Source: Mytilus californianus
Lineage: Eukaryota
Direction of reading: 5' to 3'
NCBI RefSeq assembly: GCF_021869535.1
Contig: NW_026262745.1
Coordinates: 33,480,001-33,544,000 of the forward strand
Length of the DNA: 64,000 nucleotides
Shown here: in pieces, positions 1-64,000 of the stretch
Layout: each line of letters begins with the position of its first letter
Position numbering within the stretch: the stretch's first letter is position 1
Notes under the pieces: model-generated
What the model saw: only the letters and a program-made list of their open reading frames with translations
Told to the model about the DNA's origin: nothing
Databases searched by the model: none
Made by a program: the position numbers and the translations under genes

Positions 1-469
1 GACTCAGGAAAAAAATAATCATAGAAATTCAACATATTCATTTGTGATGTATGTTTCATTGAAAAGTGCAAAATGGACAACCACAGCACACAAAACTTAG
101 GTTGCCAGGTAATTTTACTAACCTTAATGTTCAAGTCTATCGTATCTGATATATTTTGAAATATTACTTGTAAAACGAAAGCGGAAGTACATTTGACTGT
201 AAACTGCAGATATAAATCAATTCTGGTCGTCTGGATTATCCGTTCCCCAAGAATAACTTTCTTAATGCAAAAATCTATTGCTTGCCCCCGGAGTCCGCAA
301 CAGTAGCTTCTTTGAGGATACAGGTTTTTTAAGTTGAATTTATCATGATCGGTACCGTATTTTTGATAAAACCAATATCTAAATTTCGCAGTCCCGTAGA
401 AATAGTCATGATCATTCTATGATCTTTGCAATTTCTTAACTCTCCACAGAGTCTGGTTGGGTTTAAAGA

Positions 470-665
470 TTAGAGAATAATGGGCAAAAAGTGCAGAATA
501 AAGGGCAAAAATATAAAGAATAGAGAATAATAGGGTGCTGAAATATGAAGAAAGAGAATAAGGTTCAAAGTAAATAAATAATAGAGAATAAGGTTCAAAG
601 TAAATAAAGAATAGAGAAAATTGTCTAAAAGGTTAAAGAATAAAGGAATGAAGGCCCCCATTCCA
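470..665. repeat. Low-complexity agagaataagg/agaata repeat block
   Basis: Short imperfect purine-rich repeats. These explain the F/L/I-rich 63-aa ORF on the minus strand. Confidence 0.6.
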
Positions 666-1853
666 TACTATACTCCATTGTCTGCCTTAAAAATGCATGT
701 CAAATCAAATTTTAGATAAAAGTTCCTTATGTGTATTTATTTTATTATCGATATTTAAGACCTTTAACATATATAAAATCTTTATTCTACTCCAGAAAAG
801 GACGGACGAAAATCTTCGAGGAGTTGGAATGAAACATCGCCGTCGCATGATTTGAAATTGAAACATTACAAGACCTTATTTTTACATGAATTTGGCTGTA
901 GTTTTAGAGGACCATGAATTCAATATTCAGATTCAAAACTGTTTTAGACTCATAAAAAGACCGGACAAAATGAATTCGGAAAAATGAAAACTAAAGGGGC
1001 GATTATGGTAGTCATATAACTACTCAAGTATTGAAATACTAATACATTCCTGGCTTTCAAAATGTGTAGGGTTTATGTTTTCCTCATGAAAGCAGATCGG
1101 ACGCACAATATTTACAAGGTGTTATTTTCATTATCATGAATGGTTATGAAAAAAGTTCACTATTAACTATGTACTATTTCAACTGTTTTACAAACGATTG
1201 TGCGAACATTGAGTTTTCTATAAAAAATGTCATGGCAAAATTTTTACACAAGATGTTATGAAATTGTGGTTTCTAAAAGTAGCCTTGCATCCACTCTTAA
1301 TATCGCGCCGGGAAAGCAATTGCGCTTAAACGACAGTGAGCTTCATGTCTAAAGGTGTTTGCTAGGACAAATCGTTGAATATTTCAATGACGTCGTGTCG
1401 GAAACTTAATGATGTGAAATGTTAAATCAAAGTTTAACTGAAGATTTAAGCCATTTTCTTTTGAATTGCCCAACTTATGATATTTAATGATAAAATGTAT
1501 TTGTTGGTTTTAACCATGCTTTTGAACCAAAATGTTAACATTTTATTTTTTATTCACCTGCTGCATGAAAAACTTTTTCAAAATAATAAGCGATAATGGA
1601 GGTTTTATAAAAGAAGAAATAGGGAGACAGTGTGACCCTTCTGATATGTAATACATGTCGAGGCTAAGAACACAATGACTGCAAACAATCCATGACAGAC
1701 ATTATGTACAATATTCTAGTAACTTAACAAACTATTGCCTTATATTATATAGTTTTAATGTATAAAAAATTATAAACTAGGCATAACAATTTGCATAACT
1801 ATAACAATTTTACAGCTTATCTAGTATATCAAAACAAATGAAAATATTTCTAT

Positions 1854-1968
1854 ATAAATTTCATGCGTCCGAAGCGCTTTTCTTGATTTACCTTCAACGG
1901 GAACGCTTAAAGCCGATATTTGATAAGCCAAGGATGAATTAGAACCGAAACGATTGAAGAGCTATATG
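1854..1968. mobile_element. High-copy interspersed repeat segment (ataaatttcatgcgtccgaagcgcttttc...)
   Basis: Diverged copies at about 9314-9427 and 30011-30095 in this window. Class not determined. Confidence 0.65.
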
Positions 1969-4900
1969 CAATATCTCTATTATTTTGTATATCATAATTA
2001 TGAAGCAATAAATATTATGTAACCTATTATTCTACATATTCTAATACTTTTATTGATTACTTTTAGTACTTCTTTCTATACTGTTAATAAAATGATGATA
2101 AATATTTCAATTGCATGTATTTTAACCTGTATTTGTATGTGTTAACAAAATATCTTGAAGACGCGCCGGGGTTCGTGTCCTCAATGTGAAGAGATGGTTT
2201 TCTAAATAAATATCTAATACATGTATGTATATTAATCAATGTAAGTGGTTTAAAAGATAAACATATGATATTTTGATAAATGAAGTCGATTGTAAAGTTA
2301 AAGCTAGAAGAGTACTAAGGTAATCAAACATATTTTGATTGAGAGAAGGCACTATTAGTACTTATTCAATATTGGTGACAGTTCGTTCGTTTGAACATAG
2401 GCGATACAACAGGCTTGTAGAGACAAAAGTTAACTAATCCAATTAAATTTGTATGCCAATGGTTTTAAAGCTACCGTATCTTTGGCTAAATGGAACAATA
2501 ATTAAAACATTTTAGGAGCTTTTAAAACTATTTCAGAGATCAATTTCGATGAATAGATAGAGTTGTTAATACAGAAGAAAAATCTCAAATCAAATATAAA
2601 TACTTCCCCACAATTCTTAATTAATTCTCGACGCTTTTGCATTCAAAGTTAAAGTAAGTTATATTTTCTTGGTTGTAATTTGACAAGATTAAATTGGAAA
2701 ACAAAACAAACCGACTTCAAAACAAGGATAAGTTATGTTAACAAAATTCGGGAATAGACCAATAGAACGACTGTTACTAATTTTCGTGTGCACAAAAAAA
2801 AATTGAATAACCAATGGAAAAAAAATTGTTTATTTTTACGTACTAAGTGTCAAAATCTTCTATTCACAAAACACACACTGCCTAATGGGCATCTTTCCTA
2901 TGAGAAAAAATAAGTATCTAATAAGAATAAGAAAATAAAACTGCGTAGAAAAAGTCGTGATTACTTTCTATGCAAAACCGGAACGAATTATGTATCTCTG
3001 TCTTATATCTTTAGCACTGCTTTAATTTTTTTCTTTGTTTATTTGTTATATTAATTGCCCTGGGAATTAAAAAAAAACAGATATACTTTGATTCATGTGT
3101 ACTGTTACTGAAATATTATAAAAAGGGAAATAAGAAATAATAAAATCAGAAATCCTAAAGCCTTTGGATACATTTATTAAGGTAAGTGATTGAATACACA
3201 AAATAGAGGAATCTCTTTTTTTTTTTTTTTACATTTTACAATTAATAAACATAAATCAATGATATTCGTCCAATTATGTTTATTATCATTTTTGTTTATT
3301 TGTTTATTTATATATTTATATAGTGTTTCTTCAGTAATGTACATAATTATATATTTGAAATAAACTTAACATAAGAATATACACAAATGTTAAAAGTCTA
3401 GCGCTTTCATCCTTCATGGGACTTATCAACGTCTTTTAACATTTGTGTTTATTTTTATATTAATTCACATATAAACGAACGCACAGGGAACACTTGTGTA
3501 CAAAAGTTTTTTTTTTAAATCAACATAGATTGAAATAGTACCAGACGCAAGCGGTCGTCACCGAATCAAAGAAAAGGCTATACAATTGCTATTCTACATA
3601 TTACCTTATAACTGCATGCTACACGCGGGCCTCGTTCAAAATAATGTTTCTCAAACTAAACCCAGAGAACACAAACACTCTTGTTATTTCATTTAAGGTA
3701 CAAAATTGGTAATCTGATATTATTTCAAATTTCATTTTTTTACGGCTGTATCATCGTTTTTTCATCAAACGAGGAAATTATCTCTGATAAACAGCATGTA
3801 TAATGTACAATTCAAAAGAAATGGTTTGATTTAAGCTAGCAACCTTAAACAGAAAGCCTTTTAATTAATAACAGACAACAAAAACTCATCAAAGATACCA
3901 AGCTTATACTTGTGCAGGCCTGACGCTCGTTCGTCTACTCAACAGTGATGCTAGTTTAAAAAACAGTTGGAAGGTCAAATTAAATACTAAGTTAAATAGT
4001 ATTCAAAACCGAAAATTCCAAAAAGTTGTGCCAAAGCCAAGGCAATATATCTGGGGGAAGAAATACCTTAATGTCTAGGAGAATTCAACATTTTATAAAT
4101 AGTAAGTTTACAGAAAAATGTAACACAAATGAAAAAATCAAAAACAAAATAACATTGTTTTATTACTGCTCTTCGCGCATCTCAAAGTCCAAGTGAGGCC
4201 TTCGACATAGAGAAAAACTCTAACCTCACTGCAAGTTCAAGACTGACCCTACCAACGGTTTATTATACATGTTTTTGAGCGCTTAACCCTTCCCAATACA
4301 TGGAAAATGTTCTTATCGTACAGTTATACAGACTGTAAAAATCAGTTGATATTGACATCGGATCGTTACCAAGCAACAACAAAAAACAACAAACAAAATG
4401 ATATAAAACACAGAGCTCTATGTTTTGTCTTCCTCTTTCATCTTCTCAAGAGTATTCCATATTTTTATTACCGTGTACCGTGTACAGCTTACTATATTGT
4501 GTTTTGCCTTTTTTTTACTACCGAAGGCCCTTTAGTAAGCTGTTAATCTGAGATATCTATTTTCGTCCTTTGTTTTTGAATAGAATGGTTGACTATTTTT
4601 GAATTATACAACACATTCTCATTTTTACTTCGTATAAATGAATAAATGAATAAATGAAGCAATCATGATTGGACAATACAAATACACTTTCTTCAAAAAA
4701 TTTAAGATAGTCATTCAAAAAATAAGAAGTTCTTTACGTATAGATTTCAACAACAGCGGGAAATAAGCGAAAAGTATATTTTAACCAAAGTTTCCCTAAC
4801 AAGAAAGAAATTGATGGATTTTCCCCCGAATTCATTTAATTTGACTTTGCACCTAGAAACATGCACACTTAAACACTAACAACTGCTATTTAACTTCATA

Positions 4901-6479
4901 AATATTGATTTCCTAGCTTGCACATAAAATCTGAAAGTATTTGATTGATATCTGCATTACGTAAATAATAACAGCTTTGAAACAACCATTAAGGAACTAA
5001 TGATCATGATTTGTGACAACATTTTAAATATTTTTCGTGTGTAAATACATTAAATTTTGATATTCTCTTATATTCATTGATTAAATGATTGTTGCTTGAT
5101 TAACGTTCAGTGGCAAAGATATCAGGAGTAGAGCAAATTAAACAATAACATAGGTTCTCTAATGCGAGTTGACTGTGGTTGGTGGTGGGAATGGGACTGC
5201 GAATAGGAGATAATGGCATGTTGTATATGGTCAAAAATAATGCCTTGCAACAGGTCACATACTGAACATACATGACACCCCAAAGAGTTGTTGGGAGCAT
5301 GTTACTCTCCAATTACGGAACATCGGATTAAAATTCCCCTTTAACGAACGGGCGTGGTTGCATATTTGTTCATCCCTCATTTATAACCAAACGGGACCCC
5401 ACTCTCAGCCTCGGTCTTAATACCGGATGTTAGAAGTCTAGGTGACAATTTTGCTACACACATTTCACGTATGTTCAAACTAGTATCTGCTTTTAATTCT
5501 TGGGAATTGTAGATGTACTTTTATTTACGAAAATGATAAAGAACAACGTAGTATGTGTTCTAAATACCTCCAAAGTTCATAGGATCCCTTAGGTGTGTAA
5601 ATCTGATTGTTTATACATTATACATAAGCTTTCTGTATGCTATTAGTGTTAAATTAAAATATTTGTAGTTTTATAGTTGTTTGGAAATTATCATTCCCCA
5701 AGGTGAATTTAAGAATATTTCTTTAGATTTTATCAAATATCTACAATATCGTGAACTGAATGAAACATGAATAATTCAATTGTGTTTTAGAAAATAGTTT
5801 TTCGACAACTTTTCAACGGTAACAATATGTTACCTCTAAATCGGAGTAAAAAGAGATTACCATGCATCAAACTTCAAGGTGTGAACACCATGTAGTACTT
5901 TTTGCGCAACTATTTTCTACTTGAATATTTTCTTTGTATTGCTATTATTTGATTTCATTCTATCTGTTTTAGATCTAAAAAATTTGTTAAAAGTCATTAA
6001 CTATGAAAACATAATTGTTTTTAAAGAATTAAGAATTAAACATCTAGGTGCGAGCACCATGCAGTATTTTTTTGTGTAAACCTTTCTTTTTTTAGTTGCA
6101 TATTTTTCTTTTTATTAATATCATCTGACTGAAAGTCATTTATTTCATATGATTTAGATTAAAATAATTTTGACAATATTCATTGCTATGAAAAGAACAA
6201 AATGTTAAAGGATAGTATCCCCGAATTAAACTTCATACTATATTTCGTTATTATTAAAATGTTCTTAGAGAGTTATTGAACAAACATGAGAATTGTTTAC
6301 TTTTTACCTTTCCTGTCTGTCCATCAGTTTCTAAGTACACATTTTTATTATTCTATGTGCCTTTCAGGTGAGCTTTGCTAAATTTGCAGTCACCCTGTCT
6401 TATTCAGGATAGCTTTTTGGATTCTTGGACAATATTTATCTACATTGTATATATGTAAATATATTTGCAGAACTAGAAA

Positions 6480-7032
6480 ATGGCATTTGAGGTTAAAGGC
6501 TTGTTAACACTGGTAGTAGTGGCATCTGTATATATTTTACCATGTGAATCACTCAATCATGACATCAAAGGTAAGCAGAATAAAACTTATTAAATGATCG
6601 TTTTTAATCGTGTAAATATAGTGTATGTAAAATGAGTCTTAATGTCATGCCTTATTTGTAGCAAAATCCGTTAAAGAATATTCATTTCATATCTTTAAAT
6701 TGATCATTTTGATTGTTTTGTTTTTGCACTTAATATTTTCTGATTACGATATTAACACATTTTCACCATTCTATTCTTTCATCTCAGAGAACTATACACA
6801 GTGTTGGGACAGTACAGTAATTTTGTCATCTTGGGTTTGGGATTGTGATTGTGACTGTAAATCTTGTGAAGACGAACTCGTTTGTTCTGGTAAGAAACAT
6901 TATAACATAGAAAATTAACATTGAATGTTTAATAGTCAGTGTATATAGATTACAAATTCCAATTGTTTTACATACTAACATTTTCGATATACAGACTTGA
7001 GAAAGAAGAATTCAAAAATGAAACCTTGTTAA
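6480..7032 (+). CDS. Small secreted cysteine-rich peptide, 3 coding exons: join(6480..6570,6788..6889,6995..7032), 76 aa
   Basis: ATG at 6480 follows an acceptor (tttgcag, 6470). Exon 1 MAFEVKGLLTLVVVASVYILPCESLNHDIK is signal-peptide-like and ends G|gtaagc (phase 1). Exon 2 (tctcag|; ENYTQCWDSTVILSSWVWDCDCDCKSCEDELVCS) ends G|gtaaga (phase 1). Exon 3 has a branch-like tactaac and acag|, reads DLRKKNSKMKPC and stops at TAA 7030-7032. All phases match. Family not recognised. Confidence 0.7.
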
Positions 7033-7849
7033 AATTAAAAAAAAATATAGGCAAATATTGTTTAGTCCAAAATGATTCCCTGTGCTTTTATTAAAGCATT
7101 TTTTTACTTATCTCCATTGACTATCAATTCTGCTCTTAAAAACGTGTCTTTTTATAACGTAGGAAAGACTTATATTATTATTATATATTATTATTATTAT
7201 TATATATTATTTGGCCTTTGATATAATGCACAGTACACGGAGTGTCTAGTATTATAAAGATATTGACTGCACACAACGACCAATCAGGATAAATCATTAA
7301 ATTACGAAATCTGCCATTTTTCCTTGAAAGAAAGTCACTACAAGTTCTTCTAGCTCGATACTTGAACTGTGGTGATTTCTTTTTAATATATCTATTCTAC
7401 AAATTAAGTCCTTTTTAGAATCATTCCTGTAATCAAACATAAATAACTTTCATCTAAACATTGATCCAATTTTTTTTTAGTTTATAATTCCAATATGATC
7501 AGTTTGAGATTGACGAAACTTCAGGAAAACGATAACTTTAATTTAATTTTTTTCTAAAAAACTTGTTTCCATCTGACGGTGTTTGTTTTTTTTTCTTCAA
7601 GCGAAAACGGAATTAAATAGAACATGAATTAATCACAGTACGAAACACAGTTTTTTGTAGTCATTTACAAAAAGAGTATAGCCTAAAGGACTTTTTGGTT
7701 TGTTTGTTTTTTTGTTTTTGTTTATTTGTTGTTTTGAAATCTTTATGGTTTGATGTAGAAAAAAATGTTCATCAAAACGATTATAGATGGTACAGATATT
7801 GAATGAAATGTTTATTCTTGCTATGGATTTTGTCGTCCATCTGTCAAAG

Positions 7850-9010
7850 TATAAAAAGACAGTTGAGCAAATATATACAAACCTTCTTTGACCTCGTCAC
7901 ATATTTATGTACAAGAGGTGGAAGATACAAAGGACTCATAAGTCGAGATAAACTGACAACGCCACTGTAGGTCCAGATTCGGTAATGAGACTTATTCGGC
8001 GATGTCACAGCCGAGGAAAAGAGTACGGGATTGTGTTTACGACAATTGGAACATATCCGTTGTCGTCTGTGACACAGATTTCCATCCATAACGGTTAACC
8101 AACTTGTGATGGCGTCGAATCTTTCGAAAGAATGACTTTAACTTTACCATCTTGAACACATGGTTCAAAAGCTTCCTTGTAAGCAGAAACCCTCTCAAGG
8201 AGTTATGTTTGGAAACTAAAGCTTTTGAATATCGGATCAAAATATCGAATATATATACTCCGTATGCAGGTATACTAGTATATGTAAATTTTCAAACGGC
8301 CGATATATATTTCTTTGAAAATGCAGTGTCTATGGGAGATTTGTTCCTTTTACATTGTGATGCAGACCTCCTACAGGAGCTTCTCTGGAGAATGAAGTTG
8401 CATTATCATTCAACGTGATTTTCAGCTATAAAACCGATGTCCTATCATTGAATAATGCAAACTTTGATGATTATGCCAATTGTATCTATCCAATTGAACT
8501 TGAAATATCGGTATCACGGACACACACATCTTTCACATAGAAACTTTGAAATGTAGATTGATTGAGAAATAAACTTTACGAAAAAAACATATGATTTCTT
8601 TTTTCCAATTAATAAGTTTCCATTTATGTGAAGCAACATTCATTGTCTATCATTTCTTTTGAGCATTCGTTTGATTTCATTCAAACTTTCACATTTATTC
8701 AAATCTAAGAGTTTACATGATTCGCGGATTTGGTAATGCCTCATGTTAGACAATGGACATATACCACCCTACTATTGTATGCCTTACCACCAGAAATGAC
8801 TCATGAACGTATTTAAACACGATTAAAACGGCGTTTGTTACGTTAACCATATTTCATTTGAAAAGAAGGAAGGATACATTAAGGTGACTTTTGTATACCG
8901 ATGTTCAAATCTCGTAAATCGATTAGGAATACAAACCAAGGTAACACACAGAAACTGAGGGAATCGCATGAACTCCAAAAGGAGCGAGACAGGGTGCGTC
9001 GACAGGGTAA
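7850..9010 (+). mobile_element. Highly degenerate Penelope-like RT remnant
   Basis: Frameshifted traces DLFLLHCDADLLQELL / SFNVIFSY..DVLSLNNANF..IYPIELEI / KLYEK..DFFFPINKFPF resemble the RT C-terminal half of the family seen at 22.7-23.6 kb. Its 5' part shares sequence with about 14090-14250 (opposite ends of the same element family). Confidence 0.55.
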
Positions 9011-9905
9011 GTGTCTCTTGATCGAATCACCCACATCCCAATTCACACCATATGTTTATCAAAAATAGAACTTGTTTTCTTTACAAACAGTATAATATCA
9101 TATATATTTTGCATTTGTCACTAATGGACTTTGAAATGCTGGCACCTCCGGAGCATTTGTATTCACTCAGGTTTTTGGAGGGTTTCGGGATTTCAAACTT
9201 TTGTTGATGGTATTTTGCGAAATCTCCTTTGTCTTTTCTTCGTTTTTTGTTGGCAATGATATTGTTTGTTTTCGTCGACTTTTGGTCATTATAAAAAATA
9301 AAAACAACACGTTATAAATTTCATGCGTCCGAGGCGCTTTTCTGCATTTACCTTCATCAGGAACGCTCAATGCCAAATATTTGATAGCCAAGGATGTATA
9401 AGAACCGAAACAGTTGAAGAGCTATAATGGAATCCCTCTTTTAAAAACTTTATTTGGAATTTCATCTTCACTTTAGGCGCCTGTCAATCTTTGAAGTCTT
9501 GGCTTGCAAATGAGTACGTTGGTGATCTTCGCAGTGATTTGTTTGGTTTCTGAGTCGTTAAAGTTTAAACTGCATCTAATTTCATTGCTGTACAAGAGAG
9601 GCGAAAGATACCAAAAGGACATTCAAACTTATAAGTCGATTAAAAACTGACAACGCCATGGCTAAAAAAGAAATTATTAACAAACAAACAATAGAACCCA
9701 AAACACAACATAGAAAACTAAAGACTAAGCAAACACGAACCCCACCAAAAACTGGTGGGGGGGGGGGGGGGGAGGTAATTTCTCATGTTTAACCTACATC
9801 TAATTTAACCGGGATTATATTTGTTTGTCATAGATACTCATGTGATTTCTCTCTTTTAAAAAATATTAACACAGTTTTTTAATCAAATTTGAATATATTT
9901 TCTAG

Positions 9906-10120
9906 TCCTAGGTTACAACTCCAAATCACAGCAAAATAGTCTTCATGACGGAGTGCAAAAGGTGATTGGAAAAGTCGATGGGATTGGAATCAAATCAAAA
10001 CAGCTTGGAAGGGTTTCACGCAGAACTGGTAATTTGAGTATTAAAGCACAGGAACTGAACAGAGCGCTCGAAGCTATTAGAGATACTCAACGTTACAGAG
10101 GGATGAATGAGGGAGACTGA
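9906..10120 (+). CDS. Candidate alternative or true terminal exon of the Cys-rich peptide gene
   Basis: Acceptors ttttctag| (9905) and tcctag| (9911) are in the same frame. Read in phase 1 the exon is open for about 70 codons (..GYNSKSQQNSLHDGVQKVIGKVDGIGIKSKQLGRVSRRTGNLSIKAQELNRALEAIRDTQRYRGMNEGD) to TGA 10118-10120, and an AATAAA lies about 120 nt downstream. It is less AT-rich than its flanks. Linkage to the upstream exons is inferred only from phase compatibility. Confidence 0.45.
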
Positions 10121-10599
10121 GTAACAATAAATATACTAAATAATGCTTTACTCAGACGTCAGAGAACTTGAAAGAAAATGACGAAGGTTCAACTTGAAAA
10201 TGTATTGCTTGTACAGCTACAGTATTGTAATTTATGTAAATAAACCTGTTACACAATTTCATTCAGTCATTTAATGTTGTTGAATTTTTTTTTATTCGTC
10301 TCAATTATTTACGCCTTGGTGAATTTGATCCGATATGGCAATTATTCTTACCCTATGTTGACTTCTATAAATTGAAAATACTCCATCACAAATATAAAGA
10401 AGCAAGACCTCAATTATTACTTTTAAAATTTTACGGATAACTGCTTGTTCCTTAAAATGTTTCATGTTTCACCTGTCCACTATTGTCAATCTGAAGATTA
10501 ACAGTTGACGGTTACCAGAAGTGGATCTGTTTACTTGCCCTTCTGGAGCATCCGGAGCACCTCAAAATCTTCATTTTGTCATTTAGTGTTTTATAGACT

Positions 10600-10875
10600 T
10601 GTTTGTCTTTTCGTCGTCTATCGATTTTTGCAATGGCGTCGCCAGTTTGTCTTTTCGTCCTCTATTGATTTTTGCAATGGCGTCGCCAGTTTGTCTTTTC
10701 GTCGTCTATTGATTTTTGCAATGGCGTCGCCAGTTTGTCTTTTCGTCCTCTATTGATTTTTGCAATGGCGTCGCCAGTTTGTCTTTTCGTCCTCTATCGA
10801 TTTTTGCAATTGCGTCCCCAGTTTGTCTTTTCGTCCTTTATCGATTTTTGCAATGGCGTCGCCAGTTTGTCTTTG
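10600..10875. repeat. 44-bp minisatellite, about 6 copies
   Basis: Unit gatttttgcaatggcgtcgccagtttgtcttttcgtcctctatt recurs at 10623, 10667, 10711, 10755, 10799 and 10843. It sits within a retroelement-tail-type repeat. Confidence 0.92.
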
Positions 10876-11354
10876 ACTTATGAGTTTGGAATTTCCCTTT
10901 GTATCTTCCGTTTCTTTTTTTAATCATTTTACTGTCTTTGATACTTTGTCTTGCCACTTGAAATAACTTGGAATTGTGTGAAGGATGATGCACGAATATC
11001 AGGAGAGGGTAACAATAGCTGTCGACTTCATGTTTTACAAAAGTGTTTACTTGTTTAATGTTCTTCAGCTTTTTAATTATTTTGGCCTTCAAATTGTTTT
11101 AATGGAGACACCACAGATGATTTTTTTTTACTAATCTTGCGTCTGGCATATAACATTATACGCCTAGTATTTTTGAAGAGTTTTACTACTGTTGTTGTTA
11201 TTTATATGAATACGATAAGGATCGACATACCTGCATTATATTGAAATTTGATGGTTTTATCAATAGAATCAAATTTTGCTTAATACTAAATGTCAATAGT
11301 GGAACAACGACATATGTTTCATACATTTATGGGATGATATTTATCCTACCACAA

Positions 11355-14300
11355 ATGATAAGGTTAAAACATAAACGGGTAATCAAGGTTGTCACTACGG
11401 TGATTGCATTGTTTGTTGGAGTGTACTTAATTTATAAAATCAAATATGGTAAGTAAAACGTACTTATCATTTATGACATACACTGTATTTAAATTGAAAA
11501 GGTACCTTACACTTCAGCTGGAACTTAATTGGATACTGGTTGGCAAACTTTTATTTGATCTTATGAAAAGTTGATTTTCAGACCTTTGCATAATTATACC
11601 CCACACCGAAGGTGAGTTTAATGAACTGTTTGTATCCTTGGACATTTATGATCTATCTACTCTATATACTCCACTTTCACATCATCTAACAAGTAAATGT
11701 TTTGTCCTCAATGCTAACTGGGGAATAGAAAAATGGATACTATGGTCTTCTTCCGACCGGCAGTAAAACCCTTGCCAAAGGTTTGTGTTCGTTTGGCTGT
11801 GCGGGCTGTACGAATATCTAGTCACGTCTGGTCAGAATGTGGACGTTTAATCCGATGCATCGTGTAGAGAGATTTCCATGCTTTTTGCACGTTAAGAACC
11901 CTTTCAACAACTCTTTTAGGGGTCGGTAGGTAGCCAGTTGCAAGGCAAAATATGTCCCTATCTACTATACCCTCATTTTCCAGTGGAAATCAAATTTCTC
12001 CGAACTTCATTCTGGATGGCATCTAATAAGGACCTATCTTTTGTATTATTGTTAATTTTTTCTCGTCTTGAACATGCATGAAATATTTTCCATTGGACGT
12101 TTAGCAACCAACAATCAAACAATCAAATGTTTTCTTTCAAAACGGAGTACATCTATATTCGTTGAAGCGTGACAATACCTTATATGGCAATACAACATAC
12201 AAAAACAAATAAATTGGACATGCCAAGAAAAAAAAGGTTTGGTGATCAAGTTGTACTCTATATTCCGGTAAGGAATTACTTATAGCAGATTTGTTCCTAT
12301 ACTGCCATAAAATAGTTTAAAGATTAACTTTATTTTAAAAAGCACGAAATATAAGATAGATACTTTTAACAAAACCTGCAGATATTTAGACATAAAGATT
12401 TTTCTATGGTTACAGATGAGATGTATCCTTCTACAATTACCATATAAACACCGAATGTGATCACTGTTACTTTTTAGAACGAACAACAAACGAACTTATT
12501 GTCGATAGAGCTGATGTTTTCTGTATGCTACAATTGGTCTATAATTTAAAGCTTTTGAAATTTTTGAAAACTTTTATTAAAGAATGACATGCAACATTCC
12601 CGTCACCCTAGGCCTGAAGTCAATTCAAATACTAGTAATTCGTATCAAAGATGTTTCATTTCAACACAAAATTGCTATCTATTGGGCTAGTGATGGGGAC
12701 GAAACATCCACCAGCAGTATAATCGACACATTGGGTGTCAAATTTATTGATGACACAATGCTTATCATTTTTGGTCTACATAAACACATCAGAGGTTTTC
12801 GTATCAAAATAATTGGAAAGACAAATCAAGAACGAAGTTGATGAGCGTTAAAAAACTACAAGAGGTTGTGCCAAATACGGCCACGGCCTTCTACGCCTGA
12901 GGTAGAAAATCCATATTGTTTCGAATGATGTAATGTTTTAAAATTAGTAGCATTACAATAAATGACCTTATCAATGTTATATCATGTCACCACAGACATA
13001 CTGAGTACAGGGCTAATGATACCCTGGCGGATACAAAGTCAACCAGCAGTGGTACCAAGGTATAAACCATGACCAAGTTCTTTCCAGGACAAGCTCTAGT
13101 TTTATCAATGAAGTCAACATCTGTAATACGAACTGAACTGATATTATAAGAATTTACACCTATTTATCTCGCTCAAAAGGAAATTAATAAGCAACATGTG
13201 TTTTAACAGTTATAAACAACTTAAACAAATATGACGATTTCATTGATAATTCATTCGTGTCAAAAATGAAAATCACAATATGTGCATATCGGTAATTTAT
13301 CTGTCATTGGTGCTTAAATTTAAATATGGGAAATCCGATATTATTTTAATATAATGTTGAAAAGCAATAAACTTTAAAAAAAAAAAAAAAAGAAAAAGAA
13401 GCACAAATGAGGATATAGAAACCAGCTAGAATACATCTGGACATCAATAGGTCAACTTTACAGTTAAACCAATTTTGAACTGATACTGGAAGGTCTATTT
13501 CATACCTGGATGTGGGTAATGAACCATTACAATAAACTTATTAATATAATTGTATACGTCAGACATGCGTTTCGTCTACAAAAGTTCCAGTGACGTTCGA
13601 ACAAAAAGATTTTATAAAAAGGAAAAATAAAGTACGAAGTTGAAGAGCATTGAGGGCCCAAAATTTCCAGAATATTTTGCCAATTGCAAATAAGGTAATC
13701 TTTTCCTGGGGTAGAAAATCCTTAGCATTTCGTAGATTCTAAGTTTGTAAACAGTTAAAAGAGAAGCGAAATATACAAAAGGGACATTCACACTCACAAG
13801 CGGAAGATAATAAAGGGATAATCAAACTGTCGAAAAAAATAACAATAGCATGGCAAAAAAACAAACTTCCAAAAGACAAACAACAGTATACAAAACACAA
13901 CATGGAAAACCAAAGACTGGACAACATCAACCCCACCAAAAACCAGGGGTGATTTCAGGTGCTCTGCAAGGGATAGCAGATCCTGTTCCACATCTGCTAT
14001 CCGTCGTGTTGCTCGTGTTAGTACAAACCCGGTGATAAGTAATAAATTAAATTCGGCAGGTCACATTCGAGAAAAAGAGGTCGTGATTGTTGTTACGACA
14101 ATTGGAACATATCCGTCGTCATCTGTGAAACAGATATTCTATAACGGTCAACTCATGATGATTCCGTAAAATTGTCAAAGGGATGATTTCAACTTCACTA
14201 CTTAGAACTTTTTTTTGTTTTATAGCTTCCTTGTAAGCAGCGACGACATATCAAGAAAATCATGATAGGAAATGCAAGCTCTGGAATAACGTATCAACTG

Positions 14301-17300
14301 AGTGATAGTTACTTCATATCCAAGCGCTGCTAGAATGTTGCTACATATAAATGGAACACTCACAATTGAGAAGCTGAACTTATCTCCTTTGTCGTAAATT
14401 TTGTTCTCTACCGACCCTCGTTGTCAATTTCTAGATGAAAACTGAATATATCAGTTTCCCTTTGTTTCGTCACACACATTAAAAATTCTTCCTAAATAGA
14501 GGCTCGTAACTCAAAAATATCGCAAGTAAGATTACAAAATATACAAGGAAGAACAAATGAAATAGACACTGATACAGTTTTACTGTCACTACACAATTTG
14601 GTTGACCGATCGATATGTCTGTTTCTAATTTTCATTCTATTTTCACATTTCTCGACCGGTGTGAGAAAAATATTTCTCATCTCTAGAGAAAACGTTGTTC
14701 TTGGCAAATGATTGTTGGTCGAAATCTAATTATCGCGTCAAATTTTCTTGATTTCTTCTGAATTTCCTATTGTGACGTCAGGAAAAAGGCGATAATGCCT
14801 GATGACGTCACATATAAAGAACACAACTTTCTGCAAATCTTTGAAGAAAAAAGGATAAATTGTTTAGATATTCTCTGAAAATCATAAAACAGATTCCACC
14901 ACTATATCTCGTGTATTACGATATTTCTCAACTTTAAACACTTAAATTTAAATATTCAAAAAGCTCGGCAAGCCTCGCGTTTTAAAATCTAAAATTTCAC
15001 GGTCTCGAGTGGAGAAATATCGTAACACACTTGATGCAGAGGTGCAATCTATATGTTTCTACTCACGATAGATATATTTTCGCAGACTAAGACACCAGAA
15101 TGGTCGACTGTTGCAAAACATTCCATCGGGCTGACGGAGGTCAAGCATCATGAAACGGTCAACTCCTTATTTTCCTGGTATTTGAAGTATTGGATTGTAT
15201 AAACAAATTCATTAAAGATACCAGGCTTATAATTTGGTACGCCAGATGTGCGTTTCGTCTACAGTAGACTCTTCAATGGTGCTCGAATCAAAACAATACA
15301 CCTTATCGCTATTCCCGCTTGACCCGATAATCTGTCCCGCTTGAACTTTTGACGTCATACAACAATCACTTTTCCATTGTGGCGTCAGATATTTTCTATT
15401 ATGACGTCAAAATTTTACGGGAACTTTTGTGATGTCCAGTAATGGCGAACAAATAGCGATAAAGTGTATTAAAATGACAAATCAAATACGAAATTAAGGG
15501 CATTAAAAATGAAACATCTGAATATGTGACACGAATACGACTTGGAAAATCTAGGCCTGTGGGTAGAACAACTTTAGTGTTCCGAATAATTAAACATTTT
15601 ATAAACAGTCAATTTACAGAAAAAGATATTAAAGATATTAAAAGATATTACTGGGTTTGTGATACCCTCGGAGACGAAACGTTCACCGGCAGTGCTATCG
15701 ACCCAATGGTTGTAAAAACTCGTCAAAGATACCCTATAATGGGATTGTCTTGGGAACATTTCAAATTTTGGCAAAGGAAGGTTCTTCAATTTCATTTTCA
15801 GTTTTATATTTCGTGTCATATACTTCCGAGGTATTTTTTTTTTTACTTGGTCGAACTCTTAAATGCGCTCTTTTATGTTCTAAAGTAATCATATTCACAC
15901 ATATGTATAGGCAATCTACAATATAAAGAAACGGCATAATATTGAGTTAACCTGCCTTTGGATTTAGCGAAGCGCTAATTTCTTTTTTATTTTGTAGGTT
16001 TACAACCAAACCGCATGCCTGTCCCTGTTGTGTTAGTAACATACTCACGAAGTGGATCGTGTTTTGTTGGCAATATTTTAAAGCTTGATGATAGTGTTTT
16101 TTATGTTTTCGAACCCCTTCATTTCTTGAAATTCGGACACAGAGTACTTCACTTTTCCGACGGCAGTATGAGGTAACAATTTTCAAATAGGGATATTTGG
16201 TAGTGGATAGTTTCATAAAATATGTCTTTTACAAAAAATAGTGCAAAATATATCAAAATTATTCAGGTTAATGTTGAGAGGGAAAAAGGCGTCTCTGGAT
16301 TTTTCGTGTGAAAATCTATTGGAAGAAATTAATGATATGTAACAGTATATGAAATAAAAAGAATGTCGAAATAAAAATTATTTACCAGAATAGTATTTTG
16401 ACAAATGATGGAAGTTTGACAAAATAAAATATCGAGAATTACAGTTATTACTGGGCAACGTTTTAATGAGTTTCAACAAACTATTAAGGGAAAATGACAG
16501 TCGAACATGCTTTAATATAGCTATAATTTAGTGATTCGTTTTATTTAAAGATGAACATGATAATATAAAACATATGAGTAACCTCTCAATATGATTAGGA
16601 AACATTCAAACTAACCTGGATTTTGTTATACATTGTATAATAAACTCATCATAGATACCAGGATAAAAAAAATGTACTTCAGACGCGCGTTTCGTCTACA
16701 AAAGACTCATCAGTGACGCTCGAATAAAAAAAAGTTTAAAAGGCCAAATATAGTACGCAGTTGAAAAGCATTGAGGACCCAAAAATCAGAAAGGTTCTGT
16801 CACTGAATACAGCTAAGGTAATCTATTCCTGTGATAGAAAATCCTTAGTATTTCGAAAAATTTAGTTTTATGATCAGTTAATTTATAATTATGACCATAT
16901 CAATGATAATTCATTTCAAGACAGAAGTGCTGACTACTGGGGTGGTGATACCCTCGGGGAGAATCCTCCACATAATACTATTCTATCATCTGACATAATA
17001 ATCTAAATTATCTGTTTGTGATTAATGCAAAAGACAGATAACTGTGATTTTTAAACAATTTGTTCAAATCTATCATGGAAATGAAAAACATTTTTAAAAA
17101 GGCCCTTTATAGCTTACTGTTCGGTGTGAGCCAAGGCTCCGTGTTGAAGACCGTACTTTGACCTATAATGGTTTACTTTTATAAATTTTGACTTGGATGG
17201 AGAGTTGTCTCATTGGCACTTATACCACATCTTCTTATATCTATTCAATATATTTTAGGACTTTAAATACATATTTAACAGTTGCGGAACATATTTTGAG

Positions 17301-18114
17301 AGCTTGGTTTACCTGCCAATTAAATGAAATTCCCTTAGAGTACTGGGATGAAGAAATCTTTCAGAGCACAAAGATACAGGGGAAGCACATATTTTATTTC
17401 AAGGAACGTTATAAAAGAGAAATTTATGGGAAATATCGTTATCCAAGTAGATTTAGAGCAACTCTGCAGTTATTAGAAGACATGTGCATAAAATCAAAAC
17501 TCGTTATTATAAAAACAATTCGTACACCAATATTTATGTTAAACAAAGCTCTATCTGAATTGGACAACTTAAAAATGATATACTTATACAGAGATCCTAG
17601 AGGTATTATCCGATCACAAAGACGAAATCTTTATATTTCAAAGGAGAATACATTTGAATCTTTAAATGACCATGCAGAAAATTTATGTGCACGTATTTTT
17701 AATGACGCCATTACATTTGCCATATTTTTGCATTATTATCCAGAAAAGCTGTTACCTTTGAAATATGAAACTTTTACAATGAACCTGATGAGAGAAACTA
17801 AACATTTATATAATTATCTAAACTTGACATTAACTGCGAGACATGTAGATACCTTAATAAAGATGACAACTACAAAGGAAAGAGCAAAGAACTACATACC
17901 TAAAAATAACTCGAAAGAATTGGTAGATCGGTGGAGGACACTAGTTGATATGTCATTTGTAGACACTGTGGACATGTCGTGTAGTCATGTATATTCCAGA
18001 CTTGGATATCTACAAATTTCTGATGTAACCATGTTGAAAAATATCTCGATCCCGCTTTATCTGAATAATGGTACGAACAAACAATTTCACTTTGGACAAG
18101 AAATTCCAGTTTAA
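11355..18114 (+). CDS. Carbohydrate (Gal/GlcNAc 6-O) sulfotransferase, CHST1/3/5-like: join(11355..11448,11582..11611,15998..16172,17259..18114), 384 aa
   Basis: Exon 1 is a short basic tail plus TM anchor (MIRLKHKRVIKVVTTVIALFVGVYLIYKIKY, G|gtaagt). A 30-nt phase 1-1 microexon follows (ttttcag|...gaag|gtgagt). Exon 3 has the 5'-PSB motif TYSRSGSCFVG and YVFEPL (tttgtag| ... ag|gtaac). Exon 4 (tattttag|) has the 3'-PB motif YLYRDPRGIIRS and KYE. Phases 1/1/2 are all consistent. The microexon is the least certain part. Confidence 0.88.
11700..12125 (+). mobile_element. SINE-like element
   Basis: GC-richer block ending in a (caat)n-type tail (caacaatcaaacaatcaa), resembling bivalve SINE bodies. 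Recognition only. Confidence 0.5.
13790..14470 (-). mobile_element. Retroelement end/tail fragment
   Basis: Shares blocks with about 7970-8190, 9595-9755 and 18320-18500 (aacaacatgaaccccaccaaaaacc-type; gacaattggaacatatccg..catctgtga). Confidence 0.5.
15295..15470. mobile_element. MITE with 19-bp terminal inverted repeats, nested in another repeat
   Basis: aatacaccttatcgctatt ... aatagcgataaagtgtatt (1 mismatch). The host repeat resumes on the other side. Confidence 0.75.
16640..16965. mobile_element. High-copy interspersed repeat (aactcatcatagataccagg...cgtttcgtctacaaaagactcatcagtgacgctcg...)
   Basis: Related copies at about 3880-4110, 12580-13070, 13520-13765 and 15215-15720. Class not determined. 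Confidence 0.65.
17100..17240 (-). mobile_element. High-copy short repeat immediately upstream of the last sulfotransferase acceptor
   Basis: Reverse complement of the aagatgtggtatga..gccaatgagacaactctccatcc family, also at about 19843-19950 and 21255-21430. Confidence 0.75.
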
Positions 18115-20429
18115 TTAATTATGAGCGACTGTCATAGGACACATAATTTAGCTTGTTATGTATCCACCTAACATGCGGCTATATTTTTTCATTTAACCCT
18201 GATCTCAAAAGTTGTACCCTGTAAAGTCAAATTAAGATTAAAGTTCACAGCTGAAGGATCCCGACTTTTGCAAATTTAGGAGGGGGAATAAAACGACACA
18301 TAAGTCACCATCATGACCAACAAGAAAAACAAATTACAGTTTACGGTTTACATGACAATATACAAAAACATTAAAGCTGAGCATATCGGATTCACATAAA
18401 ACCGGGGAGACATGTGATCCGGAAGGGTAAGCATTTCCTGTTCAACTAGTGGCACATGTTACGATTCAAACAAAGTTCCGGTGATATGTCGCATTCAGTG
18501 ATGTCTTAAATGAAGAAATTATTCGAAGAAAAGAAAAGGTTTGGCTCCTCATTCAAAATAATGAAATAGTATATAAAACCATAAAAACTATCAACAACAG
18601 GCTAGATATGCTTGAACAAAATCAATTCAGAATGTCAAGGTATTCGAAACCAGCAAGCATCAAAAGATGAAAAGCAATAAAATCAACGTAATACCAAAAT
18701 TTAAGCTTAATAAAAACAGCTAAAGCGATGCATCGGGAGGATGATATTTGAATTTGATGGAAGTAAGTTTTCAATCTGAATGAAATACAGATCCTGTGTC
18801 TACGCTTCCATCGATATGACAACAATCTATTCTACTTTCTGTTCTGGCAGTTATTACATCAGCCAATGAAATGTCAGCCTTCATTTTTTTAAAGGTGTGC
18901 ATCATTTCGATAAAAACAAAGGATCCCGAAAGGTCTTCAAATAACCATTGACAAATCCTTGCAATTGTAATTTAAGCGTGGACACAGGATATGTATTTCA
19001 ACCAGATTAGTTCGAGATCTGCTTTCTCAAGTTTCAAACATGCACTTGTTTGGCTACACGAACTATATCATTAATCAATATGTATTTGCACATTAAATAT
19101 TTACTTACTTAAGATAAAATCCTCTAGAAGTTCTATTTAGAATTAAATTGAATTCTTCTGAAGGATGTTTTATGCAGACATACCAAAAAAGATTGTATGG
19201 GTTTCTGAAGACTAAAAAAGTATATCACAATACACGATAACACTGGAAGTGAATCACTTAGTTTTCATATTGTATCAGTAGTCAAAATAAACGATTCTGA
19301 ATTTTTTAACTGAAAATTGCATAATGATGATTGGCTAATGTTAACCCTTGAAAAGATCTTATAAAAATGTTTTAAAAATAGTACTCATCTCAAAATTCGA
19401 TGGGATCTGTGAACGAACTTATCAAATACATCTCCAACCTCCTTTCTTTTCTTCCAAATTGCAAAAAAATATGTGTAAAACAATGTTCCAGATAAAATGA
19501 AATAAACAATTATTGAATTTCTATTATTGGATTTCAATTGTTAAATTCGCGGTCTTTATAGCGCCTGGGTAATAAAACTTCCCACATAGAGACAGTGATG
19601 TAAAATTAAACGTATAATGTGATAATTGAATTACACCTATAGCAGGTGGGGATTTCAAAACGTATTTGCAGTGCTTGTAAATACAAAACACAGCTGTCTC
19701 ATGTCTAAATTTATTTCGGCTTTTTGCTACTTGTTTTATATTTTTGTTAACAGCTTACTATGTGCATGTTTTGCTATAGGCTTTGACTACTGCTTTCTGG
19801 TTATACTGTGACTTTCTATGATTTGAACACAATAGATATAAGAAGATGTGGTATGAGTGCTAATGAGACAACTCTCCATCCAAGTCACAAGTTGTAAAAG
19901 TAAACCATTATAGGTCAAAGTACGGCCTTCAACACGGAGCCTTGGCTCACAATTTGTTCTTCTTAATTTAATTGATATGCTGAAATCACGTTTACAAAAT
20001 GTAACTGGCTCCATATACTGTTTTATTTTAAGCTTGACTGTGTGTGCTTATATGCCATTTTGATGTGCTTTTGCTCATATACTAATTGATTTTATGCTTT
20101 AATGTGCTTTTGTTAGTTAAAATGTGCTTTGGTCCATAAACTCTTTTATTTGATGCTTTTGAGTGCTTATGTGACAATTTAACGTGCTTTGGTAATAATA
20201 CAAATTTATTTTATGCTTTTCTGTGCTTTTGTGGCGTTTAAATGTGCTGTGATCTTTAAATTGCTTAAAGTGATGCTTGTGTGTGCTTATGGTACAATAT
20301 AACGTGCTTTGTCCACTATACTAATTTATTTTCTGCATTATAGTCAGCTATAAAAGGTCATGACATTGAACAATTCAAACGAGAAAACTAACGACATAAC
20401 TTGTAACAATTCAGTTCACAATAAAAAAA

Positions 20430-20930
20430 AAAACAGAGTTCCAATGTTGCACATATTTTAACTGTCCAAGGGCAATACCTAAAAAAAATTTTTTTTTTGT
20501 TCTTTGAAATTTTTATAAATATCTTGAGAAAAGGAGGGTTGAGAGCAAACAAGGGGCACAACTCTTTTAAAAAATATTTGATCGGTACTGATATCCGAAA
20601 GTTGTCCATGCTAATATAAACCTTTGATATAAATTTGATATAAATCTGGCAAAAATTGTACTCGGAAAGCGCTTAAATTGCAATGTTCCATTTAATTAAT
20701 ATTTCAAGGGGCATAACTCTTTGAAAAATAATTGATCGGCACTGATTTTCCAACTTGTCCGCGACATTGCTGATATTATCCTATGATATCAGTTTCATAA
20801 ATTTCTGGCAAGAATTGTACACTTGAGAGCGCTAACAAGACCGGACGGACAGACGCACAGACGCACAGACGGACGGACGCCCGGTATTTCTATGTGTCCC
20901 GCACGCGTTTCGCGGGGGACAAAAAAAAAG
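20430..20930 (+). mobile_element. Helentron-associated (HINE-like) non-autonomous element
   Basis: Internal tandem units (gggcataactc...), a (gacg/gaca)n microsatellite and a 3' GC hairpin (tgtcccgc..gcgggggaca) followed by an A-run. A homologue lies at about 46760-47082. Confidence 0.65.
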
Positions 20931-21454
20931 ACAAATAATATAGACATGAACCAACGACAACCACTGAAATACAGGCTCCTGACTTGGGACAGGCTCATAA
21001 GATTGTGGCGGAGTTAAACATGTTTGTTAGCGCTTAACCCTCCCCTAAACCGGAGCAGTCAAATAAATAGATCATGTTCTCCCAGACAAACTATCAATAA
21101 GTACACATCCAACAGATTTAGCGTAGACGTCATAAACAGTCTGCGACAGTCATGACATTGTTCAATGCAAAAATATAAGTAAACAGCATCGACAGGATGT
21201 CGGTTCAGTAGTATTCACAACTGTACATATATATATATTCAAATAAAATAAGGAGTTGTGGTATGATTGCCAATGAGACAGCTATCCACCAAAGTTCAAA
21301 TGAAGTGGATGTAAGCAATTATAAGCAACCGTACGGCCTTCAACATTGAGAAAAACTCATACCGTACAGTCGGCTGTCGGCTATAAAATGTCCCGACATG
21401 AAAAATATGAAACAATTCAATTGAGAAAACTAACGGTATATATATTTAAAATTC

Positions 21455-21840
21455 AGAATTGAAACGGGGAATGCGTCAAAGAGACAACAACCCGACCAAA
21501 GAGCAGAAAACAGGCCAAGGCCACCAATGGGTCTTCAACACAGGAAGAAAATCCTGCACCCGGAGGTGGGCTTCAGCTGGCCCCTAAACAATAATGTATA
21601 CTAGTTCAGCGAAAATGGACGTCACACTAAACTCCGAAACATATAAATGAACAAAAAAAACCAACATACAAGACTAACAAAGGACAGAGGTTCCTGACTT
21701 GGGACAGGCGCAAAAATGCGGCGGGGTTAAACATGTTTTGTGAGATTTCAAACCTCCCCCTATACCTCTAGCCAATGTGGAATAAACAAACACACAACAA
21801 TACGCACAGTAAAATCCAGTTTAAACGAAGTCAGAGTCCG
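21455..21840. mobile_element. High-copy interspersed repeat (gaatggaaatggggaatgtgtcaaagagacaacaacccgacc family)
   Basis: A second copy lies at about 59218-59378. The cctgacttgggacagg segment also recurs at about 20945-21050. Confidence 0.7.
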
Positions 21841-22729
21841 ATGTTCGAATATGTAACAGAAGAAACATAGATATACAAACAACATAAGATGGTGCCAAGG
21901 GAACGTCACCATCTAAAAATGGATAATTAACAATACCCTAGGAAATGAAAAATCATCTCTTTTATCGTAAATTTTGGTATTATGTATTCTTCTGACGTTT
22001 CAATCTCGTTTCAATCTCGTTCTGGAATTATTTCAAAAACACGTGATACAAGTGGAAAATATCAATGAATTTAAAAACTATTATAATCAAACTTAACTCT
22101 GTGAAAAAATTGTGTATATACAATAAGTAGTTTTTGAGTAATAAAATTTTCAAATTTTATAACCAATCAAGTCAGTCTTTTCAGCCAAAATGTCGAGAAA
22201 ATAGGTGAGGGGTATAAGAAACATGTACATCCCATATCAATGTTTCCTTTTCAAATTTCTTAGATATGTACTTTTTTCAATCATTTATAACAAAGAAGTT
22301 GAAATAATATGCTTTTTGTTCTAAAAAAAAGAGAAAAATCCTAAATTGACAGCATAGGAAATTTGACACGAAAAAGCAATAAAATTGTATAAAACTTTTT
22401 TATATTTACACCTACCTATAGTTTTTTTGAGTTAAATTTATTCAGATTGGTCCACATCTTCTTTAGTGAAAGTATGAAAAAAAGTTTGTGAAACTGTGAT
22501 GTTTTTTATGATAATAGCCCAAAAATGGGTAAAAATTGATGAAAAATGAGAAAATCACAAAATTGAGTACTTTACATTTGTAAAATGGCCGTAGCAAAAA
22601 AAAAGAAGTGCACCACCTATGATTTTTTCTTCACCAATTACTTTTTTACAGTCATATAAACCCAAAATTCAGGTTGAGAAAAAAAGTTTAATTCTAGAAA
22701 TTTATGGCTCCTCAGAGGTGTACATCCTT

Positions 22730-23640
22730 AAGCTTCCCGTTAAAGATATAGATATCAAGATCCAGGAAAGAGCAGTGTTCATTGTTAGTATCAGCTTTAT
22801 TTAAAGTCAGTTCAGCAGGATAAATCTCTTTAGTGTACATACTGAAGTCGTCATTATTGAGAGCCAATATATCATCCAAATATCTTAAAGTGTTATTAAA
22901 TTTTTGTATCAGATGTTGTTTCGATCGGTAAAAATTCAGTTAATGCATATATCTTTGTGACTGAATAGAAATTTTTCTCCGTTAGGAACTAGCGGGGCGC
23001 CTTGACCGCCAAGTGCAACATCTTTATTACCAAAGTTACATACAAACGGATATTTCAAATGCACAGCAGTTGTCTCCCCATCTCCGAGCTGGAATGTATA
23101 TCCCAAAAGTGCAGTTATCGTATCAAAGCAGGGCCAATTGACATAGATCTATTGTTTGTTGTTACTAAAAAAAGACCCAAAAGAGTTTGAAGATATATAT
23201 TCGCATTCTGACTTTTTAAATGCCCATTGAATTAGGTATGTGAATTTTTTCTTAATGAGATTATGAGGCAAAGTGGTATATAGGTAGGAAAATCAAAACG
23301 TTGAACAAATTAGAAATCATCAATATGAGCATGCAACTTATCAAGTACTTCCAACGAATTTTTGACACTCCAAAAGTAATTAATTCCACTATTTTCAAAG
23401 GTCTTATTTGAACATTTTATTAGACCATTTTATTGTGAAACTGTTGAAGACTGAAAACATCTTGTTCAGTCCTAGATTGTTTCTGACTGCTGTCGCTCTA
23501 CATGCAGTAAATTAAAGTATGTTTATGTTTCCTGACAAGCTTGCATTGCAATTTAAATTTCGTAGTAATGCAAGCTGTCTCTATTTGCATGTCTGTTTAG
23601 TTATGCAGGATATTGTCTGTATTTTGTTGTAATAACCAGA
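22730..23640 (-). mobile_element. Degenerate Penelope-like reverse transcriptase fragment
   Basis: Minus strand reads ..NYFWSVKNSLEVLDKL..FDF/LYTTLPHNLIKKKF..CFDTITAL [anmK insert] ..SKQHLIQKFNNTLRYLDDILALNNDDF..EIYPAELTLNKA..FLDLDI. The YLDD catalytic motif is present, with stops and a frameshift. Confidence 0.85.
22940..23107 (-). pseudogene. Identical 168-bp copy of anmK exon 1 (25940..26107) inserted in a dead RT
   Basis: Base-by-base identity of 22940-23107 with 25940-26107, same orientation, offset exactly 3000 bp. It encodes the GYTFQLGDGETT...GGQGAPLVPNGEKFLFSHKDICI part. Confidence 0.95.
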
Positions 23641-24225
23641 TAAAGAGCTCACCATAACTGTTACTTACAAATCGAAATACATGTTTTCTTACTTATTTTC
23701 TAACACGACGAGTGTCAGTAGTGAAGCAGGAACTGTTATCCTTCCGGAGCACCTGAGTCACCAATGTTTTTGGTGGGATTCGTGTTGCTCAGTATTTAGC
23801 TTTCTATGTAATATTTGTTATTATTCAATATGTTTATCCTTTCGTCGTTTTACTTGTTGCCATGGTATTGTCTTTTTTATTTGACTATTTTTTCCGAATG
23901 ATCCCCTTGATATCTTCTCTCTTGTTTAATCGTTTATGAAAAGTACACAATTCCTGTATTTCAATAATGTTCTTCCAAGTAAACTATGCTTTAAACATTC
24001 TGCATTTTCAAACGTTTCGAATAGTTCAATGCTTTTATAATATATAACAATAAATTTTAAATATTTTTTACAGTCGTTTTGGCAAGTAAAACCAAGAGAG
24101 ATACCTTTGCTAGAATATGCTTTGTATATAAGAGTAAACAGTTTGAATGTCGGTTAATATCTTTGCAGTAGTTCGTATCAATAATCCGTCCTCGGTACCA
24201 GATGCCCCTTTTTTCCCAAACATTT

Positions 24226-26427
24226 TTAGCTTGAGCAAAGTGATGATGATGAATCTGTGCGTTGTTTGTTTTTCTCCATCAAAAATCGAATTATTCTCGT
24301 AACGGAACTACTTGAATGAACTGGACGGTGAATGCTACCGGATATTGAATCAAACCTACTTCCCGTAACAGATGCCATAATGTTTTCTTGATTCAACAAA
24401 CAACGAAGTCCGAGAAAAGCGAATATCAACGCTTCTTTAAACACAATTGTGTCACTGTCAGCGATCTCAATGTCAAACCCCTCATTCAGTAACTTAGATT
24501 TAAATAACTTAATCAAATGTGTATTAAAAGATCCACCTCCAGAAACCAGAATTTTAATTACGCTATTTTGCTTGGACACATTTCCCGCATTCAACATGTT
24601 TCGTCCATCCTTGCAGGCATCTGCCAACCTGTTTGCAACGTGTTCAGCAAATGCTCTTAATAGATCAGGAATTTGGTATTTACCAGTCTGGAAAATAAAA
24701 TTCAACCGTTATTATTTTCCGTCTAAAATATATGATGGGTTATTAACGCATAGTATAAACTAATTCTTATTGAGTAATTGATTCCCATTATGTAATTCCT
24801 TGTCAAATAAGCGGCCATTGCCAGGCACCAGGACCATTGTAGGTTATTGCATCACTTTGCGTTCGTCGTCCATTATTTTTGTCATCTTCATTAAAACTGC
24901 CGGTTCAAGTTTAAAATAATTTTAAACTTTATCATAATCATTTGTGACTTGTGGTGTTCAAAATTATATATTTTCCCTAAGTATATGCCAACTTATCAGC
25001 AAGGTCATTGCTGCTGTAAATAGAATATAGGGTGATAATTCGTTTAAGCCAATCTGATCATTTTTTTTCAGTGTTCTGTTTCTAATGTGGCATTCAGTTG
25101 TGGGATTTAGTTCTTCCGTAGTCATCTTTTAAAACTTTCTCAAAATGATCTAAAATGTCCAAGTAAATAATTCCCGTTATCTAAATAAAAAGAGCAGTTT
25201 TTGGTTACAATGATGTTAAATTAGGTGACTCAAATATACATTCATTAGACAAAACCTTACTGTTTATAGATACAACGTATACAACGTACAAATGTACTTC
25301 ATTCTTTTGACCACGTACACAGAAATAATATCTAATCCGTACACTTGAACTTAAAGGTTTGAAGTTGTTTACAAAATTAATTCAACCGGTATTAAAAAGG
25401 ACAAAAATACACCATTTAAAATATTCTACATATTCATTTTTGATACATTGCTACACACAAATTAGCAACAAACAGGATTTTCATGACATACTTTTGTAGT
25501 TTAGATTACAGTATAAATATTTTGAAACATTGATTTTTCAAGTTGAAAGTGTGATATATAAGGGCATTGGACTGTAGGTTAAAATAGGTCAATGTCATTG
25601 CACATGTTTTGGATGAATCAACAACAATAAATACAATAACTAGGAAAAAGTAATGAAAAGTAATTAGTTGAGCTTAAACTTACATCAAGTAATGGAAGCA
25701 CACTATTTTCAATCTTTTCCGATTCCATTGACTTTGGTGGGAGTTGTTTGTAGTAGTCTAGCCCTTCTAACTGACATAAGACATCGTCTATTACTTTCCC
25801 AGTCCGTGCTATGTCGCCTTCTGGGTCATACTCCAGTTTAGAGTCGTGTAGATTAGCCAGCATGTTTGAAACATAATTACATGGACATACATCATACCCT
25901 TGAAGTCCTCTAAGACCAATGTTAGCTATCCCACTCAAATTAATGCATATATCTTTGTGACTGAATAGAAATTTTTCTCCGTTAGGAACTAGCGGGGCGC
26001 CTTGACCGCCAAGTGCAACATCTTTATTACCAAAGTTACATACAAACGGATATTTCAAATGCACAGCAGTTGTCTCCCCATCTCCGAGCTGGAATGTATA
26101 TCCCAAATTTGGCTGATGGAAAACAGTATGCCCATGAGCCGCTACAAAATCCAAATTGCTAATTCCTTCAGTTTGAATGAATTCGTCAATCGTTTGTCCT
26201 ACAAAATGTCCATACTCCACGTGAAGCCGAATAAGCTGCTCCCCGCTAAGCTGGCATGCTGTTCGAAGTAAACCTTGCCATTCCGGGGTGTATGGAATAG
26301 TTGTGGCTTTCATTATTCTGTATCCCCATATGTCCGTTTGCACGTCACCTGTAAATTCGACGTGACATAAGTCCAAACCATCCAAAGAAGGTCCTGATGT
26401 ACAACCTATTCCGGAAAATGATGCCAT
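24226..26427 (-). CDS. anmK: Anhydro-N-acetylmuramic acid kinase-like (AnmK/levoglucosan kinase family): complement(join(24226..24687,25684..26427)), 401 aa
   Basis: AnmK motifs SG(P)SLDGLD, HGHTVFHQP, QLGDG, KDVALGGQGAPLVP, NL(S)GIANI, YDVCPCN, YDPEG, PPKS, VSGGGSFN and KEALIFAFLG. The phase-0 intron has donor GAT|gtaagt (25683) and acceptor ttttccag|ACT (24688), joining the two ORFs in frame. Confidence 0.92.
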
Positions 26428-26997
26428 ATTTTAAAAGATTTCACGACGATTAAAACTTAATTAATTTATCTCAGTTTGTTTCATTCATCGGAAATAGAAA
26501 CGTCAATCTGTTTCTTGTGTGTTATCACCTTCCTGACTAAATGTAAACAACTTGTGCTCTATTAATTTTCTTATCTAATGATTACAGTTTATCCCTCATC
26601 TCTCAGGTAAACATCTATCCACATGTACTGTACAACTGCACTGTTAAAAAATAACTTTTATGAATCAATATTGTTCCCCAGCTGACAAAACACTTTTTTT
26701 AACGACGGTAATTTTTCTAGATATTCAACCTTCACCCCAAAAAACTGTTGAATTAATCATCTTCGTCCTTGGCTATTTGAAATACGATAATCCTTGGAAA
26801 GAGTGGTCGCATAGTGCTTACAATTGCAGAATATGATATTTGTCACACTCTGAATTATGAATGCTATCTAGCTACTCGCCTTCAAAATAGAAAAATCGTT
26901 ACGAAAATGTTTCATTTCTTCTTTTCACTATTTCAATTGATTTACAAAATTATGTATTACAAAATTGATATATATATTATGTTACTTCAATGCACAA

Positions 26998-27350
26998 ATG
27001 AGTCTTGTTTGTTTGTTATTAACATGCAATGCGAAAACACTGCATTCGTGTTCATAACTACTCTTACAAGGATACCTCCTTTATGTATATAGCCACCACT
27101 TTACAAGGCCTTGAATTTAGTGTTATGATTATCATCTACGCAAAACAGGAATTCTGTATTAAAATGTGTACATATGAGTCTTGTTTGTTTGTTATTAACA
27201 TGCAATGCGAAAACACTGCATTCGTGTTCATAACTACTCTTACAAGGATACCTCCTTTATGTATATAGCCACCACTTTACAAGGCCTTGAATTTAGTGTT
27301 ATGATTATCATCTACGCAAAACAGGAATTCTGTATTAAAAATGTGTACAT
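26998..27350. repeat. Near-perfect 176-bp tandem duplication
   Basis: 26998-27173 and 27174-27350 are identical except for one extra A in a homopolymer. Confidence 0.95.
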
Positions 27351-28641
27351 ACCTTTACTTGTAAAATTGTGAAACACATATTTTTTCTTCTTTATTTTTT
27401 AATAAAAAAAAGTTACATTTTTTGCATTGTTCTCTGTAAATATACAAACGAGTTGTTGGTAAACCGTCAAATTATGAGATAGCAATCAATTTAAAAACAA
27501 GATCTTTACAATAACATAAACGGTACTAATGTTCAAAAGTTAGTAATACTTTAACGGAGGCATTCCAAGATCTGCCATCAACACTTATAAAACACAAAAA
27601 AAACCCATAAAGATATCATTATTGACGATGTTCTTGACTTGGGACAGGGTACGTGAAAATATGTTGCAAATAATCTTGTGGGTTTTTTTTTTCATTTGCT
27701 GCACTAACAGCTCTTCCCCTTTTAATCTCGTTTAGTGGAATAATAATTAAAAAAAAATCAAGAAATTTAAAGCATTTATCTTTATAATACCGGTATAATA
27801 AATAACAAAAACACACGTTAAAGTTAATGAAAAAACAAATATCATGAAAAATCTTAATCTACTGATATAGAAATCATGTTGTCCTTGACTAATATTAGCA
27901 GTTGTTCTTTGGAGTACATTACACATAATTAGCAACGTCATAACCGTGCTTGAAGACGCAATCTTGCTCAATGTCCATAGAAAATTTGCAAAAAATATTA
28001 TTCCAGTAAAAATGATTTATCGCCAACAATATACTTGTACAACAGTATACTAGCAATTGTACTGTTTATGACAAGGACTACAATGACCAAGAAATATGTT
28101 ATTTGTGACATTTTTATTAGGACATATAATTTTAAAATCGTATAATAACTCTTTACTCTTGAAGAAAAATCGGTGAGCACACGAACGGGTTGTTTTGGAG
28201 TGGTGCGACTAATATCCTGAACAACTCTTGAAAGTATATGACAGTTCATCTCAAGGACAAATCAACTGAGGTACAACTTTGCTAATCTCAAGGTCAAATC
28301 AATGTGCAACTTTGATTACCACTGAAGATGAAGTCGATACTACGATTTTTTAATATTTTGATTAATAATCAACATTTCCCAATTCATTTCCTCAATTTTG
28401 AAATCCGAATACTAGTATTCAGTTATAAACCTGGATTGACGTGTAATTGTGGATAACGGGATAATGGCGTACGGGGTAATCAGTGTCGGAATAAATGGGT
28501 GGCCGATATGACTCAGATGCGACAGCGCTGATGGTTTTTGCTAGCCTTGTTTCTCGTCCTGAATATGGATGAAATCTTGCTACTGGGAATGCAAGCAAAA
28601 AAAGATCAATCAAATGATCTGAAACGAACTGTTTAATATGT

Positions 28642-29848
28642 ATGTGAAGTTAGCAGCCGGTTCGTTATTCGTTATTCGATATTCAATATCCAACCAACTA
28701 CTAGCAGTCGGTTCGATATTCAAATTTTCTAAGTTGAATATAGTAAAAAAAAATAAACATTCGATAACATTCAGCATGATAGTTTTTAGTTAATAGTTGT
28801 AAAAATTAAGAGATAAAGGAAATCTTTTTTTTTTGTTGTCCTCGAATATAAACCCTTGTGTAAATCGAATATTTCTCTTTATGACCTTTAGATTTTTATC
28901 AATAGAATATAATCAAGAATGAACATTTAAAAGATGATATTTAAAGAAACAAAAAGAAACGATTTAAAAAATATAGATAGAAACAACTATGGAAAAAAAA
29001 AAAAAAAAAAGATATTTTCGAATGACTAAATATTCAGCTATATCCAGTAACGAGGGGTTGGCTAGATCTTCCTGATCTCTCAATCTTCATTATATTATGC
29101 ATATAGTTAGTTAATATATAGATATAATTGACATCAAAAGGAATTTGGGTAAACTTTTCGTCTTCTGAGTTTATGTAGGGCTCAAAGTGCCAGTTTGATA
29201 TTCAAAATTTATAGTGAAACCTACCGGAGACCGCTCAAAAACAGTGAGACCCCCCTGGTCTTTCACTATCCACAAAATTGAATACTATTGTAGACTTTGT
29301 ATATAAACAGATTTTAGTAAAAGGATTTCCCAGAAAAATGTCATCTTCGATATGTACGGAGGGCTTAAAGTGTCACTTTTCAAATAAAATCGTCAAAAAA
29401 TCAGGTGAAAGGGCACAGAGCGTTGGCTAGACCTTCCTGATCTCTCAATCTTCACTATATTATGCATATGGCTTTCCGTAAATATTTCTATTTCTATTTT
29501 TAACTAATGCTACCAAAGTGATCGTTTGTTTTTGTTTCTAGAATTATCAAGTAAAAAGTATATCTCTGGTTGCATTTTATTGATAAAAATCTATATTTCA
29601 TTAAGACAAATGTGCAATTTTCATAAGGGTTTATATTGGACAACGGAAATTTACGACAGCTTGAAGGGGTCATAAAACGATTTCCTAGATATCTTTTTAC
29701 TCTTTTTATCTATGACTATCATGTTTTAGTTGTTATCTAATATTTAGATTTTTATTATTATCAACTTAGCAATTTGAATATCGAACCGACTGCTAGCAGC
29801 CGGTTGGATATTGAATATCGAATAACGAACCGGCTGCTGACTTCACAT
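28642..29848. mobile_element. Non-autonomous DNA element with ~90-bp terminal inverted repeats
   Basis: atgtgaagttagcagccggttcg...tattcaaat (left) versus atttgaatatcgaaccgactgc...ggctgctgacttcacat (right). An internal ~50-bp direct repeat lies at about 29057 and 29422. No ORF. Confidence 0.8.
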
Positions 29849-31039
29849 CACCAAATCTGCTAAATAATAAAATGAAATGTTTATTCAAATATTGATAAAT
29901 GAAGATTACATTTTTTAACGCTACTGTCAGCACGCATAGGCAAATAATACATAACATAAAAGTTTTAGATTGTAAAAAAAACGTGTGTTGAAAATGAAAT
30001 ATATATCATACATTTCGTGCGTCCGATGCGCTTTTCTGGATTTTCCTTCGTCAGAAACACTTTAACCTAAATTTTTGAAAGCCAAAGATGTATGTATACA
30101 TTAACGTGTACAATAACACCTAATGTAAGAGAAATAAAATTATCAAGTACCAGATGAGTATTATATAAATAATTAATTGTATTTTTGAAAACAAATATTC
30201 TATTTCAGTATTAACAGCCTGATGTCAAATGGAGTGACGAAACAAGTTATTGGTGAAAGAACTTCAGTACACACAGAAAACCTTCGACAGGAACACTGGA
30301 GCAATTGTGACTATAAATAAACTATATTTTCAAATCACGAAAATTAGTGTATTTTACCAGATTTGTTTCAATAAGGAATTGATAGATTTATTTTATTATC
30401 ATTTAGTTTGTTTTCCTACTTATCAAGGGCCATCGATAAAAATAAAAAATAAAAGATAAATCCGATACAATCCAGAATTATACTAACTTCAGTTCTAGTG
30501 ATATTCTGGATCCTACCAAGGATTTATATAGTAAGACTTACTATATAAATCTTTGATCCTACTATAGAAATTTAGTCTGTATATACCAATGTGTTTTTTC
30601 TGTGCATGTACCGATTTTTTTGTCATGGATGGATACCCCATATCCTTTGTTTTTTCTATTATAGGAATTCTGATTTGTACTGGAGTTTTATTAGCATAAA
30701 TCGGAATTTTTGTTTCTACTAGTAGATATTGGAATTCCAATTTGTACTAGGAGGATTCAGGATCCTACTGAATTCCAATTTGTACTGTAACAAATTTGTG
30801 TATTGTCAAAATAAGAAAAGGTATGAGGAAAATCTGTAGAAAGATTAAAATGACAATAGAATACACGTATTTACTGTATTTATGTAATGTAACATTTTCT
30901 CTCCTCATTCATCCCATTGTTATTGTTGTTTATATTTTACATATTCGAAACCTTGTGGGATTCATCCCTTTTTGGACTAGGCCGTGTGATAATTAATGGT
31001 AATAAAAGTTACTAACATAGCAAAATATGATGCATATCG

Positions 31040-31700
31040 TCCAATTGAAATACTAGTTGTTAATACTCCAGTTATGCAGCTTAGTTTGCAGGTCTGATTT
31101 GGTTTGAGTTTACAATTTTTGAAATAGCCTGCTGACGAAAAGCAAGATTTAGAACAACTCTAATCTGTTTAAGATGTCTTTACGACAACGGGGTCTACGG
31201 AAACCTAAAACGGTAGTCTCAGGTAGATATTGGATAGTAAGGAGGATTTTTTTTATCTCAAATTTTGTTGGATAACCCGTGTTAGTAGATCAAAGTCGAA
31301 TGGAAAGTTAACAAAGTGTTGTCAACGGGAACAATGTGTGTACGTTTTTAGATACTGCATTTACATTTGCAACACGCATGCAAATTATCCAATTTAATAC
31401 TAGTAGTTAAAACTCCGGTTATGCAGCATTTGTTTGCAAGTCTGGTTTTGTTTGATTCCACAATCTTTGTAAGAACCTGCTGGCGATACGCCAGGTTTAG
31501 AATACAATTCAACTCTGAAGTATTTAAGACAATGCGGTCTACGAAAACTAAAACGGAAGTATCAGGATAGGTTTTGGATACAAGTAGTTTGGAAGATTTT
31601 CATTTTCCCGTAACTCTTGTCGAATAAATTGTGAAAGTTGATCAAAGTCGAATGGGAAGTTATTAACAAAGTGTCGTCAACAGGAACAATATGTGCACCT
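31040..31700 (-). repeat. Two diverged ~350-bp tandem copies, possibly Penelope-like C-terminal remnants
   Basis: 31040-31345 and 31388-31699 align. Minus-strand frameshifted traces FRRP..K and AG(Y/S)(F/Y)K.C...NQTCK loosely resemble the region preceding the GIY-YIG domain. Confidence 0.5.
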
Positions 31701-32769
31701 TTTCTCATTGACTTCTTAGTATAAACAATATTTTATTTAGAAAAAAATGTATGTATACAAAATTCCTTATGTTCCTCAAGAGAGGTGAAAAGAAGTTTGC
31801 ATTATTGTGAACTAAATGTTAACATATAGAAGATGTCCTGTTATTGAAATGTTTAAGTTCTATTATGTTACCCGTAGTTGCTTCCATCGATTCCAGTGCA
31901 CTTAATAAAGGATACCACAGAAACAGATAAGGTCAGTTGTATGTCTTGACTAATATTTAGAATTGAACAGTAGTAGAATCGGCTGAGATCAAAACGTTAT
32001 GACAAAAAAGAAGACTTTCAAATTAACATTGTGAACTTTGGTAGCGTTCCAGCAGGACCTGCATGTCATCGGGACTGTTGTGACCAGGGAAAATGCAGCT
32101 TCAGTTTAATATTTTGGACTTTAATATAAAATTCTCAATTTTGATAATTTAGACTTTATTTCTATGTGTTTTAAAATTCAATTTAATTTTATATTTTCGT
32201 TTCTATTTACATTTAATATCCAGGACTTAAAATCAACATGCTTTGATATGCAATTTAATTCTCAGTTTGGACATTGAGTGACATGTTTTATTCTATTAGC
32301 TAATTAATGACATTAACCCTTTTTCATTATTATATGTTTTTAAATATCATAATCAGATTAGTAAATTAACTTTATTCTTCAAGTTCTAAAAATAGTTTAA
32401 TCCTTGTCAGTGAACAATATTACTCAAATTAATTGTTATTTGTTATGTCTATACTTGTCAATTCAATTGTGTATTAATACTTGTTTATAATTTTTATAAG
32501 CAAGATTTGGACTCAGGACTTTACACTGAACACAGTCCATCTGAAATAAAAGTATTAGTATTCCATGCTGAATTATTGGTTTATTCATCGCTAGTTCCAG
32601 AGTCTCAACAGTTAGTTTTCACCAGAGTTTCAGTGCCAAAGTTCTCATTGCTATTCACAGCAATCGTTTGTTGTGTGATCAGGTGCATCACACAGTTTCA
32701 GTAACAAGAGGCCATTCAGTCAGGCTCTTGTTACACAACCTTATAGGTCACCCAGTTTCCCCGGTGACA

Positions 32770-32790
32770 GATTGGTGGAGGACGACGGCG
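32770..32790 (+). promoter_or_regulatory. Putative primer-binding site of the LTR element
   Basis: TGGTGGAG starts 4 nt after the 5' LTR end and is complementary to a tRNA 3' end ...CUCCACCA (tRNA-Ala-like; identity not verified). Confidence 0.6.
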
Positions 32791-32914
32791 TGCTGACTTC
32801 TATGCTCAGCACACGATCCAGAGACCTCAAGCAGCCAAGCGAGTTCCCCAAACAAGTATCATAGACAATATTCAGCGATGGAGTACAGCTTTCGACCACA
32901 ATGGAGACCATGGA

Positions 32915-33724
32915 ATGTCCAGTCAGGTTAGTCCAGCATGTGGAAGATGCGGTAAATTTCACAAATTCTATTTATGCAATTCAATCAATCAGAGATGCTA
33001 TTTGTGTGGAAAGTTCGGACATTATTCTAGTAAGTGTTTTTCAAAAGTAACAAAGGACAGAAAAAGTACACCAGTTCATGTGAAATCTAGAAAACAAAAG
33101 GAGCGTGATACAGCTAGAATGAACAGCTATATCGAGCGCAAAAATATCATTCGAGCCTTACCGTTCAATGGTATGAGAAATTCAGCCTTCGTTCAATATT
33201 TGGATATTGCAAATGTGCTTAAAACAGAACTAAATGGTGTTAAGCTGAAATTATCAGAGGAAAGACGTAAAAATCTAGAACAACAAAAGTGCATCGAGGA
33301 CTTAAAACTTTAACTAAAGAACCAACAGATTCTAGAATCCGAGAGAGATCAGTTCAAGCAAGAACTTGAAAACCTTCGTCAACAGAAAGAAGAAAGTGTT
33401 TCGCGTATTAACGTACAGGAATATGTGAATCAAATTCAGGAACTAAAGGAGCAAGTAATTGAAAAAGACAAGACTGTTAAAATGGTACATGATCTATACT
33501 ATTTACGTTCAACCGAATTTTCTGACGAAATACAAATATTGAAAAAAGAAAAATCAGACCTTCATTCAAAATTGCAATTTCATGAACATTCTATCAAACA
33601 GCTGACAGAAAAACTTCAAAGCCTTCGTCATGAAAACTACATGTTGTCTTCCAGCCAAAACCAACAGCGACCCAACTATAACAACAGACACTATAACAAC
33701 CGCAGAGGAGGCCGATTTAGATAG
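32915..33724 (+). pseudogene. Gag-like ORF (two Zn knuckles, coiled coil, basic RGG tail) interrupted by one in-frame TAA at 33311-33313
   Basis: CGRCGKFHKFYLC (CX2CX3HX4C) and CYLCGKFGHYSSKC (CX2CX4HX4C). ORFs 32915-33313 and 33425-33724 are in the same frame (offset 510) with no other stop between them. The E/K/Q/L-rich region looks heptad-like and the ORF ends NNRRGGRFR. Confidence 0.8.
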
Positions 33725-34974
33725 TGCTAAGTCCGAGGACGGACTTAATTGGGAGGAGAGGCATATGTGACCAGGGAAAATGCAGCTTCAGTTTAATATT
33801 TTGGACTTATAATAAAATTCTCAATTTTGATAATTTAGACTTTATTTCTATGTGTTTTAAAATTCATTTAATTTTATATTTTCGTTTCTATTTACATTTA
33901 ATATCCAGGACTTAAAATCAACATGCTTTGATATGCAATTTAATTCTCAGTTTGGACATTGAGTGACATGTTTTATTCTATAAGCTAATTAGTGACATTA
34001 AACCTTTTTCATTATTATATGTTTTTAAATATCATAATCAGATTAGTAAATTAACTTTATTCTTCAAGTTCTAAAAATAGTTTAACATGTTTAATCCTTG
34101 TCAGTGAACAATATTACTCAAATTAATTGTTATTTGTTATGTCTATACTTGTCAATTCAATTGTGTATAAATACTTGTTTATAATTTTTATAAGCAAGAT
34201 TTGGACTTAGGACTTTACACTGAACACAGTCCATCTGAAATAAAAGTATTAGTATTCCATGCTGAATTATTGGTTTATTCATCGCTAGTTCCAGAGTCTC
34301 AACAGTTAGTTTTCACCAGAGTTTCAGTGCCAAAGTTCTCATTGCTATTCACAGCAATCGTTCGTTGTGTGATCAGGTGCATCACACAGTTTCAGTAACA
34401 AGAGGCCATTCAGTCAGGCTCTTGTTACACAACCCTACAAGTCACCCAGTTTCCCCGGTGATACTTTCTCGCAGTAAATACTATATTCCATGGATTGCGT
34501 TGCCTTGATAGAATGTTACTGTTTTCGAGGAAGTTATTGGACAAAATATTCTTTATGGTAAATTATAAGTCATCTCTTCGAATGTTTCATAGAATTAATT
34601 GACCGTTATGGAATATCTTTGTCTCGGATTAGTTCGGATATGTTTAGTTTGTCGTAACCTCAAACCCGTCCCCCCTCTTCGTATTTAATATCTCCGAATG
34701 ACACATCGCAAGATTTTTAGTGCTCTTAAGGAAAATGCATGCCTCAAGTTTTTTCTAAGATCATCCATGGTATTTAAATAAAGTTTGTCTTGCGTTTGTT
34801 ATTGTTATTTTTGACATATTGAAGGACAACTTGTTGTTAGGGTCTGTGTTTTTTTTTTTTTTTTGTATCTGTCGTGGTCTTGTCTACCATAGATCCTGAA
34901 ATACTTTTGTTAGTGAAAAATTAATGGATTAATTTTCATTTGTTGTGTAGTGTTAAAAAAGGACGATAATTAGT

Positions 34975-35620
34975 AAAATAACAAAAATACCGAACTCTAA
35001 GGATAATTCAAAACGGAAAGTCCCTTATCAAATGGCAAAATCAAAAGCTCAAACACATCAAACGAATGGAAAACAACTGTCATTTTCCTTGACTTGGTAC
35101 AGGCATATCCTTATGTAGAAAATGGTGGATTAAACCTGGTTTCATAGCTAGCTAAACTTCTCACTTGTATGACAGTCGCATAAAATTCCATTATATTGAC
35201 AACAATGTGTGAACAAAACAAACAGACATAATAGGTAAAAATGTCAAAAATAGGGATACAGCAGTCAACATTGTGTTATAATCTTAATCACTATAAAAAC
35301 AAAGAAATATGTCAACAAAGAAAAACAAAATGGCATATAAACAAAGCACATAAGCAAAAATGAAAGACAGAAATACAAAAAATGACCATAGCACAATAAC
35401 ACAATGGCGGGATGTATAAGTACCGAGCCACGCCAAAAGGATATTACCAAAAATAAACTAAACAGTCAAGGTTAATAATGTAAAAAGACAAATAAAAGAA
35501 CACTATAACACGTAATCACGAAGATAAACAACGTCAATACCTAGAATCTATACTTCAAGACCATTATGTATTATTTGTGAAGTTGATACGGAATATTTAT
35601 CAACAAGGTCTTGGTATCTT
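34975..35620. mobile_element. High-copy interspersed non-autonomous repeat (aataccgaactc..aattcaaaacggaaagtccct..atcaaatggc)
   Basis: Resembles abundant mytilid repeats. Recognition only, no second copy in the window. Confidence 0.45.
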
Positions 35621-37104
35621 CCGATGAACTTTTTTAGAAAAAGGACGAGACGTTCTTTGACATTACCCTGGTTCATCAACTTTCTGCTCAGACACTGGTG
35701 ACGTTTAATGATTGGTTCATGCTACTTAAAAAAAATCTTTACACATCGTTAACTATTTTGTAGCCTTTTTAAAAGTCTTGCACCAATATTGGTTTCTATG
35801 TTTCCACAGTGGCAATAAATATCAAGCTTTCTATCGTGTTCTCCATCAAAAGGCTTCAATGTTAGTACCATAGCACACAAAAAAAAAAAAAGATTTTGTG
35901 TGTTCACAACTTTGCGGTTGTGATCTTGGGGACAAGAATTCACTGATTGCTGATACTAAAGATAGTGTCTGAAGTTCTATTCAGTGAAGTTAAGAATATA
36001 TTCAAATTAAGGTTAACTACATTCTATATATTCTCCCACAGTAATGTGTGCTGTTAAGAAAGAGTTATATTCCTGTTGAACTTTATCTTCGGCTGGATTA
36101 TGTTGTTTTTCTAATAGTGGAATTTCATACTGAATTTTGCCTGATTTTGTTATGTTTTTTTACAAAGAAGGTCTATCGTCTCCTGTAGTTTCTGGTTGTT
36201 TTCATATCTGAGTATCAATTAAAATGTCGGATAAGATTTGAATAGTCCATTCTGCTGTGCAACAGTGGCTGGTATACAGCATGACCCATCATTGCGTTTT
36301 CGTATTTAGAATGTGAAGTGTCTGTTTCTCATACTATTCCATATACGCATCAACCTCTGAGATGTGTGTCTCTTGCCTTCCCTAGTTGGAAAAAAATGTT
36401 CTTTTAAGTGTCTCTTTAGAATCTCAATTTTCTAATCTGTGACAGGATCTGGTATTTTCTAAAGTATTTCCTTTCGGTTTCAGTTTCAGAAATCTATTTA
36501 GTACAATTAACTCTAAATTCAGTTCGTTTTTGTTAAGTCTTTTGGTTTTGGTACTGTTTTTTAAATTCATTTTCAAGTGTTATACTGCCACATTTCTCAT
36601 TGTGATAATCAAGGTTGAAAAAGATAAAGTGTAAGGTCATCGTGTTAATAAAGCATACTGTTTGGATTCTTGTCCGACGTTATATCACACAGGATAGGCA
36701 CTGACTTATTAAAGCATTGATTGTATAAGGCGGCGGTGGTTTAGATCTTGGTTTTATGTAGATGGTTTTGTTATTGATTTTCTAATCATATCAGTTAAGA
36801 GTCCTAATGAAGACTGGTATAGACCTGCTGAGGTCAATCATATAATTCGCATAATTTTGTAATTGGAAAAACACGGGAATGACTTAGATTGTGTTTCCGA
36901 TCAGCGAACTCTTATTAAAATGTAACTACATGTATGTATAGCAAAGTCTTTATGAACTAGCATGGGATCTTCGCATTAAATACAACCCATGTCCAGTAAA
37001 CCAAGACGCCAAGGCAAAAACTCTTGTTTCTATAACTTTTTATAATGTATTCTTTCTACACCATTTAAATCTTTGCTCTTCGAGTATAATAAAAATTATC
37101 TAGC

Positions 37105-37400
37105 GACACTTGAACTAATTCAGAGGAGAGCAGCAAGGTTCGTCTATAATCAGTACACATCACATACTAGAAGCGCTGAATTAGGACACAAAGAAAATGT
37201 GCCATGATAACAGGCTATGCATATATATAAATATGCTCCATCGAATACATAACGAGCTGATTTACATCGACTCAAATGTTGCGACAGTAGAACTCGTGTG
37301 GGCACAAGCAATATCAACAGACGGTCATCAATGTCTACAGGAAATCAAAAATAATCATTGAATGGAATACGATACTTGCTAAAGTTGCTGACGTGTACGT
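37105..37400 (+). mobile_element. CR1/L2-type LINE 3' remnant
   Basis: TLELIQRRAARFVYN matches the (V/I)QRRA(A/T)RF motif C-terminal to CR1/L2 RT. The rest is degenerate. Confidence 0.65.
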
Positions 37401-40138
37401 GGGATCTCTAGAAGATTTCTGCTTATGGCTACAGACCACACAATAATGTCAGACTAGACAATGGAAATAGGTTTCATTCTACATTCCCTTATCGACGAAC
37501 TTTGTTTTTGTCACCATGTGTAGTCCCTGAATGTTTCAATATTACATATCGAACAAAGGTCTTATATTGAAATTTTATAAATCTCAGAAATTATTTCAAA
37601 TAAATTTAACAAGAATACGTTTCCCAGATCGCACTATCATATTTCCATGTTCATTGAAACTTCGAAATTTAAATCCAAGCCCTTTCTTTGCATATATTTC
37701 AAAACTTCCCAATCATGATGAACATTAAGTTTCAAGCTGATGTGACTAACCGTTAAACCAAAACTTTGACCTGATCATAGAACCTGAAATCTAAGTCAAT
37801 AACTAAATTATGCATTTTTTTAAGATGACGTGATAATGAACATGTGTACTAAGTTTCAAATTCATCGAAACCACAACTTCATGGTAATATTCATTAAATC
37901 AATTAATCATTTATCATTTATTTTGGAGATTTATAATAAGAACTCAAATGGACTTTATATTGATAAGTTATAAAATACAACCATACAATGGCATCTTCGT
38001 AATAAATTTTATTTACACATCTCAAATTATATTCGTATCAAAATGGTTTACTCCGTTAAAACTCAAAATACTGGCGCTAATGGATATACTAAAACATTTC
38101 ATCAGCTCTTGATCAGCTAAGCAATGCAAGCGAAATGCCTCCTGTTAGGGGAATGATATCTGTTGATTTAAGCAAATATAATTCCTATAACCAATTAATA
38201 TATTTTTTGCCAATGTGTAGTTCCCTTTCACTTAAAAATACTTCATTACTATATCATAATTATAAATCATGATGTTGGCATTAATCAAACGTTTGTCAAA
38301 CAATGTTAATTTCTCATAATTTCCTATGAGTAATTTTTTAAACAAATATAACTGTACAGTTCTTGCATGGAAATTATTACTGATGTGCAATAAAACTCAT
38401 TATAGATATATAAATGATTTCTGCATGAAAAGTAATGAGTAGATATCATGATAAGGAATCATATATCAGTTCCTTCTTTATGAACAATGTAGAAACATTG
38501 AAGTATTGTCAAGATATTATGTCCATGGTAGAACTAATTTTCTTGGTTATATTCACTTATTATCGAAAAAAATACGATGTGCTTTCTAAGAATTCATTTG
38601 TTTACTCTGATGTATTCTATACTCTTCACATAGACAATTGAAACAAACAAATTATCAACATATTAAAGATGATCATCAGACTACATAAATACACAGCTGG
38701 GGTTTATCAAGTACAATGATTGGTTAGCATCCTAAGATACCAATCATAACAACGAATTAAAGAACAGGGTTGCAGAATTAATGATATCAACCTTAATTGG
38801 TTAAATGAAACTTCCAGGAGACGGTAATTAAGTGTGTAAGCAAATTGCAAAAAGCAAGTTCCCCTGTATTAATACTTTATTTAATTTAAATAAACACAAA
38901 TACCAAATATAAAGTCCCAAGATTTGTATAAATGGATGCATTTTTCTAATGACCTAGAGTTCTATAAGGGCAACATTGGTTTCAGTTTGCATCACCATAA
39001 CAAATGTTAAAATAACAACATTGAAATACATTTATAGAACATGTGGAACAGGTAAGATTATTACATCATTTTTCCAACAGAGATCTATGTTAAAATATTC
39101 CTCCTGTGATTGCCATCTTGAATTTGAAATCGGCTACAACATTTCAGGATTGGTAGAGCAGCAAATAAATTTTTCTTATAAACTTCAATATGCACAGTTT
39201 TTTCCAACTAGATTTGGTCATTTAGAACCCACAATTTGACTTAGCAGCCACACTAAATTTTTTATTCAAACAAAAATCTGAATTTCTTGCGATGACCATC
39301 TAAAACAATAATCCCATGCTTCTTTTCATTATCATGTCAATTTCTAAAAGAAAATATAAGTATGTATTTTCCATAGTTACCTATGTTAAACCATAGTTCA
39401 TGATGATGGAAATCTTGGATTCCTGATCAGGATTAAAATAAAAAAATTCAGGTTGGATTCATGTAATAATAACATTAATCACACCTATATATGTAACAGT
39501 TGTAAAAAGAAGCTTAACATGTTGTCCCCATAGAGTAATATGTAAAACTATGTTCCTAGAAGACAATTGAATCACCAAGGCATTATACATGTGTTTTATC
39601 ATATTTTTGAAATGTGTCTGCAGCAGATGCTCTTATCATGTTTCTCTGTTACAGTTCTTATGTGATAGTCTTCTTGCATTTCAGATAAGAATCAAATTCA
39701 AAACAAAACTTTTAGCATGAAGAATAATTATGTATTCTTTCAAGTTATTTCCAAGAAGCACATAGCTTCCAGAATTCTATGCTTAACTCTGTGTTATGCT
39801 AGAAGTCTTCTTTGACTCACATATGTCTCAGAATACATAAATTTATTAAGGACCATTGAATCATCAGCCATGCATAATATTTTATAAAATCTGTGAAATG
39901 TTCTTATAAGAAAATCGATTTTGGAAATGTTTTTAAAATGTTTACCAACAGAAAGGTGATGAATCTTAAGTTATACTGTACATATGGGCCAGGTGAGCTA
40001 AAAAGAAATCAACACATTGTAAAAAAGAACATGGGTGTATTTAAACATGAAATGAAAGCAAATAAAAAGATGCAATTATCATGTGAATTTGGGGATTTAT
40101 GGACAAAGTATATAATATATCTTTTAAGTTGGATTGGT

Positions 40139-40371
40139 GGGGCCTCGGTTATTAAGTAGTCGAACTACTGTATCACTAGCCTGTCAACACTGAGGTTGGG
40201 AGTTCGAATCCCACATGTGGAAGGTGTGCTCAAATCCAATCTTAATAGAATAGAATTGTCAGGTTTCCAACTGAAGGTTGGTGGTTCTCTCAGGCTTCCT
40301 CCATCAATAAAAACTGACCACCACGAAATGGCACAACAGTGCTAAAAGTGGCTTTAAACACAAATCAATCA
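40139..40371 (+). mobile_element. tRNA-derived SINE (MetaSINE-like)
   Basis: ggggcctcgg 5' end, B-box gttcgaatcc at about 40202, core ggtggttctct..ggcttcctcca, tail aatcaatcaa. Confidence 0.75.
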
Positions 40372-43300
40372 AGTTGGATGGATAAAAAGAACAATAATAT
40401 TTAACTTTTATTAACAATGAAAATGAAAAAAACAATCCTCTAATAATGAACAAAATGACAACATAAAAAGTTTAATATCAGAAGTTCCTTCAGATTCATG
40501 CATAAATATCATGTATACTCAAAGATTGTACCATCTCTTGATGTCTGGTTTTACAAGATACCTGGATTTTTAAAAAGATTGTACAATAATATTGACAAAT
40601 GCATAACAATGTATCTGTGTTTTGATGTGATTGTTAAAATAAATGGGATTAAACATGGCATCAATTTGAAAGTTATACATCTACTCCTTTAAAGGATCTC
40701 CAAAATATATCCATCTTAAAAGTTCTAGCCAACAGAACAGAAATGAATATTACCTTCAAAATAAGTATAATAGTATGTTTAAATAACTATAGAAAAATAT
40801 ATTCCACCAACTGTATAATGCATAAAATTATGATAATGAAAATTTTATATACATGCATGAATATACTTGAAAAATATTACTGTAAACAATTTAATATAAT
40901 AATCTTAAAATCAAATGCCAATCTCAAGTGATCATGTATAAATAAGGTATAGATGACGAAGGATAAAGAAAGAAATATGTAGTCTGCCAAAAAAGATGTC
41001 TTAACATTCAAATGCACAACTATAATGTGTATACAATGTACAACAAATTGCAAAATATTTCAATGGGCTATATATTGACAATTAAGTGTGCATATTTCAC
41101 AGTTTTTCCAGATGTATCAGGACATAGCAACTAGTAAACAAAAACATTCTGTTCTGACCTTTGTAGATCTTTTCAGATTGTGTGCGAGTGCGAGAACTGC
41201 ATCAAATATTTCAAAAATCACAAAAATCGAACTTTAAAAAAAAATTATTACCAGAGAACCTGACATTAACAATCACAAAATCAACAGTTATCCAACTAGT
41301 ACAAACTTTTGTTTGCCCATGGCATAAAAAAAAAACTAAGAAATTTGTTCTGAAAATTAGTTATATGTTGTTCCTTTAAATGTACTATCATGGAAAAAAT
41401 CCTTCATCATCTGTTATTACATATGTCAATTAGGCAAAATTAAGGACTTTTGGATGTAATTTACTAATCAATGTCTCTGATCTAACATAAATCATTTGTT
41501 ATCTCTTCTACCCTATAAAATACATATATTGTAGCTTAAAAAGGACAATGAAACAGGTACATAAATATGATTGTCTCTCTTATTCAAGAGGTAAAATGCT
41601 TTAAAATAATACAATCACAAAATGAGATAGAAAAAAACATAAGACAAAATATTGTCATACTAAACAGATATAAATCTTCTAGTTGACTTGGGTTTGTTAA
41701 TTATCATCGGTCTGAAGTCACTCAAATATTTATTTATTAATTTGTGGCTTAAGGAACCAAAAGTTTACCATCTTTAAGATTCAGGTAGTCTTTTTTTAAA
41801 TGTCAATAATATGTAAATAATTCATGCCGTTCTCACCTATTCATAAATAAAAACTGTCTTTGTTGTTGGTTAAGAAATTAATGAAGATGTAATCTGTTTC
41901 TATGTCAACATGGTAACTTATATCCAAACATTTATTTCAATATGTGTAAAAGGTTTAAATTAATACTAAAACTTGAAAAATAAATACAAAATAAAAATGA
42001 GGTAATGACATGGTTTCATCCTGTTTTTTCTAAAATAAAATGAACAAAGAAATTAATTAAATACATCATAAATTAAAAAGAGTATTTCATGTGAAAACTA
42101 TTTATGAAAACAGAGAAATAAAATAAGAATTATCATGCTTCAACAAAGTAAAATATATAGCGTGTGTTGCGTTCTCTTAATTTAGCTTTATCACTCAAAG
42201 TGAAAAGTTTGAGGAGCAAAGAAGAATAAACACATGGAGAACTATAAAACAAAATGGATCTAAAAGAACAAACAATTTCAAAAGTCTGCATGCATCAAAT
42301 TTGTATTGCATGAAACTCTGAAATTCTACATTAAAGATGTATGCTTGAAAAAACTAGTTTGCACTAATATGATGAACAGTATAACTTATATTACAATATA
42401 TCTTAGACAAAAACCAACAATTTTTCTGTTAAAATGTGTTTTTAGTTTTCAGTTAAATAATATTTCTTCGGGAAAGAAATGGTTTGAAAAGATAATTCCA
42501 GCATAAGGGTTGATTATGTGAGGTGGAATGAAACTTCATATTTAATGAAGATAATGAAAAGAAAACTAACCTAACATTAACTGAAAATGATAACAATAGC
42601 GATCTGTCAGATGCTTATATTTATTTCATTAAGAGCAGAGAGAACTGCAGTGACATTTAACTGTAGTGTATATAAAAAATCATGCACTTTGTACATTTTT
42701 ATTTGTATGAAATATCACAAGTATAATTAATATTATGTCATAAATAAATTACAGTATTTTTTATAATAAATTTTGTCGCATGTTTGTCATAATATCACAA
42801 ATGTCATGCACTTAACAGGTTTTCCACATTTTACTTACAGGGATTTGACACGCACACACTTGATTCACCTTGGTATATAAAACAAAGATTTGTTATCTAC
42901 GCTCCGTATCAGCTTATGTAATGATTGCATAATGTATGAACATTTATCAAGGTTGGGTTTTCAGAATCTGGTTGAACTAAAGTAAAGAATAAATCAGTTG
43001 CTAGCAATTCGATAAAAATTTTACTGCATATATATAACTATAAATATCTATGAGCAAAGTGAGCTATAACTGCATACTGTGTATATGTAACTAAAACGTT
43101 TACAACTAAATACTTAACACTACTACCAATAAAAAAGATGACACCATCTGAAAAATTATATGTGAAATAAAATATAACTAGATCTAGATAAAAATTTGAA
43201 GCTTTTCTATTCCAATTTATGTAGTTTTTGAGAAAAATTAAAATGAGTAGAAATGACTGAATGAAACAATTGTCTTTCCTTGTTTGCTCTTTGTTCTTAC

Positions 43301-43885
43301 TCCTAAATGCTGAGTGCTTTACACAGAAGCAGTAAATACCAATTTTTTAAGTCAAACTAAGGAAAAAATACTACCATGAAACCAGCGATGTTTTACTGTT
43401 ATAAGCTATAAGAGATGGAAGAATTTGAGTCAATCATTTACTGTATATCATTTCTTCTTTTCTGTATCAATATCGTTTAGTTAATGAAAAGAAAATAAAC
43501 TTGCATATTATTTTTTATGGCAGAATTTTAACAATGAGCAATAAAAGATATTTAACATTTCATCCAACTGGATATTAATTAAAGTCTAGTTTAAATTGCA
43601 TCAAATCAAATTTAATTTTTTGAACCAAGATAAATGAATGTAAAATACTCCATATTTTACAAACATGACAATTTATGCATAAATAGCTGTGAATCTTGAA
43701 AAGATTGCATAAAAAAACTAAGAAGCATCTTTTCACAGTATATCAGTGAAATCACCGAGATTTTTTATACTGAAATGTATCACTAAATTGAAATCATACA
43801 ACTGATTTAATATCAATACAAAATAAGTGTTTCAGTTATAATTGAAAAACAATAAAATGACATTACTACCCCTCCCCCTAGTAAT

Positions 43886-44835
43886 AAACTGCTTCGCTGA
43901 GCGCAGTTAGATACGCCCGCAGAGGTCCAACCCTGAACAGTTGGGGCAAAAATGGACACAATATTCAAGCTTGATTCAGGTCTGAATTTGGATTGTAATT
44001 AAATATTTGACATATTATAGGTTTCTGAATAAATGTAGTCAAAGATCTTGAAATTGGTTATATGAATTGAATGTATATTCAATTAAAGATTTCTTGCTGT
44101 TGTGCAATACTTGGTAAATCTGTTGTCAGACTATAAACAAATAAAGTTCAATTAACTCTCAATGTCATATTAGAAATTTATGAAAATAAAAGGGAGCTTA
44201 CATCAAAGATATAAACAATTCACCAAAGTTTCATGAGAATTGGTGACAGCATTTTTGAGTTATTGTCCGAAAACTGGAAAATCACCCCTTTTTTTAATGA
44301 ATAAAACCCCATAACTCAGAAACGTAAAATGTAAAATTTATAAAATTCTGAAGGGAGCTTACATCAATACATACAAACAATTCACCAAAGTTTCATAAGA
44401 ATTGCTAAAAGCATTTTTGAGTTTTTGTCCGAAAACTGGAAAATCCCCCCTTTTTTTATGAATAAAACCCTGTAACTCGGAAACGTAAAACCTTAAATTT
44501 ATAAAAATTGAAAGGGAGCTCATGTCAATAGATATAAACAATTCACCACAATTTCTTGCAAGTTGGTAAAAGCATTCTTGACTTATTGTCCGAAAACTGG
44601 AAAATCCCCCTTTTTTTAATGAATAAAACCCCATAACTCGGAAACGTAAAATCTAAATTTTATATATAACGAAAGGGAGCTCACGTCAATAGATATAAAC
44701 AATTCACCAAAGTTTTATGCAAATTGGTTTAAGCATTTTTGAGTTAATGTCCGACATGTTGACGACGGACGGACAAACGGACGGACAGACAGACAACGGT
44801 ATACCATAATACGTCCCGTAAACGGGCGTATATAA
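43886..44835 (+). mobile_element. HINE-like element carrying a 161-bp tandem satellite array
   Basis: Units anchored at agggagc 44191, 44352, 44513 and 44674, then a (gacg)n microsatellite and a 3' hairpin cgtcccgt-aa-acgggcg. A close copy lies at 47297-48265. Confidence 0.8.
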
Positions 44836-46159
44836 ATGGTTTAATTCTTGAAGAAAAGAAAGATTTTGTTCTGTGAAATAAACACAAAACGAATGGTTTT
44901 CAAATGTATAAAGGGTAATAATGTAAATATATAAATAAACTAAGATTAATTCATAAAATTTAAAATAAAATCAACAAATGCATCCATAACACATAGTAAA
45001 CTTATATCATAACACACAAAACACTAACATAACAATACAGTAAGTAAAGATATGCCACTTTTCAACACTATTTCTGCCATTCAAATTGATCTTTAGAAGT
45101 AAATGAACAATGTGATAATTTCACAATTCTATACTCATTCATAACATCATAGATAGAATTAAAAGCATACTTAATTGATAAAATGCAATGCATAAAAAGC
45201 ATGGTTGCAGTATGTAATACATCACAATTCTCTTACACCTCCCCTTTTCATGAAACATGTTCATAAATCTAGTTTCAAACCATTATCTGATAAAGGTCTT
45301 AGTAACCAGTTCACATTTAAAATAAACTGACCATGAAAAGTTGAAGATGTTATTTAGTAAAATTAGTGATATCTAATTTATGATTTTAATCCTTTTTCTG
45401 TAGATGTTTCATATTATCCAATTTATGTTTTTTTCATTCTTTTTCTATAAATGTTTCAGAAGATACAGCCAAAGACTCACAAAAAGAATTTATGTAATAA
45501 ATTTTTCAAACATTTCTAGTGAAAACCAGATAATATTGAACAAATTATTTTCATATTCATAATAGTACTTTGGCATATATTTTTAAAAGTTTTGGAGTGA
45601 TTGAAGAAAGCAAGAGAGAGAGAAAGGGGAATGAAATGGGAATACAGAGAAAAGGGGAAAACTAGTGACCTCCCCCCATTTAATCCAGTAAAAAATGTTC
45701 ACAAATATATAACTGAGTACTAATATCTATAACATTATAAAGTCATTGAATACAATAATTTACAGGAAACTTTGATGTAGGAAACTAAGAAATTATAGTC
45801 CAGTGTAAATTATATTTCAAAATGTTATTTCTATTTTAAATAATAAAAGTGTATCAAGAATTATTAAAATGCCATCTGCATATGTCTATGGTTAAAGGTT
45901 TTTTTCCTGTCATATGTAAAAATATAAATATCAATAAAAGTATTATATGTTGAAAGTATTGTTATTTTCCTATCTCAAAATGAATATTATTTAACAATCA
46001 GTATTTTCTACCAGCTGTTACTAGCCATTTATTTACTATTCATATTACAAAATCTCATCTTAATAACAATATCTTGCATGTTAATATCAGTACAACTGAA
46101 CCTTACCCTAGATGACTTGAGCATCTACAATAAATTACCCATACAACATGTTTTTATCA

Positions 46160-49100
46160 TCAGTGACCATTTTGTTGTACACTTTTAACTTCATCTTCTG
46201 GTAGACTATTTGCTTCCTCTTCTAAAGCTAAAATCTGATCATAACTCATCTGTTCACAGCTACCACCTCGCCGTAACTTGATCAGAGCACATATTTTCTC
46301 CCAGTGTCTATGATTTTCTTTGACAGTATTATGTACAACTTTAGCTTCCACAAATAAATCTTGTAATACTCTGGAATTCAAATGAAATTATATTTTCATT
46401 CAACATTTTGCAAGAGTGTTGAGCCAATATTTTAGACAGTCAATTTTAAATAGTAATTAGTTAAAAATCAAAATTATTGATATAATATTTGAAATAGCTC
46501 TCGCCGCGATATAGCCTTTTAGTGCTGATGCAGAGTAAAGTAACCACCAATCAATTGAATAGTAATAAAAAATGTTTAAAATTATCAATATAAAAGAACA
46601 GACTTCCAATGTCCCCCACATTGCTAATATTTCATCTATCCAAGGGCAATAACTAAGAAATCTTTTTTTTTTGTTATTTAAAACTTTCAACATATATCTT
46701 AGAGAAATGAAGCATTGATAGTAAATACTATGCAATTATCAATATATTCAATATTTCCAATGGCATAACTCCTTTAAAAATATTTGATCTTGTCCGAGAC
46801 ATTGCTTATATAAACCTTTGATATAAATTTGATAAAAATCTGGCAAGAACTGTACACATGAGAGCACCAACAATGAAATTTCCCATATAATTAATATTTC
46901 CAAGGGGCATAACTCTTTTAAAAATTGTTGATCTGCACTGATTTTCTAACTTGTCCAAGACATTGCTGATATAAGTTTTATAAAAATCTGGCAAGAATTG
47001 TACATGTGAGAGCACTAAAAAGACCGAACAGAGTCCCTGTATTTCTATGTCCCCACGCAACGCTTTGCACAGGGGACAAAAATGTAAAAACCATGCATAT
47101 ATATCAAATTCATCATTAAATAAATGGGGAATGTGTGCCCCCGCTTGCATATTATGTTATAAAGGAACATAACTCAAGAACTGTAAAAGTGACGCTTCCC
47201 AAATTTGTACTTGATCTGTGTTTTGTGGTAATAAGCATTGTGTATAAGTTTCATAACATTTGGTTGAGGCAAACACAAGTTAGAGAATGGAATAAAATAA
47301 ACTGCTTCGCTGAGCGCAGCTGGATACGCCCGCAGAGGTCCAACCCTGAACAGTTGGGGCAAAAATGGACACAATATTCAAGCTTAATACAGGTCTGAAT
47401 TTAGATTGTAATTAAATATTTGACATATTACAGGTTTCTGAATAAATGTAGTCAAAGAACTTGAAATTGGTTATATGAATTGAATTTATATTCAATTAAA
47501 GATTTCTTGCTGTTGTGCAATACACTGTGCTGTTGCGCAATACTTAGTAAATCTGTTGTCAGACTATAAACAAATAAAGTTCAATCAATTCTCAATGTCA
47601 TATTAGAAATTTATGAAAATCAAAAGGGAGTTTACATCAATAGATATAAACAATTCACCAAAGTTTCATGAGAATTGGTGACAGCATTTTTGAGTTATTG
47701 TCCTAAAACTGGAAAATCCCCCCTTTTTTAATGAATAAAACCCCATAACTCAGAAATGTAAAATGTAAAATTTATAAAATTCTAAAGGGAGCTTACTTAA
47801 ATAGATATAAACAATTCACCATAATTTCATAAGAACTGCTGAAAGCATTTTCGAGTTTTTGTCCGAAAACTGGAAAATCCCCCTTTTATATGAATAAAAC
47901 CCTGTAACTCGGAAACGTAAAATCTAAAATTTATAAAAATCGAAATGGAGCTTATGTCAATAGATATAAACAATTCACCACAATTTCTTGCAAGTTGGTG
48001 AAAGCATTCTTGACTAATTGTCCGAAAACTGGAAAATCCCCCTTTTTTTAATGAATAAAACCCCATAACTCAGAAACGTCAAATTTAAAATTTATAAAAA
48101 ACAAAAGGGAGCTCACGTCAATAGATATAAACAATTCACCAAAGTTTTATGCAAATTGGTTAAAGCGTTATGAGTTAATGTCCGACATGTTGACGACGGA
48201 CAGACGGACGGACGGACAGATGGAAAACGGTATACCATAACACGTCCGGTAAACGGGTGTATAAAAATTCAACAATTTTTCCATTTGTAAAGGGCATAAC
48301 TCTAGAACGGTAAAAGTGACGCCACCAAAATTCAAACCTGATCTGTGTTTTGTGGTAATAAGCATTGTGTATAAGTTTCATAACATTTGGTTGAGGCAAA
48401 CTAAAGTTAGAGAACGGAAACAAAAAATTCAGCAATTTTTCCATTTGTAAAGGGGCATAACTCTAGAACTGTAAAAGTGACACCACCAAAATTCAAACTT
48501 GATCTGTGTTTTGTGGTAATAAGCATTGGGTATAAGTTTCATAACATTTGGTTGAGGCAAACTAAAGTTAGAGAACGGAAACCAATTTTGGGACGTACCG
48601 ATGGACAAGGGTAAAACTTAATGCCCCCTCTGCTATGGCGGGGGCATAAAAAATCATGAATGTCATATATGAAAAAGGTAGAGTTCTTACAACTTAGGAA
48701 ATTTACAGAATTGTGACCAGGATCTTTTTTACTTACCTATAAACAGGCAATGCTATATGATCTAGAAAACCAATTTGTAAATCTGGTATCCTAGCCTTTT
48801 CCCTATCCATCATCTCAGGAGGTGTTCTACCTAATGATTTCTCTAAATCTCCTTGAGAGAAAAATTCATTGTAGATTAAAGCCTACAAAACAGATAAATA
48901 CTTCATTATGAATTCAATACTTCAAATACAAATGCTATAAAAAATTGATTTGAAAAGCTAAGTTAAATTTTTAAACACTGGCATAAATTAAAACTGAAAC
49001 TATGAAAATTCTAAAAAGGGTACATTTAGGGTAATGTAATTTCATAAAAATATAAAGGCATGGGTTAAAACTTTAAGAAAATGTATCAAATATAATCTTA

Positions 49101-52100
49101 GGATAACAGCACATTTTAGAAACATTTTTTCACTAAATAAACATAGAGCATGTGTTGCTAAAAAACATTTGGCAAGCAAAATGATAAACACAAACAACTC
49201 TTCCTGTGTGAATATAACTGTATGTGGGGTTGTGCTCTTTATCATATCTCAACATTTATCACAAGTCAGTCAAGACTTTTTGCAATTTTGCCATTTAACT
49301 GAATTTATTGTCATTGCATAGCAATATAACTCATGAAAAGGGAAATAGTTTCACCTTCTGTCATGGCATGTAATAGCTGACTATAGGGTATAGGGTTTGC
49401 TCATTGCAGAAGGCAATCAAATTCATTTGGACTCTGCTGGATAGTTGTCTCATATCTCCTCATTTTATAAAAAAGAAAAACAGTGTCTTATCTAAGTAAA
49501 TATATTCAATGTTTAATTCTGCAAACTGGAGAAACTTTGAAAAACTTTTGATTTTAGGGTCATTGAACCTAAAATATATCTCCTCAACTCCTACATGGTT
49601 CTTGACAATTTATATTCAAATAAAATTGCAACATCATTGCCAAATTTCCCCTGTCCAATATACATTGTAATTGTTTTACACATAAACTGCAGAACAATAT
49701 CTACACACATACATTATTATCCAGTTTGAAGCTTTTGTAATTATTTCCTTAATTGTTGCAACTTCCATGGAAATGTAGCCATTTCTAAATGTGTTTTAAT
49801 GCTATTCACCTGAAATATTAGTATAATGTCAAGATTTCAGGAACTAAGAAACATATATGAAACTTTTCGTTTCTTGTTGTACAGCAGATGTTATTCTAAA
49901 CCACTTGTTAAGTAATGACTTACAGCGATATGTTTCGTTGAATCCCATGGCTTTGTTTGGTCAGAGAGATCTGATGCAGTCATTATTAAACATAACAATA
50001 GTTTTCTATGCTTAAGATTGGATTTTTCAAATTTATCTGTAATAAAAATGAATAATAAGATAATGAATCTATATTTATTTGCATTTCTATTTTGTATTAC
50101 AGTAACTGATAATTCACTAAAACAAGACTAAGATGATGCCCCACCCTATGCAAAAATATAGTTCTGCAGCATTAGACTTAGCCAACAGTGATGTTGAAAT
50201 AAAACTTAAAATGGTTGTTTTACTCTGTAAGGCACATTTGATAGCCCCATCATAGTTGTGATTTGGTTTATAAAGTTGGAAAATTAAGTTGTGTTGTTTA
50301 AACAGGAGGTAAAAAAAAGGTGAATGGTAATAATACAATTTGTACATAGTAAGTGCAATAAGGTCTCTGAAACTATAGAATGTTGCTTTGACTATATGCT
50401 TGAATATCTTAAAAATTATGTAATTGACTCATTGATGACTCTTTTGCTTTGTGTACCCTCTTATAATAACACCAGCTTTTTGAAGTGCAGGTAAGTGGTT
50501 TATAGTGATAGTCCTTTGATTTGTTTAATTTTTTTTTGTCATGAATACACCAGTGTATATCAATGTTCTCTTGTTTTTAACATGAATTGTTTCATTGTAT
50601 TTTGTTGGATCATACTGGTTTTTGTATGAACCAGAGTTATTAGTTGAAATTAACTCACTCATTAAAATTTGCATACTAAAATTCTTACTTTATGCTTAAA
50701 GAATTTTTTGTCTAGGCACTGGCTAATAATTTTTTATTCTTATACTTGTCCATGGCATTTAAAAATTCTTTTTATTGGGTTGAGGGTTACTTGAGGTTAA
50801 ATTTTTGTGTCAGTCCTTAAAACAATCAAGAAAATATGTTCATACAAGAAATCAGGGCAGGCACAAGTCTTTAAATAATTATAATTATTTTTTAGCAAAC
50901 TGTTTAAATTATAACTTGTGTCTATTATATTGTAAGGGCTATTTCAGAACTAAACACACAAGGGCATGTGAAGCACTTTTTTAAGATCCGACCATCCTTG
51001 GATATAAAAATTTTCATTTTTAGTTATAATTCTTAATACAAAATTCTAAGGAAAATGCGACCACCTATATTCAATTAATTTGAGCGCCTCCCATCCCCAT
51101 ACCATAAAATATTGGAACAGCCCTAACATCAGATCAAGGGTGAATCTTCAAACTTTTAGGGCAATTTTACTTCACTTTTAAGATGCTGAGAGAACAAAGT
51201 TCAAGCAGGTCTGTCACTGAAGTCACTCACTATCATGTGCCCTGATTATTACCTTTTGCCATAGCTTCAATATTCTTTAGAATCTTTAAATGATGAGCCA
51301 AATCAGTTGCTAAAATAATATCTCTCATCAAGTCTAAAACATGTTGATAATCCTAAAATAAAAGGACTATTATCAAACACTTTTCAACTCATGAATAAAT
51401 TCGGTGTACATTTGTAAAATAAACCATTTTTTTATTTCAGAGAATAGAGTGAGTGGTGTAAAAATTTTTTTTTTCAGTTTCTGCAAACTATTTTTTTTTT
51501 CACAATTCAATTTAGATTGGCTGTTGCAATAAGTCTAGTTTTTGACTCCTGAACCATGCAAATGGGTCATACCATACTTTGTTGGATAGTATTGAGTCAA
51601 ATACATAGTCTTATTTTAAAATAAGAATCTTCTTATTTGGTATGTTTTGTTTATTTTCATACTGAGACTAATGATGTTATTTGTTTATTCTGTCTTTAAA
51701 ATACACTTACCTTGCTTATTAAATTTTCATATATATTGCATCCTTCAGTATTTACTATACACATAGTTTGAGCAAAATGATGTCTCTGAAATAGATACAA
51801 AAAATATCAACTAACATATTCATTCTGCATCTCTTGAAAACATTTATGCCATAACATGTGTATAAGATACACCAATAAAGGCATTAGCTTGATTGGGTGT
51901 ATCTAATTTACACCAAGATAGTATGGTTAATGCAAATTGGTAGATTTCAGTAATTTAGGAGGGGTTGTGTTCAACAACTGTGTAAAATATCCTACACATT
52001 GACAGACAGATGAAAGACAAACAGAAAGACAGAGGAAGGACATGCAGATTCCTATACACTCCACCAAATTTGTGTTTCTAGTTGGGAGTAAAACATACAA

Positions 52101-55100
52101 AAGAATGCAACCATATACAATTATGGCTTGTAGAAAAGGTAAAATAAGTATTTAGGGTTGATAAATTTGGATATTCATAGATTAAGAGGGGCTAGAACTG
52201 TTTTTTTTAAAAGGGACATTTATGAGGGATATCCTAGGCACTAGATAAATTTCCAAGCCTTGTTTCCTCAACACTTGATGGCTTCTCTGGCAGTTGCCAT
52301 TTTGTGTACACATGCCTGCGATGTCATTTTGATGGGAGATAACTTGTGAACAAATCAAGAAGCTCAAAGGGTTATTCAATGGTGATTAATAGGGTAATTC
52401 ATCGCTAGGTATAAATTTTTAGGGTAATTTGTCCTTCCTTGGATTCATATGAAAATTATCTGAATTATTCCATGTCACTTGATAATGTGTTACCCAATAA
52501 AATTGTTTATTATACATGTAAGGTATAATAATAGCACATATCTCCCTGTTTCTATCCCTAGAATAATCAAAATCTGTGAGTAAAATACCCTTACTGAATA
52601 AAGTTTAAAAATCCTTAAACAGAGTTATCATGATGCAGGGAAATGTTTTAATCACTTGTATATTTGAGATATAGTTTATATTTCTAAACTATATATGATC
52701 AGTCAATGATGTCAAAATAACCATTTGGCAGGTGAAAGGCAAAAATGTGGAGTCTGACTCTGAGTCAAAAATACTGACCCAAAACAATAATTATGACAAA
52801 TCTTAATCTCATGTTTTTATTATTTAATATGTATTCTGAATATAATTGCTTTTCCTTTTTCTATTTATTATCCTTTATTCAACATGTTCTTTCTCATACC
52901 AACAAAATCTTACAGTAGTTAACAACTGGTGCCCTCTACTTACTGGAAATAAGAGCAAAATTAAGGACCAGAATGACAGAAGATTTCATTGTTTTTTTAG
53001 TATAACATGCCATCACATGTCATTTCTTACCTCTAACACAGCACCTTCTGAACTGTATAGAGCTGCCAGTACTGATTTCTATAATATAACAGACAGTATG
53101 TGATTATTGTATTGATACCTACAAGCAAGACCAATGTTTGTTTCATGAAAGAATATCAATATGATCATAAATCTATGTTTCCTATTTTAATGTGTACTCA
53201 AATCATATATGTACTGGTTGTCTATCTTTATATAGGAAATAACAAATAGTAGTTCTCCATTTGAATCATTCAACAGTTTAATTGTATGTATTTATGCTTC
53301 ATAAACTTATGTTTTAATTCTATAGTAATAAAAAGTATTGGGAGAAATTCATTTGATGAATAAGAAATATAGATCCTAAAGACTTTTAAAAAAGCCCTAT
53401 ACTATATATATACATAAAGCTAGGGAATTTGAATTTTACTAGTAAAATGTTTTTCAGCAATTACATCCATTTAATTAAAAAAAAAAGATTTTTAAAAAGC
53501 CCTATATACCGTCTTTTGGGATGTATAGTGCGCACCCCTTTATGGTCCAAGAAACGTGAGAAAAAATGTTTATTGTTCGTATAAGACTCGTAGACATTTT
53601 CGGAAAAGTTACAGCTCCAAAATCGGCAAACAGGAAGTCTATCGGTAAACTGGAAGTTTTTTAAATGGACACCGATGTCAGAGAATTCCGTACGGAATAC
53701 GTAATTGATATGAAATTGCAAATATTCTGACAAATGAGTAAGAATTTTATTAGATTGAGATAAATCTACATTTAAGTTTGTTTTTTTAAACCAAATTTAA
53801 TAAATTGTTTGAGTATCAAGGACAAGATTAAATATCCAAATTAATGTTCTGATTGAAACAATAACATAATTACGAATCATTAACATCATTAGTGCTGTTA
53901 TAAATTGTTAAAATCTCATTATTTTTATTTTTTGTTTGTCGATTCTAGCTGTTAATCCGGATTATCACACCTCAATCAACGGTCTAATCGTTGTCAAAAC
54001 AAATCAGTGACATGTTCACTTTGTTCCTAATTAAATTCATTCAGGTTACAATTATGGGATTATCATGATTTCAATCATAATTTCTTCTTGAACAGTTTTA
54101 AACAGTTACTTAAAAGTTACAAAGTAGAAACGTATTTATAAAAATAAACTTCTCATAGACTAAATCATCACTTTACAATATCAAGTCACATGACTGACCC
54201 ACATGACTGGCGATCACCTGATACATTAGAAAAAATGGCGGTTTATCTTTTCAAAACGAGCATGGTTTATTCAATTTTCATACACTTTTCTTCTACTCTC
54301 CATGATGAACACATACAAAAACAGTAAGTTATGACAACAAGGAACACAGAGACTAATTTAACCGACAACAAAAGCTTTATTGTGTCTTTATTAAGACATG
54401 GCAAATTTCCGGATTGCAAACAGATGGACACATTTACAGGATAAACGTAACTACAGAGATATAAAATGTATTTTATTTGAATAAAACATGACAAATCAAG
54501 AACAATAAGATACATATTACAAATATAACATGTAAAACATAAAAACAATCGAGGTTTTAGCAAAAATATTCCGTACTCTTCACTTCTCCTGGAAATTTCT
54601 TTGTCGGAGTTTGGACCTGAAAAAAGTCTTAAGAAAATGTCTGTAGGCATGTATAACGTGCACCCCTCTTACAAGAATCATGACCCAGGGTATAAATGTG
54701 TGCACTATACATACCAAAAGACGGTAATGGAATTTGAATTTTAATAGTAAAATATTTTTCAGCAAATACATCCATTTAATTATTCCTCACCATTGAAAAG
54801 TTTTATACTTTAAAAAAAAAGTATGTTTTCACATTATTGACAACTTACAGAAGCAACTTGATATGAATTATTTGTCCCTCTGTGATCAATATCATGGCAA
54901 AGGCAGGATACAAACAATGCAAACAATTCTATATCTCTGGAATAAAATATCATATTTAACAGAATAAAATATCATGTTTAGCAGAATAGAATACCAGATT
55001 TAACAGAATATTATTAGTTACATAGTGAGCTAGTGACCTAATACGATATATATGGGGTCAGTAAATTCCATATGGGGATTCTAGTGAAGCCCCATATGGA

Positions 55101-58100
55101 ATTTACTGACCCCATATATATCGTATTAGGTCAGTGAAGCCCCATATGGAATTTACTGACCCCATATATATCGTATTAGGTCACTAGCACACTATGTCAC
55201 GAATTTATTTTACCGACTATCTTAACATGTGGTATTTAGACTAGTGGCCTATCAAAGTGATCAAGTCATCAATACCGTTAGTAATAAGAACCTACTTCCA
55301 TTGGTCTATACAAAAACAAATGCCAACAATAACAACTTGTTAGCTTTAAATGTGTTTTATGAGTTTATTTCAATCATTCATCATCAATTTCTTTGTCTGT
55401 TAAAACCTTTAGGATTTCTCCTGAACACCGTGTTGTTTTTATAAAGGGATGTAACACCACTACTAAACGTGTATTGAAATAAGCCCCACCTACTAACCCA
55501 ATATGGAATATACACTGTCTCCACGCAGTTGCTTTTAACCAATCATATTTCTAGAAATGTTTAGGAGGTAAGATAAAATATCATATTTAACAGAATGGAA
55601 TACCAGATTTAACAGAATGGAATATCATATTTAACAAAATAGAATATCATATTTAAATGAAAAGAATGTTATATTTAACAGAATAAAATATCATATTTAA
55701 CAGAATAAAATATCATATTTAACAAAATAGAATATCATATTTAACTTAATAGAATATCATAGTTAACAGAATAGCATCATATTTGTCATAAAAAATACTA
55801 TTTTTTTCACTTTTAAACTGCAAACATTTTTATTTCAAGAGGGTATGCTTAGAGGGACAGATGAGTACTATGATAACTAATTTTTCACCTATAAATGTGT
55901 TACAAATCATAGTGGAATAATATGCTAAAGCCAACTTACAAATTAAAAATAAGTGTTCTAGTGACCTTTCCCTATGACCTGCTGGCCACCAATAAATAGG
56001 CATATTCAACCTTCCCTATATCTATATCTGTAGAAGTTATTTTAATCGAACAAGGGAAACTCAATTTACCATCAGGAGAAGTTTCATTTTAATCAAACAA
56101 GGGAAACTCAATTTACCATCAGAAGAAGTTTCATTTTAATCAAACAAGGGAAACTTAATTTACCATCAGGAGAAGTTTCATTTTAATCAAACAAGGGAAA
56201 CTCAATTTACCATCAGGAGAAGTTTCATTTTAATCAAACAAGGGAAACTCAATTAACCATCCGGACACCATTTTTCCAATTTTTTCCCCTCTTTTTAGTA
56301 ACAGTGACCTTGATCTTTATTCTATTGACACCATAATCAATAGGCTTCTCCCCCTTCCCTATATCTTCTATCTTGTAAGTTTTAGTTCAAGAAAGAGATA
56401 CTCAAGTTATCATCTGTAAATATTCAGGGAGCATAATATATGCAGAAATGAAAAGTTCATGTCTTGGTATGAGGAAACACCAAAAATCACCGGGATCAAC
56501 AACAACAACAAAACATAATATATGTTGCACAACTTGATGTCCTTTGAAGAATCTGTGCAAGTTTGGTGGAATTATGTCCAGCTGTTGCATATTTACAGAC
56601 TGATATATGCAAAAATGTCAACAATCTTTGTTTTGATTTGATAAACCAAACAATAAATTCAGATCAAAAATTAAAACAAGACGACAGAAATAATCCTAAT
56701 GTAACACTGAGGACATTGCTGTCATGAGACACACCTTGATACTATTTAATAAAAAAAAATTCTACAGTAATGTTAGTATTGCATGGACTTTAAACTGCAT
56801 AGTTTTTTCTTTTTTTGCTAAAATATTTTTATAAAACTTATACATGAAAAGTTAGCTTGACAAATATAATTGATGATATACTACTTACTCCATACATTCA
56901 TTCAACTTAAAATTCTTTATACACAGATAACAGAAATGTGCTACTGCAAAGGCATGCATCCAATTATGATATGGTGGGTTTCTGTATCCTTTTTTTACCA
57001 TCAATATAAATCTGTAATATATATAACACTTTCTTTATCACCAATAATAAATGTTAGCATATGACATATTGTCCTTACATATTTCCGTGAAAACAGTGGT
57101 TAAAACATATTAACATTAAATTTGACAGAATTTTCCTTCCATAATATTAACATTAAATTTGACAGAATTTTCCTTCCATAATATTAACATTAAATTTGAC
57201 AGACTTTTCCTTCCATAATATTAACATTAAATTTGACAGACTTTTCCTTCCATAATATTAACATTAAATTTGACAGACTTTTACTAAATATTCATAACAA
57301 GTTAATAAATTCAACAAAACTATTCCGCACATATTAGTCTATACACACTAAATATTTTTTCAAACATTTGAATGGGAATGTCCAACATTTTTTAGAAAAG
57401 AAAAACTGCATACTAGAATTCAGTTTAATATCTGAAGGCACAACAAAACGCTGACAGTATATCAGACGATGGAAATGACAGACATACAGTCAAACCTGCC
57501 GTAAATGTCACCTCTTTTTTAAGTAAAAACCTGTCTTGTCAGTTCATCCTTTCCTTGTTCTGCATTGGAATACCTTTGCATTTTGATCCTCAATTCAAAG
57601 TTCATCTCTCTTATAAGGTCAGTTTTCTCTTGACCCGAGAGCCACCTTTATATGCAGGTTTGACTGTAATTCATTGTTGGTTGTTGGAACCATTTTAGTG
57701 CAGTGAACTTTAAAAAATTCTTTTACAATTTGATTATCTGCTTGCTTAGTACCTTGCAAGTGTATCTCGCTTTATTCTCCATCTTGATATAAATCCTAAA
57801 TCTTCAAACATACTTAAACAGCACTGAAATGAAAAATAAGTAAGAAATTAAATAAAAAGAACATATAATTTCAAAACAGAATTTATTGTCAGAGTAAATG
57901 CCTATCAGTTATCTCTTGGTCCAAATACTTCATTGTCTACATAAAACAGTCTTTTGCTATTAATGAACAATGAACAAAATTTCACATGGAACTACCTGAC
58001 TGAGTTACACACTAGATTTTATGGCATTCAGCGAAATACATTTCTATGAATTTTATCTTAACAATTCATACACAAGTATGCATTGCCCTTTCAAACCTTA

Positions 58101-61100
58101 ATTCTTTTTCATTTGACTCCTAATCTAAGTGCAAGCTATTTTTCCTATTGTTAACTTACTCAAACTATTTAGGGCTATTCCATTAAAATGAATGCTCATG
58201 AAGGTAATCCAGAAAACTAATGTATAAATCATTATTTTCATTTTAAAGTAAGGGAGAAAATATTAGTTGTATGTCCAATCTGTAAAACAGTTTCAGATGA
58301 GATGGCTTCACAATGTATCATTGTTAAGATATAACAAAAAAAGATCAAAGTTTATAACGCCTGGTAAAATGGTCATATCAAAATGACAGTATAATAAGGT
58401 CAAAGAGAATGACGACAAATAACCCTACCAAGTATGCAAGCTTTCTGTCATACATTCTCAGAGTATTGATGTGTTTTTGACATACACACGAAAGGAGACC
58501 ATAACAACATTAAACTTTACAGTGTTGATTTTGTCTAGTGTGAGTAGGAACCCTAGCTTGTGTCATGAATCAATACACAATATTCTTTTGTTTTGATCAC
58601 AATAAAAGGTTTTACTATACTTAATTAATTAACTATATACAATCATATTGAATTACAGACTTCATGATCATAAAAATATAATACCACTGTCATATGATAC
58701 ATACTAATGGCGTGTCATCTTCTGGAACTTCTCTTGGTGGATAATTAAATTTGCTGAAATTAGGATGCCAGTGAGATGGAGGTGGAATTTCACTTTGTGC
58801 TAATTCCTGAACTTCATCACTTGCCACCTGGAATTCATAAAGGTGATTAGAATCTTTCATTCATCTCTGTCGTTTACTTAGAGCAAATTTGCAATACACC
58901 TTTGTAAATAAATTTTGGACTTGAAAGAAAGAGATTTTCAACTTTCTATGATAAACTGCATTTTAGTTTTATTGTTTTGTTTTGTTCTGCAGTATGTAAT
59001 TCAATAAGTCTACTTTTATGTTTATGATATAATTTAACATATTTATAAAATATAAACAAATAAGCAAGCATTATTTCTTTTAAAACATTTATTTGAAAAG
59101 AATTGTAATCTCTTAAAACTTAACATGCTGCCATCAGGTAGGCACATATTGGAATATAGAGTAAATGTAGGAAAAACTTGTTATTCTCTACTATTTCAAA
59201 CATTTCATCAGCATAAAATTGAGAATGGAAATGGGGAATGTGTCAAAGAGACAACAACCCGACCATAGATCAGACAACAGCCGAAGGCCACCAATGGGTC
59301 TTCAATGCAGCGAGAAACTCCCTCACCCGGAGGCGTCCTTCAGCTGGCCCCTAAACAAATATGTATACTAGTTCAGCATGCACTATTACACATGTATTTT
59401 GGTTAATTTTTTTTCTTTGGAGGGAGGGCAGTGTTTTTTGGTTGTTTATATGTATATAAAAATATTATGTTTGCCATAAACTGCACAAAAGTGTAACTAA
59501 ACTAATCCACAAAACATAACAAAGACACCAAAAAGCATTCCGTCACAATCATACATAATGTTCGGGTAATCAGGTAACTATAGGATGAACATGTCATGTC
59601 ATATTTCGTTTATATCATCAGTTCAATAGTGGTTGATTCAGTACTTTTTTTACATATTTTCTAAACTTTCCTTTTGATAAACTAAGAAATTATTAAGAAC
59701 CTAATGTTTAAACTTCCTCAGACAAAGCTGACCTTAGATGAATTTGGCTATTCTATTTAGGTCTTTTTTTGTCATTTACATCCTAACATTGCTACATATT
59801 TGTACATCTTTGGCTTTAAGCTGTTTGGGTTTGAACCTTCCAGATGAAGAAAGATCCAGAAAAAGTGTTATTTTGATTCAACTGATAGAGGGGGTGTAAT
59901 CAAACCAAATTAGAACATCTCATCGTTTAAACAATGATGACTCACCAAAAAACTAAACTCTTTGTCACAGCTTATATTGAAGGACTCTAAACCCTAATAA
60001 AGCATATGCTGTGGATTGGGTGAAATTGTTTTAAAGAAGTCAAATGCATAATCTAAAGGCAAAGCCACAAAAAAAAAAATATCAAAAGGCCCAGCTGCTG
60101 CACTACTGATGAACAATGACCTCTTTACCTTTAAAAAATCTACATATTTTCATTCTTTGACAACAAACCTGCATATGATAGATCATTAATTCATTTGCTA
60201 ATTTATTCCTGTGCTGTGATCGTTGTAACTTCTGGTACATAAGAGACTGAAATCAAAATTACAACATAAATACAGGAAAAGTAATCAAATGTTAAATTAT
60301 ACTTTGGTTAACTAAAAATATGTAAAGCGAACTACAACACAGATGCTATAAAGCTAATGAAGATTAAAAACTAAATATACTATCTATGTATGACTATAAT
60401 ACATGAACAGCTTAAACTTTAACCAGTTTTATATATTCTACATATTTCATCAGCTTTTAAAACTATCTATTTCCAAATTATTTGCACAATTAAAGAAACT
60501 TTATTTCAAAAACAGTGTAGAGTATATTTTAAATGCCTCAACAAAAAAGCAACTTTGTAAATAGTATCTATATATAAAAACAATATTAATTTTAATGTCA
60601 AAGCAAAAGTAGAAAATGAACTTTCAATTATCAAGACCAGCTGTTCATCCATTATATTTAGAAAAAAATGAGCTAAGAGTAAGTTATATCCAGTGCTAGA
60701 ATGATTTTGCATTAAGTTTTCAATTCATCCATCATACAAGAGTCAAAAGAATATAAGATATGTCTAAATTAATGTCTAAGATATTACATTTTAAGTTTTA
60801 AATGTCAGAATTCATATAACAATTCCCTGACTCTTGACCTTTTCATATAATTGATTTTTGATCAACTAATACAATCTTTCTTCATTCTAGCACGGGCAAA
60901 GAAAATCAATCTAATTACAAAACAGAATAACCAAAGAAATATCAAACAAGATGATTGAATTTATGTGTTATATAAGACGACAGTGTACGACAGGATACCT
61001 TCATATGATAAACCATTAATTCGTTAGCAAGGCTGTTACGATATTGAGCAGCTATGACTTTCTGGTACATCAAAGACTGTAATAATTGACAAATTCTTAT

Positions 61101-63343
61101 TATTAAATATTTCTATTCTAAAAAGATTTGGGAAACACATCCACTGGTATTTGCTGACAACAAGTACTCTGAGAGAAATGATCTGACATGTTGAATTATA
61201 TTTGATTGAATTGTCTTCTCTGAAGACCTTATCAACTCATCTCAGTTTTGAACAATGTGGCATTCTGGTATTCTATATAATTTAATCATATGTTACATAG
61301 ATACTATTCATATATTTTCACTGGCACGCCTCGTCCAATTTAAAAAAAAATTTGGTTTGGAGCATATAGGATAGTTTAAATAAGATTGTGTGTCCATAAG
61401 ACACTATTTCCCATTTAAGACATCATTGAATCACATTTTCATGCTCTGTAATGTATAAAATCTGGGTCAAAACTATAATTTAGCAAAAAAAATTTAAAGT
61501 TCACATCATTATGAACATTTGTACTAAGTTTAAAATTGAAGTGACCATAACTTCATGGCAAACTACAGTGACCAAAACCTTCAACCTAAAATGGGAAGGA
61601 CAAACCAACAATCTGACGAATGCAAAGACAAAGAACATAATGCCCCCTTACTATTGTAGGCAGGACATAAAAACATGCACAGTCAAGCTATCAATAGGAT
61701 CAACACTAACTTGGGACAAAAAAAGAAAGAACAGTACATGATTTGAAAAGCAGGGTCATAATTTGCTTGCTACTACAGGAAATCAAAGCAAGGTAAGGTA
61801 ACCACACTGTTGGTTGAATACTGCAACCCAAGAAAACAAAAAATCAATTTCAATTTAATACAATTCTTCTCTCTGCATGTGAACTTTAATAACAACAGCT
61901 TGTAATGACATTTAGAGACAATTCATCAAAGTTTATCATTTCAACTGAAATTGATTTTGCACTGTCAAATGATAATTTCATTTCATAACGATATAAAGAT
62001 ATCTTGTTACATCATCCATTTTAAATGTATCTTCCACAAAATTCTCACATATTCATAGAAAATTACATAAAAACCTTAAACCTTAATAATTTAAATACAC
62101 TGTTACTTACCAAGTTTCATCATTATTTAGATTAAAAACAGAAAGCAATTGAAACTAGTAGCATTTTAATAAAAGGATCTTAATGCTGAACAAATTAGGT
62201 CAAGTCAAGCAATTTCTGTCTTAAAGTACGTCTGTTAATTATGTCGACTAAACTCTTAATCAAGACTTGTTATGCATTTGTCTCTAAATTGTACAAAACA
62301 CTAGACTTCATAATAAAATTCTTTAAGGATTAAAATTATAAATAAAGCAACCATTTCTAAAATAGAAAGGATATTTACTAAACCCTTTGCATCTAACCAC
62401 TGAAAGACTAATATCCTTATTCCTCTCCAACAATCTTCTAGTGTCCTTAAACGAATCCTCAACAATATAACTGTTCATCTAGCCAGTAGCCTTAGGACTG
62501 ATGACCTTTGACAGTAGCAGGTTTGTGTCAATATAAGTAGTACTATTAGACTTCACAATAGACTTTTGAATTTCAAGTCCTGAAGCTGATTTTTAAGAAA
62601 ATTTTAGTTAGATTATATTGGCCTGTGGAGATGTTTTTTACAGGCCCGACAGAAGTTTTACAAGCCTGGGCTGGTGGGTATGTGGTTGAGCACGAAGACT
62701 GTACTATACTGTATTCTTGGACAATATCTATTTTATTTTACCTTTCACTTATCTGTTACCATGGATCCAGTTTTTGGACCCAAAGACAAAATATTTATCT
62801 TTGGGTTAAACCAGAGCTCCCAAAAAAAAATAATAAGAGTCAGCTGGACATTTTTTGACAATCCTGTTTATTTTTAACAATCAAGGTAATCATTAGGTAT
62901 CAAGGACAATGACTGACCACAGGCAATTTACTCTGAAAAAAAACCCCAATATACCTTCATATAACACAAGGAACCCAACTCCCATTTTTGAGAAATGACA
63001 CTCCGTCGCAAACTTTTGTTATATTTCTATTTTGTGGTTGTCTATCCTACTGAAACTTGTTATGTTGTAAATCTACATTTAATTATCTACAAGATGTAGG
63101 TCACGCTTATTTTTGTTGTTGGGATCATTTGTAGCAGGCCATCCAAGTTGGTTAACCTAAATTATTTCGTCTTCTCACAGTTCTCTCAAATTCAATATAT
63201 AAATGTATATTATTTGAAAGTACTTACATGACTTATACTAATACAACAGTAAACAGCAAATGCCGAAGCAACATCCTCATCAAAGGTGGTAAAATATGGA
63301 CCATTCATTTTATTACAAAGCTGAGCTACTCCTAACACATTAT
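46160..63343 (-). CDS. PDE2A: cGMP-stimulated 3',5'-cyclic nucleotide phosphodiesterase 2A orthologue, 3' part (5' exons lie beyond the window)
   Basis: Exons in transcription order: 63343-63228, 61076-60999 (or 60246-60169), 58827-58705, 57823-57753, 57011-56889, 54936-54849, 53078-53031, 51785-51711, 51352-51253, 50036-49924, 48882-48737, 46370-46160. All are AG/GT-bounded with matching phases. Peptides include [16 protein letters not shown] (GAF-B end), [78 protein letters not shown] and [14 protein letters not shown], all typical of PDE2. Confidence 0.96.
47120..48650 (+). mobile_element. Nested HINE-like elements: the 161-bp-array element (47297-48265) is inserted in another array element
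   Basis: Host units (aagggcataactc..ttcataacatttggttgaggcaaac..agttagagaa) occur on both sides of the insert, and the host ends with the hairpin gccccc..gcgggggc. The host family recurs at about 63610-64000. Confidence 0.8.
53507..54726. mobile_element. Tc1/mariner (pogo)-type non-autonomous DNA transposon in a PDE2A intron
   Basis: TA|ccgtcttttgggatgtatagtgcgcac ... gtgtgcactatacataccaaaagacgg|TA: ~27-bp TIRs with TA flanks and no transposase ORF. Confidence 0.8.
55011..55575. mobile_element. Short element with a 57-bp inverted repeat and an internal 50-bp duplication, inserted in a 22-bp minisatellite
   Basis: 55021-55077 is the reverse complement of 55140-55196 (1 mismatch), and 55083-55132 is repeated at 55133-55182. 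Units of aacagaataaaatatcatattt flank both sides (about 54940-55010 and 55575-55785). Confidence 0.75.
56031..56265. repeat. 47-bp minisatellite, about 5 copies
   Basis: caaggg anchors at 56051, 56098, 56145, 56192 and 56239. Confidence 0.92.
57107..57282. repeat. 37-bp minisatellite, about 5 copies
   Basis: atattaacattaaatttgacaga(a/c)ttttccttccata at 57107, 57144, 57181, 57218 and 57255. Confidence 0.92.
60169..60246 (-). CDS. PDE2A: PDE2A linker-helix exon, variant B ([26 protein letters not shown])
   Basis: gatttcag| acceptor, CAG|gtttgt donor, 78 nt, phase 0-0, no stops. Paralogous to variant A with many synonymous differences. Confidence 0.85.
60999..61076 (-). CDS. PDE2A: PDE2A linker-helix exon, variant A ([26 protein letters not shown])
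   Basis: ttacag| acceptor, AAG|gtatcc donor, 78 nt, phase 0-0. Matches the PDE2 SLLYKKV..QYRS.LANEMMMYHMK segment. Confidence 0.9.
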
Positions 63344-63418
63344 CTACAAAACAAAGGTGGTAAAATATGGACCATTATTTTATCACAAAGCTGAGCTACT
63401 AACACATTATCTACAAAA
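63281..63418 (-). repeat. Tandem duplication (71 + 67 bp) of a PDE2A splice acceptor and exon start
   Basis: 63281-63351 and 63352-63418 are near-identical. The transcriptionally upstream copy lacks 3 nt (GGA) and a further 1 nt, and has AAT>GAT. Confidence 0.9.
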
Positions 63419-64000
63419 CAAAATATACATATATCTATTTCTTTCTTTCCTAGATATGCTAAAGATTTTAAAAGTATTCAGCAAATAAGAGAGAAAATTT
63501 CAGGATTATATGCTTTCTTTCTGCAATTTTTTGTCAACCAAATTTATTTTCAAGGTGTACTGTGGTGTTAGAGTTTATTAGAACGTCACAAACTATGTCT
63601 TTAAAAAAAATAAAGGAAGAATGTGTCTGAATACACGAATGCCTCCGCTCAATCTTTGCAATTTTCCAAGTTCAAAAGGGGCATAATTCTAGAACAGTAT
63701 ATGACTTAACAACTCAAATTTGAACTCTGTCTGCAGGTTGTCGTTTTTAGCATTGTGTGTGAGTTTCATAAAATTTGGATGAGACAAACAAGTAACTGTG
63801 CGGAAACAAAAAAAATTTGCAATTTTCCAACTTATAAAGGGGCATAACTCTAGAACAGTTAGTGACTCACTGCCCAAATTCAAACTCTGTCTACGAGCTT
63901 TGGTTCTAAGCATTGTGTATGAGTTTCATAAAATTTGCATGAGGCAAACTTAAGTTAGAGTGCAGAAACAAAAATTGGACGGACAGACCGACTGAAAAAC

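What the first reader, a model, noticed from the sequence alone, without database searches (positions are those of the whole stretch)
24226..26427. Intron-containing bacterial-type peptidoglycan-recycling kinase (AnmK) in an animal genome
Seen: a full-length 401-aa AnmK-family ORF split by one canonical phase-0 spliceosomal intron and embedded among host repeats and genes, which argues against contamination. Established: AnmK phosphorylates 1,6-anhydro-MurNAc in bacterial cell-wall recycling, fungal levoglucosan kinase is a homologue, and the family is not part of the standard vertebrate or insect gene set. Inference: horizontal acquisition (YDVCPCN, W..LL..A..LS and YY...PPKS recall Bacteroidota AnmK from memory), possibly letting a filter feeder salvage or detoxify anhydro-muropeptides or anhydrosugars. 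AnmK-like annotations may already exist in other bivalves, so the novelty lies in origin and function rather than existence.
Basis: partly seen in the sequence, partly recalled or inferred. Interest (0 to 1): 0.75.

Follow-up and report, generated by a model that had tools for sequence, protein, structure and literature searches.

The report
Ancient bacterial AnmK kinase gene in mussel
A mussel nuclear gene for a bacterial-type cell-wall-sugar kinase (AnmK) is real, spliced and strongly expressed; it comes from a very old bacterium-to-animal transfer shared by molluscs and annelids, and this copy has lost otherwise near-invariant active-site residues, so its substrate may have changed.

Summary
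It is a minus-strand, two-exon, 401-codon AnmK-family gene: exon 1 at 26427-25684, a 996-nt phase-0 GT-AG intron, and exon 2 at 24687-24226. Stranded RNA-seq shows about 300x depth on the exons, and 250 reads cross exactly this junction.

It is not a mussel novelty. Orthologues exist across bivalves, gastropods and three annelid families. They form one clade (UFBoot 99 / SH-aLRT 98) nested among Bacteroidota-type bacterial AnmKs. All carry a phase-0 intron in the same loop. This fits one transfer before the mollusc-annelid split.

The genome has two copies. The copy on contig C88 is canonical. The window copy is the derived duplicate of a mytilid-specific pair. It keeps Asp182, Asp14, Ser12, Thr97, Asn168 and Glu326. 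It has replaced Arg129 (the lactyl-carboxylate ligand) with Gly, and has Met8Thr and Thr11Pro in the ATP loop. These positions are more than 99% conserved in 394 relatives. Even so, it evolves under strong purifying selection (omega 0.08).

A GKRP/MurQ-type etherase gene, the next enzyme in the pathway, is also present in the genome.

AnmK transfer to ticks and rotifers was described in a 2026 preprint. I found no paper on the mollusc/annelid case. The scan had not noted this before on other DNA.

The parts
25684..26427 (-). Coding exon 1 (248 codons from ATG). It carries the N-terminal ATP loop GCTSGPSLDG, HGHT, NFGNKD (Gly where Arg129 normally is), GGQGAPLVP, GIAN, and YDVCPCN with the catalytic Asp.
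24688..25683 (-). Phase-0 GT-AG spliceosomal intron, 996 nt, GC 0.30.
   Evidence: (250 junction reads)
24226..24687 (-). Coding exon 2 (153 codons plus TAA). It carries the GGG..N motif, KEALIFAFLG (the Glu326 equivalent), and a roughly 30-residue C-terminal extension that bacterial AnmKs lack.
26428..26700 (-). 5' untranslated region. The limits are approximate: RNA depth falls from about 290 to about 44 between 26475 and 26696. No upstream splice joint was seen within the laid stretch.
   Evidence: depth table
23900..24225 (-). 3' untranslated region. The limits are approximate: depth falls from about 320 to about 90 near 24140 and tails off towards 23900.
   Evidence: depth table
24688..25180 (-). 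Minor alternative acceptor at 25180 (7 reads against 250). It retains the distal half of the intron and would add 28 residues and then a stop after exon 1.

Best explanation
This is a genuine mussel nuclear gene encoding an ASKHA-fold 1,6-anhydro-sugar kinase of the AnmK family. It descends from one ancient transfer of a Bacteroidota-type anmK into an ancestor of molluscs and annelids. Since then it has gained one phase-0 intron and host-like base composition, and it has been inherited vertically.

The gene was duplicated in the mytilid lineage. The copy on contig C88 keeps the canonical active site. The window copy is the derived duplicate.

Inferred mechanism. The family uses ATP/Mg (Asp14, Ser12, Glu326) and Asp182 to open the 1,6-anhydro ring and phosphorylate O6. 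This converts anhMurNAc from bacterial cell-wall fragments into MurNAc-6-phosphate. The animal's GKRP/MurQ-type etherase, which is present in this genome, can then convert that into GlcNAc-6-P plus D-lactate.

The window copy keeps the catalytic machinery. It has lost the Arg that clamps the lactyl carboxylate (Arg129 to Gly) and has altered the mobile ATP loop (Met8Thr, Thr11Pro). It is nonetheless highly expressed and under strong purifying selection. I therefore think it is still a working kinase whose substrate preference or kinetics have shifted away from free anhMurNAc.

Shown: gene structure, splicing, expression, phylogenetic placement, residue states, selection, and the fold of the orthologue. 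Inferred: enzymatic activity, the substrate, and the link to the etherase.
For: Structure and family. Splicing, strandedness and expression (3707 of 10.3 M records laid; exons about 300x, intron 0-27x).

Distribution: homologues in many bivalves and gastropods, and in Owenia, Capitella and Lamellibrachia.

Trees: the animal clade has UFBoot 99 / SH-aLRT 98. Mollusca has 100/99. The Mytilus pair has 98/95. Animals plus the P0084-type bacterial group have 87/99. The same clades were recovered by FastTree and by a 106-row quick tree.

Bacterial kin sit in operon-like contexts.

Intron: the same column in Mytilus and Haliotis. In the three annelids it is phase 0 and 1-2 codons away, in the same loop of variable length.

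Residues: with residue roles taken from bioRxiv 10.64898/2026.03.13.711553.

Selection: against the M. edulis orthologue, dS is 0.35, dN 0.028 and omega 0.079. Expressed polymorphisms are mostly synonymous.

Fold: the AF2 model of the orthologue P0001 has pLDDT 94.2. The best PDB matches are AnmK (3qbx, target TM 0.88) and levoglucosan kinase.

Other genes: a second, canonical copy lies on C88. A GKRP-type gene on C1 has two MurQ-like repeats plus a GKRP-like_C domain. Non-mammalian GKRPs are reported to be active etherases.

Composition: exon GC3 is 0.33-0.34, against 0.55-0.76 in the nearest bacterial kin.
Against: There is no biochemical evidence for any mollusc or annelid AnmK. Gly at position 129 and Pro at position 11 hit positions that are 393/394 Arg and 389/390 Thr/Ser in relatives, so loss of kinase activity is possible. 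The tick enzyme, which keeps these residues, is already about 500-fold slower than E. coli AnmK.

The sister bacterial group is almost wholly unnamed metagenomic sequence, and its branching order is weakly resolved. The mixture-model careful tree did not finish. The bootstrap of the LG tree had not settled.

Intron positions differ by 1-2 codons between the two phyla. One unnamed animal-like contig (L029) carries an intronless copy.

Absence from other animal phyla rests only on their not appearing among the named top hits.

The tissue and condition of the RNA run are unknown. P0001 differs from the window gene at dS 0.35, so strict orthology is assumed rather than proven.
Confidence: 0.8

Rival explanations
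1. The window copy is a catalytically dead or regulatory pseudoenzyme, for example a muropeptide- or nucleotide-binding protein retained for a non-kinase role. On this view only the C88 paralogue does the AnmK chemistry.
For: Arg129Gly, Met8Thr and Thr11Pro fall at near-invariant positions. The exon scores against NF007144 sum to about 343 bits, against 386 for the canonical paralogue. Other animal homologues show similar erosion: P0138 has lost Asp182, Asn168 and Asp14, and Nucella has TSGPS and Asn168His.
Against: Asp182, Asp14, Ser12, Thr97, Asn168, Asn187 and Glu326 are all kept. Omega is 0.08 and expression is very high. Levoglucosan kinase does the same chemistry without a carboxylate on its substrate.
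Confidence: 0.13
2. Molluscs and annelids acquired anmK separately from closely related bacteria, rather than once in a common ancestor.
For: The intron sits 1-2 codons apart in the two phyla. An intronless animal-like copy exists. Ticks and rotifers are reported as independent recipients of Bacteroidota anmK, so the gene transfers readily. The annelids are an unresolved grade at the base of the animal clade.
Against: The animal sequences form one supported clade (99/98; 96; 93). All introns examined are phase 0 and in the same short indel-prone loop. No bacterial sequence falls inside the animal clade.
Confidence: 0.1
3. The gene is an old, vertically inherited eukaryotic gene that was lost from most lineages, not a horizontal acquisition.
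For: Fungal levoglucosan kinases and some protist AnmK-like genes exist. The animal clade is old and well behaved.
Against: The animal proteins are 42-49% identical to Bacteroidota-type AnmKs. They share the same best NCBIfam model (NF007144) at the same score level as those bacteria. Fungal LGK is a far weaker match. The named hits near the top of three word searches are only molluscs, annelids and bacteria; the 1.84-billion-protein representative search carries no names, and the few of its hits I looked up were bacteria, one land snail or unnamed. The tick preprint calls the gene 'normally absent in Eukaryota'.
Confidence: 0.04
4. The protein acts as a levoglucosan-kinase-like enzyme on non-muramyl anhydro sugars, such as levoglucosan or 1,6-anhydro-GlcNAc, rather than on anhMurNAc.
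For: Loss of the carboxylate-binding Arg removes a MurNAc-specific contact. LGK structures are among the best fold matches.
Against: LGK itself keeps an Arg at this position (DFRISD in the alignment), so Arg loss is not an LGK signature. Sequence similarity to AnmK is higher than to LGK (2e-26 against 5e-20). I know of no natural source of levoglucosan for a marine mussel.
Confidence: 0.1
5. Bacterial contamination or an assembly artefact.
For: None found.
Against: The gene lies 33.5 Mb into a chromosome-scale contig. It has a spliceosomal intron that is removed in RNA from several independent runs. Its composition is host-like. Orthologues occur in dozens of independently assembled animal genomes.
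Confidence: 0.01

Closest known systems
Tick AnmK (IrAnmK; bioRxiv 10.64898/2026.03.13.711553), and the rotifer AnmK reported in the same preprint
   Same: A bacterial anmK of Bacteroidota origin is fixed in an animal lineage. It has acquired an intron, is expressed and is inherited vertically. The catalytic residues D14, T97, D182 and E326 are retained, with a lineage-specific active-site substitution that suggests altered specificity.
   Different: The recipients differ (Mollusca plus Annelida), and the transfer is apparently older than the 150-300 My estimated for ticks. The intron lies inside the coding sequence (phase 0), not in the 5' UTR. The reported tick donor is Chitinophagaceae 'clade 2', whereas the named kin here are Pontibacter-like and Bacteroidia MAGs. 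The tick change is Asn168/173 to Cys, whereas the mussel keeps Asn168 and has lost Arg129 and Thr11. No tick-like Cys was seen at that column in the 394 relatives aligned (the tick change itself is). I could not fetch tick or rotifer sequences, so independence from them is inferred, not tested.
Bacterial AnmK (E. coli b1640; P. aeruginosa, PDB 3QBW/3QBX/8CPB; Shewanella, PDB 3CQY)
   Same: Same Pfam family, same two-domain ASKHA fold (target TM 0.88), same catalytic Asp182, Mg/ATP ligands and GGQGAPLVP motif.
   Different: Only about 22-25% identical to these proteobacterial enzymes. It belongs to the Bacteroidota-type subfamily (best model NF007144, not NF007138). It is interrupted by an intron, has a roughly 30-residue C-terminal helical extension, and has Gly for Arg129, Pro for Thr11 and Thr for Met8.
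Levoglucosan kinase of Lipomyces starkeyi (PDB 4YH5/4ZLU)
   Same: A eukaryotic member of the same superfamily that opens and phosphorylates a 1,6-anhydro sugar. The fold match is comparable (query TM 0.77).
   Different: A more distant sequence (E 5e-20). LGK is longer (about 440 aa) and keeps the Arg that the mussel copy has lost. Nothing suggests the mussel gene derives from the fungal lineage.
anmK/murQ lateral transfers in bacterivorous anaerobic ciliates (PMC13198582), and MurQ-type etherases in free-living protists (PMC7052976)
   Same: A eukaryote acquires bacterial amino-sugar catabolic genes. The presumed use is to process peptidoglycan from ingested or associated bacteria. AnmK is paired with a MurNAc-6-P etherase.
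   Different: Those are unicellular recipients and separate events. In the mussel the etherase partner is the metazoan GKRP-type gene (a duplicated MurQ-like fold), not a co-transferred murQ.

Membership tests
AnmK family (Pfam PF03702) | Significant match to the family profile above the gathering score (24 bits) | tested here: met
   Exon 1 scores 119.3 bits (E 2.7e-34) and exon 2 scores 26.4 bits (E 4.7e-6). The matches are collinear on the model.
AnmK family | Two-domain ASKHA fold superposable on solved AnmK structures | tested here: met
   Tested on the M. edulis orthologue P0001, not on the joined window protein. The AF2 model has pLDDT 94.2 and pTM 0.92. Foldseek against 3qbx_A gives query/target TM 0.78/0.88, and against 3cqy 0.75/0.81.
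AnmK family | Catalytic and ATP/Mg residues (PaAnmK numbering): Ser12, Asp14, Thr97, Asn168, Asp182, Asn187, Glu326 | tested here: met
   All are present in the window exons. The residue roles come from the paper read.
AnmK family | Arg129, which coordinates the D-lactyl carboxylate of anhMurNAc | tested here: not met
   The window has Gly (NFGNKD). Arg is present in 393 of 394 relatives, in the C88 paralogue, and in all but a handful of the other animal homologues (exceptions: M. edulis P0001 Gly, P0002 Pro, Aplysia P0064 Val, the fragment P0082).
AnmK family | N-terminal phosphate-binding loop consensus G-x-M-S-G-T/S-S-L-D-G | tested here: not met
   The window has G-C-T-S-G-P-S-L-D-G, i.e. 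Met8Thr and Thr11Pro. Met is found in 388/390 relatives and Thr/Ser in 389/390.
AnmK equivalog NF007144 (NCBIfam, Bacteroidota-type) | Whole-protein score at or above the curated cut-off of 436 bits | tested here: not met
   The two exons score 266 and 76.7 bits. The canonical mussel paralogue scores 386 and Capitella 385. The bacterial kin P0084, P0123 and P0427 score 381, 403 and 354, so they also fall below the cut-off. This is the best-fitting model for the group, but it is not an equivalog-level match.
AnmK family | ATP-dependent conversion of 1,6-anhydro-MurNAc to MurNAc-6-phosphate | not testable with these tools
   This needs recombinant enzyme assays. It has been shown for the tick homologue only.
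Horizontally acquired, domesticated bacterial gene in Metazoa | Animal sequences form a clade nested among bacterial sequences | tested here: met
   The animal clade has 99/98 support, inside a 40-row clade with uncultured Bacteroidota-type sequences (87/99). Consistent. The root is uncertain because the E. coli outgroup branch is long.
Horizontally acquired, domesticated bacterial gene in Metazoa | Physical integration in a host chromosome, spliceosomal intron, transcription, host-like composition | tested here: met
Horizontally acquired, domesticated bacterial gene in Metazoa | Absence from the other animal phyla | tested here: inconclusive
   Only molluscs and annelids appear among the named top hits of three word searches. 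No eukaryote genome collection could be searched.
Levoglucosan kinase | Closer sequence relation to LGK than to AnmK | tested here: not met
   Against PDB sequences, AnmK 3cqy gives E 2e-26 and LGK 4zxz gives 4.7e-20. All nearest database relatives are AnmK-type.

The most novel reading that the evidence does not exclude
Molluscs and annelids may have kept, for more than half a billion years, a two-step cytosolic route for bacterial muramic acid: a horizontally acquired AnmK feeding the animal GKRP-type MurNAc-6-P etherase. This would explain what supplies substrate to the still-active etherases of non-mammalian GKRPs. Mytilus then duplicated the kinase and remodelled one highly expressed copy (Arg129Gly, Thr11Pro) for a new ligand, for example anhydro-muropeptides of the tracheal-cytotoxin type or a non-lactyl anhydro sugar. 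That would make it a host enzyme for disarming or sensing peptidoglycan fragments.
Probability: 0.3. Interest if true: 0.75.

Novelty: new member of a known kind. Interest (0 to 1): 0.55.

Why it matters
Bacterial anmK has only just been recognised as a domesticated gene in animals. In ticks it retains weak activity, and silencing it impairs feeding and reproduction.

The evidence here points to a second domestication that is apparently much older and taxonomically broader, spanning two large phyla. It has a conserved coding-region intron and a lineage-specific duplicate whose active site has been rebuilt under purifying selection.

It also places a plausible producer of MurNAc-6-phosphate in the same genome as a GKRP-type gene. 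Non-mammalian GKRPs are reported to be active MurNAc-6-P etherases. This makes an open question directly testable in mussels, oysters and snails: why do animals keep an active MurNAc-6-P etherase, and how do they dispose of anhydro-muropeptides from prey, symbionts or pathogens?

The gene is already annotated in public proteomes, so the value lies in its origin, age and altered chemistry, not in its existence.

Tried and rejected
- **Mixture-model tree.** The careful LG+C20 PMSF tree did not finish in three 300-s runs. I report the quick PMSF tree, a finished careful LG+G4 tree whose bootstrap had not fully settled, and a 106-row quick tree.
- **Naming the sister bacterial group.** Two cluster look-ups gave almost no organism names. 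The genome-contig scan with P0084 returned only Bacteroidota, but that scan is biased by its query. The donor is therefore given only as 'Bacteroidota-type, unresolved', with one Opitutales MAG nearby.
- **Tick and rotifer AnmK.** No tool could fetch these sequences, so independence from those transfers is inferred from two things. They are absent from the best hits, and no relative carries the tick-specific Cys at Asn168.
- **NagZ partner.** Pfam GH3 finds two exons on C57, but they resemble beta-xylosidases or beta-glucosidases, not NagZ. I rejected them as partners.
- **Bacterial-type MurQ.** TIGR00274 gave a single weak exon. This turned out to belong to a GKRP-type gene.
- **Literature.** Veiga-da-Cunha et al. 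2009 (pmid 19671048) is not held, and the supplements of the metazoan HGT compendium are not held. Searches pairing 'anhydro-N-acetylmuramic' with mollusc terms found nothing relevant.
- **Contamination and vertical eukaryotic origin.** I considered both and rejected them (see the rival explanations).
- **Joined protein.** dN/dS was computed exon by exon with pooled counts. Folding and trees used P0001 or exon 1 alone.
Full report
**What is there.** The ORF list and the sequence show a minus-strand gene. It starts with ATG at 26427 and runs 248 codons to 25684. A GTAAGT donor follows. A pyrimidine-rich tract and an AG acceptor end at 24688. Then come 153 more codons and TAA at 24226-24228. Exon 1 matches Pfam AnmK at E 2.7e-34 and exon 2 at E 4.7e-6. 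On the best NCBIfam model (NF007144) exon 1 ends at model position 249 and exon 2 begins at 253, so the intron interrupts an otherwise continuous AnmK. Whole-protein steps used the public Mytilus edulis protein P0001, which is 97% identical over exon 1, about 91% over exon 2, and annotated with the same junction.

**Expression and splicing.** I laid one raw stranded RNA-seq run and three sets of run contigs on 23700-27000.
- Exon depth is about 300. The intron has depth 0-27.
- The joint 24687->25684 (skips 996; CT..AC on the plus strand, i.e. GT..AG on the minus strand) is carried by 250 reads from 80 start points, and by contigs from three other runs.
- All first mates lie on the plus strand, as expected for a minus-strand mRNA in a standard stranded library.
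- 3707 of 10.3 million records landed on this roughly 1.8-kb transcript, so the gene is strongly expressed. The tissue is unknown.
- A minor acceptor at 25180 (7 reads) would truncate the protein after 28 extra residues.
- Most expressed polymorphisms are synonymous.

**Host integration.** The window lies at 33.48 Mb of contig C165 in a 1.65-Gb assembly. Exon GC3 is 0.33-0.34 in a genome region of 0.32 GC. The nearest bacterial kin have GC3 of 0.55-0.76. Contamination is excluded.

**Who else has it.** A word-index search with exon 1 found orthologues in the following groups:
- Many bivalves: Mytilus, Pinctada, Mizuhopecten, Saccostrea, Tegillarca, Mercenaria and unionids.
- Gastropods: Haliotis, Patella, Lottia, Gigantopelta, Littorina, Biomphalaria, Lymnaea, Aplysia, and the land snails and slugs Arion, Candidula and Bradybaena.
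- Annelids: Owenia and Capitella.

A search with the Owenia protein added the tubeworm Lamellibrachia and no other animal phylum. After the animals come bacterial proteins at 42-49% identity. The exhaustive representative search gave 6436 hits with the same ordering. The named bacterial neighbours are Bacteroidia/Bacteroidota MAGs, Pontibacter, Aureibacter, Flammeovirgaceae, Flavobacteriaceae, Chryseobacterium, Saprospiraceae and Bacteroidales. There is also one Opitutales MAG and one Hyphomicrobiales MAG. The bacterial kin lie in dense, operon-like contexts.

**Phylogeny.** Three trees were built.
- FastTree, 236 rows, E. coli AnmK as outgroup.
- Careful LG+G4 IQ-TREE, 75 rows.
- Quick IQ-TREE, 106 rows.

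All three recover one animal clade, with support 96, 99/98 and 93 respectively. Inside it Mollusca is monophyletic (99; 100/99; 100), and its topology broadly follows the species tree. The annelids sit at the base.

The animal clade groups with a set of mostly uncultured Bacteroidota-type sequences that includes P0084 (96 in FastTree; 87/99 in the careful tree). In the larger tree its immediate sister is the metagenomic P0137. A cluster-mate of P0137 sits next to a sodium:solute symporter in a bacterial contig. The 'classical' Flavobacteriia/Bacteroidales AnmKs split off with 99 support. Deep branching and the root are uncertain, because the outgroup branch is long and the bootstrap had not settled.

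NF007144 is the best NCBIfam model for the animal proteins and for these bacteria, at similar scores. E. coli AnmK fits NF007138.

**Intron.** Exact splice mapping gave the following results.
- Haliotis: exon 1 has 247 codons, phase 0, in the same alignment column as Mytilus (…LLD|…).
- Capitella: 259 codons, phase 0.
- Owenia: 248 codons, phase 0.
- Lamellibrachia: 249 codons, phase 0, plus a second intron further on.

The annelid sites lie 1-2 codons downstream of the molluscan site, inside a loop whose length varies between species. About twenty unnamed database ORFs of 246-265 residues end just after this point, as expected if gene callers ran into the same intron.

One intronless copy lies on a sparse, eukaryote-like contig of unknown origin (L029).

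I read this as one transfer and one intron gain before the mollusc-annelid split. That split is Cambrian or earlier by general knowledge. Two transfers remain a minor alternative.

**Two copies, one derived.** The genome has a second two-exon AnmK gene on C88, and a 168-nt fragment near the window gene. In the trees the C88-type paralogue (P0005) and the window-type lineage (P0001-P0004) are sisters within bivalves (98/95). The duplication is therefore mytilid-specific.

Residue roles come from the tick AnmK preprint, which summarises the P. aeruginosa structures. Using these, the window gene keeps Ser12, Asp14, Thr97, Asn168, Asp182, Asn187 and Glu326. It has Gly for Arg129, the ligand of the lactyl carboxylate. 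It also has Thr for Met8 and Pro for Thr11 in the mobile ATP loop.

In 394 relatives the conservation at these positions is as follows.

| Position | Residue in relatives | Count |
|---|---|---|
| 129 | Arg | 393/394 |
| 8 | Met | 388/390 |
| 11 | Thr or Ser | 389/390 |

The C88 copy and nearly all other animal homologues are canonical at these positions; the few exceptions lie in the window-type lineage, Nucella and Aplysia. The loop changes are shared by the whole window-type lineage. The Arg is lost only in the window gene and M. edulis (Gly), and in P0002 (Pro).

Despite this, comparison with the M. edulis gene gives dS 0.35, dN 0.028 and omega 0.079.

The AF2 model of P0001 is confident (pLDDT 94.2). 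It superposes on AnmK and levoglucosan kinase structures (target TM up to 0.88). The roughly 30-residue mollusc-specific C-terminal extension forms a helix.

**Pathway context.** On C1 the genome has a multi-exon gene with two collinear MurQ-like repeats followed by a GKRP-like_C domain, which is the GKRP architecture. A 2026 preprint reports that GKRP is a single locus across Metazoa and that non-mammalian GKRPs are active MurNAc-6-P etherases. A NagZ-type GH3 was not found; the GH3 exons present are xylosidase- or glucosidase-like.

The proposed route is AnmK, then MurNAc-6-P, then etherase, then GlcNAc-6-P plus D-lactate. This is inference.

**What is known.** A 2026 preprint describes anmK transfer from Chitinophagaceae to the tick ancestor, and independently to rotifers. 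It reports a 5'-UTR intron, weak anhMurNAc kinase activity and RNAi phenotypes. It calls the gene normally absent from eukaryotes and does not mention molluscs or annelids. Ciliate anmK/murQ transfers and protist etherases have also been reported. Full-text searches that paired the enzyme name with mollusc terms found nothing relevant. Public annotations already name these proteins.

**Verdict.** The horizontal-origin reading is supported, but the event is ancient and shared by two phyla, so it is not a filter-feeder adaptation. The window gene is the remodelled member of a duplicate pair. It is a new member of a known kind, and of moderate interest.

Noticed in passing
window 22940-23107 (copy of 25940-26107): A 168-nt stretch of anmK exon 1 is repeated with 100% identity exactly 3000 nt away. 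A contig from an independent run (X5) leaves the gene at 26107 and continues with the 29 letters that follow 23107 in the window. So the fragment's flank junction exists outside this assembly.
   Followed up: partly
G000:C88:62146775-62148689 (loci L001, L004): A second, two-exon AnmK gene with a canonical active site (GCMSGSS, NFRNKD, INLGGIAN). It is about 87-90% identical to M. galloprovincialis P0005.
   Followed up: partly
G000:C1:101693079-101707564, minus strand (loci L005, L030, L032, L042): A GKRP-type gene with two collinear MurQ-like SIS repeats plus a GKRP-like_C exon. It is the likely MurNAc-6-P etherase partner. The full exon structure and its expression were not determined.
   Followed up: partly
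G000:C57:14494164-14494373 and 14514042-14514260 (loci L039, L040): Two glycoside-hydrolase family 3 exons lie 20 kb apart; one has an internal TGA. Their best PDB relatives are beta-xylosidases and beta-glucosidases, not NagZ. They may be digestive glycosidases of unusual origin for an animal.
   Followed up: partly
P0138 (Logan transcript contig, 456 aa); Nucella P0080; Aplysia P0064: Other animal AnmK homologues also show eroded active sites. P0138 lacks Asp182, Asn168 and Asp14. Nucella independently has TSGPS and Asn168His. Aplysia has Arg129Val. Relaxation or change of function may recur across the clade.
   Followed up: no
L029 (ENA contig ctg12503, gene at 3417-4544): An intronless 375-aa member of the animal AnmK clade lies on a gene-poor contig that also carries a tyrosine/serine-threonine kinase exon fragment. 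The organism is unknown. It could be a retrocopy or a lineage that lost the intron.
   Followed up: no
window exon 2, last ~30 codons (24226-24320); P0001 residues 379-396: There is a mollusc-specific C-terminal extension (…IIRFLMEKNK… followed by a Ser-rich tail). It is predicted as a helix with pLDDT about 73-85. It is conserved in bivalves and Haliotis and absent from bacteria and Capitella. Its function is unknown.
   Followed up: no
window vs L033 (M. edulis): Synonymous divergence between the window gene and the M. edulis 'anmK' is 0.35, with intron lengths of 996 and 1166 nt. That is high for congeners. Either the window species is a distant Mytilus, or the two genes are not strict orthologues.
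   Followed up: no

Follow-up and report, generated by a model that had tools for sequence, protein, structure and literature searches.

A PDE2A-like gene of the mussel Mytilus californianus carries, one after the other, two versions of the 78-nt exon for the first 26 residues of the linker helix LH2. In transcripts of related organisms both versions, here called exon A and exon B, are spliced to flanking exons, and both are deeply conserved. We consider it very probable that the tandem duplication took place before the molluscan classes arose, that each mRNA takes either A or B, and that the choice likely alters the way in which GAF-B is coupled to the rest of the enzyme.

The duplicated linker exon

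The window, by which is meant the whole 64 kb stretch of DNA analysed, contains the following parts of the gene.

63228-63343, minus strand: upstream constitutive exon, C-terminal end of GAF-B, donor CAT/gtaagt (tblastn with mollusc PDE2A; spliced contigs of transcript sets X4 and X5)
60999-61076, minus strand: exon A, upstream LH2 variant, 78 nt, phase 0 (translation and splice sites)
60247-60998, minus strand: A-B intron, 752 nt
60169-60246, minus strand: exon B, downstream LH2 variant, 78 nt, phase 0 (translation and splice sites)
58705-58827, minus strand: downstream constitutive exon, beginning of the segment that runs into the catalytic domain (tblastn; contig of transcript set X5)
46166-57826, minus strand: catalytic-domain exons of the same gene (tblastn)
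57826-57749, 57013-56858, 54959-54843 and 53078-53031, minus strand: catalytic exons, approximate, first part (tblastn)
51794-51711, 51352-51248, 50031-49921, 48882-48736 and 46372-46175, minus strand: catalytic exons, approximate, second part (tblastn)

The PDE2A proteins of Pecten, Ostrea, Potamilus and Haliotis were run against the window using tblastn. The PDE2A-like proteins of molluscs can be followed exon for exon from 63341 to 46166, a region that corresponds to the end of GAF-B and the entire catalytic domain. Those of Pecten, Ostrea and Haliotis that are aligned by the window exons carry PF01590, PF13185 and PF00233, and the tandem GAF and PDEase_I architecture of PDE2A was found together with PDE2-type sequence, the 5' half of the gene lying outside the window. 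What the window holds is thus the 3' half of a PDE2A-like gene of Mytilus, encoding a putative cGMP-stimulated GAF-domain phosphodiesterase. PDE2A is a cGMP-stimulated dual-substrate PDE.

The whole of exon A can be aligned with residues 551-576 of human PDE2A (9lrn_A) and with residues 338-363 of 3ibj_A, with E about 1e-5. In the human protein residues 551-576 are LH2, the helix that follows GAF-B and lies between it and the catalytic domain. A preliminary description of this DNA, made from the letters alone, had assigned the exon pair to the helix linking GAF-B and the catalytic domain of PDE2A, and the alignment supports this assignment.

The same description reported two paralogous 78-nt phase-0 exons 752 nt apart, both open and with intact splice sites. 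Their coordinates and translations match ours exactly, the AG/GT flanks are confirmed on the minus strand, and the edges of the neighbouring exons that it implied, 63228 at the end of the upstream exon and 58827 at the start of the downstream exon, are both in phase 0. Exon A is bordered by the acceptor attacag/TCT and the donor AAG/gtatcc (gtatcctgt), and exon B by the acceptor atttcag/TCT and the donor CAG/gtttgt. The polypyrimidine tract of exon A is weak and A-rich (45% pyrimidine), while that of exon B has 64%. The intron between the upstream exon and exon A is 2151 nt long and that between exon B and the downstream exon, whose peptide begins VASDEVQE and includes PEDDTPL, is 1341 nt long. 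The same exon length, phase 0 and AG...GT flanks are found for both exons in M. edulis and Physella.

Exons A and B are identical at 51 of 78 nucleotides and 18 of 26 amino acids. Sixteen codons differ, eight of them synonymously and eight non-synonymously. A six-frame scan of the full 64 kb gave a cross score between A and B of 98, with every other 26-residue segment scoring below 35, and found no third copy of the linker exon. Rfam and tRNA scans of 58500-63700 gave no match.

Use of the two exons in transcripts

Transcript evidence came from assembled contigs of two related organisms (X4 and X5), in which rare variants are dropped, and from a raw RNA run of M. californianus (X18). In X18, of which about 6% was read, depth on the gene was almost zero and there were no junction counts. 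In X4 a single contig of 1793 nt links 58705-58825, 60167-60246 and 63228-63344, with GT..AG ends, and therefore contains the downstream exon, exon B and the upstream exon. Exon A is present in X4 solely as an unspliced piece of 154 nt with a depth of 2.4.

In X5, both exons are spliced in. The joints 63228>60246 and 60169>58827 are found on one contig with a depth of 81.1, and the joint 63228>61076, from the upstream exon to exon A, has a depth of 27.8. The contig of the upstream exon has a depth of 111.3, close to 81.1 + 27.8, and its last 3 nt beyond the junction are the TCT common to A and B; the contig of the downstream exon has a depth of 90.6, and its last 2 nt beyond the junction are the AG common to A and B. 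These contig ends and additive depths give the de Bruijn pattern of an upstream exon followed by either A or B and then by the downstream exon. Coverage of exon A in X5 is limited to some 78 nt (the bin mean of 12.8 agrees with 27.8 x 78/174), so the contig does not extend into the intron. Exon B is the major form in both X4 and X5, and exon A is a minor form in X5.

Among the junctions that the preliminary description proposed to count, 63228>61076, 63228>60246 and 60169>58827 are seen in X5, while 60999>60246 and 60999>58827 are not among the joints listed. The latter of these, which would join exon A and the downstream exon, we infer from the contig ends and depths in X5. No A>B joint, and no joint directly from the upstream to the downstream exon, is found among the joints listed for the X4 and X5 contigs. 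An exon that is never spliced in had been named as evidence against the pair, and neither exon is of this kind: exon A is joined to the upstream exon in X5, and exon B is spliced in X4 and X5.

Transcripts from oyster point the same way. Full-length ORFs containing only A or only B are found on intron-free Logan contigs of 3-5 kb, for example an A-only ORF on a 3102-nt contig of SRR6679077 and a B-only ORF of 932 amino acids on a 3983-nt contig. Two mytilid transcript contigs are B-only.

RefSeq contains pairs of isoforms of equal length that differ only in the linker exon in seven species, as follows (isoform numbers are those of RefSeq).

Mytilus: M. trossulus X1 (B) and X2 (A); M. edulis XP_071126258 (B) and XP_071126259 (A); M. 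galloprovincialis X3 (B) and X4 (A)
Scallops: Pecten maximus X1 (A) and X2 (B); Argopecten X5 (A) and X4 (B)
Oyster: Magallana gigas X1 (A) and X2 (B)
Octopus: Octopus bimaculoides X2 (A-like) and X1 (B-like)

Five species (M. californianus, M. edulis, M. galloprovincialis, M. trossulus and M. coruscus) have RefSeq isoforms whose exon B peptide is identical to that of the window, and an identical exon A peptide is present in M. trossulus X2 and X7 and in isoforms of M. edulis and M. galloprovincialis. Of the proteins compared, those of M. californianus match the window best. M. californianus itself has only B forms in RefSeq. As a rule, the NCBI pipeline adds alternative variants only where they have support from transcript or RNA-seq alignments.

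Transcripts with either exon alone are thus represented by B in X4 and X5, by the joint of the upstream exon to A in X5, by the RefSeq pairs and by the oyster contigs. The spliced contigs, the RefSeq pairs and the oyster contigs support the original proposal of a tandem-duplicated pair that is used alternatively. Two forms of the enzyme would result, each mRNA including exon A or exon B.

A different reading is that the exons are not strictly exclusive. One of them might be constitutive or a cassette exon, with some mRNAs containing both and encoding an LH2 that is longer by 26 residues. Inclusion of both exons preserves the reading frame and would escape NMD, and the A-B intron has ordinary AG and GT ends. 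Gene models in which A is followed by B do exist. M. edulis has two of them, CAG2185212 and CAG2185215, and in Pomacea (X2, X5-X8) and Physella (X1, X2) every isoform listed in RefSeq is of this type. Further tandem models, from submitters or from RefSeq, are found in six other molluscs (Pinctada, Ruditapes, Batillaria, Nucella, Babylonia and Ylistrum). However, gene predictors routinely chain duplicated exons that are in frame. The M. edulis annotation, which was made by BRAKER with RNA-seq hints (PMC9063065), also has an A-only and a B-only model. A search seeded with an A+B model found no protein derived from a transcript contig that has both exons, which is a weak negative. The additive depths in X5, where the B contig runs unbranched from the upstream to the downstream exon, and the equal-length RefSeq pairs also count against joint inclusion, and we regard this reading as improbable. 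The mutually exclusive reading proposed at the outset holds as far as alternative use is concerned, but in view of the tandem models of M. edulis, Pomacea and Physella exclusion may not be strict everywhere.

Conservation and age of the pair

Comparison of the window with M. edulis shows that both exon A and exon B are identical at 78 of 78 nucleotides. The figures for the constitutive neighbours are 113/116 for the upstream exon and 118/123 for the downstream exon, and the introns are identical at 83.5-88.5% of aligned columns, or about 85%. The A-B intron is better conserved than the adjoining introns, with 96% identity over its first 150 nt. Regulated alternative exons are typically recognised by just this combination, stronger conservation than in the constitutive neighbours and a conserved stretch of flanking intron.

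The two exon types can be recognised by their signatures well beyond Mytilus. A-type exons have V7, a mostly hydrophobic residue at position 12, S or N15, M22 and K26, and B-type exons have L7, H12, R or K15, I22 and Q26, often with C1. Both types are present in bivalves, gastropods, cephalopods and a chiton, which answers the question raised in the preliminary description of whether other molluscs have both exons. In every model or locus that shows both, A is upstream of B. Mya arenaria seemingly has three copies.

A tree of the 26 columns separates the A-type exons of all molluscan classes from the B-type exons, with branch support of 86/92. The number of label changes on this tree is two for A and one for B, compared to about 15 for shuffled labels. 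The placement of the Lingula copies and of the vertebrate exon on the same tree is unreliable. Because the A-type and the B-type exons of all classes group apart, the duplication of the linker exon predates the divergence of the molluscan classes.

Outside the molluscs, the search for both exons in other lophotrochozoans, also proposed in the preliminary description, gave a divided result. In Lingula anatina there is a second copy of 78 nt, intact but unannotated (L003, 34087-34164); it is preceded by cag and followed by gtaacg, and sits 1.2 kb upstream of the annotated exon. The annelids Capitella and Paralvinella have a single copy each, as has the sea urchin Diadema. In vertebrate PDE2A there is one linker type in all the proteins compared.

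It is extremely improbable that one copy is a dead duplicate that is still open by chance: the unspliced, low-depth exon A of X4 and the B-only RefSeq entries of M. californianus would fit such a reading, but X5 shows exon A joined to the upstream exon, both exons are identical at every nucleotide between two Mytilus species whose introns are about 15% different, and both types have been retained in four molluscan classes.

A changed face of the linker helix

The A and B forms of the Mytilus enzyme differ at 8 of 26 residues. Across the Mollusca the positions that are diagnostic of A or B are 7, 8, 12, 15, 22 and 26; position 1 separates the types less cleanly. In human PDE2A these six positions correspond to V557, N558, Y562, H565, M572 and K576. 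Positions 1, 8, 15 and 22 are spaced by exactly seven residues, and positions 12 and 26 fall alongside them. Plotted on a helical wheel, the positions diagnostic of the two types fall together (R = 0.75, permutation p 0.003-0.03); the eight Mytilus differences taken alone give no significant helical clustering (p = 0.16). Judged from the molluscan sequences, the residues that distinguish A from B occupy one face of the helix. This face is hydrophobic or aromatic in A (I8, Y12) and polar or basic in B (Q8, H12, K/R15).

The corresponding helices have been characterised in related enzymes. In PDE6 the LH2 helices provide about 685 square angstroms of the dimer interface and cross over each other (PMC6392808), and in a PDE6C/PDE5 chimera LH2 holds the H-loop of the partner subunit in the open state (PMC13199883). 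Since LH2 contacts both the other subunit and its H-loop, a change along one face could shift the balance between closed and open states. By analogy, the altered face would change the link between occupancy of GAF-B and opening of the catalytic sites, and the choice of A or B would likely affect either the basal activity or the gain of activation by cGMP.

We tentatively suggest a more extended hypothesis, which may well prove too broad. The choice of A or B may be an ancient molluscan, possibly lophotrochozoan, switch that resets the allosteric gain of PDE2A through the LH2 face that meets the LH2 or the H-loop of the partner. Dimers could then be AA, BB or asymmetric AB, with different basal activity or sensitivity to cGMP. 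The second exon of Lingula would in this case derive from the same event, and the annelids would have lost it.

The signalling route in GAF-PDEs, from GAF-B through LH2 to the catalytic domain, is still argued from few structures. The A and B isoforms of mussel or oyster offer a natural pair for probing the effects of LH2 side chains on basal activity and on activation by cGMP.

How one exon might be chosen

The preliminary description had pointed out that steric exclusion and a frame-shift leading to NMD do not apply here, and we agree. Steric hindrance is excluded because the A-B intron is 752 nt long, and NMD because all combinations of the exons remain in frame. The most likely route, in which we have low confidence, would be regulated exon definition, acting through intronic elements or the conserved flank just downstream of exon A.

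Competing intronic RNA pairings, in which a docking site pairs with selector sequences, are one of the mechanisms that had been predicted, and on present evidence we consider them unlikely. Some candidates are found in both the window and M. edulis. A stem formed by 62003-61991 with 61006-60994 lies over the exon A donor, a hairpin formed by 60266-60255 with 60232-60221 lies over the exon B acceptor, and the A-B intron has a perfect 12-bp stem, 60893-60882 with 60704-60693. The higher conservation of this intron relative to its neighbours would also be consistent with pairing. However, 148 stems of at least 10 bp are kept in both species within these AT-rich 4.6 kb, and no stem stands out from the others. 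Since the arms do not differ between the window and M. edulis, they provide no covariation, and an arm at 61294-61318, which can pair at two sites upstream of exon B, is outside the sequence that can be aligned to M. edulis. The fold z-score of the intron is only -1.72. Duplex folding between whole conserved blocks merely scaled with block length, and was discarded. No convincing docking and selector pair thus emerged from the two-species stem screen and the fold z-score.

A further route, and a very improbable one, is incompatibility between the U2 and U12 spliceosomes, as in JNK, where a U12-type donor on exon A could not be joined to the U2-type acceptor of exon B. The consensus for the U12 5' splice site is RTATCCTT. 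The donor of exon A, GTATCCTGT, is U12-like, matching seven of the eight positions of the consensus, and is identical in M. edulis. The donor of exon B (gtttgt) is, however, U2-like and yet uses the same downstream acceptor, which fits the U12 branch-site consensus only poorly. The feature is also not conserved with the pair: the exon A donor of Physella is gtaatt, and the donors of Lingula are gtaacg and gtgaga. With no U12-like donor in Physella and Lingula, and without the U2/U12 arrangement of the JNK type in the mussel, the U12-like donor was dropped as a general mechanism. Regulated exon definition remains our preferred reading.

Comparison with known systems

Tandem-duplicated mutually exclusive exons are well known (PMC9741552, PMC8373072). 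The mussel pair resembles them in consisting of neighbouring homologous exons that match in length and phase, with probably one per mRNA, in being an ancient pair conserved at the nucleotide level, and in giving isoforms that differ in one homologous segment. It differs from the catalogued tandem duplicated exon substitution events in being molluscan (and perhaps shared with Lingula), not vertebrate. PDE2A and phosphodiesterases are absent from the text of PMC9741552, and no published description of a splice switch in the linker of PDE2 was found in the literature. Both isoforms of the PDE2A linker are already in RefSeq, and the event is a deeply conserved case of a well-known and ordinary kind.

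Of the individual systems, exons 6a and 6b of JNK (MAPK8-10) are alike in being an in-frame cluster of two exons whose intron is too long for steric exclusion, and the mussel exon A donor is U12-like. The resemblance to the U2/U12 type of JNK does not extend to the exon B donor and the common acceptor of the mussel, which are U2-like, nor to Physella and Lingula, from which the U12-like donor is absent. Dscam, 14-3-3zeta and ATE1 are also alike, in that they have duplicated exons in frame for which NMD and steric hindrance cannot explain exclusion; they differ in that the screens of the mussel introns gave no convincing docking and selector pair. The mussel exons are a further clean in-frame cluster of two exons whose exclusion is explained neither by steric hindrance nor by NMD.

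A further comparison is with PDE2A of vertebrates. There the isoforms PDE2A1-3 are distinguished by their N-termini, which set their localisation. Human and vertebrate PDE2A (3IBJ, 9LRN) has the same domain order as the mussel enzyme and the same 26-residue segment of LH2. Vertebrate PDE2A isoforms thus vary at the N-terminus, whereas mussel PDE2A varies in the allosteric linker, of which two versions would have been kept in one gene for roughly half a billion years.

Linker exons in other species

Tandem duplication of the LH2 linker exon is not confined to molluscs. At the Lingula anatina locus (GCA_001039355.2, L003), positions 34087–34164 contain an intact, unannotated second copy of the 78-nt exon, with AG/GT ends; the annotated copy is found 1.2 kb further downstream.

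In Mya arenaria (protein models P0209 and P0213), two different A-like copies are found in tandem in one model and a B-like copy is present in a RefSeq isoform; there may therefore be a cluster of three exons in this species. In the model for the chiton Liolophura sinensis (P0199), the A-type exon is connected to the B-type exon by a read-through stretch of 46 residues, which implies that the intron separating them may be only about 138 nt long and open in frame. The land snail Bradybaena similaris has two PDE2-like models on separate contigs (P0214 and P0216), one having an A-type linker and the other a degenerate B-like linker. The exon pair may have been resolved into two genes in this snail.

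In two gastropods, exon A is followed by exon B in every RefSeq isoform listed, namely in Pomacea (P0174, P0289–P0292) and in Physella (P0203, P0295; locus L005, 64330–65324). One submitter model for Pomacea contains exon A only. The isoforms carrying both exons could be either genuine double inclusion or an artefact of prediction; if they are real, LH2 would be 26 residues longer.

Sequence features around the linker exons

The acceptor and the 5' part of the upstream GAF-B exon are duplicated in tandem, as a copy of approximately 70 nt (63345–63420, minus strand; repeat families D2 and D3) that immediately precedes the real acceptor. This copy has lost the reading frame and retains a decoy acceptor, ttttgtag. 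At the M. edulis locus (L001, 7407–7641), the same repeat unit is present in more copies.

Within the intron between exon B and the downstream exon, positions 59196–59376 are covered extremely deeply in each of the four runs, the summed contig depth reaching approximately 1e6. The contigs include many variants, with loose ends at 59213 and 59376. The segment looks like a high-copy, expressed, SINE-like repeat; ARAGORN and Rfam searches over it gave no match.

The donor of exon A, gtatcctgt (60990–60998, minus strand), is identical in M. edulis, and resembles the consensus of the U12-type 5' splice site.
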